Of a DNA stretch of 64,000 nt, positions 1 to 64,000 are shown piece by piece. A program made the position numbers and the translations under genes. The stretch covers positions 38,008,001 to 38,072,000 of the forward strand of contig NC_087436.1 of NCBI RefSeq assembly GCF_036321535.1. Reading direction: 5' to 3'. Within the stretch, counting starts at the first letter, position 1. The number at the start of each line of letters is the position of its first letter. The notes beneath the pieces are model-generated. The model had not been told where the DNA came from. It did not search any database and was given only the letters and a program-made list of their open reading frames with translations. Source of the DNA: Camelus dromedarius. Its lineage: Eukaryota.

Positions 1-2949
1 TGTTTATTAGCTACATCACAAGATGCAGTGCATAGAGCTCTATAAATCTTACCTTCTGAAAGAGTTCTGCCAAATACCGTTTGATTAAAGCTTGACTGTT
101 GATGAATTCTGCCTTTGACAGATGAGGCAGTGTAGCTGACAAGCAGATCGGCTCCATGTCGTAATGATTCCCCAGTTATGATGACAAAGGACAGGCTCTT
201 TGTCAGTTAGACTGTATAATCATTCAGAAACAGAATTAATCAAGGACCTAATCATTTTGTCTCTAGTTAAATCCAGCTAATGAGTTAAAATGTGTCATTT
301 ATACTACGCATTCCACTCTGAAACAGTGTTTTAAGCAATTTCCATAATCCTTCACTGAATCAGATTTTGTGCCCCGATTAAAGACTTCATAATGGAGGGA
401 AAGATAGAGGAAGAGAAGTAATGAGGTTAAGATGTGATTCAGTTTAACGATGATCGTGTTTGTGTTCTTTGTAGGGGAGAGCGGTGGGGCCTTTGAAAGT
501 CCAACAGTGTCCAAACACGCTCACACACTGCAGCCCGCCAGCCTGTGGACTGTCTTCCAGTGTGTTCTTGGGGGGGTAGTAGGTGGCTCAGCCTCAACCC
601 CGCTGCCTCACCTGACAGAAGTTAAAGTCTGCTGTGGCTTCCTAAGCGCCCTCTGTCACATGGTCCCTTGCCGTATCAACCACTAATTCCCTGACCACCA
701 TCATCCTCAGTGAACCTTATGGCCAGAGTAGGCAGTGGAGATTAGAAATTGAAGTTCTCTTGCACCCTTGCACACAAGCATGGATTCTTCTGGACCATGA
801 GGTTAGGGCTAAGTTTACTCAGGAATGTTCTAGAGGCAGCAAAGATTTTTTCAGTTTTCAGAGACAGGAACAGGTGCACGTGTCTTTGTGGAAGGATGCT
901 CTGCACCACCCAGCTGACTCCTTATGCCCGACTGTGCTTACCATGAGAAGGGCGATCTTTCTTTAACATGGCTAAATAGGAGTAATGGAAGAAATCAGTA
1001 AGCAAGGGGCATGAGAGATTCCTTTCTGAGGAAAAAAAATGCATTTATTTCTTCCTGTTTCAGTTCATTTGAAGTTCTTCCATTTGAAATGAGTGACCTG
1101 TGACGTCTTGGCTCTCTCTCCGGTATAAAAGCTGTTTACCGGAGCAGAATGGTTGTAGGGTCCTTTGTGAGCTTCTCTTGGGAGAAAAGCCCCAGGGAAT
1201 CCCTGGCTGCAAATGGTTCTTGGTAGAGAAGAGGGAGTCCAGGCAAATACAGAACTACTTAATCAAATGGGTCCCTCTTCCAGTTGTGATTCTCAGGCTT
1301 TCTGAAGTGAAGGAGCCTTTCTAATATTATAAATTTCACCCCCCACTTTCTTACCAACACACACATATAAACACATGATGGCTTTTAGTGTTTTGTAGGA
1401 GAAAGTACATGGAAGTAATATAATTCAGTGACATTTATAAATGAATATATTAAATTAATCACCGATAGTATCTGTGAACATTTGAAAAATATCAATATGT
1501 GAGTGAGTGAATGTGTGTGTGTAAGACATTATTCATTCAGTCTGAGCCAATGCATGATACAGATGTGGGCTTTTCAACCTCTGGTGATAATTGCAGAGCC
1601 CCGTGCCCCACCGGCATCTCTGGAGACTGTCTGGGAACCTCTAGGTCTCCACAGGGCCGTCTCTAGGATGCTGACCTAGACGGTACCTCCTGAGAGGAAA
1701 CCGAGGAATGAGTGAGAGGGATGTTCTTAACCAGAGATGCTCAGATCTTGCTTTTCACTGCCTCCTCTTCCCTGAAACTTCCTCTCACTCTCTTAAGATG
1801 TTCTGTCTTAGATTGTTCTCTGCCTGACATTTACCTGCCACTGGCAGCTGCCACAGTGATGTGCCTCTCACTTCTTTACAAGATCTGGTTTTAAAGATAA
1901 ATTGCAGAGAGAAGAGCTTTCTTTTTTTTCCCCTTCTCATTATACATCTTATTGATATATTTTATATGTTTTTAAAATTTAAGTTTAAGTAAAATTTTTT
2001 GATATAATAAAAGCCTAATACACAGTCCCAGGAATTCCCAGAAAATATCTGATCTAAATACTTAGAACTACATTTTCCTTTTCAAGTTTTTTTTTTTAAT
2101 GAGGCAATATTTGAAGAAACAATACATCCTAAAAATAATGCAGCATGTGAAAAGAGATTATGTTTATTCAGATTGGAAGGGAAAAGTTATAAACATCATA
2201 TTTCTTAGACTGCCAAGAAAATGCAGTTACTTTTTTTCTGTTAACTGTGAACAGCCAATTAAAATAATTTTTCATGTCTTGAAAATAATATGTACAGTTG
2301 CTTCTGTTTCTGGCAATATGGTAGACTCCATATCCTAGAAAAGAGACCTTGTACACCTGTCAATGGTAAAATAAAGCAAACAGCAAAGATCTGAATGCGT
2401 TTAAAAAAAAAAAAAAAGTAACAGTAGTCTACAGGAGCCATTGAAAAAAGCTGGAGCTTGACTCCAGAGTGAGGAAGTCAAGTTGAGGATACAGCACCTT
2501 GTAGGGTGTTTGCTGGTTTCCATAAACTCAGGACTTGATTTTTAATGGTGAGGGGAAAGGAGACAAGCTCCGGGCTCAGGTTATACGGTGAGATGGAGCC
2601 ACATCCTGCCATAGTTCTGGGACCCCAGAAAGGCTATACTCAAAATGAAATCAGAGAATAGTCCACTTTTGGCAAGCAGAGATGCTCAGGACATTTGACT
2701 GTCTTGGAGTAATTGCTGGGTAGAGAAAGAGTTATACTTAGAGTTTGTAACCACAATCCTTCCTTCAAGTGTGTTTGGAGTTCAGACTTAAAATGCTTGC
2801 CTGACCAGAAAACCCTCAGGCAAGAAATAAACTTTAAATAGTCTTTGATTGATAGCATCCCAGAGTGCCTGGCAGAGGCAAACACAAATGCTGTCTGGAG
2901 GGACTTACCCTCAACCCGGGGGTCACAGGATTTTAACAGATAAAGACCA

Positions 2950-5350
2950 CCAAACAGGAGCTCGTGATTTCAAATTCCAGAAATACACAAGGAAATGAGA
3001 GGCATGCGCAGCAGACAGGAGAAACCACAAACAGGAGAACTAGACTTCCAAAGCACAGAGATAATGATTTATCAGATAAAGAAAGTGATATAAATGCCTA
3101 GAATATTTTTAAATGTGCAAAAGCAGCATGAATAAAAAGTAAGACTTTATCAAAAATTAAGCATAATTGAAAAGAGCCACATAGAAAGTTCTAGAAATTA
3201 GAAATACAATAATGGAAATTAAAAACTCAGATGTTCCTATTAGGTAGCAAGTTATTCATATCTGAAGAGAACTGATCAACTGATTCTAAAGAAATTACAT
3301 ACAGTGCAATACAAATAGATGGAAATGAGAAAGAAAGGTTAAGAGACATGAAAAATAGAAAAAGTCTATTATACATCTAGTTGGGATTGTAGACTTTGAT
3401 TCAACAACAAATGAGAAACAGTTATTTTCTATCAAATAAAAACAGAATTTACTATTAGCAGATCCTTAAAAGGTCAAGTATTTTAAAAAGCATGAAAATT
3501 AAAGAAATTGTTGAAGTCTGTAAAGCTAAACCACACTGACTGTATAAAATACTGAGTCCATACTGGGCATGAGAAATCAAGATACAAATAAAATACTGCT
3601 ACACATCACATGTAAGACAGGAGCATTCTACAGGACATGTTAATCAGAAAGAGGGAAAACAAACTTTAAATTGTGTCAGATGTACATGGTAAAAAAAATC
3701 CTAAGGAAAACCACTGAAAGGATAGAAGTAGACTTCCTAACTTCTATAATAATATGAGGCGAAAGGATCAATCCAAAACATGCAAGAAAATACAGGGGAA
3801 AAAAATCTTAGAAAACAAGCAAGATAAAAGAATGCACACAATAAAATGTTAGAAATATATTCAAACATGTTATCAATTAATAACATATTAATAAATAGAT
3901 GTATCAATTGCATTATATATTTATTATAATGGTGATTCTATTCTATTATAACAATATAATTATTAAATGATAATAAATATTAAAAACTAAAGTGCAGTAT
4001 CTTAAAAATAGTGATATAAGTTTGGTTTAAAAAATTCAGTTGTATATTTGTTTACAAGAGATGCTCGTCATACCTAAGGATATAGACGGTTTGAAAGTGA
4101 AAGAGGGGTCATACCAGGCAAATACTAATTTTATTTTATTTATTTCACTTATTTTATTTTTAACAGATATAATTGACATATAACATTGTATAAGTTGAAG
4201 GTTTGCAAAGCATTGATTTGACACATTTATATATCGCAGTATGATTACCACTGGAGTGTTAGCTAACACCACACCTCCATCAGGTCATATAACTATCATT
4301 CTTTTTTGTGGTGAGAACATTTAGGATCTAGTCTTAGCAACTATTCAGTATACACTACAGTATTGTTAGTGATAATCACAAAGCTGTGCATTAGATCTTC
4401 AGGACTTACTCATCGTCCAATTGCGAATTTGTACCCTTTGACCAACATCTCACCAAGTTCCTCACCCCACAGCAAATACTCACTTTAAAAAGCTTTTATT
4501 GCTGCATTAGTACCAAATTAATTTTAAGGTAAAATGGATTATTACAGATAAAGTAGGTCACTTCAAATTGATAAAAGGACCTGTTTGCCAGGAGAATAAT
4601 AATTGCAAACTTACATATTCACTGTGTACCTAATGAGACTCTCAAAATTTGTAAAATACAGTGATAGAATTATAACAATATGCTAGATATTGGCATGTAA
4701 AACTTTATTCACTTCGTAGAGGTGTTTGGCCATTCCCAGAAAAGTTGACGATGCAATTCCACTTCTACATATAAATATCGTAGGGAATTATGCTCATCTG
4801 TGTTCAAGTCTACATGTAAAGGAATGTTTAGAACAACATTATTTGTAAGAGTGAAAAACAGGGAAAAATGTGGCTATCCATCCCTGGAGGATATATGTAA
4901 GCAAATTGTGGTGTGGCCATTGAACATAAAACTGCCCTCACTGAGAATGAGTCAGCAGGAGCTGCAGGGGTTCACAGAGTGGGAGTGGGGACAGGGGGCC
5001 CATGTTGAGCAGAAATAAGTACTGAGTTTCAAAAGAACTGACAATACATTCAGTATGTTACTACCTACATAATTTTAAAAGGCAAAATAACACTATGTCT
5101 TGCATAGAGATCCATCCATTTCTTACAGTAAAAATGTTGAGAAAGCCAGGGAGTGATAAGCCCTGTGTCCAGAGACTGGTCATCTCCGGGGGGGGGAGGG
5201 TGGGGCTGCAGTCGGGACATGGTGGGGCCATCGAGAGGGACACCTGGGCTGGTCATGTCCCGTTTCTCAAGCTAGCCAGTGAGTACGGGTAAGTCTGTCT
5301 GATTATTTACATACCGTTTAGTAAGTCTGGAAATTTTTATAATAGTCTTT
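2950..5350 (+). mobile_element. Old degraded L1 (ORF1/endonuclease and 3' fragments, L1M-type) in PRDM5 intron
   Basis: A-rich; decayed endonuclease-like segments at ~4045-4125 (tttacaagagat...ttgaaagtgaaag) continuing at ~4490-4580 (acagataaagtaggtcacttcaaattgataaaagg). Confidence 0.6.
4130..4470 (-). mobile_element. L1 3' end nested in the older L1
   Basis: T-rich head then gatataattgacatataacattgtataagtt...gtaccctttgaccaacatctc; flanked by gcaaatactaattt (~4118) and gcaaatactcactt (~4472). Confidence 0.75.
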
Positions 5351-5977
5351 TAAATACTAAGGAGAATGTATAAACGAAACTTGTCCATATAACATGAAAT
5401 TTAAAGCATATACCTACTACCTCAATCAAAAAAAAGTGTCTATAACATATTTTTGAAGCTGTACTTGAAAAAAAAATCTCATTGCAATTTTACTTTGAAC
5501 AGATCTTTTTATCAGTGCACTATTTAGTAAGTGGCCAGCTGTTTTACTGGAAAAATATTAATTAATTTAGTCTGTAATTCATTCCAAGCTAAAAAGATGG
5601 TGATGTAAGTTCCTGATATCAAAGATGGCTAAGGAATTTGGACAGTTTTTCCTTTTCCTATGGAGATAATTTCTTTTCCTTGAGAGTCTGTGACCAACAA
5701 TAAAAAATGCCTCATTTTAAAAAGTAATTTAGATTTTATAAAAGAACAGCCTACATAGGAAAAAAAGATTGGATAATGGAAATGAAAATACTTATATTGC
5801 ATTTGGGCTCTAACTTCTTAAACTTACCACCAAAATCTGTTGAAAATTTGGTTCTGAAGTTTTCGTTCCCAGGAATCCTGTTGAGACAGGAAACAGTTTG
5901 CATCACCTAGACCAGGGTTCCCACACTGTCTTGCTCCAAGACACCCTCACGACATCGGAGACTAAAAGCAGACCTAA

Positions 5978-6394
<417 letters not shown>

Positions 6395-6427
6395 TAGTGT
6401 CCTCCGGGAACCGCCAGTAACAGGAGA

Positions 6428-6543
6428 TGTGTGTTTGTGTGCGTGTGTGTCTGTGCATCCACGTGTACATGTAGGGTGTGTGTGTAGCTGTGCATCTATG
6501 TGTGCATGTGTGAGTGCGTGTGTGTGTGTGTGCGTGTGCATGC
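6428..6543. repeat. Degenerate (TG)n microsatellite
   Basis: gtgtgtttgtgtgcgtgtgtgt... about 115 bp, 60 nt downstream of the exon donor. Confidence 0.85.
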
Positions 6544-8116
6544 TGGTGTCTATTAATGTCTTGTGCGCTTTATGCCCTTTGATTGCATAATCCATGTAAC
6601 CACGTTGTAGCAATGTTTTTTATCCTGGTTTACTGGCAGCAGACAAATTTTTCTTTAAGACGTGCTTGTACCCTGTTTTATTGCAGTTGAGTTGTTCTTC
6701 CCAGGTATAAATGCATGGTGATTCAAGGCAGCTTTCATGTGTCTGTCCAAGTCTTTGACAGGTTAATGATAGTTAAACCAGAGATTTAACTGGTCATAGA
6801 TATCATTTATTTTGTTAAAGCCAAATAATGAATTCTAAAACATGCATGAACTCCTTGGTTTAAAAAGCACGACTAGTAATTGTCTAGATTTTCTGCTTAT
6901 GACATTTGAATTGAAAAGAAATTATCGACATAGTTGTTCACGTTTATTTATGAAAGGACAAAAATACTACCATTGTCAGTAAAATTAATTGGATCATTGA
7001 TGGCTTTAGAGAAAAGTGGTTTATCAGTGAACAGTGTCACCATTCTCCTGTGTGAGATTGCCAGTTGACAGAAAATGGGCAGAGGTGTTAGGAAAAACAC
7101 TTGGCTTCTTTCTAAAATAAAAACAGTTTTTAAAAAGTATTAATGTAGCTCAATGTAGGAAGAAACATTGAAGTTGTAATGTGTGAGATTGCACAGCACA
7201 CAGTTCTCTTTGAATGCTGAGGGAAACTCGAGTACTCAGCCCCACTGGCGTTTCCCAGAGGATAAAGGATGGAGTAAGCAGTACATATAAAAGGAAACTC
7301 ACCATCATGAAATGTTTTCCTTGTCTTTCCAGGAAGCTTTGGTGGTAAGGTTAAGGCAACAATGTACTCCCAGTGGGTCTACTCATAAAAATACCTTTAT
7401 CAACAGAGAACTTCTTTATGGAAAGAACTACTTGTAGAGTAAGAAATGTACACATGTAGAGCTCTATCCTGGATGGAGGTACAGCCCAGATTAATAATTT
7501 GATGGATTGATAATTTAATCCATTGGCACTTTTATTGGAAGTGTTTCCTAGAAGCAAAACTTACTTGGATTATTTAATTGCACAACATAAATAAGTGACG
7601 GGAGACAGATGGAAATTAAATATTAACTGTGTGTGGACATTGTCCTACCATCCTCTCCTCCCAGCTTTTATTTGTGCTGGATATGTTTGTTGATTACTAT
7701 CCTTAGATGAACTGGGTCATGATGTTATTTTCTTTAAATTGTATGACAGGCATGATTTTTCTACTTCTATCCCACTTACTTCTATCATATGTTTAAAAAA
7801 CTCAGCCTTTATTTGCAGTCTATACTGGTCTACTGAGTAAAGATCCAAGTCTAATGCTTCCAAAACTTCCCAAAAATGCAGCCTGCTCAGCTGAAAACTG
7901 TCTGTTCCAAAGTCTTGTCCTCCTGACCTACTCATTCCAGATAAAAGTCGTCCTTTCTCACCCCAACTCCAGTCTCCTTCCTAAATGGTTCTCAAATCCA
8001 TCACTCCCTCTTGGTTTCCATTCCCACCAACAGTGCACACATAGCCTGGACCCTCACCTCACTGTTTCTTATTACACTCAGTCTCCAATATATGTGCTCT
8101 CTACCCTGCCAGGGTG

Positions 8117-8472
8117 ATTTTTTTTAAAAATTGAAATGAAATTCATGTAACATAAAATTACCCATTTTAAAGTGAACAATTCAGTAGCCTTTAGTACATT
8201 AACAGTGTTGTCCAGCCATCATCTCTGATTCCAAAAACACTGCTATCATCCCAGAATAAAGTTCCATACCCATTAAACTGGTATTCCTCACTCTCCCCGG
8301 CAAGCACCGATCTGCTTTCATTTCTACAGATTTACCTATTCTGGATCTTTCCTATAAATGAATCACACCATAGGTGACATTTTGTGACCGGCTTCTGTCA
8401 CTTGGCATGTTTTCAAGGATAATCTGCATTGTAGCTTATGTATTAGTACGTCAATCCTTTTTATGGCTGGGC
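8117..8472 (-). mobile_element. L1 3' end (L1MB/MC-like)
   Basis: tttttaaaaattgaaatgaaattcatgtaacataaaattacccattttaaagtgaacaattcagt...cctttttatggctg, a typical antisense L1 3'UTR. Confidence 0.75.
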
Positions 8473-8539
8473 GATATCACCCAGTAACCCTGCACCCTCG
8501 TTGCTTCTATAAATTTTCAAACCTATCACCTTCTCTAAG

Positions 8540-9336
8540 TTTCCACTGCCACCTTCACTTCTCTTTTTCTCTCACCCCTGACATCCAGTGTGGTAGCAAA
8601 TCAGAATCGTTCTATAAATAAGCTGAGAATCGGAACACTTCTTACACCTCCACAGCCACCGGCCTAGTCTCCTGGAATAATGCAATAGCTTAGTAATTGA
8701 TCTCTCTCTTTCTGTCTTTGACCCTGACAATCTGTCCCAAACTTGCCACCCACCGTGATCCACTGTCTAGAACCTGAGTCAGCTTATATGTATGTGTGTG
8801 GCTTGTATATGGATTATATTAGTCTCATTTGCTCAAGCCATTGACGACTATTTCATTTAGAGTGAAAACCATAGTTTCAGCACAATCCGCACATGAGCTG
8901 CACCCACCCTCCTGCCCGCCCCACGCTGACTTCACCACCACCTCACGCCGGCCACACGGCTCCTCACTGTTCTTTCAGACACCCCAAGTGCACTCCTGGG
9001 AACAGGTCTTCGTATTGGTGTTTCCAGCCTGGAACGCCCTGCTCAGGGATCTCTATGATCTGTTCCTGTGCTGCTTTCAGGTCTCGGCTCAAATTCCTTC
9101 CCCTCTTATTTCCACTACTTCCTTAACCCTCACCCCGTAGTCGTCTTCTCCTTCATGGCGCTTACATCCACCTGAAATACTACATATTGCTTTGTGTAGC
9201 TGTTTACCATGTTCTGTAAGTTTCATGACAACAGAGGTTCCCATTATTGCTTATTGCTATGTTTCCGGCCCCAGAATACTGCCTAGCATATAAGAAGCAT
9301 TCAAGGAATAGTTTTAAAAGAATGAATAAATGAATT
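8540..9336 (+). mobile_element. L2 3' region
   Basis: Ends with the L2 terminus gcctagcatataagaagcattcaag...gaatgaataaatgaat. Confidence 0.7.
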
Positions 9337-10639
9337 AAGCGCCACTGTCTGAGTTTATGTACAAATCATTTCTGGCTTGGAGTGGAATAGTAGTTGGCCT
9401 CCCTGACTCCAGTTTGGTCCTCTCTAGCTTGCTGAATAAATTAGACATTAGCTTCCATCTCTTCTTCAATTCCTACCACTGGCAGAATATACATGCTTCC
9501 AGTTTCTAATTATAATTACCAGGATCTGCAGGATTTGGCTCCAGCCTTCGAACTTCCTGTTCAAGCGATTCTTCTAATGAGGTCTTGTCTTCAGCCTAGT
9601 GAGCTGTTTTCACTCCCCACCTGAGTCTTGCTCTTCACTGCTCTGAACCTTCGGTCGCTGTCTTCCCTCTCCCTGGAATGCCGGTCCCCGAGGATGTGAT
9701 AGCCCCTGTGCATCCAGGAAGAGCTCATTGCACCCTCCTCTGTGCCTCTCTCTGCATTATGTCCATGATGTTACAAGTATTGCCCTGAAGACTGTGGACT
9801 CCCCAGGGGCCGGGCAGAATGCTCTTTGTCACCATGTCCCTTACTGAAGAGGTAGACACACTGTCTGTGATAAATATTTGTTAACTGAAGATGTTTGCAT
9901 TGAATTCTACATTATCTCTCAAGTACTTTCTGTTAAATATGTTGTTTCACTTTATTTTAAAACAAAATCACTTTACCTCCCGTCTAGGGAAAGAACAAAA
10001 TATTTTCCCATTTTTGGCATGTAAATTAATACTAAGTTGGAGTAAGTTGAAGGCTTGTGTAAGAATCACGGGTGGGAAGAAAGAAAAGGAAGCATTCCTG
10101 ATACTATTTAGAACTCCTTGCTCTCCCTTGTTTTTAAAATGACTGTAAACGTCCTTACATTTGACTGATTTATGCAAAGCATCAATTTGAAGTCCCTTAA
10201 TGACTGCATTTAAGCTTATGAAAACATAGCTTTTAATGTCTAGGTAGTCATTTTCACAACCGTGACATCAGCTACCCTCTGCTGACATTTAATCCTCTAC
10301 TCTGGCCCTTGTTCAACAATCTGTTGGGTTGTTCCCCTCCCATCTCCGATTGGAGCTGCTAGAACTCCTTAATTCTGAGCCATCAGCAATGACTTCATCC
10401 TCTTGCTCAGTTCCTTTCCATTTGTCCAGTAACTCCCCACGGTGACTGTGTAAACGGACTTGCACTCTGTCTCCCCCACAACACGCTGGTGAGCTGAACT
10501 GTCTGAGAACCTCCTTTATTTTTTCAGAGATTTTTACTTCCTAAAAATGGTGTCAGCCAGGCAAATGGGAAAAAGTGTAGCCGGCTCCCATATCTCTGTT
10601 TGAAGTTGGAGCCTTTGATAATTGTTGGCCCTTTGAGGT

Positions 10640-10870
10640 TGGCATAGACTCTGAACCCAGACTGTCTGGCTCTAAATCCTGGAAACCACTTCCTAGTTCT
10701 GTGACCCTGGGCCGCCTGCTTGAGACGGAAGTGTATGTGTCAATTTCCTTCTGTAAAATGGGGATAGTCACGCTGGTATCTACCTAAAAGGGTGGTGGTG
10801 AGGATGGAACAAGCTAATGTTTAGAAGAGCGGTTGGCGGCACACAGTGAAAGCTGATGTCAGTGCTTAAA
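10640..10870 (+). mobile_element. MIR SINE
   Basis: Core ctgtgaccctgggc...tttccttctgtaaaatgggatag...ggtgaggat. Confidence 0.75.
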
Positions 10871-10879
10871 AACCTAGTC

Positions 10880-12250
10880 CCGGTGCCAGACACTGCAATG
10901 AAACAGTGTACAGGACGCCACGTCCCCTGTTTCAGAGAACTCACGTTCTGGTGGAAGAAAATAAATTAAATTAAACAAATAAACCTGAGTAAATGTCTAA
11001 CTGCTTGGGAAAGGAGAAAACGGGGAGTGGACTGTGAGAAAATAGGGAAGAATGAATGCCCTGAGCAAGTGACTCTACAAGGAGTCAGCCATGGGGGAAG
11101 GAGCATTCTGGGCTCAGGGAACTGAGCAAATCAAGGGCTGTGGGTGGGGAAGAGCATGGCGTGTTAGGGAAGAAAGAAGGCAAGTGGAGCTGAAGCCAGT
11201 GATTGGTGGGGTTGGGGGGCGTGCAAGCAAAGGCTGGAGAGCAAGCTGGTGGTCTCTCAACCACATTAAGGAATTTACATTGAATCTAGCCTAGGCAGGT
11301 AGTGATTTTCACTCAGGTTGCAGCAGTGGAGACAGAGGCAATTAAATGTCTTCTAGAAACATGTACGGGGAAGGAGTGGTGATTGATTAAGTGAAGTGGC
11401 GATAAGGGAGACTTCGGATCGATGACTGCCCAATTTGCAGCAAGTGAGCAAGTGTCAGAAGGATGACACTATTTTTTTTTTTTTTTGAGAGTTAGATTTG
11501 GGAAACAAAGTCTTCTTTGTTGTTGTTGAACTATAGTTGACACACAATACCATGTAAGTTACAGGTGTACAATATAGTGATTCACAATTTTTAAAGGTTA
11601 CATTCCATTTATAGTTATTATAGAATATTGGTCATATTCCCTGTGCTATACAATATATTCTTGTAGCTTAATTTGTACCTTTTATTTCCCTACCCCTAAA
11701 TTGCTCCTGCCCCCTTCCCTCTCCCCACTGGTAACCACTGGTGTGTTCTCTGTATCTGTGAGTCTATTTCTTTTTTGTTATATTCACTAGCTTGTTGTAC
11801 TTGTTAGATTCCAGCGCAGTTTTAGACTTACTAAGTTTGAGGTGCCAGTGAGCTGTCCAACAGGGCACTGAGATCCTCCACTGTGCAGTTCAGGGGAGAT
11901 GACTGGATCAGAGACAGATATTTGCACGTGATCTCCATAAAAACCGTAACAAAAAGATCAGAGGAGAGAAAACGCCTGGTGAATGGAGAAGTGGGCTGAG
12001 GAACAGGCTCTGAGATCCCAACTTCAAGGTTAGGGTGGAGGAGGAGCCTGAACAGGAGAAAGGAGGGGGACGTGGCCAGAAAAGTAGAAAAACAAGGAGC
12101 GTTAAGTCATTCTGGAAAAAACTAAGTGCAGGGCGGGAGGAAGTGGTCAGGTATGTCAGACGATGCTGAAAATTCATGTAAAATGAGGGTTCACGGGGCC
12201 CCATCACATTTAGCCATGTGACCTAACCATGCTGGTGACCTGTCACAGCA
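10880..12250 (-). mobile_element. L2 fragments, interrupted by an L1 3' end
   Basis: Purine-rich antisense L2 motifs, e.g. aagtttgaggtgccagtgag...gttcaggggagatgactgg. Confidence 0.55.
11515..11813 (-). mobile_element. L1 3' end (artiodactyl-type)
   Basis: ttgaactatagttgacacacaat...ggtgtacaatatagtgattcac...ccctgtgctatacaata...ttagattcca; reverse complement of the type of L1 tail at 53192-53710. Confidence 0.85.
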
Positions 12251-13349
12251 GCTGAGAGAGTTAAGTCCCTCAAGGTAAAGTCTGATGGGGGCGCACTGAG
12301 GCCTGGATGGAAGATGAGGGTGTGGAACCTTCACTCGGCCAGCTATATTTTTTCATAGCAAAATAACATTTGCTTTCTAATGATAAAAGTTTCTTCTTTG
12401 TTGTTTCAGAAAAAAAATAGGAAGTACAGAGGAAATAAAGACAGAAATAAAACGATCTCAAATTTCTCAACTGATACCAGCTAATATTAATGTTAATCTC
12501 TTGATGTTTTCCTCAAACACTTACTTCTACAGATACAGTTGTGCTCTTTATTTCAATATTGTAGATTAAATTATGCATTGATCTTTTTATTCTGTTTTCT
12601 TCTCTTTACATTGTCCCTTGCCTTTAAATATTTTTTGAAGTATTATCTTTTCTAACAGCTGAAAAGTATTTTCTCATCTGGTTATAGCAAAATGAATGTA
12701 CTCATTAACTTTGGGCAAGTAAGTCATTTGCAGCACTTCACCTTTATGAATAATTCTGGGACGAACATCTCATGTAGACATTTTGACTAGGAGCACTTCA
12801 GACTGGTGGTACTCCTGTTTCTTTTAAAGGCTATGAAAATACGAATGCTAATAATCTCTGTCTCTCCAAGGCGCTTTTGAGGAAGGGCTACTGAGCACCA
12901 TTACACATCCATCAGCATTTTACACACTTAGGCACATTCTGATCCCCTTTTAAAATGTTTGGGGGTGTGTGTTATTTTGTTTAAAGTGTGTTTTTTTTTT
13001 TAAATAGCATGTGCTTTCATTTTCCTGTTTACCCTAATTTCGGAGTCTTACATTTATTGAGTGTCTGCAGGATAACACCCATTTGCATAAATTGCCTCAT
13101 TTCATCTTCGTATGTATTCTGGGAGGTACTTATCATTATGGTCCCTTTACAGGTGAGGGAACTAAAGCTAAAAAGCCTCATCTGTTCATTTATGCTTCCT
13201 TAGTAAGTGACAGACTCCAATTCAAACCCAGTAGGTTAATTCAACAAACACTTATTTAGTGCTTACTCTGTGGGGACCAACTGACCCCTTAGGACATACG
13301 AGTGAATAAAACTTACAAAGATTCTCTGCCTTCGCGGGTGGCAGTGTAG

Positions 13350-13604
13350 TTGGGTTTTTAGGGAGGATCCTCTTACTAGCTGTGTCCTCTCCTGGCCTTC
13401 CTGGGTGGGTGCATGCAGAGGAGAGAGAGCGAGATCTGGGTGTCTCCCTGTCTGTAAGAGTGTTAATCCCAGAATGGGACTCCATCCTCTGACCTCATCT
13501 AACCCTAGTTATCTCCCAATGGCTCCGCCTCAGATACCATCACACTGAGGGGTAGAGCTTTAACTTATGAATTTTGAGCGTTCACAAGCATTCAGTCCAT
13601 AGCA
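13350..13604 (-). mobile_element. MaLR LTR fragment (MLT1A-like)
   Basis: gacctcatctaaccctagttatctccca...tatgaatttt...cattcagtccatagca; similar to 45231-45594. Confidence 0.7.
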
Positions 13605-14685
13605 GACTCTAAACCTAGTTTTCTTTATATCACACTATGCTGCTGCCTATGGATGACTCAGAATACATTATTATTGGATTACTGCCTCTCCTTACCAAAT
13701 TGCCAGCCTTGCCCTCCCGAGTTTCTTGTTGCTGTGGATGTAAAATCCCCCTCCTCTCGTAAAGAGAGAGAGAGAATTTTTTATTTGCCTTTATATTTTC
13801 ACAAGCTTCCCCTCAGTCAGAACTTCAGCTTTTTTCCCAGTATTTTTACAAGCCTTTACCTCTCCCATCGTCGTCGTTATGCTTTTCATGGAATTTTCAC
13901 ATTATTTAAGTACGCCTTATTTTATAGTGGGTGTGCTTTTGAAGAATTTCATGTGAAGGGAATTTTTGTGAATAACACCAGACTTTGACTGAAAATTTGG
14001 TATTAAAAGAATCTCATTTTATTTTCTTGTATGACTGAAAATTCATGCCTTACATCTTCCTTGTTAATTTAATATTTTAAATTATTGGGATGTTTACTGT
14101 CTGTTGAGCCAGGTGGCAATCTGGAGGAATTTACAGGAAGTGAATATGTTAAATGGCATATCTTTAAGTCAGAAAGAAAGAATTGGAACAGTGGGTAATA
14201 AACTTCCGGGTAGGATGCTCAAAGCAGTGCTAACCTTTTACTTCACAAATGGGACTGAATTGAAGAGATCGCTGGTAAGACGTGCCTTGTGCCCAAAACT
14301 GGAGGTGCCCCCTAGACCGTAAGGTATTTTGCTTACGAGGTTTAATGTGAAATTGTCAGTACGCCCCATTACGGGGAGAAAGCTGTTGTTCCTGGGGAGT
14401 TGTCTCTCCAGAGATGTTTAAATACAGTAGCTGGGGGAGGGAGGGCAGTTGGGATGCAGAGGACGCCCATTAAATGCAAACAACTCTTGGAAGTATAAAT
14501 GTATTTTCTTTACTTCTTACTTTGGATGCTAGATTCCATTTCTCTCAAGAGCACTTTTTGTTCTTATGCCTGTCAGTACCTACTTGATAATAGGAATTTG
14601 CATAATGTATATTGTGTAAATGATAAATTGGTGTACCTCTGGATTTTTCAATATAATATGATTGGTGTCTTTGGGTCTTTTCTAG

Positions 14686-14850
<165 letters not shown>

Positions 14851-17800
14851 TGGTAGCTGCACAGGAATTAAGCCATTCAGAAGGGCTCCTGATATGAAAC
14901 CCAGATTTCTCTCACCTGATTAGCATAGCAGAACTAGGCAAAAGTAATTCACTGGTCTCAGAGTTCTTATTTGCCGAACTTTAGAGTCTGTAGATAATAT
15001 GCCAAAAAAAAAAAAAAAAAAAAACCCAAAAAACTACTTTTATCAAGAAACAGTACAAATGGAAAAAAAAAACTTTGTAGCCTTTCAAAAGACTACTGTG
15101 TTATGTCTTATAAAAATGGAAAAAGTTGCTATGGCTCTTCTTCTTGGCCATCTCTCTATAATGAAGTTTATTAACATACCCCTTATGAGGCTCCTTTATT
15201 TCGTTATCCCTGTGTGTGCTTGTGGGTATCTGCGTGTGTGTGCATCTGCGTGTGTGTGTGTGTTTGTACATGCTGGTTATTGCAACTGGTTATTACCAGT
15301 TTAGCCAGAAAGAAATGAAGATTTCCAAGCTATTTCATTGCAGATAAGGATAAGAGGCAAGAGTATTCAAAGTCTCTAATAGGATAAAATCTGCTATTCT
15401 GTGAAACAGACCAAAAGTTGATCTTATTTAATAGCTCCCTATAACAGGTCAGTTTAAAATAAAGAGGTATTTAGGAACTAAAACATCTATTGAAATATTG
15501 CTTATTCCAGACAATTCTTAGGAAACATTTCCTCTCATCATACAGATATGGACATTCATGGTCTGGAATGCTTTTATAGGATCTACACAAAAATATTAAA
15601 TACACTTAAATATTTATCAAGCTGATCCTCCTGAGTTTGTGCTAGCTATCTTTAGAAATTAACAATATACAAATATACATAACTAAAACTTGAAACAGCA
15701 CAGCTCTCAGTATCTGTTGACTGACAGAGTGCCAGCACGACAGGCGTGTTACAGTATTAGTCATGATGAGCCTGGCCCTGTACCCTCTCATTCCACAGGA
15801 GTGCGCAGAACATGTTAGTACAGATAAGAGTCCTCAGAGCACTTACACTCTGTTTTGCAAAAGATATTTTCCAGAATCTTGGCAGTAGGTGATTCTGAAA
15901 CACTTCTGAATTACCCCCCATCCTGTATAATCAGGAATCCAGAATAAAAAATCCAAACAAACCTGGCAATTTAACAATCGAAACAGTGACTGAAATAATC
16001 ACTGATGCATAAGGGAATCTGAAGCAAGAAGCATTTCTTCTTTTAAGGCTGTATTTCAATTAAATACTGGAGAGCAACACACAATGAACAGCTTATTTGG
16101 GGAGAAGATGTGATAAAATGTAACAGTGTTGTCAAAACACCATAGAAGAATCCAAAAACCAGGAAAAAAAATTAAAATGAAGCCCAATTCATGAACTTTT
16201 TTATTTGGAGACCACTCAAAAGAAAGGAGCAAGGGAGGGTATAGCTCAAGTGGTAGAGCGTGTGGTTAGCGGGCACGAGGTCCTGGGTTCAACACCAGTA
16301 CCTCCTCCAAATATAAATAAATAAATAAACCTAATTCCCCCCCCCCGCCTCATAAAACAAATTAAAAAAAAAAGATGTAATTTCAAGGAAGTTATTTAGT
16401 TCTAATGGTTTACGGAGAAAGGTTATCTGATGACACAATTCTTTGAAATTAGAAAACTTGATTTAGAATTATATTTATGCTCAGTTTATTTTAAAAAGAA
16501 ACAAAGATTCATTAAAGATATTTAAACTCAGTAAAAATACTAGATTTGAGACTCTAGAGCTAACTTTAAAATATATAAATGCCCAGATTCTAATTTAGAA
16601 GGTATCTCAGTATGGCTATATGTAATGTAGCATTTGTATCTGACGTTATAGACTGTATTTCATACCAATAGATTTTGGTCTTGTTTCTCACTATGTCATT
16701 TGTTTCAACAGTATATTTTTAGAACTCAAGTGTTTTCAGTTTAACGTGACTGTGTGTTTAATATCATTTGAATACAAAGGACAGCTGTAAAATTTTGTAG
16801 TGTGTATATTTAATCACGTTCTGCTCATTCCTTCGGATGCTGCCTTCTCTGAAATGGATGCTCCATGGCCCGATTATGTGATGAATGTGAAACTTGAAAG
16901 GAAGCCAAATGCCCATTTTGTTTAATCTCAGTGGCTCACAACTGACAGGGCTGCTGAGGAAATCACCCTGGGAACCATGCTACGGCCATGTGGTGGAGTA
17001 AACTGATGAGGATGAGGCGCTGGGTCTGACCAGGCTGAAGGTCAGTAGTCAAGCAGAACTTTTCAAAATCCTGTGTAAAGACCTCTTGGGGCACCACCCT
17101 TTCTTTTCAAAGCACTGAAACCAAAACAGGTCCTTAGAAGACTGTTTGTATGCTGTCACCTTTTATCCAAAAGACCACTACTTATAAGCATCTCAGATAT
17201 ATTAGTATTTCTGTCCTGCAACTTTTGGACCACTTAGCAATAACAAAAATATGAGAATTGATTTTTTTAGGTTTGAGAAATTAAGAGCATAAATACAGTC
17301 CTAGAGGAAAAGTCTCATAGGAAAGCTGGAGAGCACGTACCCACTTTGAAGTCTTTCTCTTCTTTCCTGCTGTGAAAGGCTACGGTTCTGGTACTATCTT
17401 GGGAAAAGGCCACACTCTTTTACCTTGAAGTCAGGGCTAAGGAATTTTGAAAGGTATTCAATAATACGGGTAGGCTCAGATATGGGTTTATAATGACTCT
17501 CTTTGTATATTAAACATTCAAAATATTTGTGAAAAATCCTGATTTTCACAAATGTAATGGAAGGATGCTAAAAGTTATGGTGAATGTTTTAGGTATTACC
17601 TTTTTAAAAGTGGCATTTCATCACTTTGGTGTTGCCTCAATCCTGTGAGGTTTCCCTGATACAAAAAAAAAAAAAATTACCATCATTGTGTCTCCAAATA
17701 GTAGATTTAGAAATGATACATGATTTAACCAGCTGAGGCACTAGTAGTTTGGAACTTTCATAGGCTTAACTACCTTGGGCTCAAAACCATGTTATCATCG

Positions 17801-18300
17801 CAGGTTAATTTATTGCATAACAGAATAAAAAATTAACTCTGGAGCCTTCAGTCTGGGCCAGGTCAGAATATTCTAGATTTCCTAGACCTGTGAACTAGTA
17901 CACAACTAGTACAAAATGGTGCTGCTGATCCAGCGTTCAAGTTTATTTTCTACCTTTTATTAAAAATGTGTAGCACGGTAGTGTAAAACAGCATATACAT
18001 AAATGTTTGCTTTTGTTACAGAATAAGCTACCGACGTGCTTGATGGCATATTTAACTTCCTAATCCTGCAAACATTTAAGCAATTAGAACAAGTTCCTGT
18101 GCCACCTTGGCCTATTACATAGCAGAAGGAAACTAAGAATTTGGGTAATGTTGATAATTCAAATGCTGAAAATTGAGAAGGGACGTGAGATCACTGAAAC
18201 TTGATCATCTAGACTAATGTAAAGGAGCTTATATAAAATATCACTGTTTTTGACAAGGAGCACTGTACACTTACCAGGAATAAATTACATTTAGAGAGCA
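14851..18300 (+). other. PRDM5: PRDM5 3'UTR (3' end uncertain)
   Basis: Follows the stop codon; candidate AATAAA at 15458, ~15943, ~16316-16329 (SINE tail), ~17824 and 18279. The site used cannot be determined from sequence. Confidence 0.45.
16233..16373 (+). mobile_element. tRNA-Ala-derived SINE (vic-1 type), in probable PRDM5 3'UTR
   Basis: gggagggtatagctcaagtggtagagcg...gaggtcctgggttcaa...gtacctcc head, (taaa)n-cctaatt-C-run-A tail; no clear TSD. Confidence 0.9.
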
Positions 18301-20879
18301 CACACATGCACAAAATCCATATGCCTCTGCAAAATAGTATAAAAATGAAAAGAACGCCAGCTCATAGTGGACACCTTATTTTAAAATTTTGTCTTCTTGG
18401 GGAACATCAAATAATTCTCTTTTATTGAAAGTTAATTTTGTCTGATATCTTTTACATCTTGTCTGACTGGCATACCTTTCTTCCCCTCATTCTTCTACTG
18501 AAGACTTTTCTGTGAGTATATGTAAATTTATATGTAAATTTTAGATGTGTTTCTAATAAACGACCTATGGTAAGAGTTCACATTTTTCTTATCCTGTCTG
18601 ACAATGCTGTGTGCTTTTCCGTCTGTGATGCTGGATTTGTCCTGCCTTTCCCAGTCTCAGGCAGCCTTCATATGGCGGCTTACTGGGCTTTTATCAGAGT
18701 CTGAGGGAAAAATTTGCTCTTTGCACCTAGCATGTGAAATTCATCATCACCAATGTGTAAATCTGGTAAAAGCCTGACGTTGTAGACATAATCCAAGACC
18801 CTCCTTTGTATGGTTCTTGCTGATCCAAGGTAGCTGCTGATAATGCAACTGGAAACAAAAGGGATTCCTTAAAAAGTATTCCAGGGGCTTCAATACCATG
18901 CACACAGGTATGACTGCTGAAATCTGAATGAGTGCACCACCATTATTGGGATTTAACTGTTGAAACAATCCCTCCTTTGTTCATTCTTTAATATTTGATA
19001 AAGCAACCTGTAAAAAGGGAAGTGCATTGGCCTCCGACTCTTATTTTTTCCCTTTCTAAAGTATTAGCATCTGGAGAGCTGAAATTGCCTTTGATGAACA
19101 AAAGAAGGTCTGAAATTAGCTTTTATGAAATCAAAGCAAACTGTATAGTTCCTATGCTAAGCAGGAGTATAAAATATGGAGATGAGGAGCAGTACCACGT
19201 TTAATTGATTCTACAACTTTTATTTAAGTTGGCAGACTGATGCGTCTTGTATGCAATATTACATAGAGTAATAGAAATTCCAAAAAATTAAGTTTTGTGG
19301 AAATTAACCAACCACTACTTTTGACTCTCATAAGTCGAGTTTTACTACAGAAATGTAGGAAATCTTCTCCCAACCTTACTTTTGGTAATCAGGTTTACCA
19401 CATAAGTAAAATAACTGTTCGTAGCTTGCCTTTGAACTGGCAAATGCACTGCTTTCTCCAGAACACAACATAGAAACAGCAGTGTCGAGGACAACACTCC
19501 TAAGCGTCACTTCCAGCCTCCCTGCTCCTCCCCCGTGGAGTCCATTTCTCGTGCTATTTCAGCTGCTGCACTGCTTTGTGTAGTCTCCCGTTTCCCGCTC
19601 AGCTGGGTTTTGAGAGTGACAAGTTGGTATTGTTCCCAGACCCAAATTATGATATTTAGGATATTATGTTGTATCCTTTCTGTTCTCACTGTAAAATATG
19701 AAATTGGGGCAGATGAATTTAGTTGATTGGGGTGTTATTAGACTAAGTATGTGAGCCGAGCCAGTTGGCTTCATACTGAGAGGAACTATTCCATAGTCTT
19801 CCGAGTTACAGAGCTCACCCCTGATGGTGCTGACTCTGTGAAGGGAGTGTGACTTACTGCGTACTACAGGTCCTGAGAGAGCGATTAAGAGAGGAATTCC
19901 AAATGGATGCCCTACAGGCAGGAGTACAACGATGCCCTTCTGAAAATGGATAGGTTGGAGTTAAAATTTCAGATGAGACTATTGCAATTTAAGATCTCAA
20001 ATGTCTTTCCTAAGGCTTTTATATTACAGACGGACTTGAGATTAAGCCCCCATCTCCTGACTTCTTCTCCTCTTACTGGAAATCAGTCAGTCACATTACA
20101 CTTATACAACACCAATTCTGAGTCTGAATTTTATCCATACCTGGAAAAGGATAGGACCTTCTAAATGTTTCACGCATTCAGTACTCCTTTAAAGGAGTGA
20201 TTTATAACTCATGTAACATACATATGATGGTGCATATTCATATTAATATTCAATGAGTACATTAAAACTAGTGTTCAGTTAGAGCAAAATTTACAGAGTC
20301 AGAGAAGTAAGTAAAACATATTTTGGGGAGGGGACCAAGTCACTGAATTTGAGATGAGTGTTACAGAAAGTTAATGATCAGAGACATACTAATAGCTTAT
20401 TTCCACATTCCTTGTCTATTTCACCTTTTATAAATAACGTTTTTAGCTTGTTTCCTAGATGGTCTGTTGCAAATGCACACACATATCATATGGGAATTTA
20501 AAATATACATACAAAATTGAAACGAACAGTACATAACCAAATTTCATGTTTTAATCAGACATAAGACAATCAGTTAGAACCACAAAATATCCTATACTTT
20601 TGAGTGAGGAAACATTTTAACAAAGGTATACTATAACAAATCTGTGAGAATTTTGTTACAAAATATATTTTACCTGAAATCAAAGTTAAATAAGTCTACA
20701 TTTCTCTCATACTTGGAAGGAAGGAAAGAGGAAAGAAGAAGGGGAGAGAGAAAGGGTAGAAAGAAAGGAATTATATTTTAGACATGGAACAAATCCAGAG
20801 ATGAAAACAATTGTTTTCCCATTTGTTGAAAGGGAAGAATGGGCATAATTTTCTCTGGAGAACCCCAATTAATACAATA

Positions 20880-21850
20880 TTCTGTTTCTTTGCTGCGAAC
20901 TTGTTTTTCAGTTGGCTCCAGGAGCGCTCTCGATTGCTTGATGTAAGATGATTTCAGCATCTGTGTCATGTTGGCGCTGGTATGTGTTCGTCATCAGTTC
21001 ATTTTCTTTTCCCATGTGACTTGAGATTTTCCTGGTTCTTTGTTTTGTGATTTTGGACTGTACCCTGGACGTTTCAAATATTACGAGACTTTGGGTCTCG
21101 TTTAAATCCTTTGGAGGATGTTGATATTTCTGTTTTAGCAGGGAGGCACGTTGGTTGGGGTTAGCTCACAAGTTCCAGTCTTCCTTCTGTAGTCTACAGT
21201 TCCAATGCCAGTTCCCACTCAGTTTTCAAATCCTTGGCAGTGTGTTTTGCAGTGCTATTCGGGTCTATCCACACATGTACCACGCAGTGGTCAGACTTGG
21301 ACCTGGATAGCAGCATATCCTCATTTCAGTTCTTAGAATCTTTGGCATGCTAAGGAGGATCAGATCTACACACGCAGTTTAGAGATGGGCCCACGGGTTC
21401 ATAAACAATGTTATGAGGTTGCTTTTCTGATCCCTCCCTCTCTATAATCCTTCTGGTTCTTTCCAGTTCCCTAGAGCGCCTCATTTTGGTCCTCCAGCTC
21501 AATATTACCCTGCTCTGCTGTGTACTTCTGCAGTTTCATCAACATCCCCAGTCAGTGAGCAGGACATGCGGAGAAAGCAGTTGGGCTTGGACCGCCCTCT
21601 TGTTATGGCAGCACCACTGGGCAGGGGGCACATTTCTACTCTCTCAGGGTTTCGGTTCCTGCAGCCTCGTGTTTCTGGCTGTGTCCCATCACCATGGGAT
21701 AACTTAGAGGTTGGAGTGTGAGAGAACAAGATGAAGGAAAGGGAAAGAGGGGCATTTCCATACTCTCTCTGAGTCTAATGTGTTTCTTTTCCTGCTTTTT
21801 TGGCACCAAGCCCACAGGAGTCCCTCTATTTGCCCTCTCATGCCCACTTT
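20880..21850 (-). mobile_element. Old L1 5'-region fragment (L1M-type)
   Basis: T-rich decayed sequence with motifs such as ttgagattttcctggttctt and tttggactgtaccctggac; recognised by eye only. Confidence 0.45.
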
Positions 21851-22319
21851 TAGTTAGCTGGGGGATACCAGGAGGGGAGACATGGCATACTCCCCATGGA
21901 GTGGTTTGGACTTGAATTCTGACCTTCCCCAAGCTACTTGCTGGTATTTACTTTTCAGATTTCTTGAGCTCCATGCATTCTCTTCAGGTTTGATAGCTGT
22001 ATTTCCTGGAGAGACACTCCCATTCCATTTTTCCCAGAAACGGAACCCCATTCATCTTTTTGAAGGGGTGCATCTATCGCAGTTATCCATCCCCATCTCA
22101 CTGCTCTGTATTAAGTGACTGGGAACAGATAATTCGACCTTCTGCTCCGATCTCTGGATAAAGAAGAGCTGCATCTGGGGATCCTCAGCTGTGCCTGGAC
22201 CTGATGCAGATCATGAAGTGGTGGACCGTAAGCCTGATGCCATGACTGAATGGGACTTTGGAGTCTTGAAGAGAGTTAAGTGTATTTTGACTGTGGAAGG
22301 ACCATGAATCACGGGGGGC

Positions 22320-22723
22320 TGTGGCAGCCATGAAAAAGCACTACTCAGAGCTTCTGCTGTGGGGAGAGCTACCACCCCTTTGGGTCCCCACCTGCTTTCA
22401 CGGTGGGGCGGTGCTTCTCACGCAAACTGCATGAGTGCTAATGGAGGCCCATTCCCTGAGCCCCAGGACACCCCTGATGGGCAACTTCGGCCCCATGAGC
22501 CCAGACGAAGCCTTCTTAGAACCACCTTGCAGTCCGAGACACCTCCTGCTCAGCCCTCTTTCTTCCTCATTCACAGGTGTCAGATCCAGATCACAGCCTT
22601 AAGGTGCTTCTTTCCTTCTCTGGCTACCCCCACCTCTATCTTTCGCAGATCCTTCCTCTAAAAAATCTAACACCTTTCTAATTCCATCTTGTAAACTGCT
22701 TATTGGAGGACACAAAATAACAC
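22320..22723 (+). mobile_element. ERVL solo LTR (LTR16-like)
   Basis: Starts tgtggcagccatg, ends ttccatcttg...tgcttattggaggacacaaaataacac. Confidence 0.6.
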
Positions 22724-22813
22724 CAGAGCCAAGGACAAACTGCAGTAGATTGTGACAGTAATGACCCAGCTGTATCAGGCTTCTCAGCATCTGCTCCTGT
22801 GTGTAGTCCCTAC

Positions 22814-23176
22814 TGGATCAGTCAGCGCTCTTCAGAGAAACAGATCACAAGGATACAAATTAAGGGATTTATTTTAAGGAATTGGGTCTGAAGGTATGGG
22901 GACTGGCAAGGCCGGAAACTTAGGCAGGGGCTGATGCTGCAATCTTGAGGCAGAATTTCTTATTCTCTGGGAAATCTCAGTTTTTGCTCTTCAGGCCTCC
23001 AAATGGCCGGTAAGAGCCACGCACAGTATTAAGGGTAACTTCCTCTACTTAAAGTCAGTTGATTATAGACATTAATCACATCTATCAAATACCTTCACAG
23101 CAACACCTGGGTTAGCGTTTGGTTAAATCACTGAGTATGACAGCCCAACCAGGCTGACAGATGAAACCCCGTCACA
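22814..23176 (-). mobile_element. MLT2-type ERVL LTR nested in an MLT1-like LTR (~22740-23520)
   Basis: tcagtcagcgctcttcagagaaacaga...gggatttattttaaggaattgg...aataccttcacagcaacacct...gtcaca. Confidence 0.7.
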
Positions 23177-23685
23177 CAAACACTGCCCGGGCTTGGCTGT
23201 GAGGCTTGCTTTGGCCACGGGTCAGCGACAGACATGTGGGAATTGCCTACACGTGAGAGTTTGCCCTCTCAGATGCAGCACAACCACCATCATTAAAGCA
23301 GTCTAGGCTTCTTGAAGGTTGAAGATAACATACTGAGAGACTCAACTGTCCCAGCTGAATCCAACCCCCAGCCAGCCCATCAGCGAACCGCGGTCACATG
23401 GTTGAGCCCACACAAGCCCTGCAGCAGAAACCATCTCAGACTAACCACAAAATTGTGAGAAATATAAACAGTTGGTACTATTTTAAGATATTAAGTTATC
23501 CAGCCGTAGATAACCAATACTGTCCCCTTGACAATGCTGAGAAGAACCACAAAAATAAAATAAGAACCAATATATTCTGCGTCTTCCAAAATTTGTATCC
23601 TCAGGTGAATGTTTAAGACTTTCATTTTATTTAAAATTTACGAAGGTGACTCCACAGCTAGACTACACTCTGGAGGTGTATCCTC

Positions 23686-23719
<34 letters not shown>

Positions 23720-23726
23720 CGTGTGC
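23686..23726. repeat. (TG)n(CG)n microsatellite
   Basis: About 40 bp of alternating purine-pyrimidine sequence. Confidence 0.9.
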
Positions 23727-25699
23727 CTGCACTTGGAAAGCTTTATACAGAAATGTCCTAAGAGAGTTTTAAGTAACTAACTATTTTCTTAGGTTCTCAA
23801 ACCTGGAAAAATTACAATAGTCTCAAAATGAATTTCACTTTCTGTATTTCAGAGAACCAAAGGATTTAAAGGTTATCTTTTAAAACAACTCATGAGACCC
23901 AGCCTAAGGAGGTTGGCTCAAGTTGTTTTTAATGTCCTTTCCATGTGCTATGTGACAGTAGATTTTACAGCTTGTGAGAATTTGGGTATGGGGAATTTAC
24001 CTTGCAAGGTTTAAAAGGGGAAGCCCTTAATTATTTCTCACTCAGAAAACTCCAATTTCTAAAGTCAAATTTTTTTTTTACTTAATTTAGCATTTAATTA
24101 GTAAAGAGAAAGAGCTGCTCAAGGAGTCACTGGCTTCTAACACTGAGATTCCACAGAGAACAGAACGTACTGTGTTCCACAGCAACTCGCACGATGGACC
24201 GCATCTTGCCTGGGAGTGGAGCCATTACAGGCATCTGTAGTCCCACGTCCAAGGACAGCTTTCAGCAGACTCATCCACGACTTTTTAAAATATGTTTGCA
24301 GATGTGATTGGTAGTTTGGGGGATAACCTGCACTTTGAAGAAGTCAAGAAATCCAGAATGGTCTGTCAGCCCTGGAGGTTTGCCTATTACAGGGCTATGG
24401 CAGGTAGCGACCAATTGTGTCCCACCTGGACAGGACATTTAATTGTGAAATGGATCATACTCATGAGTGCTTATCATACTTCTGTTTCTCTGCTTACCTT
24501 TATGTACCAAAGACCAGGCAGTGACCAAAATGGAAGTTAAACTCGATCCATTTTACTCTGGTCTAGCATAGTAACCCTTCAAGTGTGACTTAAATACATC
24601 TATTCAGAGATAACAATGAGTAAGTGTGAGTATAATACTATTATTGATCAGAGAACTATGCAGTGTTAACTCAGCAATGGAAGAGAGCAGTGGCAGACAT
24701 TTCCAAAATACAATCATTCAAAAGACCTTTATGCTTTGCAATGTTATTTCTATCTTGGGATGCAATTGGATATAGAAAATTAACTTCAGTGGTAACGGAA
24801 GGGGCTAGAACAACCCACTGTAATAGGGGAGGTGGACAGAGGTATGATACAAAGAAGATTCCCGTAGGCATAACATACCAGTTGAAGTGTCTAGAAATAG
24901 ATGCTTAGTCTGCTCGTGTCGTGCAAGTTGGAAGCCTAAGTGGCACCAATATTATTGCAGATAGGTAGTGCCCAGTGACAGAAGTCCAGGAACTGACTGC
25001 AAGACACTTGGCTTCATGGAATTGTGCTGGCAAGGAGCGGATGCCCAGATGCTGAGTGAGTTTCAAGGATGGAATATCAGCAGCGAAGCTAGCAACGACT
25101 GGTGGGAGGTTATGTAGACAATGTCCTGCTAAAACGAGACAGGAACAGGAGTTCTGTACTTCAGATTCTACACATATATCAGGCTTGAGTCTCTGTGGTC
25201 CTCTCCAGCCTAGGCAGTGCCAGATATCACAGTCCCTGGGACCTGCTTCACCCCAAGAACCTACACACACACAGACCATGGTATCAATGGTTGTGTAGAA
25301 TGTGCAGCAGTCAAGTGTTGCAGAGAATGCAGTTGCTACAACTGACACCTTCCAAAGGATGATTCTCTGGGCTCCTGGACTCTCAGAGCATCCAAGTCAT
25401 GCATTTTCAGTCAATTTCCATGATGTAAGCTTTCCAAACAACTAAATACTCTACCATACTTTCATCCTTATAATGCTCTGAACATTCTTGTTCCTAATAC
25501 AGACTACATCACTCACCCTTGGCCAACCCCAGGGCCCTCCCATCTACTGCCCTAACCCTTCTCCTATGTCTGCTGAAACTGCATCTCTGTTTCCTATAGC
25601 TTCTACTTTTTTTCTGAATGTTTGCTTCACCTTCCAACTTGGCTGACACACCTCAAATGGTGGATGCTTCTTCTCTCAAGTTGCATCAACCTGAGTCAG

Positions 25700-26720
25700 T
25701 AGGTGGGACTGGTGCCAAGGGATGCAAGGTTGGCTTAACATTTGAAAATCAAGGTAATTCACGACGTTAACAAAGTAAAAAAGAAAAATGATCGTTTCAG
25801 TAGACACAGAAAAAGCATTTGACAAAATTCAATATCAACAACTGATAAAAATTCTTGGCAAACTAAGAATAGAAGGGGACTTTCCTCAACCAAATATAGC
25901 TCATAAGCAAAGATCAATAGCTAGCATCATACTTCATGGTGAAAGACAGATGCTTTCCCCTGAGGTTAGCAATAAGACTGATGTCTCCTCTTATCACTTC
26001 TACTGGACATTGTACTGGAGGTTCTGGTCAGCGTTGTTCACAGATAGCATGGTTATCTATGTCGAAAACCTGACAGAACCTACAAAAAGCAACTCACTAA
26101 CAAGTGTGATTAGCGAGGTTGTGATCATTATACAAAGACCAATTCTATTTCCATACACTAGGAATGAACAACAAGAAATTAAAATAAAACAAATGCATTT
26201 AAAACAGGATCAAAAATACAAAATACTTTGAGATAAACCAAATAAAAATTGGCAAGATATGTAAACTACAAAACATTGCTGTGAAAAAGCTTAAATACCT
26301 GAATAAACGAAGAAATATGCTTTGCTCATGGGTCATAAGACTAAATATTGTCAAAATGTTACTTTTTCCTAAATTGATCTACAGATTCAACACGATCCAG
26401 ACAAAAAAATTTTTTTTGAGAAACCAATTAGGTGATTCTAAAAGTCATATAGAAATGCAAATGATCAAGAATAGCTGAGACAATCTTGAAAAAGAATTAA
26501 AAATTGGTAGACTTCCACTATCTAATTTCAAGCTATAATAGTTAAAATAGACAGTATTGACAGAAGTATTAGATAAATAGATCAACAGAAAAAAAATAGA
26601 AAGCCCAGAAATAGTCCCACAAATACAGGGACAACTGCTTTCCCATAAAGGTGCAAAGGAAATTCAGTGGAGAGAGGGCTGTCTTTTCACCAAATGCTGC
26701 TGGAATAATTGGATATCCAG
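25700..26720 (+). mobile_element. Old L1 ORF2 (RT region) relic with internal deletions
   Basis: ORF track gives [20 protein letters not shown] and [23 protein letters not shown], all L1 ORF2 motifs. Confidence 0.9.
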
Positions 26721-26936
26721 GCGGAATCAGGTGAGTAGGTGCACAGATGCAGACTGAGCCAGGGGTGCTGTGCGGGTGAGTGAAAGGCCGTGAGCAGCAC
26801 TGCCATCTTCAATCTGATTTTTAGAAATGGTGAGCAGCTTTTGGAAAACTTCAGGACAAAGAACAAAACATGCAATCATATTTCAAATGGTAGCTGTGTT
26901 CCAGGAAAATTCAGTATATATTAAAACTATGCTAAA

Positions 26937-27152
26937 GTTAGGAGTCCAAGATTTGCAAATATTAACTACTATACATAAAAATAGATAAACAAATTTCTGT
27001 ATAGCACAGGGAACTGTACTCAGCATCTTGTAATAACCTTTAAAGAAAAAGAATATGAAAACAAATATATGTATGTATATGCACGACTGGGACATTGTGC
27101 TGTACACACCAGAAATGGACACACGGGAACTGACTATGCTTCAATTTAAAAA
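26937..27152 (+). mobile_element. Short L1 3' end
   Basis: ttaggagtccaagatttgc...ctgtatagcacagggaac...gactatgcttcaatttaaaaaaa. Confidence 0.85.
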
Positions 27153-29355
27153 AATGATGCAAAATGATTTATATTTGTATATAAGATAAAATTAGGCTCA
27201 GACAATTAGAATAATAACTGGTCCATAATGTATATTCGATAAAGAAATATTGAATGGACTGAATAAGAGCTGCTTTCTGACTCAACCTCTTGGCACACTC
27301 CTTCCAGTTTTAATTTTAAACTTTCTCAAAGGCTGTAAAAAGAGAGAGTGAGATGCTTCAAATCTCACTCATTTATCAGGGGTTTATTTTGGGAAATTCA
27401 ACTAAATATCCACGACTTTCCAGATTTATTTTTCCTATAAAATATATGCTGTAGGAGAAATTACTGCTGGTCCTGAGCAGTAGCTCTGGTTAATCTCCCT
27501 GCAGGAAAACTCTGCAGGGAGACAGTATTTCTCTCTTCCACTTAAGACAGTGCATTTCGAAATAACGGGAAACCTTCTGAAGAGTAAGATGGAAAGCCTT
27601 ATTCAATTTGATTTATTGGTTTTTTCATTGTAATTAACCTACTTACATGTTTGTCCCGAGTCTTCCTGCTACAAGCCCGTGGTCAGTTGCAATCTGTCCA
27701 GCTGCCTGCTGCAGAAAGTCTGAATCATTAACACACCTCAGTGGTTCCAGATAAAATTTCCCCTAGAATAGCAACTATTATCAACTTGCACATTAACTAT
27801 AATTATTTTGATTATCTTATTTCCCATACTGAAAAGTCTTTGAGAACTATTTTCACTATTTCTTTGCCAGTTCAGTACAACTAGCAGATTCAAACAAAAC
27901 CCACAGAACTCCTGAGAAATAAGTTTTATTGTTGAGCAGTACATTTGCTGCATCTTAAGGGGGCAGCACCAATTCTGAAAATACCACAAACACCTAGCAA
28001 AATGCAAAGGTTCCCTATAGCATGAAGTCATCCACACCCGGGACGTGGGGATGGCCGGGGGGCTGTGGATATACACGTTGGCAGCATTGATATAGGGCTG
28101 CAAAGTATAACATCTTCATTTTTTATAAATCTTCCATATATTCCAACAAGGATTTAGGTGGCTTAGAAAGGATTTTATCTGTGGAAATGTTTGATGGAAG
28201 TTAGTTAAGAGTATTAAGTGACTGAAAACCTCAAAAAGCCTGAGATGGACAATAATTCTCTATGCATCATCTGCTGGATAATGTGGGATTTTCTTTTTTA
28301 AAAAGATGAAAATAAGAAGTTTCATTCTAAGAGGCTCCACATCAGTGAATAAATTCCCATCATTCTCCTCCATACATCCATTTTTAATTTCCCCTAATGT
28401 TTTTAAATCTTATTTGGTTGATCAGTTGTCAGTTTCTTTTAAAGGTAAAGCAGTCTACCTGCTTCGGATTCTGGTGGGTATAAGATTCAACATTTACATG
28501 TAAATTGGTTCGAGCTAGTAGATCTTTGCATTTCACACACTACTGAAGAGAATGGAACTTAATTAGGTCTCCCTTTTGTCTGCTCCACAGCTTGTCTCTT
28601 TACTAAATCACTGTGTTTGCCACTGGCTTATGTGTCATTATTTCTGACGTCTTCAGTGTTTCTTTCCAACCCATAGTGAGACATTTACTCTAACTCTGAT
28701 GAGCTACAGCAAGTGGGGCTTGTTGGTCAACACTTTGGACAAAACAGACGGGGAAGCAAAGAAGTGTGTGACACAAGGCTTGCAGGAATTTGGATCACTC
28801 CAATTAATCATGGGTCACAGCTGACCAAAAAGATGACTTTAATTGAAGCAACCCTTTGAGAAACAATCTGGAACCTTAATTCCCCTGGGAAATCTTGATT
28901 ACTTTTGCTCAGCTACTACTGAATTAATGTATGTTCTAAATTGCTACTCAGGGGCCACTTCAGAAAGTGAGTTTCTGGGACAAATCCCACACCACGAGAC
29001 ATCCCCCAAATCATCCATTTTTCTGGTTTCTCATCATGCAGTGTTGTGTCACCTCCTGTAACCAGTACGGTCCCCAGATAAAAGGTGAGCATGACAATTT
29101 ATCTGCAGTGCATTTTGCCAGTGTAGGTGGACTTCATAAGTCAACCAGATCGCTAGGAGGTCTGTTTGTTAGCTTGAAACGCCTAAGCGAGTTGCCTGTG
29201 TCAGTCGGATTCCATGCTGTACACATTCCTCTCACTGGCTCGGCAGCTGTAGGTCTTGCAGCTCCCAGTCTAAGCTGTAGCCTCAGGGTGACCAGCCTCC
29301 TCCCAAACGATGATGTAACTATTGCTCAGGCATGTTCTTTCTATAGAAGGTGGGC

Positions 29356-29479
29356 GCGTCAGTGGTAGTGTGTGCCTAGCATGCATGAAGCCCTGGGTTC
29401 AATCCCCAGTGCCTCCATTAAAAACAAACAAACGAGCAAATAAATAAACCTAATTACTCCTCCTCCAAAAACAAACAAA
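29356..29479 (+). mobile_element. vic-1-type SINE, 5'-truncated
   Basis: tcagtggtag...gcatgcatgaagccctgggttcaatccccagtgcctcca plus tail; aaggtggg on both sides. Confidence 0.85.
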
Positions 29480-30812
29480 AAGGTGGGAGTTTGTACATAG
29501 ACAGTACACTTCCAAGTTCTACACCTTAATAAGGCAGAGATCCCTGTGTAATGCAATAGAAGATCTCCGGAGCATGCACGAACGTAAGAAACATGACTCC
29601 CTGGAGTTGCAAGACAGTATTACAATTTCTATTGATAGACGACTCAACTGTAAAAAAAAGAAAAAGCCTAATTCATTTTCAACACAGAGACTGCACGAGT
29701 CTCCTTACTCAGTCCATACATGGGAAGGTCACATGTCACATAAAGCAGGTGAAGTGAGATTTCCACATCGTGGAGAGATTCATCTCAGGTTCTCACGCAC
29801 ACGTTTGCTTTCAGCCTGTTGCCAGGCATGTACTTAACCAGATTGATGGATTGTTATTCCAGTTTTGATTACTGTACCTCACAAAATGAACACATGCCTT
29901 AAAAAACTCTATAAATAAATCACGGATTAATAATAATACCAACAATGCAAGTAAAAACAACCAACAAAGAAATAGTAATGCTGACACCTATTTCTATTGT
30001 CTCGTTGTCAACCACATAACAATAGATAAGAACAATCCTTATCTAATCAGATCTTCTGAGATAACAGCCACAGCAGTTTGAAATTATCAAGATTATTTGA
30101 AATAAGGATTTACATCCACTGTCATTAACTATAGTTAATAAATTAAAGTTATAGACTTAAATTTCAAACTCCTCTAAGATTCATAGTTTCATGTATTTTA
30201 TAATGTATATGTTAGTATGGTAGGATATGTATGTGTCTTCGGAATGAATGGAGGTGTATTGGTACCCATATTCAAAATATTTAAGAGACTGAGGGCACAT
30301 TCAAATATAAACTCTTTTCATATTCAAAATAAATGTGTAGTCAAGCATAAAGATTAGTGAGATTCTAATTACCTGAGGTGTATAGCTCTGAAGTTCTATT
30401 TTTTCAGTAAAAATGTAAACCTAACTACAATAATTAAATGTTTTTTCCTTTTTTTAAAGCTTAGAAACCTAAGACGCTTTATAAGGAGCCATACAAGAGT
30501 GACAGACTGAACAAAGGTATTCACTAGTGGAGGGTCCTCATATTAACTTAATAATTTGTCTAAAAATAGAGAGAAAAACCCATTTCCATAGGGAAACCTC
30601 ATACTATCTTTAAACCAAAACTAAACCAAAAACTATTACCCACAGAATATTAAAACCAAGACTGTTTTAATGTGAAAGCGGGTGGATGTGATCTAGGAAC
30701 GGAGTGAGATACATTGTAATGTGGTACACACTGGACCAAACCATCACCCCAACATCGCCACTAAGAAACGACAATGCTGTCACCTGCAAGCATGCCATAA
30801 AGTGAAGGTGAG

Positions 30813-30992
30813 CAACGAGGACCTCCTGTACAGCACAGGGAATGACAGTATCCTGAAAAAGCATGTATATATATGTATATTATATATATATATATATAAT
30901 ATATATATATATATATAAAACTGAATCACTGCTGTACACCTGAAGCTAACACAACATTGTAAACTGTATACTTCAATTTAAAAAAGGTTAAA
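30813..30992 (+). mobile_element. Short L1 3' end with internal (TA)n
   Basis: caacgaggacctcctgtacagcacagggaa...aactgaatcact...cttcaatttaaaaaa; TSD aagtgaaggtgag / aaatgaaggtgag. Confidence 0.85.
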
Positions 30993-31230
30993 AAATGAAG
31001 GTGAGTAATAGCTGTAACCTCTACCTCCTGGGCACTTTCTATGTGTTAAAGCTCATTTTACCTTCAACTTAGGCAAGGAAATGGCCAGTATTTGTGCCTG
31101 TTATACAGATGAGGAAACTGATGTTTTAGGTGTTAGATAGATTTCACAAACTGGTGAATGTCAGCAATGACGTTGGAATCCATTAGTAGAAATTTGGTTT
31201 TATCAGAAGCAGAAGCAGAAGCAGATGTCA

Positions 31231-31380
31231 GGGGTAGGTATAGCTCAAATGACAGAGTGCATGCTTAGCATGCATGAGGTCCTAGGTTCAATCCTGGTAC
31301 CTCCTCTAAAAACAAACAAACAAACAAACATAATAACACCACCCAAAAAACAAACATAACGAACAAAAAACAAACAAAAA
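31231..31380 (+). mobile_element. vic-1-type SINE
   Basis: tRNA-Ala head and (caaa)n tail; 16-bp TSD aagcagaagcagatgt at ~31213 and 31382. Confidence 0.9.
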
Positions 31381-32172
31381 TAAGCAGAAGCAGATGTGAA
31401 ATTCAGGGAACAAATATTCCTTCAATATGATAAAGAATTCAAAAAATTTTGTCTATCAAATATTTGAATGAGGGTGCTTCCAGAGAACGACTTTTCTCTT
31501 TCTGGAGCTGAATGTGATGGATAATTTGTATTCAGTGATCTTCTAAGGGGGCTTCAGATGCTGTCTAGGGCTTGGGAGTAGACGTCGTCCTTCACTGTCT
31601 TCACTCTATGACGGCGTAATTGTATCCCACAAAACCTTTTTTGAGGTTTCAGAGTTTTCTGGAGCTAAGAGACAGCATGTTCACTATTATAACACATTCA
31701 TTATCATCACCACTCGCACCAATACACCACATCTTTTCTAAGATAAACAAAAATAGCCTATGACAAAATTATAATGGACTTGCTAATGCACAATTTAAAA
31801 GAGCATTTATTTGCTATGCAGTTTTGACCAAAAAAAGTCCATTGTTTCCTTCTCTTTGAAGCTCAGGGACTAGTTATTGCCATGCTAATCGGTAATAAAT
31901 GCACCTGGAGAATAGCTTTTAAAGGACTGAAAATGATTCTGAGTTCTGTCTTTATAAATAGGTCTAAAAAAGAAGGCACTTTTTTTCAAGTGATGAAGAT
32001 GTAGTTGTTACATTAAAAATTACAAAATGAGATTTTTGGGTAGACATTTATATATAACAATATAGTTTTATTACACGTACAAACATACAGGTAGGTAAAT
32101 AAATACTTATATACACATATTCAAACATATAACACATATGCCTTTATAAAATGGTAAGACCTGAAAATGATC

Positions 32173-32687
32173 TGTCAAGAACTCTGAAGGGTCTGAAATT
32201 TTACCCTTTACCTACAAGGTAACAAATTACCCTACCAGGTTCATGGATGCTGGCAGAAGATCCAAGACTCCTGGGTCAGAAACAAAAGATTGTTTATTAC
32301 TCATAACAATAGCAATAGCCAGAGTATTTTGCCTCAGTTCCTGACCCCCGTGTCAGATGGACAATGTGAAGAAGGCCAGGTGACACCTGCATGTGCACAA
32401 AGTTGTGTTAGGAAAGAGAAATCCTGAGTTTAGGGAAACCAAATCTTTTATAACGGGCAGGAAGTCTGCCTGCTTAGCTCCAGAGGGAGACACTGCTTTT
32501 ATTACACTGGACATACTGGACAGTAATCAAACCTGCCCTTTCCTTAGGAGGGAGCATGATCTCTCTCTTCTGGGCTGTTTGCTAAACTAACGTCTTTGAA
32601 AAGATATTCCAGAACAAAGGGAGCCCATGCCTCTGTTTATAAGACATGTGGAAATGCAGGGGACACATGGAGAAGTGTCTCCCAGTA
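32173..32687 (-). mobile_element. ERV1-class solo LTR (MER89/MER90-like)
   Basis: Reverse-complement homologue of 49934-50466 over its length; family name from memory. Confidence 0.7.
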
Positions 32688-35600
32688 CCACCAAAAATAT
32701 CTCTCACCAGCATTTGGTTTGAGAAAGGGCACATGGCACAGTGCCTGTGAAAATCATCTGGCCTTTGATCCTGTAATGGCCAAACAGAACATTAAGACAA
32801 GGCAAACGTATGGACTTCTCCCCATCACGTTCCTGGAAAGCACATGCTTCCCATTCAGGGGTCACTCTGACACATCTGGCACTGAAGAGCCTCACAACTG
32901 GACTTGCGTCCGCATCGCTGTCTGCCAACCTGCTTTCTGGGCCCCCGCAGAAGGGTGAGTAATGGAGCATTAAATACCAACAATCTGGCTATCACAAGGG
33001 CTTAATCTCTTTAAGCCCCACAGGGATCTGGGCGAGCTTCAAATAAGCACACCAAATGTGACTTCCACTGACTCTCGAGGCAGAAAAGGCGAAAACACCA
33101 GTGAGAACACACAAGGCTCAGGAGTGTCTGTCTTCTCAGTGGTACATGAAGACATCTTCCCTGAAGACAGCGACAGGGGAGAGTCAATGCCAGATTCCCC
33201 ACCTGGCTGCCCGGTACTCCCTCAGGGCACCAGCAAACAGGGGAACTGAGTGGAAACACTCTGAAAAGCCCACAGTCAATGAATTTATCCAGGATTTACA
33301 AACAGATCTAGAATTGAAGTATTTTCAATTTAGGCTTACGTTGTAATCTTGTGATATTTTTAAAAATATTATTTTATTCTGAGCTACATGTTATGGTGGT
33401 GGTTAGAGACAGTGGGGCATAATTACTTTTTCAATTCTTATGGCTCCTAATATGGCCCAGAGTGCAGTGGAGGCAGCCGAGGTTCTGAATTGTACAGGAT
33501 TTGAATCCTGATTCTAGGCAAGTTACTTATCCTTTGAGTCTCAGTTTTCTCGCTGGTATAAGTACAGATAATTATTTATTCACATAGGGGGATTGTGAAG
33601 ATTTAAAGAAAAAGTACATTTAAAACACTTAGTATGGGTGTAACACATGGTAGCTACTTAAGACAACCTTGTGGGGTGGCCCAATACCCAGGGCCTGCCT
33701 TTGTTTGAGTTTGAGTCACTAATCCTGCTCTGCCATAGGCTTTTATGTCAATGGCCGTGCCAGCTAACTACTCAGATTGCCCAATTTAGACTAAGTTCAG
33801 GGGAAACAATCCTTGATAAAAACGGCCAGACTGGCTTCCTCTCCTGAAACTATAAACTTCTGTTCTCGTGCTGTGTTTATGTTGTAATCTGCTGTGCAGG
33901 GAGTAGGGGGAAGGAGAAGCCATTTGAGAGGAGCTGCGGCAGCCCCCAGGTAGGCGACACACGCAGCGAGAGATGTGCTGATGTACCCAAATCTGTGCGG
34001 CGTCCCTGGGTGTCAGCTCTACCCCATCCACGGCAAAGCCGAGCGCGTGTGTGTGTGATTAGCAGAAGTGCTTTAATGTGGATATAATTACCACATGCCC
34101 CACAGATGAAATAATGTTTCTAGCCCACATTATCTGCCCACATTTACAGTCTAAACGAAACAGCGTTAAGTGCTGTGGTTTATTTCATCAGCACAGGCCC
34201 CTCTCTCCTCTCTGAACACAGACCCACTTCCAGCCCTTATCTGGGTGAGTGGGGTTTGTAAACTCCTCTTGGACGGTCCCATGCCGCCTTCCACTTTAAG
34301 AATTTTTGCCTTGTTGGCACAATTACTGTTGTTTGTATTTTAGTCTAAATCCCCTTGTGGAAAAAATATGCTTAGATACAGCTTATTGGACATGTTTTCT
34401 AAAGATGCATTAACAAGACAAATGTGAGTCAAATGTGTCAACGCACTTATTTGGCTTATTTGGAAGATGGATCCGATTAACGTAAGTACAATATCCCACA
34501 TGTGTTATGTGGTAGGAAAATGTCTTCCATCATTTTATTCCGAATGTTATGACATTTGACTCATTTCTGTCAAATTATGAAGGTAGATAGGAAGTAAAAT
34601 ATTTAAAGACATGAATGATAAACATCTTCTATTTTACAATATTGATATGTCTTCAATAATCACTTCTGAAGCTGTATCTAAAAGACCTATTGTCAAATTT
34701 ATTGAAACATTCACCTAAAACTGGTACAGCTGAAGCAAAATGGGTAATATTTTTCTATGTATTTTTTTCCTATAGTCAAACATGTTTCAATGCCTTCCAC
34801 TATGTCAAATGATGACTCACTGAGCGAGAGATCCAGAATAATGGTTAATATTCTACCACTATCTAGTTATCTATCTACTGACGTACGTGACATACAACAC
34901 ATCATAATAGGGAACATTTCCCTGGAACTTCCTGCAGTTTTTGTTGGTGGAGTAACTAACTCTTTATGATAGTCCTACACCATCTTGCCTCGTCTTCCTT
35001 TCCTCCTCGTTACCCCCTTATTTGCTTTTTCATTTACTGTCCCATCCCTCCCTAGCTTCACACCCTCTTTTACTCTCTTTCTCCCTCCTTCTCTGTCTTC
35101 ACTCATTTCTTCTCTCTCTCACTTCTCCTCTTCTTGATGAATTCTTTCAAGGCAAGGAATCACAGCTGAAAAGTATCCAAGACCACACGCCTGTATTTTA
35201 ATTAGAGACATTACAAGCGATGATCATTATCCATGTCTGTTAATTCCATTATGCTAAGGAATAAAAAGTTGACTCACCTGACTATGGACTTAAATCTTGC
35301 CTAGGACAATTTATGATAATAAGTTGAAAAGTTAGGCTTTTTAATTCTAACATTCTATTAGTGGATTTGAGAAATAAGGAAATCTCTTTGCAGTAGTAAA
35401 TCAATCAATAATGCCCTGCTTTGGGCTGAAATATGAATCTCTCCAAAGTCCAAAGTCATAAAGGAATATCCTTGGGCTTAAGTTTTACTATTTAAGATGA
35501 ATGTTGAACACTGTCTGCATTTATGCCATCGAGGGGAGAGCTTGCTTTGGTTACCTGTGACATTTGAACATGGAATCAGACTTAATGAGGTGATAATATT

Positions 35601-35944
35601 GATGTAATTTTCTTTTTATTGAGTAAAAAATACATTATCTCTAGTTTCTTAACCCTTACCCGTGAGCTCCATCAGGAAGTGTTCAGTGGTAATAACACCA
35701 AGTTGAAATCATCTATATAAAGAATGGTAGGTTTCCCCCTACCACCACCACCAGACCACACATATTCTTTTACATTCAATTTTATATAGTTCATTTGGCT
35801 ACAATATTCTAATTCCAGTCTGAATTTTTCTTCCCTAGTTCTTTTTAAGTGTTTTTAAGGCAAGGACTGCCAAGGAAATTAAATTCAATTTAGTAAGTAC
35901 TTACTGAAAATATTTTTGTAGTTGGGTTATAAAAGTGACACTGG

Positions 35945-36853
35945 AAACAAGATGACAGACTAGGAAGTTTCAGGCCCTTGTTCCCCGACAAAGACACTGA
36001 GATCACATCAATACAAGGAGCCAAATATGCTTGTAAGAACTCTAGAGACCAGCTGAGAAGCCATACTACCCAGGCCAACGTAACATCCAGTGAAGTGGCA
36101 CTGTAACTTCCATCTTGGTCTCTTGGATCCTTAGCTCTGGGGGAAGTCAGACTCCATGCTGTCCAGATGCTCAAGCAAACCTGTGGACAGGTCTAGGTGG
36201 AGTGGAACTGAGACGTCCTGCCAGTAGCCATGTGAGTGAGTCACCTTGAAAGTGGATCCCCCAACCCCAGCCAAGCCTTAAGATGACTGCAGCCCTGACT
36301 GATATCTGACAGCAAACTCATGAGGGATCTCAAGCCAAAACTGTCTAGCCACGTTGCTCCCAAACCCCTGACTCACAGAAACCATGGGAGATAATACATT
36401 ATTTATTTAAGACACTAAATTTTAGAGTAATTTGTTACAGAATAGTAGATAACTGCTATGGGTTGACCTGTATCCTCCCTAAAATTCATATCTTGGAAGT
36501 CCTAACCCTCTAAAATGAGACTTTATTTGGAGACAGGTCTTTACAGAGGTGGTCAAGTTAAAATGAGGTCATTAGGGTGAGCCCAATAAAACTGACCTCC
36601 TAGAAAAAGGGGAAATTTGGACACAAACATGCACACAGGGAGAAAGCTATGTGAAGATGAAGACAGAGGTTAGGGTACTGCTTCGAGCCAACAAGCACCA
36701 AAGACTGCCAGCGAGCCATGAGGAGCTGGGTGAGAGGCCTGGAGCGGATTCCCTGTCACAGTCCTCAGAAAGAGGCAGCTCAGTCAACACCTTGATTTCA
36801 GACTTCTAGTCTCCAGAACTGCAGCAATAAATCTCTGTTGTTCAATTTTTTTA
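35945..36853 (+). mobile_element. Composite retroposed insert: L1-5'UTR-like head, MLT1F-like 3' part, MLT1B-like LTR cut after AATAAA
   Basis: Perfect 14-bp direct repeat aaaagtgacactgg at 35931-35944 and 36854-36867; AATAAA at 36826. Confidence 0.75.
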
Positions 36854-36867
36854 AAAAGTGACACTGG

Positions 36868-37320
36868 GCCACGTATCATGCCTTGGTACTAATATCCTCA
36901 TCTTTTTAAACCCTCCTCACACTGAAGGGTGAAAGTCTAGGAAGTGCATTCCCAGACCCGCTGGCCAGCAGGCTCCGGAGGCCTCTGACGTCGAGCAGCA
37001 CTGGCGGGGGCCTGCGGAGCAGCTGAGGGGACGTGGCATGACCCTGCAAGCGGCTGCTGCGGTCAGGGTGTGGGCTTCGTCCTGCGGCCTGGGTGGGTGC
37101 TTGGAGTTCGGGAGTCTTCCTGAGAATTGTTCGCTTTGATACTACTGGCAATTGGTGGTGGTTTTCCTGTGGTCTCAGCAGTTTCGAACTTGGTAAAAGT
37201 GGCCCCTCTGACACTCACTCAACCTCTGCGCTCACAAGCCTCTATCTCCTTTTATTTAAGCACTTCCTGTTGAACCGTCTAGAGTGGTCCGGTTTCCCTG
37301 ACCAGCCCCCGACTATTACA
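36868..37320 (+). mobile_element. ERVL LTR (LTR33-like), its 5' tip at ~35917-35944 split off by the composite insert
   Basis: tgtagttggg start upstream of the insert; tgcattcccagac and terminal ctagagtggtccggtttccctgacc...gactattaca. Confidence 0.5.
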
Positions 37321-40300
37321 TACACTGTCACGGCCCTTTAAGATCAGGAGAAAATGAAAACCACCAACTGTTAAAATATGAGGCAGAAGAATGTAAGAGG
37401 CATATGAGTGCTATACACAAAGTGCATGGCTGCTTCAGTTCTAGGAAACACCTCTGTTCGTGGCAATCACCGGCAGACCGTGTGGAAGGACTTCTCTCCC
37501 AAGAACCTTGTGAGGCGATAGGTTTTGATGAATGGATAGGGACTTGGGGTTATAAAATGTATGACACTGAGTCAGCGACTTATTAAATAAATAAATCATT
37601 ATTTTTTCCTAGGTCTAGGAATTGTGAGGTGATGTCAGTTAATTAAGCAAACAACCTTTCATCTGTAAAATGGAGCTAATAACACTTACCTGGCAGAACT
37701 GTGGTGTAAGTGAGAGATGAAACCTACAGCACCAAGCACGGTGTGGGTATTAAACAAACAGTAGCCATGGCGGGTGTTGAAAGGCACTCCTCCCAATAAA
37801 AGAAATGTATTAAGAAAATAGGGTCTGGTAAGACCTTGACAGAGGACATCCTGTGAAGTATGAGGACAGAGTCTCTTACCATCGGTGGGATCATGCTCCA
37901 TTCCATCTCTACTCAATATATCCTCACGGTGATCATTAACCTCATGGTGACTGATAACTATTTGTATCTTAATTTCATGTTAGGACTATGGCAGCAGATT
38001 TAAGAGTCTTCCCAAGAATCTTACAGGATTGCTGATAAGGAAGTGAAAATTACTGCTTCAGATCATGTTCAGGATTAATCTCAGCAATCAATAGCATTGA
38101 AAAAATCTCAGACTTTATTACTAGTTATTTTCCATATAATCAGCATACATTATGTCAACTTAAAAACATAAAGAGAAATGAGAGTTGACGTATTTTGTGA
38201 TTCACACACTGATTTAACAAAATATGGCAAAATCAAAGAGGCATGGAAGTAAAACAATATAAGCTAAAGTTCATATTTTATAATATTTTATAAAATAAAT
38301 ATATGGCATATAAAACTGTTGTATTCTGTTTAAATTTCCTCCTCATATTAACTTTCACTAATTGTCACCAATTTTTCTTAAAATAATATTAATCATTTAA
38401 TGTAATCATGGTCAAATAAGTATATTCAGAACCAATTTATTATAATTACATTTATAAAAACAAAAGCCTGAGGATGATAGGTCTAAGATAAGCATTCAGC
38501 AAAGAGGCTCTTACTTTCAGCTTAAGGAATAGAGCCCCCCTCCTTTTTGTTTCTTGTTTATAAGGTTCTTCTAGCTTTGATTTGCTGCTGATCACCACTA
38601 ATAACACATCATACGCGCTGTTGTTACTCTCATCCTCCCTAACAAATATTATTAATTTTCTACAATCAAGAACTTGCAAAAAAAAAAAAACACAAATAAT
38701 TTTAGCTACTAAAAGTACAAGTATCCATTTTAACTATCAAGTACTTTCTTGAAATATTAATATTGTTAATATTAACAGTACATGTCTTAAAATGAAATAA
38801 TGTCCTTAATTTATCTTTTACTTCTTGGTGAGGTAGAGCAATTCAACTAAAAACTGTAATCATTTCTGTATAATAACAACAAGATATCTCAGAAACATAT
38901 CTCACAGTATTCACCACAGAGCAGTGTGAATGTTAAAACGACGACTGCTAACTGAATCACTGTTTTCTAAAAGTCTAGTAGTGGATGTCTTGTCTTTAAC
39001 AGAATATTTTGGAATGTGGGTTGCAAATAGCTCTTTACAATTTGGACCACATAAATGAATACTAAAATACACTACATAGAGAAACAAATGAAATCAAATG
39101 CACCAATGTCTCACATGTTCAGCATTTTGGGAAAAATTATATTAGTGAATTTTCTAGGATTAGTATGTATATTTTTGAAGTAATCAGTTGAAAAATTGTA
39201 ACTTTTGATTTTTTTCTTTGATTCTTAAGTATTACATACTAAAATCAGTCAGAATTATTCTAAATTCAAATGTAAAATAATTCTGTTTATTCCCAGGGTC
39301 AATCTTCTGCTAACAGTTTGACTCTTAAGGTAGCCAGGGACTTGTGATCCACTGCTTCTAATTTGCTATGATTTGAGGAATCAAGTTTCCAATATTGTGT
39401 GAATTAAGTATAAACTAGAAATCAATATGTTCTGAATGATAGCCTGAAGGCTCATACAGTGGGGCTGGGATGTAAGCAGAATTATGTTATGATAATACTG
39501 AATATATTAAAGTATTTACCATTTGGGCTGTAATCATTAAGCACACAGTTTTCTGTGATTTCTTATCTGCCCTGTTGACTCAGAATGTCCCCCCCTGTCC
39601 TGCCATCCCTTTTATATCTTGGTACTCTTCTGAACTTTGCAAATCTTTTAGACAACCAGGTTGTGCATGTATGTGTGTGTAAAATACAGTGAGCTTTTGT
39701 ACCTGTTTATGTACCTGTGTGTATGGTGAGTTGCTGAGATAGGTAGTTTTTAATCCATTAAAATATTTCAATGTACCATTTTATTCCCAGTTCTTCTGCC
39801 AAGCATATGAAGTATTTTACTTTGTGTCATAAAAGTGATGTTATAGCACATGTGCTCTAAGATTTAATACATTGTATTTTGAAAAGGTTGAAATCTGCTA
39901 TCCTGAACCTCAAATGTTATAGAAACTTTAAACTATTTAGCTTAGTTAGAGAAGGCTGGGCATATTTAAGGATATTATGTGCCTTGTATTCCTCCTTAAG
40001 AAACAGACTTTCTGGGTAATGGCTGTAACACTTGACTCTGTTGTCTATCACACTAAGACTCAATAATTGAAGGTGAAGGAAGCTGACCCTGGAAATAACA
40101 AAGACAAATTAGACAGAATGTATTGATTTCTGATGTAGCAGATGGCTACCTGATGGAACTGTTTTTATTTACAGAAAGTGAAGCAAAAGTACTTAATTTT
40201 TCAGAGGTACTTTTCAAAAGCCCAACTATTAGATGAATAAAGTTTTTAAAAGATTCAAAGCAAATGTTACTAATCATTTGGAATCTAGGTATCCCAGTTC

Positions 40301-42566
40301 ACAGGGTCACTTCAAAAATTTATATCAAGCCTTCTGATCAATGGGTGTTGGGGGGGTGGAGAATTCAGAGTGGCACAATCATAAGCATCCTTCAATCTCA
40401 AAAGAGTAAACATATTATTAAATATTCTACATTTTTTCCCTTCTCTTCCCTGGATGTAGTTATAAAACACCAATATATTCTTCTAAAAGATAATTTCCCA
40501 GATTTAAGGATAAACCTTCTGATTTTTCAAAGGAAGATAGAAATCCAGATTTTATATATATTCTTCTTATTTTCAAACACTATCTACCAATTTAAAGATT
40601 TTACAGCGCTTCTTGGGCCAAACAAAATACATCCACAGGTTGGACACAGCCTGTGACCTGCAAGTTTATACCTATTTTCTTAAGGACCTCAATTCAAAAT
40701 GAATAGCTAAGACATAAACACTCTTCTGCTCAAGTAAGTTCTTATTTACTAGTAAGAGTCTATTTTAAATGTTTTTGAAATTATATCCAGAGGCAATGGG
40801 CTTCACAGTCTAGTGCTTTATAGCTCAGACTATGGTCATCCAGGGTGTAATCCAGGCTTTGCCACTCAGCTATGTGACTTGAGGAAGGTCACTTATAACG
40901 AATTTCTTTGAGGAATAAACAATATTATATGTAAAGTGCTAATGAGTGGCATAGAGTAAGCACTTACTATGTGTTAGTGACTTCAGTTATCAGTGCAAGT
41001 ACGAACAAAAATGGTTAACACGTAGAAGTCCTGCAAAAGAAAATATTTTAATTTAACAAGTTAGGTATTTTTTAATTAAGTGTTTTAAAATTGAGAGCAA
41101 CTTATTTTCTGTTCTCTTTCTTCTCAATTGTAGTTCATTTTCTAACACTGATCCTGGGGCTAGTTTAGAAACCGATGTAAACTCTTGAGCCTAAAGTTTC
41201 AACTGACAACTCCTTGATGTGATTTAAGTTGACGGAGTAGTGCGATTAAGGATGCCTAAATGGTCTAACAAGTTATGTGAGAAAATGAGTAACATCTTGC
41301 TGTTACAGCAATCTCGAGCACCAAGAATAACATGTTAATATGCTTAACTGAAGACAATCAATAGATGAGAAACAGATACACTCTTCTGTTCTACTGTTGA
41401 AGGTTACAGAGCATTATTTCTCTTCTTAAATTAAATTCCAGGCACATTGAATGGTTTTCAGAAAATGATAGCTTGGTTTTCTGTGAGAGAAGTTTAGTTC
41501 AGTTGAATCGGCTGAAACTACAAGAGCAAAAATCAGGATGAAACTTAAATGGCCATGTTTAGGTATCTCACATAGTTTTAGAAGTAAAACCACAGCAACA
41601 ATGACAAAAACTGACTGGTAAACGCAAAAAAGATGAACGAAGTGGAGATGATACTATGTGATCCAGAAGGAACACTGGGTATTAACAATAAATGGATGAA
41701 AAGCCACCCAGATGGATCTAGAAACTGAGAGGACACAGCTAAGGTGACGAAAGGACCCAGGGGCTAGAGTGTTTCATCTGGGCTCACTTCTACGCTGCCT
41801 CATGCAGATGGGAGGAGCAGTGTCCTAGAGGCTACCAGACTGCAAAATGAATGGGAACCTCAGACCTTGACTCCTTCGACTGACTGACTACACTCCTCCC
41901 TGTTATCAGTACAAATTTCATGACAACCCCCAGCCATGTTTGCCCCAGGTGAGACGAAGACATCATCTTTCCTTTCCATGCATCACTGGTGGCCCCAATT
42001 TCTACTCTGGAAATTTTAATCTGATCACGTATGTACAAAGGCTCTCCTAGGAATGTTGTCTTCATTTTGCACAACAAAACTCTGAGTTACTAATTATTAT
42101 ACATATTTTACAATTGAGAAAACTGAGCTTTAGAGAAAGTTAAGGAACTTGCTGTTTTATTTTCTATAAAGGTTATCCAGACTTACAGGTGTTCTCTTTC
42201 CAAAACAGTTGAAAACCACTAATCCAGAAAGTATAGGTGCTGTGAGAAAAATGATGTTCAGACTAAATTCAAGAATAATCAGTTGCTGGACTAAGGTCCA
42301 TGCTATTCATGATGTTATTAATATTTCTAATTGTTACTGGTATGATGATAATCGGATTGATAGTCTACAGTCTATGTCATTCATGGTCAATGTTATTATT
42401 ATTTGTAATTATTCCAGTGTAAAACATAGCTGCAAATTCTAAGGCATTACTTCCATTTCTAGGTGGGGTCTGTGTTTGTTTCCCTTGAATCTGGAAGCTT
42501 CTGATTCATTCAGAACCAATAGAATCCAGCAAAAATGACACTGTGTGACTTTGGAAGTTATATTGA

Positions 42567-43007
42567 TGTGTTCATTTTCTATTACTGCTGGGACAAATCA
42601 CTGTAAACTTGGAGGCTTAAGACAACACAGGAGGTCAGATATCCAAAACTAATTTCATTGGGCTGAGGTCAGCATTCTCTGTAATTTCTAGGGGAGAATC
42701 TGTTTCCTCACCTTTTCTAGCTTCTAGAGTCATCCATATTCCCTGGCTCATGGTCTCTTTTCCCATGTTCAAAGCACATCACTCTAACCTCCATCATCTC
42801 ATCCTCTTTATCCACCTTTGATCCCTTGCCTCCCTTGTAAAAACCTTTGTGATTACATTTAGCACCCATCCATAATCCAGGGTAATCTCCTTATAACAAA
42901 ATTCTTAACTAATCACATTTGCAAATTTCCTTTTTCCACAATAAGATAATGTATTCACAACTTACAGGGATTAGGACGTGAACATCCTTCTGGGGTCATT
43001 ATTCAGC
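42567..43007 (-). mobile_element. MLT1C/D-like LTR nested in another MLT1 LTR (~42445-43685, +)
   Basis: tgtgttcattttctattactgctg...ctaggggagaatctgtttcc...gggattaggacgtgaacatc...ggggtcattattcagc. Confidence 0.7.
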
Positions 43008-44612
43008 TGTAAAAAGGAATGAAGATCCCACAGGGTCTTCTTGACACTTTCATATAAGAGGTAAGACCATAAAGCTTGAAAAGTCACTGCTGGGTTCTCC
43101 AGACCTCAGCCTAGCAAAGCTCAAGGCCGACTACTGGTACTCACTGCCAGCTAGGTGAGGACGCCATCTAGGGTGTTCTGCCCAGGTAAACTTTCAGATG
43201 GCTGCATTCCCGGGCAACATCTCACTGCCACTGTGTGTTCTTAGGATGAAATGAGTTAACACAAGTGAAGTGCTTTGAATGATACACGACTTTTAAGGCC
43301 AGTTCGTAAAAGATGACACAACTGCTACCTGGTTCTCTTTGGACTCTCTCTCCTGCCATACTGTGACAAAACCCAAATCAGTCCACATGGAGAGGTCGTG
43401 TGTGGATGTTCGACTCACAGTCCAACTGGAGCCCCAGTTGACAGTCAGCATTAACCACATGACATGGGAGTGAAGACACTTCCACATGAATCTAGCCATC
43501 AAGTCACACCCAACCTTTACATCTTCCCAGCTGAGCCCCAGATATCATGATGCAGAGACAAGCCAGCCTCAATGTGTTCGTCTAAATTGCTGCCCCAAAG
43601 AATCCATGAGCTACTAAATTTGGAGGGGTTTTGCTTGTTTGTTTGCTTTTTATTTTATTTTTTTCACAATACACTGGTTACTACTATATGGAAAACAAGC
43701 TCAGGAAATTAAACCAAAGCATTTTTTCCCAATCAACTCTTTCCCAACCCACGTAAGAGAATAATTAAAAACAATAGGGAAATAAAATAAGATGTTGCTG
43801 GATATCTGTATAAATAAAATACTCATTTATTTTGCCATTGAATGTTATAATATTCAAAGTATACAGCATTAAATATCGAATATTGTAAAAATTGTAAGTG
43901 TACATAATGACTTTGCAGTAAATACTTTGTGGTCTCTATTAGTATGCAAGACCAATTATGTCAACTAGATTTATGGCGTCAGTCTGAACACCATAGGAAC
44001 ATAGAACTTATTTGTTTCCCTTTCTCTGTTATGTTTCACACAGACTAGAGTCACATTTATCTCAAATAGAAGTTGCACTACTTGTTCACATCACTGTTGA
44101 AATTTTTAAAAATTAAGAAAGGTTAGGTAGAGGTAGAGCAGTGTCAATGTTACATTTTCCCCTCCTCTTTAGAAACGCAAGCTCTAAAACTTGTTTCCCT
44201 TAATATTAGTTTGAAAAGATACATTACCAGGTTTCCTTTTGAACTTGGGGAGGGGAAACAAAAAACCTAATGGTCTATTCTTGATGGTTTCTTCTTTTGG
44301 ATTGCTCAGACCACTTCTAAAAAATCTCCAAATAGTGTCACGAAATCACTTTCTTGGTAGCATATATTAACGTTATTGATATCAATAGCATTAATATATC
44401 AAAAATATTATATAATAGATAAGAGCATTTGTAGCAGAGATTAGCTTCTCCCAGACTTAGGAAAAACACCACGGCAATAACACAAATACACACTGACACA
44501 AATGGTGTTGGGATTACATCATACAGCGCACCTAGATGCACTTGTAAAGTGTATGCTAAGGCTGTCATTATTATTCTTGTGATATAATCATTCTAGATGT
44601 ATGCAAGATTAT

Positions 44613-44626
44613 GTGCCCCCTAGTGT
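44613..44626 (-). promoter_or_regulatory. Candidate CTCF core motif (ACACTAGGGGGCAC on - strand)
   Basis: 13/14 match to CCACTAGGGGGCAC; motif only, no binding evidence. Confidence 0.35.
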
Positions 44627-45230
44627 TAATCAGGATAATCAAATCTCATTTGTCTTGGGTAATGCCTTTGTGTACTTAAAATCCACACTGGGTGTAGGTA
44701 CAAGAGTAATATAGAAAATTCAAGTCAGAAAATCAGTAAAAAAATATAGTATTAGTCAGCAAAGAAATCAAGTATTGTCATAACATTTTATAAATATATA
44801 AATATTTTACTTTGTCATCACTCCCTAAGCCACAATAACATATTATACTTTTTCAGTATTTCAAACAAATTTTAAACAAATTCACTCTTATCAGTGATGA
44901 AAAGAGAGGGGACAGGGGCTTTAGAATCTTCACAAAAGAAACACCAACCGATGTCCTCATTGCCAGAAATGCAGGTACCAGGAGATCACCAACACTAGTG
45001 GCAAACAGTGGAAAACGTCTGGATGTTTTGGATATAGTCTTTCTCTTGGCTAAATATAATGCTTCTTGTTAGAGAATGAAAGGAAAGTGTATTTTCAAGA
45101 AATAATATGCTGAAGTGGCTACCTAATAATAGTAAGCTGGCTTTCCAATTAAGACAATGTCTTTAATTAGCAAATAAATAACAGATTAATTACGTACACA
45201 CCAATGCACATATTTTTTAACTTACACTAT

Positions 45231-45594
45231 TGTTTTAGTCAGCTTGGGCTGCCATAATGAAATACCATGGACTGGGTGGATTGAAAAACAAACATCTATT
45301 TCTCACAGTACTGGATGCTGGAAGTCTGAGGTCAGGGTGTCTGCATGGTAGGTCCTGGTGAGAACTCTCTCGCAAATAGCCACCTTTATGCTGTGTCCTC
45401 ACATGGTGGAGAGAGTGAGAGCCCTGGTCTCTGTTTCTTCTTATAAAGACACTGACGCCATCAGGGGGTCCCCACCCCCACGACCTCATATAAATCTGAT
45501 TACCCCCCAATGACCCCACCTCCAAATACTACCACACAGGGTTAAGGCTGCAACATATGAATTTTGGGAGAACACAAACACTCAGCCCCTACCA
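45231..45594 (-). mobile_element. MLT1A-type solo LTR
   Basis: tgttttagtcagcttgggctgccataatgaaatacca...caacatatgaattttggg; flanks actat / actct. Confidence 0.85.
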
Positions 45595-47655
45595 ACTCTA
45601 TAGTATCTTTTAAAAAATGAATTAACAATTGATCCTTCCATGACTCCATCTATTTTAATTTACAAACCCAGTATCTAATTTGGGCTAGGCATCAACCCAG
45701 AACTCTAGTGCTTCTGGTACAGAAAATAGAGAATGCAGAGCACTTTTTTCCCCACAGTATTAAAGCCATGATTAGGGATGGAAGGAAGCATGTTATGTCA
45801 TTTTTTGCTGTCTGGTTTTAAGTTATTTCTAAATACCAAAGGTTATGTAACCTTTTCTACAGTGGAGGTTAGCACTGTACTCTTACTGTTTTCAGAGACC
45901 ACAGAGGTGAGCCTAACTACCTAATTATTCACATGCTTTCTGTAGGTAAGACTTGAGCTGGCTGAAGGTAGAAACCTGCCGGCCTGGGACTGGGCTCTCT
46001 GCTGTCTGGCCCTCTATCCAGACCCCCACACACTCACACACAACCTCCATTTGTTCGCTTTGGGTCAGCGTATGACTCACCAGTCTTTACAGTCATGTTG
46101 CTGCTGAAGGAAATGGCAGAGTGGTTAGAAAAATCTATCAGAGTTTCCATGACTTCATTTAAAGGTTTGAGTGAATTTGCTGCCTGAAGGGATGGACCGG
46201 TGACCTGCAGACAGAGTGAGCTAATGGGGGTCTTCAGACACCGGCATTATCCTTCGATCACCTGGCCTTACGTGGTAAAGTTTCCCAAACACTGTCAAAA
46301 TATCACTCTCTTCACCCACTGGTCATTACAAGGGGGCCTCATCTGTGAACTTATTATCAACTGCTAATGAGGACCAGAGCTAAGCTGAAGAGCTGGACTC
46401 ATTTCTCTATGAGAGATGTACAGCTGTGTTGCGGTTGTTCCTTCACAGCCTTCTGTTCCCCAGAACTGACCCCTGGTAAGTTCCTCCAGTCTCATTGTGA
46501 GAGTGATACCCACTCCGACATCACGGCACGTATTTCATTTCACCCTTGTACTGTACACAGCTTATTTTTTAGGATTCTCTGTGTAATGTGGAATGCCCAT
46601 GTGAAGATATCACACAATCAGGGTAGTACTTCTTATATTTTAACGTGCCTACCTGTGACCTGGAGATCTTGGGGGGAAAATGCAGGTTCCAATTGAGTTT
46701 TTCTGGGTTGGGGCTGAAATTCTGCATTTTTAGTGAGTTCCCAGATGATGCTTATCCATGGCCTGCTTTTTAACTAGCATGCTTATATCCAGCATTCTTA
46801 ATTCATGGTGTTTCTAATTAAGTGACATTTACTATTGTCCATAACAGGCAGTAGCCGGCTAACTATGAAACCACATAAATAAAAAGCCCCTTTAAAAACT
46901 CCCATATCTTAATAAGATCCAGGTTATATACATCCCACCATGAGGATGAGCAAGGAAATCAGTCCTCAGCAGTCTTGACCCTTGCTCCCTGTCTAAAAGC
47001 CATAAGTGAAGAACATGAATTCTCCCAGACAGGCCAAGGTGTGTGTGTCCACATGTGTTAGGTGCTTTTGACCCAACAGCTGTCACTAAGCACATCCAGC
47101 GCTCAGGAAACAGAGGGGTAAGTGGTTGAATCGTCAACAAGGCTAAAAGTCAAGAGTAGACACAGAAATTGATGTAGAGTGACTTCTGCCACTGGAGCTT
47201 AGAGCGGCCGTGCAGTCCTCCTCTCTAATCAGAAGCAGCCTCCCTTCCAGCTGTACCGGATATTCTGTTTATTCACCTTGTACTTGAGTAGCAAGTGTCC
47301 TTTAGTGAAAACTTCACTTCCCAGCCTATCTTCAGGGATCTCCATTAGGCTGGTAACAGATTATCACCATCTGTTGGTGATTATTTCCATTACGGAGCTA
47401 CCTGGTCTAAGAGCTGTGTCCTCTCTCACCAGCAGAGCAGCACCTTGAGAGAAATAGGTCAGTCCCACGAGGAGCTGCGAGAAGTGCAGCTGGGTGCAGA
47501 TAATCAATGTGAACACAGCCCAAGGGCTCCCACTTCTATTCTACCTGTGAGTTTTGTTTTGTTTTGTTTTGTTTTACAAGATGGGCACTATAAAATTGTT
47601 TTTTTTTTCACATTTGTATTTTTTAAGAATCTGAAACAGATTCAAGAACAATAAC

Positions 47656-48676
47656 CACCTCTTCTTTTCCAATTTAGATCCCTTTTATTTCACTCTCTTG
47701 CCTGATTGCTGTGGCTAGGACTTCCAAGTCTATGTTGAATAGGAGTGGTGATAGTGGGCAGCCTTGTCTTGTCCCAGATTTTAGTGGGAAGCTTTTGAGT
47801 TTTCCACCGTTGAGTACTATGCTGGCTGTAGGTCTGTCATATATAGCTTTTATGATGTTGAGATATGTTCCCTCTATACCCACTTTGGTGAGAGTTTTTA
47901 TCATAAATGGGTGTTGAATTTTATCAAAAGCTTTTTCTGCATCTATTAAGATGATCATGTGGTTTTTGTCCTTTCTCTTGTTGATGTGATGTATTACATT
48001 GATTGACTTGCATATGTTGAACCACCCTTGCGTCCCTGGGATGAACCCCATTTGGTCATGATGTATAATCTTTTGTATGTGCTGTTGGATTCTATTTGCT
48101 AGTATTTTGGTAAGGATTTTTGCATCTATGTTCATCAGTGATACTGGTCTCTAACTCTCTTTTTTGGTGGTGTCTTTGCCTGGTTTTGGTATTAGGGTGA
48201 TGGTGGCTTCATAGAATGAGTTTGGGAGTATTCCCTCCTTTTCAGTCTTCTGGAAGAGTTGGAGAAGGACTGGAATGAGTTCTTCTTTGTATGTTTGGTA
48301 GAATTCCCTGGTGGAGCCGTCTGGTCCTGGACTTTTATTTGTAGGGAGGTTTTTTATTGCTAATTCAATTCGATTTCTAGTGATCGGTTTGTTCAAGTGG
48401 GCAGACCCATAGACATGGAATACAAACTTGTGGTTGCCAGCAGGATTGGGGGTGGGAAGGGACAGACTGGGATTTCAAAATGTAGAATAGATAGACAAGA
48501 TTGTACTGTATAGCACAGGGAAATATGTGCTGGGTCTTGTGGTGGCTCACAGTGAAGGAGAATGTGACAATGAATGTACGTATGTTCATGTGTGACTGGA
48601 AGATTGTGCTCTACACTGGAATCTGACACAGTATTGTGGAGTGACTATAACTTAATAAAAAAATGTTAAAAAATAA
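47656..48676 (+). mobile_element. 5'-inverted young L1: ORF2 RT segment antisense at 47656-48400, 3'UTR sense at 48401-48676
   Basis: Minus-strand peptides [38 protein letters not shown]; 12-bp TSD aagaacaataac at 47644 and 48677. Confidence 0.93.
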
Positions 48677-49933
48677 AAGAACAATAACAACAAAAAAACC
48701 CAATGCCATTATTTTTTTAAAAAATAACAACCACCTCATTTATTGTGTTTCCACTTTAATCCTATCAGATTTTTAAATGATATATTCATGGCTTCAGTAC
48801 ACTTGTAATTAGTGGAAATCCACAAAACAGAAATATAAACATCTTGTAAATATGAAACATGACTTCGTACACCAGCCAAAGCTGGTAAGGGTAATAACAT
48901 TTGGAAAGTGATTGCAGATTAAATAAGAAATATTCTATATAGCATCTAAAGAACTGCCCTGGAACCACTAAGTCATATTCATTCACCTAAATTCTAGTCA
49001 CTGTGGCCAGTGACATGCCTGTTCTAGGCATAGAAGATATTCTAGGCACGATGAAAAAGGGTGGAAATGTCTACCTTTGTGTAGCTTATGTTCTAATTGT
49101 GGGAGGCAGACAAGCTATCAAGTAAAATACGTACCATGTTGGTGATAAGTGCTGTGGAGAAAAATAAGTGATATGAGTTAAGAAGTGTTGCTGGGAAGGG
49201 AGTGCTGTTTATTTTAAATAAAGCTAATTATATTTCTAGACAGTTACCTGTACTCAAGTTGTATAGTTATTTAAGAAATATTGTCAAATGCCTCCTTTAG
49301 GATATAGAAACGATAATTTCAGATGATAGTGATAATATCCTGCTTTTTGGTTAAAGGATGGAAAGGAATAGAACTACTCATTCCCTAGAACAATGCGAAT
49401 GTGCACCAGCAGCATAAGCTACAGACAACGTGTTGTGGAGATGTCCAAGGTACTGAGCTCATGGTAATTTCCAGAGAAGGCCGCCTCCAGCTGCTCCTTG
49501 TCAGTCAGACAGAGAGACTGCCAAGTCACTGCCAAACTACATCCTCTCTCTAGAAACATGACCAAATTTTTTTTTTACAAACTTTATTTTTTAACTTACA
49601 ATCTTGAACAAAAAACTCTTATTGGGTAATCTTTTTTTCTTTAAACTTTGATCATTGAAAATGTGATAATGTATTATTCTCTAAAAGGTTCTACTTTCTG
49701 AAATTAAGGTTTAACTTAAAGTAGAAGACATTTAGTGTGAGATAAACCTAGGTTCAAATTCTGACTGTATCATTTATACATAGGTGACTTCGGCAGATGA
49801 CTTAATATAGCTGAAATTCTACACACCTCATAGGATGTGAAGATTTAATAAAGTAATATGTGTAAAGTACCTCTTGCTGCACTGGGGCCATAATAGTTGC
49901 TTTGAAATGTGAGATTTTTTTCTTCCTCTCTAC

Positions 49934-50466
49934 TGTTGAGACAATTCTCCATGGATCTCTCATATTTCTGCAGATCTTAGAAGCGCAGCCAATGACAGTC
50001 TTTTTTTTTTTTTTTTGGATTATCTTTTCAAGGATGATGGTATAATGCAGTCTTGGAAGTTATAGTATTTCCTTCCAGAGCGAATGGGAAGCATACTTAC
50101 TATCCAGTATAATAAAAGTAATGTCTCTTTCTGGAGAAAAGGCTGGGCAGGCTTGCTTTTAGCCTGTTATAAAATATTAGGTTTTCCTAAACTTGGGGTT
50201 CCTCTTCTGTAGCATGATCTACTGCATGTACCCTTGATGCAAGCATCTGGCCCTTGTTACATGGCTTTGTGGGACTGGAGGCTCAGGAAACTGGTGTTGA
50301 AGTGATGGTACTCTAGCTACCACGATTGTTGTGAATAATAAACTTTCCTTTGCGTTTGACTCAGGATTCTCATGTCTTCTGCCACATTCATGTAACTGTG
50401 GAAGGCTAATTGGCTGGCTTCCAACTAAGGTAATATCCCTTCACAGATCACTCACAGCTCTTGACG
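49934..50466 (+). mobile_element. ERV1-class solo LTR (MER89/MER90-like)
   Basis: tgttgagacaattctccatgg start, tataaaa and aataaa motifs, ...gctcttgac end; ctac near both ends. Confidence 0.7.
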
Positions 50467-52749
50467 CCTACACGTCTCGACCTCACAGGTTCTCTATGTC
50501 AGATACAGCGAAGTCTAGCTTCATAATTTAAGCTACTTCCTTATTTGATTTTCAAGCTTAACTGTTACCCTGGGAATCAGAGAATTTGAATGTTTCAGCT
50601 TTAAATATAAAAGCTAGAGTTCAGTTTTAAAATGGTATATCTCATGCAGGCTCTGGTTCTGTCTCTCCTAACTTCTCATTAAAATAAATATGAAGGCATA
50701 GGTAATGATCAAAATGCTCATCATAAACCCGAGAAGTAGTAATCCACCATTTGGCAGAATCTGAAAATGCTCATTAATAACACATTTATTGGAAGTAGAT
50801 TGCACAGGGTAACGTGTATCCCATAAGGAGCACATGCTTCCAGAAAACTGAGAATTTGACTTAAAGACTTTAGGAACCCTGTCATTCTCTCAATGTTTAC
50901 CTGCGGGCTCAGAAATACAAAGATTATACCAACTGGGAGAGTGAAAAGCATCCCTTGAATGTGTGCGTTCTGCTTTCTTGAGACAGTCGGAGTGCTTCTT
51001 CCTTCATTCGACGCACACTGGTCCACAGTCGTGTTTTTCTTCCTACATGCAACAAGACTCTGGACAGGAGGCTTGGGTGGGGGTCAGAGGTGGGGATGAG
51101 AATTGAGGCAGAGGGAGGACTGGTGGTAATGCTTTATGTGCTTAAAACAAAGCAGATCTAAGAAGAGGCCTTGTAAGATTTTAGACTAGGAATCTGATGT
51201 CATCGGATACTGGTCTTTTTACTGGCTGACAGTCAAGCAGAAGGGGAAGGAGCAGATTTTGATCAGGGCAGAAGAGCCACGGCAGTTGAAAAAATGGTAG
51301 ACATTACAGATCTAACTAGGAGCTGAGCACATTCACTTGCAGAAAGGAAATAGAGTGTTTCTCTGATCACTCAGAACAAACCCCTATCTCTGTAAACATT
51401 TCAATATGAGAACCAAGAGAAAATGTTACAAAACTATTTAGTACTCTTAATAGAATAAAAGAAGGTACTGGAGGAGAAAGCCATGCATGAAATCAGAGAA
51501 TGTAAATAGAAGCTTTATGAAGGCAAGGATCATTGATTCATTACTGTTGTTTTCATAATCTTGCTCAATCAATATTGCTGAATGATGAATAAGATAAAAA
51601 GGCAGATGGATGAAAGAAATCTTTCTCAAGAACTAAACGTAGAGATAACAGCAGTAAAATCATCAATAAGACAGAGAACTGAAATAGTTATTGACAGACA
51701 GTAAGAGACCTAAAAATAGGCAAATGAACAAAATTCTCTAAAGTATATATAAAAATGTTCTTAAAACACTTAAAATTACACCTACAGTAATTAAAATATG
51801 ATACAGACCCCTTAATTCTAGGAGAAGATAAACCAAAGATAATATGTTTGACATAAATAATTTTTTAAATAAGCGAGAACGTGGTTTGTTCTTTAAGAAA
51901 CAACCTGTCTAGTAAGAGACAAGTATAGAAAGCAATGCATACGACACAGTATGATCACTGCCACATGATACTGTCAGCTTAACACAGTAGCGAAATTGGT
52001 GTAGCACTCTCTGAGGAGGTGACGGGTAAACTGTCTTGAAGGATAAATAGGATTTCATGATGGGAAAATATTCCAAAGAAGGTATTGGCATTCCAAATAA
52101 ATTTCAAGGATATGGAATATTTAGGAAATAGTAAGTAGTTTAAGGGTAAATATGAAAAATGTAGGACTAGAGTCTAGAAGAACAAAGAAATAGCAAGTTT
52201 CTCTTCTTTTCAATATAAATATGTATGTATGTATATGTACATATATAACTTTTTTCTTTTGCAGATGTACAGGGAGTTAACCATTTTGCTTTCAGAGTAG
52301 GTAATGGCTTTTAACTTTCACTGTTGCCTTGAATCTGTATTCAAATATTTTGTTATTCTATTTGTTTATATTTTGTTTCCTCAAATAATTTAAATAGGAA
52401 AAAAATCATCAGCTGTGGAGTTGGGGAGACCTGGCATCCCATCCACCTGCAGCAGATGTTGACGTGATCAAGGCACTGTGCTTATGTAAAGCATGCTGTG
52501 TGACAGCCTGTGACTACGATGCTGTTAGAATCATTTGAGTTTTGGAAGGGATAGCCTTACTCTGTGACTTGGAAATTCTGATGTGAGTCTATGTAATATA
52601 GCATTGGGCCTGGCATAGAGAGAAGGGCCTGAATAAGTGTTAGTCCCGTAATTGTGTGTGTGTGTGTGTTCTCCATTGCCAACCACAGATCCCTTTTAGT
52701 AGTGGGATCTCTGGAAATATTTTTTTAGGTTAAATTAGTGCCAGTGGAA

Positions 52750-52995
52750 AAAGAGGCTTTACATGATGGTTAAGAACGCAGACTCAGGAATCAAAAGGCC
52801 TAGATTTGAATCTCAGCTCTGCCACTGATGAGTCATGTGACCAAGTGGCTTTATCTCTGTTTCCCCATCAGTACAATGGAGATAATAAATATTTACCTCA
52901 TAAGGTGGTAGTATATTAAAAGAGTTAATATATGTAAAGCACTTGGAAGAGAGCCAGGAACAGTCAAGCACTTAATAAATGCTAGCTAATATAAT
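52750..52995 (+). mobile_element. MIR SINE
   Basis: ggttaagaacgcagactcagga...tttgaatctcagctctgccact...taatatatgtaaagcactt. Similar MIR relics at ~13050, 33470, 37640, 40800, 49720 and 58385. Confidence 0.85.
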
Positions 52996-53191
52996 TATTG
53001 AAAAGCTAGGACATGCTATTGATGGTGGTTTCTCAGATGCATTTTATGTAAAGAAGAGACAAACATTTTGCTGCATGTGATTACCACAGAAGTGTGTCCT
53101 CCTCATTAATGATCAAAAAGTTCTATATTACCTTACTATGATTATATTTAAATTCAAATTTCTACAGCCACAACAGAATAAGATCTTCTAA

Positions 53192-53592
53192 AGCTGTGGT
53201 GTATATATATATACAATGAAATACTACTCAGCCATAGAAAAGAATAAAATAATGCCATTTGCAGCAACATGGATGAACCTGGAGATCGTCATACTAAGTG
53301 TGAAGTGAGCCCACAAGAGAAAGACAGACATCATATTTCACTTATATGTGGAATCTAAAAAAATGACACAAATGAACTTATTTAGAAAACAGAAACAGAC
53401 TCACAGACATAGAAAACAAACTTATGGTTACCAAGGGGCAAAAGGAGGGGTGGAGGGATAAATTAGGAGTTTAGAATTTGCAGATAGAAACTACTATATA
53501 TAAAATAAATAAACAACAAAGTCCTACTATATAGCATAGGGAATTATATTCAATACCCTGTAATAGCCTATAATGAAAAAGAATATGGAAAG

Positions 53593-53644
<52 letters not shown>

Positions 53645-53710
53645 CTGAATCACTATGCTGTACACCAGAAATTGACACATTGTAAACTGACTATACCTTA
53701 ATTAAAAAAA
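53192..53710 (+). mobile_element. 5'-truncated L1 (ORF2 end plus 3'UTR) with (TA)n at ~53595-53643
   Basis: aatgccatttgcagcaacatggatg...gtggaatctaaaaaa...; TSD agaataagatcttctaa (53175) / agaataagctcttctaa (53711), 16/17. Confidence 0.92.
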
Positions 53711-55914
53711 AGAATAAGCTCTTCTAAGTCCAATGGTAGCTCGAAAGTCATCTTAATTATAAATGCCATATCCCAAATTGAAGAGCTATTTATATTTGTT
53801 TCCTTACTTGAAAAATAGTCATAATAATATCTACTTCTATGTTTGATATTGATCTGATAGAATTAAATGTGACAATACACCCAAAATGATGATCTTATGC
53901 CTAACTTAATACTGTATTTGGTATTGTTATTATTGTCAATCATTTTCAAATGGTCTCCCAACTTATTTCCTTACAGATCTGCTTAACAGTTTTGAAAAAA
54001 TGTGAGAATATGGCTGTTGAATCTAAGCATAAAGACTTTTGGTTTCCTGCTGTAATCAAGCATAATGCCAATGAAATCAGGTACACTTCTTTTACTCTTT
54101 GACGAGGCCAGGCTATAAAATCCTTAAATATATTAATACCAGGAGGAAAATCTTTTTCAGAGTCTGACTTTCTGCTCCTAATATTTATTTCTTTTGAAAC
54201 AAGAGAAGATACAGGTCCTTGATTGAATTTGTTATTGTCTGATAGTTATGCAAAATAGTACTTTCATGTTTCTGTTTCTCACATTCAACTTGTTTTTTCC
54301 ACTTTTTGTGCTCAGTTGGAATTGTACTCAGTTGGATAAGAGATTAATTCTTAGTTTGATGACAGTTATAATTTCCAGGTGTAAAGCTTTTGCATCTTAT
54401 TACAAATTGGACTAATGACTGTTTTCTTCTCGTAGTCCCAATTTTAGTCTATTTTTCTTCTCAGGTTGTACTGTTTCCTCTGTATGGTAAGTATTTTACA
54501 CTCTGCCTGTAATTTTGGAATCCTTTTACTTAATACATCTAAAGTGTTTGACATCATTTGATTTTAACTATAGAAGACTGGCACAATGAAACTTACAATG
54601 ATTTTTTTCCATAAAAAATCTAGAATTATCACTTACAAGGTAGTACTATTGATAATTTGCGTAGGCATTGTTTTGCACTGAAGTTCTAAGTTTCCAAATT
54701 AGTTCTGCTATTAAAAAAAAAAGTAAAAGCTCTTTTAGAGCAAATTTGTCTATAGCATGACTGAAGCGTCTAATTCCAACTCAAGAAAAGCCTTAAGAAT
54801 TCTCATTAGGAATATTTTTCTTACGGGATACAATTTCTCAATGGTAGGACATATAAAAATAATAAGCTGAAACTTTCACTCAGGCTTATAACTCATGCAC
54901 AAAAATCTTGTTTAGGAAATCAAGAAAATATATTTCCTCACCCATTTTTGTAATTTAGCTTTATTTGAATAGTTAGAGGATAAGTTTAAAATAATCCCAT
55001 ATGGAATAAGACTAAATGTGGAAAAGTAGAATTTAAAATGTGCCCTTCTTTTTAAATAATAAATAAGTGATGGCCCTGTTATCATGAAGAACCCAGAAAT
55101 CATATATTTCAGCACATTTAATGGTGCAACGGGTGACTGCAGGCAAGGAGAGGTGACTGCTCCCAGGGCGAAGCTCCACTTGTACTTAGAGAAGGACTCT
55201 GCTGTGAAACGGCTGCTGGCAGGAGGGGAAAGAGGGCTTGGAAAGTCAAGAGCTCCTTTCAAACCGAGTCTTCTTGAAGAGAAGGGGTTTCAATACAATA
55301 ATAGTAGGTCAACCCTGCTCTTACAGACATTATTAAAACAATCTTAAACTTAAGAAAACTTTTATATAAGTGACTTTTAAACTTCCAAATTTTAAAATTC
55401 AACTAAATTTATTTATTTATTTTACATGGGATCCTGGCTAGTTTCCACTTCCTGAGGTTTTTTTTTATTCTGAGTTTATTTTTCAGACTAATTACCCTCA
55501 CCTACATAAACTTCCTTGTTTTCAGAATATTTAATTGGCTGGTCAAGTGTCTCTGCTCTCCAGATGACAGTTATCTATCATGCATTCTTCAAAGGGGTGC
55601 AGAATTCGGACCAGATGACATCTACTCAAGGGTATAGGAGGAACTGAAGCATTAAATTGTGGCAGTGCTCATCCACATGTGTAGCTCATCATTGCAAACA
55701 AGTCCTCAGCCAATAGAGTGGTGTTTTGTCACTGTGATCCATAATTGTTGGGAGGGTTCCAGAAATGGCATAAGGAATTATGCATAGAGCAGGTGGCAGG
55801 TGGGCACCCACAGTGGGTTAAATGAATGTATGACTTACTCTGGAAGCTGAATAAGTTACAGACTGGCATAATTTGGATATGTGGTAAATTCTTAGCAAAT
55901 AAAAAGATTACTTG

Positions 55915-56071
55915 GGGGAAGGGTATATCTTGGTGGTAGAGTGCATGCTTAGCATGCATGAGGTCCTGGGTTCAATCCCCAGTACCTCCATTAAATAAAT
56001 ACATAAATAAATAAAATAAATAAACCTAATTACCTCCTCCCACCAAAAAAGCAACAACAACAACAAAAAAG
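55915..56071 (+). mobile_element. vic-1-type SINE
   Basis: tRNA-Ala head; perfect 18-bp TSD aaataaaaagattacttg at 55897 and 56072. Confidence 0.93.
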
Positions 56072-58039
56072 AAATAAAAAGATTACTTGTATCTAGGTTC
56101 TCATTATTTAGAAGTTGATCTTGAACTTATACAAAGAAATTGGAATTAAAGTGCTGTAAGCAATTGACTGTCATACAAGATTTGCCTTTTTTTAAATCAC
56201 AAATTCATAGTTTCAGGATAATTTTTATCTTTTCTACATAAAGGGAAATAACAGTAATTTTATACCTTCAAGGAAAGAACAAGATCTTTAATATTTGCCT
56301 TTTAAAAAGTAAAATGATAACAGATACCCATTGGCAGGAGATAGTCCTGTACCTTCAATCTGAATCATCTGAATAAAAGGAAATCTCACATCCCTTTAGA
56401 TTTCACAGGCTCAAGGAAATGTGAAATATTTGACATTTTCACCTTAGTGTTTTCACACATAAAAGAGACACCTTCCAAGGGTAAGTAGCAAATTTTCCTT
56501 TCCTGTTGAAAGCTAGTTTTGCAACTCAAAGTTCAAATAAGGAAAACGCTGCTCTAGAATTTTCGGAAATGCTACAAGGCACACACAGTAAACTCCCGTT
56601 ACACTGTGTCTGCACGTCGCCCTCAGTCAGAATCTTAGTGAATTGCTGAGAATTTAGAAATTATCCCTTCTAACCAGTCTACCATGTAGGTGAAAATCAG
56701 AAAAGGTGTAAACCTGTGCATTGACAGAGCTCAATTCTTTCAGTCTTAGCTGCACATTTACTTGTCACTTAAGTTTTAATTGGCTAAAATTAGGCCCCTT
56801 ATTTTCATTGAAACTATGCAAAGTTTTAATCGTGCAGCAGCTACTACACTGACTCTGGTTGTGACCCCTTGGAAATCAAGGCTGCAGTTACTTTTGCATA
56901 CGTGCATATTACTCTTTGAAAATAAACTCAAAGAGGAGATGAAGCTGAGTCTTGCAGCCTATCAAATGTTGAAGACAGAAAATTCACTGCTTTCTAAGCA
57001 AGAACAAGATCCTATGAGAGTATAGGAGGCCCTTAGGGAAGCAGTGGAAAGGGGCCAATTGTAGAGGGCCTCCCACACCAGAGAGAGGAGCATATATTTA
57101 AAACGTTAGTCAACAAGGAAGGGTGACAGGGATGTGGGGAAGTATGCTGCGTGATTAGTGTCATTAGAGAGAGCATCTTGGCAGCGGTGCACAGAACAGA
57201 ATGCACAGGAGAGAGCCAGGGATTGGGAACCACGGTGCCACTTAGAGCTTGAATATCAGGCACTGATTTCTGACGGACCTCTGTTTGGAACCCAAGCTGA
57301 GTAAGTATGAGTTCCAACGTCCTGTTTCTGAAAGGACTTGAGCACCAATCACGTCCTGTCCCGTCGGGGTACTAGCAGCAGCTGCGTGGTACCTGCTCCT
57401 CGGGGTCCTGAGCTCCAGCAGCCCAGGCCCCTTCTCTCAGCTCCTGCAGCAGCAAGCGGGATCCCCTCCCGAGGTCTGAGCACCAGCTCTACCAGCCTCT
57501 CCCTCAAGCTCCTTGGGGCTGATATTCTCAATCTCCACCTTTTTGTTCCCCCAGCCTTAGTGGAGCTGTCCCTGCAGTTCTCATTTCTGGATGACCTTAG
57601 TCTCCTCCTGTTGCTTTTTCAGGCCTTCAGAACATGTGTGAGCTGATCTCTGTAGTAAATCCCTCCACTGCAATCCCAGGTGTAGTTTCCATTTTCCTGC
57701 GTGGACCCAGACTGATAGAATGAGCAGGTGTATAATCTATGTGGACAACATGGCAGGAACATCGGAACATAAAAATGTGGGCATGGTCAGGGAAGACAAG
57801 TAGTTGGATGTGATTAGACCACATGGCTGGACATGAGATTTCCTGAAAATTCAGCTGGGAAAAATTAAGGTGGGGTTTTAGTGACATATTAAGTGTCTCC
57901 TTATGTACAAACAAAACTGACTTCTATTACTTGCGTCATCCATCCCAATAATTTCCTCAGGAACACACTGATCTGGCCTAATTTTAAAATGTGATCTTTT
58001 AAAACACACAGAGACTCTTAAGCTTCCCCATCAGGTTAC

Positions 58040-58216
58040 GTGGCCTATGAGGGCATCCAGGGAGATGTCTAGGGGCAGGTGGGTCTGGTTCAGTGCCTCA
58101 CAAGAGCAATCTGGACAAGAGAGATGTGGTCTGGAATCATCAGTACACAGGAGATGATAGAATTTATGGGAGTTACTAAGGTCACCCAGAAAGAGGGCAG
58201 AGAGGGAGAGAACAGA
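58040..58216 (-). mobile_element. L2 fragment
   Basis: catccagggagatgtctaggggcaggtgg...ggaatcatcag...ggtcacccag. Confidence 0.6.
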
Positions 58217-58440
58217 ATGCTTATGGCAAAACATAAGACGCAACAGTTTCCATGATTTTTCTACAGGGTCCCTGTGCTTTAAACAAAACAATCTGATGTC
58301 TGACTCTCACTTATCATTTACTAATTCCCACCTCTATCCCTGGAATTAGTTATCTTCTATTTTCCAACAATACTTGCTGAGAAGGCAACATGGGAGAGTG
58401 AACTAGGCTTGGGCTTCAGATTTAAAGTCTTGGGTTTGCA

Positions 58441-58596
58441 GGGAAGGGTATAGCTCAGTGGAAGAGTGTGTGCTTAGCGTGTATGAGGTCCTGAGTTCAA
58501 TCCCCAGCACTTCCATGAAATAAACAGATAAACCTTATTACCGCCCCCATACACATATACCAAAAAAACAAAAACAAAAACTAAATGTATAAAAAA
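58441..58596 (+). mobile_element. vic-1-type SINE inserted in a MIR
   Basis: gggaagggtatagctcagtgg...gagttcaatccccagc; TSD taaagtcttgggtttg / taaagacttggggttg, 14/16. Confidence 0.9.
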
Positions 58597-60115
58597 TAAA
58601 GACTTGGGGTTGACATAAAGTCGGCTTCTTAAAAGTTAGGATCTCTTTAACTTCTAAGGTTCTTGGTTTTCCCCTCTGCAACATTAATCAGGATGTTGAT
58701 CATCAAAAATGATTTTGTCTCAGGGCTGCTGTGTGCGTTGAGTCATACAACGAGCATTTGTTGGTCACCTGCTAGATGTCAGTTGCTGCTTGGGTGTCAC
58801 CACGGGTGACAGGAGAAGTCGAGCTCACAGTCCAGCGAGGGAGGCGGGCCCATCATGAGGTGAGTACAGTGCGGTGCGTATGGTGAAGCACTAGAGAGGG
58901 TCTGAGACTCAGAGACAGGGAAGGGGTCACAGACAAGGCAGTAGCTGTGTAGGCTGAATCCTGAGGGAAATATGGGAGGTAGCTGAATGGAAAGAGAACA
59001 GTATGCTGTTTGGAATGTAATGTCAGGTGTTTAGTAAAGGAGTTTATCTTCTTCCCTTTAACTATCTCCTTCTAGTCCTGATCAAAATTAAACTGTTTCA
59101 GAAAAATTGCCTGAGGTACCAGTTCCTTTGTACTTCCCTCTAGTCCCTTAGTCTAATTGACCTGAACACACATTAATTGTGTTTCTATCATTTTGCTTTT
59201 GTGGATATAATCGATAATTGCCCTGATATTTCAGAAGGTCTCCCTATTCTGTCTTTTTAAATAGAAAGAAAACTTACTGAGAAAATTAATTTTTTTGTAT
59301 TCTTGTGATGTCTGTAATGGTGTTCAATATAATGATATATGATAATGTGTTTTTCAACTGTTTTTATAATATAAATAGCAGGCAGTGAAAAATATGTACA
59401 AAATGATTCTTAATACATATCTATTTTGCTCTTACATCAGTCGTGGAAGAGTATTAAAAACTAGGGGTAATGACAAGAAGCCCACAGAGGACGTAACAAG
59501 AGCAGCCTCCACAGTGTGGCTGGAAGTGATGTGTGAGTGCTGGAGTGGAGGACAGATGTTGAGATGATGAAGTCATGACAACCCCGATAGACAACTCTCT
59601 CCAGAGGTTGTTGCTGTGAAGGTAGCAGGAGAATATGGTGGTGCTAAGTGGAAACAGAGGAGATGGAAGGGAGCTGTTATATTTTTTAAATAATAGGAAG
59701 ATCCCAGAACTTGGTTGCATATTCACTGAGGAAATGTTCCAGTAGAAAAGGGTAAACTGATGATGTAGGAAAAAGCCCTGAGACTTTCGGCAAACATCTT
59801 TTCCCTCTTCTCTAAAATTGAGGATCACCAAACCATTCTAGCAGTTCTATGACTCTTCATTCTTTCAGAGTTTTAGGGGAGTCATTATCCCACAACTGAT
59901 ATGACTGAATTTCTACTATAATGTTAGAATTTATGAATAATTGTATTCCTAACTGAACATGAAGTCAACATGTAATGGAATGTTATTCTGATTTTGTATT
60001 GGTGGTTGTATTGACTCAAATCATTAAATTTCTGCTCAGTGAACTCTCTTGGACATATAAAACATGATAGATCTTTCAGAATAGGTGACTCAAGAAATTT
60101 AAATCCAAAGGAAGT

Positions 60116-60210
60116 GGGAAAGGGAAATAGCTCAGTGGTAGAGCACATGCTTAGCATGCAGGAGGTCCTGGGTTCAGTCCCCAGTGACTCTATTAAAAAT
60201 AATAATAATA
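60116..60210 (+). mobile_element. vic-1-type SINE with its tail split by an L1 (remainder ~61615-61629)
   Basis: tagctcagtggtagagcacatgcttagcatgcaggaggtcctgggttcag; outer TSD atttaaatccaaaggaa (60097) / atttaagtccaagggga (61630). Confidence 0.88.
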
Positions 60211-61598
60211 TTTTTCTTTCTCTTTCTGGCTTACTTCACTTAGAATGACATTCTCCAGGAGCATCCATGTTGCTGCAAATGGCATTATGTTGTCGATTTT
60301 TATGGCTGAGTAGTATTCCATTGTATAAATATACCACCTCTTCTTTATCCAGTCACCTGTTGATGGACATTTAGGCTGTTTCCATGTTTTGGCTATTGTA
60401 AATAGTGCTGCTATGAACATTGGGGTGCAGGTGTCATCCTGAAGTAGATTTCCTTCTGGATACAAGCCCCGGAGTGGGATTCCTGGGTCATATGATAAGT
60501 CTATTCCTAGTCTTTAGAGGAATCTCCACACTGTTTTCCATAGTGGCTGCACCAAACTGCATTCCCACCAGCAGTGTAGGAGGGTTCCCCTTTCTCCACA
60601 GCCTCTCCAGCATTTGTCATTTGTGGATTTTTGAATGACGGCCATTCTGACTGGTGTGAGGTGATACCTCATTGTAGTTTGGATTTGCATTTCTCTGATA
60701 ATTAGTGATATTGAGCATTTTTTCATGTGCTTTTTGATCATTTGTATGTCTTCCTTGGAGAATTGCTTGTTTAGGTCTTCTGCCCATTTTTGGATTGGGT
60801 TGTTTATTTTTTTCTTATTGAGTCATATGAGCTGCTTATATATTCTGGAGATCAAGCCTTTGTCGGTTTCACTTGCAAAAATTTTCTCCCATTCTGTAGG
60901 TTTTCTTCTTGTTTTATTTCTGGTTTCCTTTGCTGTGCAGAAGCTTGTAAGTTTCATTAGGTCCCATTTGTTTATTCTTGCTTTTATTTCTTCTAGGAGA
61001 AAATTTTTTAAATGTATGTCAGATAATGTTTTGCCTATGCTTTCCTCTAGGAGGTTTATTGTATCTTGTCTTATGTTTAAGTCTTTAATCCATTTTGAGT
61101 TGATTTTTGTATATGGTGTAAGGGAGTGTTCTAGCTTCATTGTTTTACATGCTGCTGTCCAGTTTTCCCAACACCATTTGCTGAAGAGACTGTCTTTATT
61201 CCAACGTATATTCTTGCCTCCTTTGTCAAAGATGAGTTGACCAAAAGTTTGTGGGTTATGAGATCGCTCATATGTGGAATCTAAAAAACAAAAACAAAAA
61301 CAAACAAACAAACAAAAACAAAGCATAAATAAAGGACAGAAATAGACTCACAGACAGAGAATACAGACTTGTGGTTACCAGGGGGGTGGAGGGTGGGAAG
61401 GGATAGACTGGGATTTCAAAATTGTAGAATAGACTACACTGTATAGCACAGGGACATATACACAAAATGTTATGATAACTCACAGAGAAAAAAATGTGAC
61501 AATGAGTGTGTATATGTCCATGAATAACTGAAAAATTGTGCTGAACACTGGAATTTGACACAACATTGTAAAATGATTATAAATCAATAAAAAATGTT
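60211..61598 (+). mobile_element. 5'-inverted young L1: ORF2 C-terminal part antisense at 60211-61257, ORF2 end and 3'UTR sense at ~61257-61598
   Basis: Minus-strand peptides [42 protein letters not shown]; perfect repeat ttaaaaataataataata at 60193 and 61597. Confidence 0.95.
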
Positions 61599-64000
61599 AA
61601 AAATAATAATAATAAGCCTTAAAAACTGTATTTAAGTCCAAGGGGAAAATATTTTCAGTGCTAACTCAGGCAGGATTCTTTTTTACTGCACGGTGGAGGA
61701 GAGCTGTGTGACCAGCTCATGTCTACAGGAATCACTGGACGGGTTTTCATCTTATCACTCACGACATGAAGTAGGCAATGTACTCACTTTTCAGGAAAGT
61801 GTTAAGTAACTATGAAAAGGGGGCAAGTCCTTTGACTTTACGGTGAGACAAGACATGCTTTTTTCTCATCCATGGAAAGGCAGGCTAGCTGTCGCACCTC
61901 CCACTCTATCAACAGCCAGCGTTGTGTCTGCAGATTTTTCTACCTAGGTGACTCCAACTCTTTTTACCACCTTATATAGCAAGAGACTGAGAACTTGCCA
62001 TGTAAATCTTACACGTGGAACAGGGTCTGCTTGATTCCTGAAGAGGCGGAGAGTTTATCTGTCCGATCCTTTTGGCCTCCCTCTGTTCTGTTTTGGAAAC
62101 TGATTGCTGCAGAGTGTCTTCCAAACTACACTCACTACCCCCAGACTTCACAAAGACTGATGCGAAGCAACAACACTGCAAATGTCCTCACGTGGTTAGT
62201 GGTTTCAATTTGGAATCTGGTGCTGGTTTCTGGAAGAGATGAGAAGGAAAATTTTCCTGTCCTGGGGATTTTGTATGTTTTTTCTGTCTCTTAGATATTT
62301 TCCCTCTTAAAATGTGGTTGTGAAAAGCAGATGTTCAGGAAAGCTAAAAGTCCTGGAAATATTCATCTGCTTGGTAACTCAATACCTCAGGGTATACATT
62401 GTCCATAGTAGCAAAATAGATTTTTTTTTTCTGCCTCCCATGGAATTGTAGCCATTGAGATAGTGTAAAATATGCCTTCTGAATTTAGCCTGCACTCAAA
62501 TCTGTTTATTGTTCAAAGAAATCATGTAATGCCAATTTAAGGTGTTTTTTTTTGAGTCTTTCATAAATCAACTGCATATTTATTTTGCTGACCAGAGAGA
62601 GTCAGATGAAAACACTCAACATTAAATTTCTACCCTAAATATCACAAAATAAATACCAAGGTCTCCTTAAAAACTTTGAGATCCCAACTTTGCCTCTAAT
62701 AGTAGTCTCCAATGTTCAGCATTTGAAAACATAGAGGAAAGTCATTGTAACTGCTACTTTGGTATAGCGTCCCGGAGCACCAGGACATCAGTTACAGCCC
62801 CCGTTGTTGTAAGGTGACATTGAGCCTCATTTAAAAAGTTACACACAAAGTTTCTCACCTACCAGAAGATTCAAAACTTGGAGTGTTTGTTCAAATGATT
62901 GCTCTAGTAACAATAATGTATTGAAACCACCTTTATTTTCTGACATTTGTCTGTGTAAGGCAAGTGATTCATGACCCTAATTGTATATGGAAGAAATAAA
63001 TTTGAAAGAAACATTTTGTTACAGCAGAGGCTGATATTCATAACTGGTTCCTTGAATATCAGGTAACTAATCAGTCATGGATATATTAACAGGTTATTCA
63101 TGCTTTTCTAGTTTTCACTCTGAAATAAATAAAAAGAGGCCCATTGGCTGGGGTATCATTCGATATTATAATGATACAGTGCTGATAATAATTTCTACTA
63201 GGGAAATACAGTAGCTGTCTTCACATTCACCAAAGTAATAAATAAGCAAACTTCCAGCTTATATACAATCTTTCCTCAGTTTGTTGCTTTCTGAAAATTG
63301 CTTTGAAAGTTAATTAGAACTGCATAAAATATAGCCAGCATACCAGTCCCTAAGAACAGCACACAACAGAAATACTTGATCAGAAAAGCAAAATGTTTAT
63401 TTCACTGGCTAGATTTGGCAATGTACTCCTGTGGCTGCTACTCAGTCTTTTTTGAGTAACCTAGTCTCCTCTCCTCCCTTCTGGCCACTTCCCCGTACTT
63501 AATCTTAAATTTGTGCATTGAGCACTATGGTTGTACTCTGGTGAATGTGTATTTGAGAGCTATTTCTGTTCTCTGATTTTAGCACTATTGTGTTGACTAT
63601 TTACATAATGCATATCAATCAAGATAGTGCCTCCTTTTAGAATGTGTTTAGTCCGTGATCATCACCTGATTTTACTTGACAATCAAAGTTTATTGTCCTG
63701 TCAAGAGTGTCCCTTTTAGTCATAATCATCCTATACTGAATCATCAATACATAGTTTCAGGCTAAACTAGCGAGACTCCTTTCGGATGCTTCACACGCCA
63801 CAGAGAAATGAGGCATGTATTCCATGCTATAGGCTGATTAGTGCTGGAGGTGTGTGGACAGCGGGGCCCAGAAGGGCTGTAACCAACTTTCTGAGGGACA
63901 AAAAGTCACAGAGGCAAAAACTGAGTGCCTTGTTTGGGTCTAATTTCATAGAACAATCAATCTCAATCTTTTTCTACTTGTCAGTCTTTTGAGAGAATAT

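Follow-up and report, generated by a model that had tools for sequence, protein, structure and literature searches.

The window, by which we mean the whole 64,000-nt stretch that was analysed, belongs to a single 2.3-Gb mammalian assembly (G000:C1:38008001-38072000), in which the genomic searches were made. Its forward strand carries exons of a C2H2 zinc-finger gene (6260–6376 and, with a terminal stop at 14850, 14689–14850; Pfam zf-C2H2), with a C terminus that we take to resemble that of PRDM5. On the same strand, some 21 kb downstream of the final coding exon, lies a 0.9-kb patchwork of three old repeats inside a 14-bp duplication. The anatomy of this element is real: every coordinate that the initial annotation gave for the composite proved right when checked on the letters of the window (Table 1), including the place where LTR similarity begins (36097–36098, given as a jump out of the head at ~36097), the AATACA at 36393, the second LTR starting from TG at 36454 and the AATAAA at 36826. 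The L1 head, first LTR and second LTR all share one orientation. Right after the element, the sequence at 36900–37500 is unique, single-copy and richer in GC and CpG (GC 0.59 and CpG o/e 0.63 at 37001–37200, versus 0.26 for the window), and could be a weak promoter or enhancer.

Table 1. Parts of the composite element at 35931–36867 of the window.
Feature	Position	Strand	Remarks
Left 14-bp direct repeat, probable target-site duplication (TSD)	35931..35944	+	Preceded by T (T/AAAA, L1 endonuclease-like)
Three extra A, from 14-bp repeat to L1 head	35945..35947	+	L1 relatives differ at these bases
Old L1 5' end from YY1-like site	35948..36097	+	~10 nt absent near 36085; donor-like GT column at end; 66% mean and 77% best identity to 26 relatives
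First LTR, 3' part, old and high-copy	36098..36453	+	AATACA at 36393; last few bases cut by second LTR
Second old LTR	36454..36845	+	TG start to 14 nt past AATAAA (36826–36831); last ~50 nt absent
Seven T and one A where a poly(A) tail would be expected	36846..36853	+	
Right 14-bp direct repeat	36854..36867	+	

The window contains exactly two copies of the 14-mer AAAAGTGACACTGG, starting at 35931 and 36854, which confirms the perfect repeat that had been described as bracketing the insert. The left copy stands at an L1 endonuclease-type site (AT/AAAA, 35929–35934, a variant of TT/AAAA). Between this copy and the L1 head lie 3 nt, and between the end of LTR similarity and the right copy 8 nt. 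Shuffled windows contained on average 1.51 pairs of at least 14 bp within 3 kb and 0.01 such pairs with a T/AAAA start; pairs that had both a T/AAAA start and an AATAAA ahead of the second copy were absent from 100 shuffles. The 14-bp pair by itself is not rare, and it is the position at both breakpoints that makes the TSD convincing. We calculated a chance of 3.5e-6 for a 14-mer pair at two given boundaries, and in the real window 24 of 959,791 block pairs shared a 14-mer (2.5e-5; 6 were non-simple). Chance thus places a repeat at both breakpoints only rarely (about 4e-6 to 3e-5 per boundary pair) and, even if a window offers several hundred boundary pairs, arithmetic puts such a coincidence near or below 1%. 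The length lies inside the range of about 7–20 bp expected for an L1-mediated retrocopy. It also falls within the peak at 14–16 bp described for L1-made TSDs (PMC2912911). Length, T/AAAA site and placement at both breakpoints together support the proposal that the duplication is of the L1 type. The left 14-mer occupies the place of the L1's own first 14 bases and resembles them, as do 9 of the 492 T/AAAA sites in the window with an equal score (a count that should include both copies); this likeness may be due to chance or to microhomology at the 5' joining. Elsewhere in the window, a second exact 14-bp pair (11511 and 12392, 881 bp apart) is of low complexity and probably arose by chance, as probably did a loose look-alike of the left flank and repeat (GGGTTATAAAA...TGACACTG) at 37545–37575, ~0.7 kb beyond the element.

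The YY1-like motif CAAGATGA starts at 35948, after the three extra A, and had been read as the YY1-like site of an L1 5' end; this identification is borne out by relatives of the head that continue into remnants of L1 ORF1 and reverse transcriptase (RT). A DNA search of the assembly with 35948–36097 matched seven other loci at 71–90% identity (8 of 8 candidates scored), and a search with one of these relatives gave 42 matches, from which 20 more were fetched, for 27 aligned relatives in all. The relatives have a common 5' boundary ~14 nt upstream of the CAAGATGG motif and long shared sequence downstream. Translated scans (stops as X; Pfam) found L1 domains downstream of the head at two of the four loci scanned: an L1 ORF1 remnant at L032 (Tnp_22_dsRBD, PF17490, E 2.9e-12) and a weak RT remnant at L038 (RVT_1, PF00078, E 8.8e-5, below the cut-off). 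Because relatives carry L1 domains downstream, the head is, judged by this homology, the 5' end of an old L1, presumably of the L1M type. The relatives are 69% identical pairwise (the figures for the window copy are in Table 1; all are based on 26 rows, with L037 omitted as partial), a divergence by which the L1 family is evidently old. The family 5' end (L032–L038 and L073–L092) has a decayed, CRE-like TGACGTCA motif just upstream of the YY1-like site, and the same relatives have a donor-like GT column ~158 nt past that site. Full-length L1 insertions are described as having YY1-directed heterogeneous starts and extra 5' bases (PMC2912911), and, like many of them, the insert starts at a YY1-like site with a few extra bases ahead of it.

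The two remaining pieces, 36098–36453 and 36454–36845, are different high-copy repeats matched at 68–81% identity. They display LTR features (high copy number, common boundaries and an AATAAA near the 3' end), and we presume that the first is MLT1E/F-like and the second MLT1A/B/C-like. Many relatives of the first LTR have AATAAA in place of its AATACA, and 10 of the 13 displayed relatives of the second share its TG start. The second LTR trims the last few bases of the first and was therefore inserted into it. The initial annotation had found the normal end of the second LTR missing; indeed, the ~50-nt end that the window copy lacks is kept by 26 of 29 relatives (scores of 12–26.5 versus 7 for the window), and in the other three (L002, L014 and L023) similarity also breaks near the break of the window copy. 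At one of these (L002/L072:6590-7030; G000:C4, about 31.362 Mb), the LTR is cut 18 nt past the position of the poly(A) signal, four bases further than in the window, and is followed by an AAC-rich run; this locus may be another poly(A)-ended retrocopy, but it was set aside, as no TSD of at least 10 bp was found in the 6.5 kb upstream.

In the window copy, LTR similarity ends at 36845, 14 nt past the AATAAA at 36826–36831 and within the 10–30 nt expected after a poly(A) signal, which supports the claim that the 3' end lies at an LTR poly(A) signal. The terminal A/T tract that had been described is present, but it consists of seven T and one A and contains no recognisable poly(A) tail; no A run outside the TSD is left at the 3' end of the insert, where T7 and one A are followed by the A-rich repeat. 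Such a stretch might represent a tail that was very short or has decayed. The lack of a recognisable tail is a genuine weak point of the retrocopy reading, because two tRNA-like SINEs in the same window (31234, in 31213–31397, TSD of 16 bp; 55919, in 55897–56089, TSD of 18 bp) have perfect TSDs and A-rich tails of tens of bases. Further tRNA-like SINEs lie at 16235 and 60121. A scan with Rfam found nothing in the insert. LTRs have been described as co-opted 3' exons or poly(A) sites (PMC5538554); the insert resembles these cases in that an LTR provides the poly(A) signal of a presumed non-coding RNA, and differs in that it is a fossil copy alone, known from DNA.

The junction between the L1 and the first LTR (junction 1) is compatible with splicing and with microhomology. 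Past the ~10-nt gap, the ATCCAGTGAA of the window aligns with the L1 relatives. In 13 of 27 relatives, the column at which the L1 piece ends has GT, mostly as GTAGGA or GTAAGA; GT(A/G) is found in more than 40% of copies at only 4 of 336 columns, the end of the L1 piece among those four. On the acceptor side, AG stands just ahead of the junction in 12 of 19 LTR relatives. There is no pyrimidine tract upstream (the pyrimidine fraction is 0.29–0.53 in 18 of the 19), and ERVL-class LTRs, as portrayed in PMC5538554, bring no splice acceptor. Both the L1 and the LTR have AAAG(G) at the junction. An exact GT–AG join ties with 19 other joins, each two edits off the observed sequence, and microhomology joins fit equally well. 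Splicing from the putative L1 donor to the LTR is possible and, because of this tie, unproven. We regard splicing and a microhomology deletion, in the parent or in the copy, as about evenly balanced explanations for the loss of the L1 body; the old L1 promoter is a putative driver of the RNA.

The initial annotation had proposed looking for a parent locus, and none was found in the assembly within the sensitivity given below, an outcome that the annotation had listed among those counting against its reading. No match to the whole insert exceeded 75% identity among the best 40 of 3908 candidates scored, and searches with the pieces and junctions (head, 8 of 8 candidates; first LTR, best 40 of 457; LTR–LTR junction, hereafter junction 2, best 40 of 266; junction 1, 8 of 8) returned family-level matches only. 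Among the matches scored, the best to single pieces reached 68–87% over partial stretches, with one at 90% over 49 nt only. None of the seven other matches spanned junction 1, for which a pattern search with up to 3 mismatches found this site alone, and junction 2 was spanned by 1 of 39 other matches (best 40 of 266 scored), L064, with a different breakpoint. All 27 L1 heads examined continue as L1 or unrelated DNA, none into the composite. Patterns of 23–25 nt (up to 3 mismatches) hit other sites for junction 2 (3), the 3' end (4) and the head (13); all 20 of these were fetched, none extends at high identity and none is a parent. The head search recovered 6 of 8 known relatives that share an exact run of at least 15 nt and 1 of 20 that share less. 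A 23-nt pattern would be detected with a probability of 0.81 at 90% identity, 0.54 at 85% and 0.30 at 80%, so that over three patterns a parent would be missed at a rate of about 0.01, 0.10 and 0.34, respectively (arithmetic, indels ignored). A parent of at least 90% identity is thus unlikely to be present in this assembly, and an older one (80% or less) may be.

Several loci were considered as parents and rejected: L064 crosses the LTR–LTR junction at another breakpoint and at 68–72% identity, L032/L070, L036/L071 and L037/L069 have no matching LTR within 8 kb downstream, L034 matches at 90% over 49 nt only, and L015 has the L1 head and LTR on opposite strands. At L064 (1000–1990), an LTR of one type has landed, independently, in the end of an LTR of a different type, and the end of the outer LTR resumes past the inner one. 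Both flanks of the element are single-copy in the assembly, and there is consequently no paralogous empty site. Metagenome matches were dismissed as orthologues; all eight end at or just past the motif and are chance matches. The share of words found in sequencing runs was 0.97–0.99 in 14 DNA-type runs of organism A and 0.71, 0.28, 0.27, 0.27, 0.26 and 0.07 in RNA-type runs; a share near 0.27 would be equally compatible with an incomplete transcript, with a relative that has diverged or with an empty site, and the shares are no evidence for expression or for an empty site. A literature search, to which supplements and most subscription papers were outside the scope, found no published report of an L1-head/MLT1 structure.

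The age of the event can be read in two ways. A perfect 14-bp TSD survives with a probability of 0.24, 0.11, 0.05 or 0.024 at a parent–copy identity of 90, 85, 80 or 75%, respectively. A young event is suggested by the perfect TSD and an old one by the absence of a parent; the parent may thus be young and either lost or not in the assembly; alternatively, an old event has kept its TSD intact by luck. The locus was noticed for its perfect repeat, a choice that favours lucky TSD survivors.

We consider the element to be, probably, a single retrocopy, made by L1, of a non-coding RNA that started at the 5' end of an L1 and terminated at the poly(A) signal of an LTR. The parent locus would have had an old L1 upstream of two nested MLT1-type LTRs, with the RNA starting at the L1 5' end. 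The L1 body would have been lost either through splicing, from a GT that in a relative lies at about +158 from the YY1-like site, or through a microhomology deletion in the parent or the copy. The RNA would have read through the first LTR and been cleaved at the signal of the second, and L1 proteins would then have copied it in trans through target-primed reverse transcription (TPRT), with a tail that was either short from the start or has decayed since. The parent may have been lost, be absent from the assembly or have become too diverged to recognise. Such L1 retroposition is an ordinary kind of event, and the copy is most likely without function. Membership among L1-mediated retrocopies is probable and unproven, because the three defining features (TSD, endonuclease site and distance from the poly(A) signal) are present and the remaining ones gave no clear outcome. 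Like the processed pseudogenes and other retrocopies made by L1 (described in PMC2912911 and PMC5753468), the insert has a 14-bp TSD, a T/AAAA site, a 3' end just past a poly(A) signal, a possible lost intron and a single copy; unlike them, it consists of repeats only, lacks a recognisable poly(A) tail and has no parent that we could find. Spliced integrated retrotransposed L1 elements (SpIREs), as described in PMC5860796, similarly start at the L1 5' end, with a possible 5' UTR donor, an L1 endonuclease site and TSDs of 6–25 bp, a range that includes the one found here. SpIREs are, however, spliced within the L1 and end in L1 sequence and poly(A), whereas the head in the window joins non-L1 LTR DNA through a putative splice; with LTR DNA as the partner and no L1 sequence in the insert past 36097, we rejected its classification as a SpIRE.

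The main rival to a retrocopy, which we judge unlikely, is that an ancient full-length L1 inserted here and left the duplication as its TSD, that two LTRs later landed inside it and that two deletions took, respectively, the body of the L1 and the terminal part of the second LTR; an RNA of such a shape would never have existed. The L1 5' end beside the left repeat and the absent parent are then explained without further assumption, the AAAG(G) common to L1 and LTR permits microhomology joins that fit as well as a splice, and L064 illustrates that LTR-in-LTR nesting arises on its own. The TSD would, however, be as old as the L1 family, and at 69% pairwise identity a perfect 14-mer would survive with a probability below about 0.02 (0.024 at 75%); moreover, the second deletion would have to begin 14 nt past the AATAAA and leave no L1 3' sequence. 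It is very unlikely that the element is a template-switch chimera, in which reverse transcription started on an LTR-ended RNA and, at the shared AAAG(G), crossed over to an L1 RNA at its 5' end. There is microhomology at the junction and chimeras of L1 with other RNAs have been described (10.1101/2025.02.02.635956), but the L1 is the 3' partner in the chimeras described there. The old L1 family would also have to be transcribed at the time, implying an ancient event that nevertheless left a perfect TSD, and a source of the LTR–LTR junction would still be required, of which the DNA and pattern searches with junction 2 found none.

We regard as remote the idea that the two 14-mers are a chance pair, or arose later through local templated duplication, and flank pieces assembled in place: the coincidence with both breakpoints is improbable, even if a window should contain about 1.5 such pairs, the left copy sits at the place of the L1's first 14 bases and resembles them, and there is no tail. 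The initial annotation had also allowed for an undescribed composite non-autonomous retroposon family of the LAVA kind. A composite build with TPRT-like ends is what a member would display, yet neither the composite nor either of its junctions was found again in the assembly, and no whole-insert match exceeded 75% (best 40 of 3908); membership of such a family is barely credible, and for this assembly the family is largely refuted. Like the insert, LAVA and SVA are patchworks of old repeats that L1 probably mobilised; they are multi-copy families with a VNTR core (PMC5174737), whereas the insert is one copy and has no VNTR. PMC5753468 names no composite family other than SVA in human Repbase. 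It is highly improbable that the insert is all that can still be detected of a LAVA-like composite retroposon from a non-primate mammal, one in which an ancient L1 promoter and a family-wide donor would have been spliced to MLT1 LTRs with a poly(A) signal, and the parent and sisters would be lost, too old or confined to related species. From the earlier interpretation, the identification of the head as an L1 5' end, the L1-type duplication and the position of the 3' terminus at the poly(A) signal of an LTR are supported; a composite family is not.

Copies made wholly of repeats escape gene-based screens for retrocopies, and annotation would show three separate repeats at such a locus. One parentless copy alters no concept, and a systematic count of TSD-bounded repeat composites would matter more. 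If the retrocopy reading is true, the element preserves as a fossil a germline non-coding RNA composed of nothing but repeats. It would then also hint that transcription could still begin at a very old L1 5' end, with a 5' UTR donor used and an MLT1 LTR providing the poly(A) end.

Follow-up and report, generated by a model that had tools for sequence, protein, structure and literature searches.

A local burst of A-to-G changes in the 3′ block of a dromedary L1 insertion: a probable fossil of ADAR-edited L1 RNA

Can an L1 copy in a mammalian genome preserve the trace of an L1 RNA that was edited by an ADAR enzyme before it was reverse transcribed? The question is raised by an L1 copy at 47656–48676 of the window, i.e., the whole 64,000-nt stretch of Camelus dromedarius contig NC_087436.1 that was analysed. 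A first-pass annotation of the window had described this copy as carrying clustered A-to-G (A>G) changes that follow the RNA strand across an inversion. The structure of the copy is considered first, followed by the changes themselves, their occurrence in other L1 copies, and the explanations that may account for them. The genome searched for paralogues and sequence patterns comprises 2.3 Gb in 171 contigs.

The segment 47657–48676 is one L1 insertion that contains an inversion and has also undergone a large deletion, with about 1.76 kb of internal L1 sequence lost. The layout is as follows.

47644..47655, plus strand: 5′ copy of the target-site duplication (TSD), AAGAACAATAAC; a perfect 12/12 direct repeat adjoining the insertion.
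47657..48404, minus strand: inverted L1 ORF2 block (reverse-transcriptase domain), recognized by its boundaries and by 94–95% identity to L1 copies.
48402..48404, no strand: inversion junction, 3 nt (CAG/CTG) common to both blocks, i.e., microhomology, placed from the block boundaries.
48402..48676, plus strand: sense L1 3′UTR block with a short A-rich tail at its end, recognized by 88–90% identity to the nearest paralogues.
48494..48641, plus strand: cluster of A>G hypermutation, in which 13 of 54 A have become G, defined by private changes against 29 paralogues.
48677..48688, plus strand: 3′ copy of the TSD, AAGAACAATAAC; a perfect 12/12 direct repeat adjoining the insertion.

The sequence CACCTC, found next to the 5′ TSD at 47656–47661, is repeated at 48732–48737; the TSD may be longer, with an indel.

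The ORF2 block is 94–95% identical to thousands of L1 copies genome-wide. It contains a match to Pfam RVT_1 (47773–48150, minus strand, E = 2.7e-21) and two in-frame stops, and its L1-downstream end adjoins the 5′ TSD. When the inversion junction was used as a 121-nt query, the window's own locus was the only one of the 40 best-scored matches to span it; each of the other 39 is confined to one side, either ending at query positions 56–60 or beginning at 58. Since the junction is unique among these 40 matches, the composite arose at integration; that it was copied from a source locus already composite is ruled out on the same grounds. The 12-bp TSD, the A-rich tail, the 5′ inversion, and the unique junction all indicate an RNA intermediate.

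Ostertag and Kazazian reportedly attributed L1 5′ inversion to twin priming in 2001. As expected of that process, a single TSD surrounds the inverted 5′ and sense 3′ segments, the downstream end of the inverted block lies at the 5′ TSD, and 3 nt of microhomology are found at the join. Twin priming typically leaves just small deletions or duplications between the segments. Here, in contrast, the two segments are not adjacent in L1: about 1.76 kb separates the end of the ORF2 block from the start of the 3′ block in all 19 of the longer paralogues containing both parts. The layout is therefore compatible with twin priming, the size of the deletion excepted.

The 3′ block was scored against its 29 nearest paralogues, which are 88–90% identical to it (best 40 scored of 4673 candidates). 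A change is called private when it departs from the column majority of these 29 paralogues, in a gapless alignment of 260 columns covering 48402–48665. Also available were 20 "far" tails, the 3′ ends of the elements nearest to the window copy in ORF2. These were rejected as a subfamily-matched reference, as they are just 75–86% identical to the 3′ block; it follows that ORF2 similarity fails to pick the 3′UTR subfamily. The reference used in the first-pass annotation, a tail in the window at about 61439–61590, proved to be a poor one. This in-window tail (61344–61603) is just 76.8% identical to the 3′ block and comes from a different subfamily.

Of the 24 private changes in the 3′ block, 14 are A>G, 3 are T>C, 3 are C>T, 2 are G>A, and 2 are transversions. 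The A>G changes are at 48417, 48494, 48527, 48529, 48534, 48557, 48592, 48594, 48599, 48602, 48631, 48638, 48639, and 48641. Per base, 14 of 98 A have become G and 3 of 64 T have become C. In the identical tally, each of the 29 paralogues displays 2–10 changes in all, 0–3 of them A>G. All but one of the 14 sites lie inside 148 bp, the 14th being at 48417. By zone, the fraction of A changed is 1/31 in 48402–48493, 13/54 in 48494–48641, and 0/13 in 48642–48665 (permutation p = 0.016 for clustering). At the rate of the copy's own ORF2 block, the 3′ block should have about 2 A>G changes, and at least 14 would arise with a binomial probability of 4e-8; compared directly, 14/98 against 7/313 gives p = 2e-5. 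The comparison with T>C in the 3′ block itself, 14/98 against 3/64, reaches p = 0.066 only. The changes are thus clustered and on one strand, with the other substitution types at background. An excess of G>A, as left by APOBEC3 enzymes, is seen neither in the 3′ block (2/64 G) nor in the ORF2 block (4/115). In the assembled sequence, the A>G burst in the 3′ block is real and local.

The 14 sites are A in 27–29 of the 29 near tails and in 17–20 of the 20 tails of other subfamilies. Because A is found in near and far tails alike, the direction of change is A to G, as the first-pass annotation had it. That annotation counted about 20 A>G differences in the sense 3′UTR. The excess is real, although the count is 14 against the nearest paralogues, and the remainder includes subfamily differences. 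The string gtggtggct, given as one of the examples, has Gs that are present in the nearest paralogues too.

The inverted ORF2 block provides an internal control. Its reference is a set of 29 nearest paralogues, 94–95% identical to it (best 40 scored of 6947), and 731 columns were compared. The block has 27 private changes: 7 A>G, 4 T>C, 4 G>A, 3 C>T, and 9 transversions. No A>G excess is found in it (7/313 A against 4/137 T, p = 0.74), and the ORF2 paralogues themselves have 0–7 A>G per copy, with a mean of 2.4. Counted over all substitution types against the nearest paralogues, then, the A>G excess holds for the 3′ block (14/98) and fails for the ORF2 block (7/313). An A>G bias had been claimed for the ORF2 block on the basis of six named sites. 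Four of these, 47834, 47804, 48144, and 48155, are indeed private A>G changes; 47817 and 48270 are not private, and the claimed bias is not borne out. The bias had also been said to flip genomic strand at the inversion, from which an origin on the RNA was argued. As the inverted part has no bias, that argument fails.

The ORF2 block is instructive in other ways. Being unbiased on either strand, it excludes a regional, a transcription-linked, or a GC-biased-conversion effect. GC-biased conversion would give a symmetric excess, whereas within the L1 sequence compared the 3′ block has T>C at 3/64 against A>G at 14/98, and next to it the ORF2 block shows no bias. Moreover, the ORF2 block was copied from RNA in the same event and is nevertheless unedited, which counts against a reaction that was error-prone throughout and against a nucleotide-pool error. 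The unedited ORF2 block argues for a local feature of the substrate rather than a generally error-prone reaction.

Are the Gs private to this copy? No multi-copy subfamily with these Gs as its consensus was found. With the hypermutated core as query, the closest other copy is 89% identical (best 40 scored of 2892). Exact-frame pattern counts, which covered the whole genome, found 5260 genomic copies of ATTGT[RRRR]TGACTATAAC, and the window copy is the only one with at least three G in the AAAA run. The GGGG motif search had one other match, L081; it is not L1 and was set aside as a coincidence of the kind expected from the control count. G occurs at all four of 48592, 48594, 48599, and 48602 in two copies genome-wide, namely the window copy and an L1 tail designated L083. 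Taken singly, 48592 and 48594 are G in 7 and 9 of the first 100 matches listed. Neither the core query nor the whole-genome pattern counts revealed a copy or subfamily sharing the set of 14 Gs.

L083, on the minus strand of a different contig, shares 81.5% identity with the window copy and is of a different subfamily, so that a sibling origin of the two copies is ruled out. Its own nearest relatives are 89–90% identical to it, and it was scored against three of them at columns where all three agree. Of the 19 private changes in L083, 15 are A>G, out of 105 A, and a single one is T>C, out of 63 T; two G>T and one A>C make up the rest. Within one 15-nt stretch, 7 of 8 A have become G. L083 and the window copy have 6–7 A>G sites in common.

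Further copies were found by pattern. The 21-mer CTG[AAAAA]TTGTGCTCTACAC, with at least three G in the run, has 20 matches genome-wide, against 1 for the reversed-pattern control. Judged by eye from the matched strings, 12 of the 20 are L1 tails, six on each genomic strand, and the AGGGA variant is common to 8 of these 12. A 50-nt query made from the unchanged stretch of one such tail, L082, with mismatches allowed, returned nine copies with 2–5 A>G each, in varied combinations. Eight of the 12 tails were scored, at columns invariant across both subfamilies, with the following results.

L092: A>G 15/92, T>C 2/59; A>G makes up 15 of its 18 changes.
L083, at the invariant columns: A>G 13/93, T>C 2/59.
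L089: A>G 10/80, T>C 4/49.
L087: A>G 6/47, T>C 0/30.
L082: A>G 5/36, T>C 0/26.
L088: A>G 7/92, T>C 2/57; little besides the triple G.
L090: A>G 7/92, T>C 3/59; little besides the triple G.
L091: A>G 4/54, T>C 2/36; little besides the triple G.

These eight copies are an ascertained sample, as the search asked for Gs, and the search run was therefore excluded when they were pooled; the pooled counts are 42/546 for A>G and 15/375 for T>C (p = 0.025). In the 29 paralogues, the background rates are 26/2697 for A>G and 22/1710 for T>C. Certain sites recur. Among nine copies, 48602 is changed in all nine, 48600 and 48601 in seven each, 48639 in six, and 48574 in four. To summarize, tails with A>G clusters occur on both genomic strands and in at least two subfamilies, with hot sites that are partly in common.

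If the changes had arisen without regard to the L1 strand, T>C clusters should be found as readily as A>G clusters. In the neighbouring 21-mer, at least three of five T>C gave 1 match genome-wide, against 8 for the reversed control; in the A>G 21-mer itself, at least three of five T>C gave 1 match, apparently non-L1, and the control also gave 1. The mirror design is imperfect, since its T positions are scattered instead of forming a run, and since two of the five T>C would give rise to fast-decaying CpGs. Genome-wide, 12 tails with at least three of five A>G stand against 0–1 with at least three of five T>C. This asymmetry clearly favours A>G on the L1 sense strand, irrespective of the genomic strand. 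The strand evidence that had been sought in the inversion is instead supplied by these other copies.

Sequence context was analysed with ADAR preferences in mind. ADARs disfavour a 5′ G, and they favour a 5′ U or A and a 3′ G. At 12 of the 14 A>G sites of the window copy, the changed base is preceded by T or A, in agreement with the first-pass annotation; ordinary A>G changes in the paralogues have a 5′ T or A at 22 of 32. When four copies are pooled, giving 31 events, a 5′ A or T precedes 27/31 edited A against 129/226 unedited A (p = 0.0014). A 5′ G precedes 3/31 edited and 46/226 unedited A, a difference that is not significant. The rarest 5′ neighbour is C, at 1/31 edited A (p = 0.008). 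A 3′ G follows 3/31 edited and 25/226 unedited A, again not significant. The fit to the ADAR neighbour motif is weak.

ADAR substrates would also require a pairing partner. No long complement to the tail was found in about 5.8 kb of sense L1, a segment that runs to the 3′ end from a point about 1.5 kb upstream of the ORF2 block and lies downstream of the 5′UTR and ORF1. The tail itself folds no better than shuffled sequence (z = 0.07). With no partner in the sense L1 examined, a reading based on ADAR must assume one elsewhere: in trans, in a longer transcript, or perhaps in the 5′UTR or ORF1.

What process might have produced the 3′ block? We consider ADAR hyperediting of the L1 RNA, fixed by reverse transcription, to be the best explanation and a probable one. 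The proposed course of events is as follows. The insertion would be the product of one target-primed reverse transcription event, with a 5′ inversion of the twin-priming type and the internal deletion of about 1.76 kb. In the template L1 RNA, the last 150 nt or so of the 3′UTR would have been hyper-edited from A to inosine by an ADAR enzyme. Inosine would be read as G, so that on the L1 sense strand about a quarter of the A in the stretch became G. The ORF2 portion of that template would have been single-stranded and left unedited. The 3′UTR, in turn, may have been paired with antisense L1-tail RNA, either in trans or within a longer transcript. Changes of one type, on the sense strand, and locally saturating are what is expected when ADAR hyperediting is followed by reverse transcription into DNA. 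The local density, 13/54 A here and 7/8 A in L083, is within the known range of ADAR hyperediting. To our knowledge, such an A>G density is high for any polymerase and above published misinsertion rates. The origin at the RNA level and the role of ADAR as the agent are what we infer from the pattern of the changes.

The reading of the copy as a fossil of ADAR-edited L1 RNA thus stands for the 3′ block, on grounds other than those on which the first-pass annotation relied, and does not extend to the ORF2 block, which is without the signal. The grounds that strengthen it are the private Gs, the recurrence of A>G clusters on both genomic strands, the rarity of the T>C mirrors, and the unedited ORF2 block. 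The same reading appears to extend to a small class of L1 tails in the genome. We regard it as an evenly balanced proposal that about one to two per thousand 3′ tails form a germline class derived from ADAR-hyperedited RNA, in which the hot sites would imply a recurring dsRNA partner.

The main rival, which we think unlikely, is error-prone DNA synthesis by a low-fidelity polymerase, either at integration or in a later repair patch. Two routes may be imagined. A polymerase-eta-like enzyme could make WA>WG errors by placing G opposite T during synthesis of the sense strand, or the L1 reverse transcriptase could place C opposite rA near its start site. Such errors would account for the WA motif (5′ A or T at 12/14 sites here and 27/31 pooled), for the rarity of both 5′ C and 5′ G, and for the lack of 3′ G enrichment, all without the dsRNA partner for which about 5.8 kb of sense L1 was searched in vain. 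The clusters seen are, moreover, all near the 3′ end, where reverse transcription starts and second-strand synthesis ends. However, the same two reactions produced the ORF2 block, where no excess is found (7/313), and polymerase error leaves the very high local density (13/54 A, and 7/8 A in L083) unexplained. A repair patch would be expected to affect one strand as readily as the other, but there are hardly any T>C clusters. We know of no role of polymerase eta in L1 integration.

An artefact of assembly or base calling at the locus is highly improbable. The reads offer it some room: in 20 of the 23 listed runs (9 studies), 0.58–0.65 of the sampled words of 47400–48950 are present, and these fractions carry no positional resolution. 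Against an artefact, like clusters are found at several other loci and on both strands, the alignment of the 3′ block is gapless with the other substitution types at normal levels, and no other copy is able to donate these Gs through mis-polishing. Scarcely credible, and largely refuted, are inherited subfamily variants, neutral decay, GC-biased gene conversion, and a regional or transcription-linked bias. A contribution from inheritance is hinted at by the Gs at 48592 and 48594, present in 7 and 9 of the first 100 matches listed, and by the earlier choice of a reference tail from the wrong subfamily. Yet the 14 sites are A in 27–29/29 near and 17–20/20 far tails and the set is found in no other copy; about 2 A>G changes are expected at the ORF2 rate (P(≥14) = 4e-8); and the changes from A or T to G or C are asymmetric (14 A>G, 3 T>C), with the adjacent ORF2 block unbiased.

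How does the proposed editing of L1 RNA compare with known systems? ADAR-type A>G hyperediting in retroviral DNA has been described for RAV-1 (Felder 1994) and for avian leukosis virus (Hajjar & Linial 1995), as cited in PMC8586724. Those cases resemble the present one in that clustered, RNA-strand-specific A>G changes affect part of the genome of a reverse-transcribed element. They differ in that the element here is a germline non-LTR L1, integrated by target priming, for which no inverted repeat or dsRNA partner is visible and ADAR is put forward from the pattern of changes. For APOBEC3, scars of this host deaminase are well documented: mammalian genomes contain fixed retroelement copies hypermutated from G to A (Knisbacher & Levanon 2016, PMC4866542; Zaranek et al. 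2010, PMC2873906). The likeness is in a deaminase-style cluster, of one type and on one strand, in an integrated retroelement, found by comparison with paralogues or a consensus. In contrast, the changes here are A>G rather than G>A, and they would arise on the RNA before reverse transcription, not on the minus-strand cDNA.

The ADARs have been tied to L1 physically. ADAR1 and ADAR2 bind the L1 ribonucleoprotein (PMC5224506, PMC8677026), and this is the point of contact with the present proposal. In the same studies, restriction of L1 by ADARs in cell culture is independent of editing (Orecchini et al.), and no editing was found in the approximately 50% of the L1 RNA that was Sanger-sequenced. 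Fossils of the kind proposed here would mean, unlike the picture in those studies, that edited L1 RNA sometimes integrates in vivo. A 2016 review calls the mutational role of ADAR on retroelements "not yet determined" (PMC4982230). A full-text literature search returned no report of ADAR-type A>G scars in integrated L1; the likely relevant paper of Knisbacher and Levanon 2015 (PMID 25722083) lies outside that search.

The lesson of the single locus is that the burst is confined to the 3′ block and that the signal is not carried by the inversion. If the proposed reading is true, edited L1 RNA is able to finish integration in the germline. ADAR would then edit retrotransposition-competent L1 RNA in vivo, unlike the editing-independent picture obtained in cell culture. 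Editing would also be a further route by which new L1 copies change abruptly in sequence, and genome fossils would provide a means, from sequence only, of locating and measuring editing on L1 RNA.

The left end of the L1 insertion (window 47644-47661) reads AAGAACAATAACCACCTC, and these same 18 nt recur in two pieces on the right side, at window 48677-48737, as AAGAACAATAAC, 40 nt and then AACCACCTC. The target-site duplication may therefore be longer than its 12-bp perfect repeat and carry an indel. The inverted L1 block shares its first 5 nt with CACCTC, which, as an alternative to a longer duplication, may reflect priming microhomology or chance. A (GTTTT)n microsatellite at 47551-47577 precedes the insertion by about 70 bp. 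Elsewhere in the window, an older-subfamily L1 copy (61000-61603) has an A-rich (AAAC/AAAAAC)n repeat at 61270-61345, which either interrupts the element or follows within its 3'UTR, directly before the tail block.

Clustered A>G changes on the L1 sense strand are found in further L1 3' tails of the same genome (G000:Cn, contig n), as follows.

L083, G000:C37:92603045-92603319 (-), 13-15 A>G
L092, G000:C29:17776184-17776458 (+), 13-15 A>G
L089, G000:C37:27741348-27741622 (+), 10 A>G
L087, G000:C37:52375945-52376219 (-), 6 A>G in ~125 nt

The same tally gave 0-4 T>C per tail, and site comparison across copies identified hot sites that these four tails have in common with the window's copy. Genome-wide, among the first 100 30-mer copies listed, the equivalents of 48592 and 48594 are G in 7 and 9, respectively. 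Because this frequency far exceeds that at other sites, the two positions are either common variants or hot spots of ordinary mutation.

A genome-wide motif search showed that the AAAAA run is replaced by an identical AGGGA in eight L1 tails:

G000:C1:41276560-41276580 (-), AGGGA tail
C6:34188697, AGGGA tail
C13:45543606, AGGGA tail
C14:14613455, AGGGA tail
C15:38001171, AGGGA tail
C29:17776378, AGGGA tail
C37:52376005, AGGGA tail
C37:63874926, AGGGA tail

Outside the run these tails differ in sequence, and they represent at least two subfamilies. AGGGA could be a minor inherited variant, or it could be the hottest-site core of the same A>G process.
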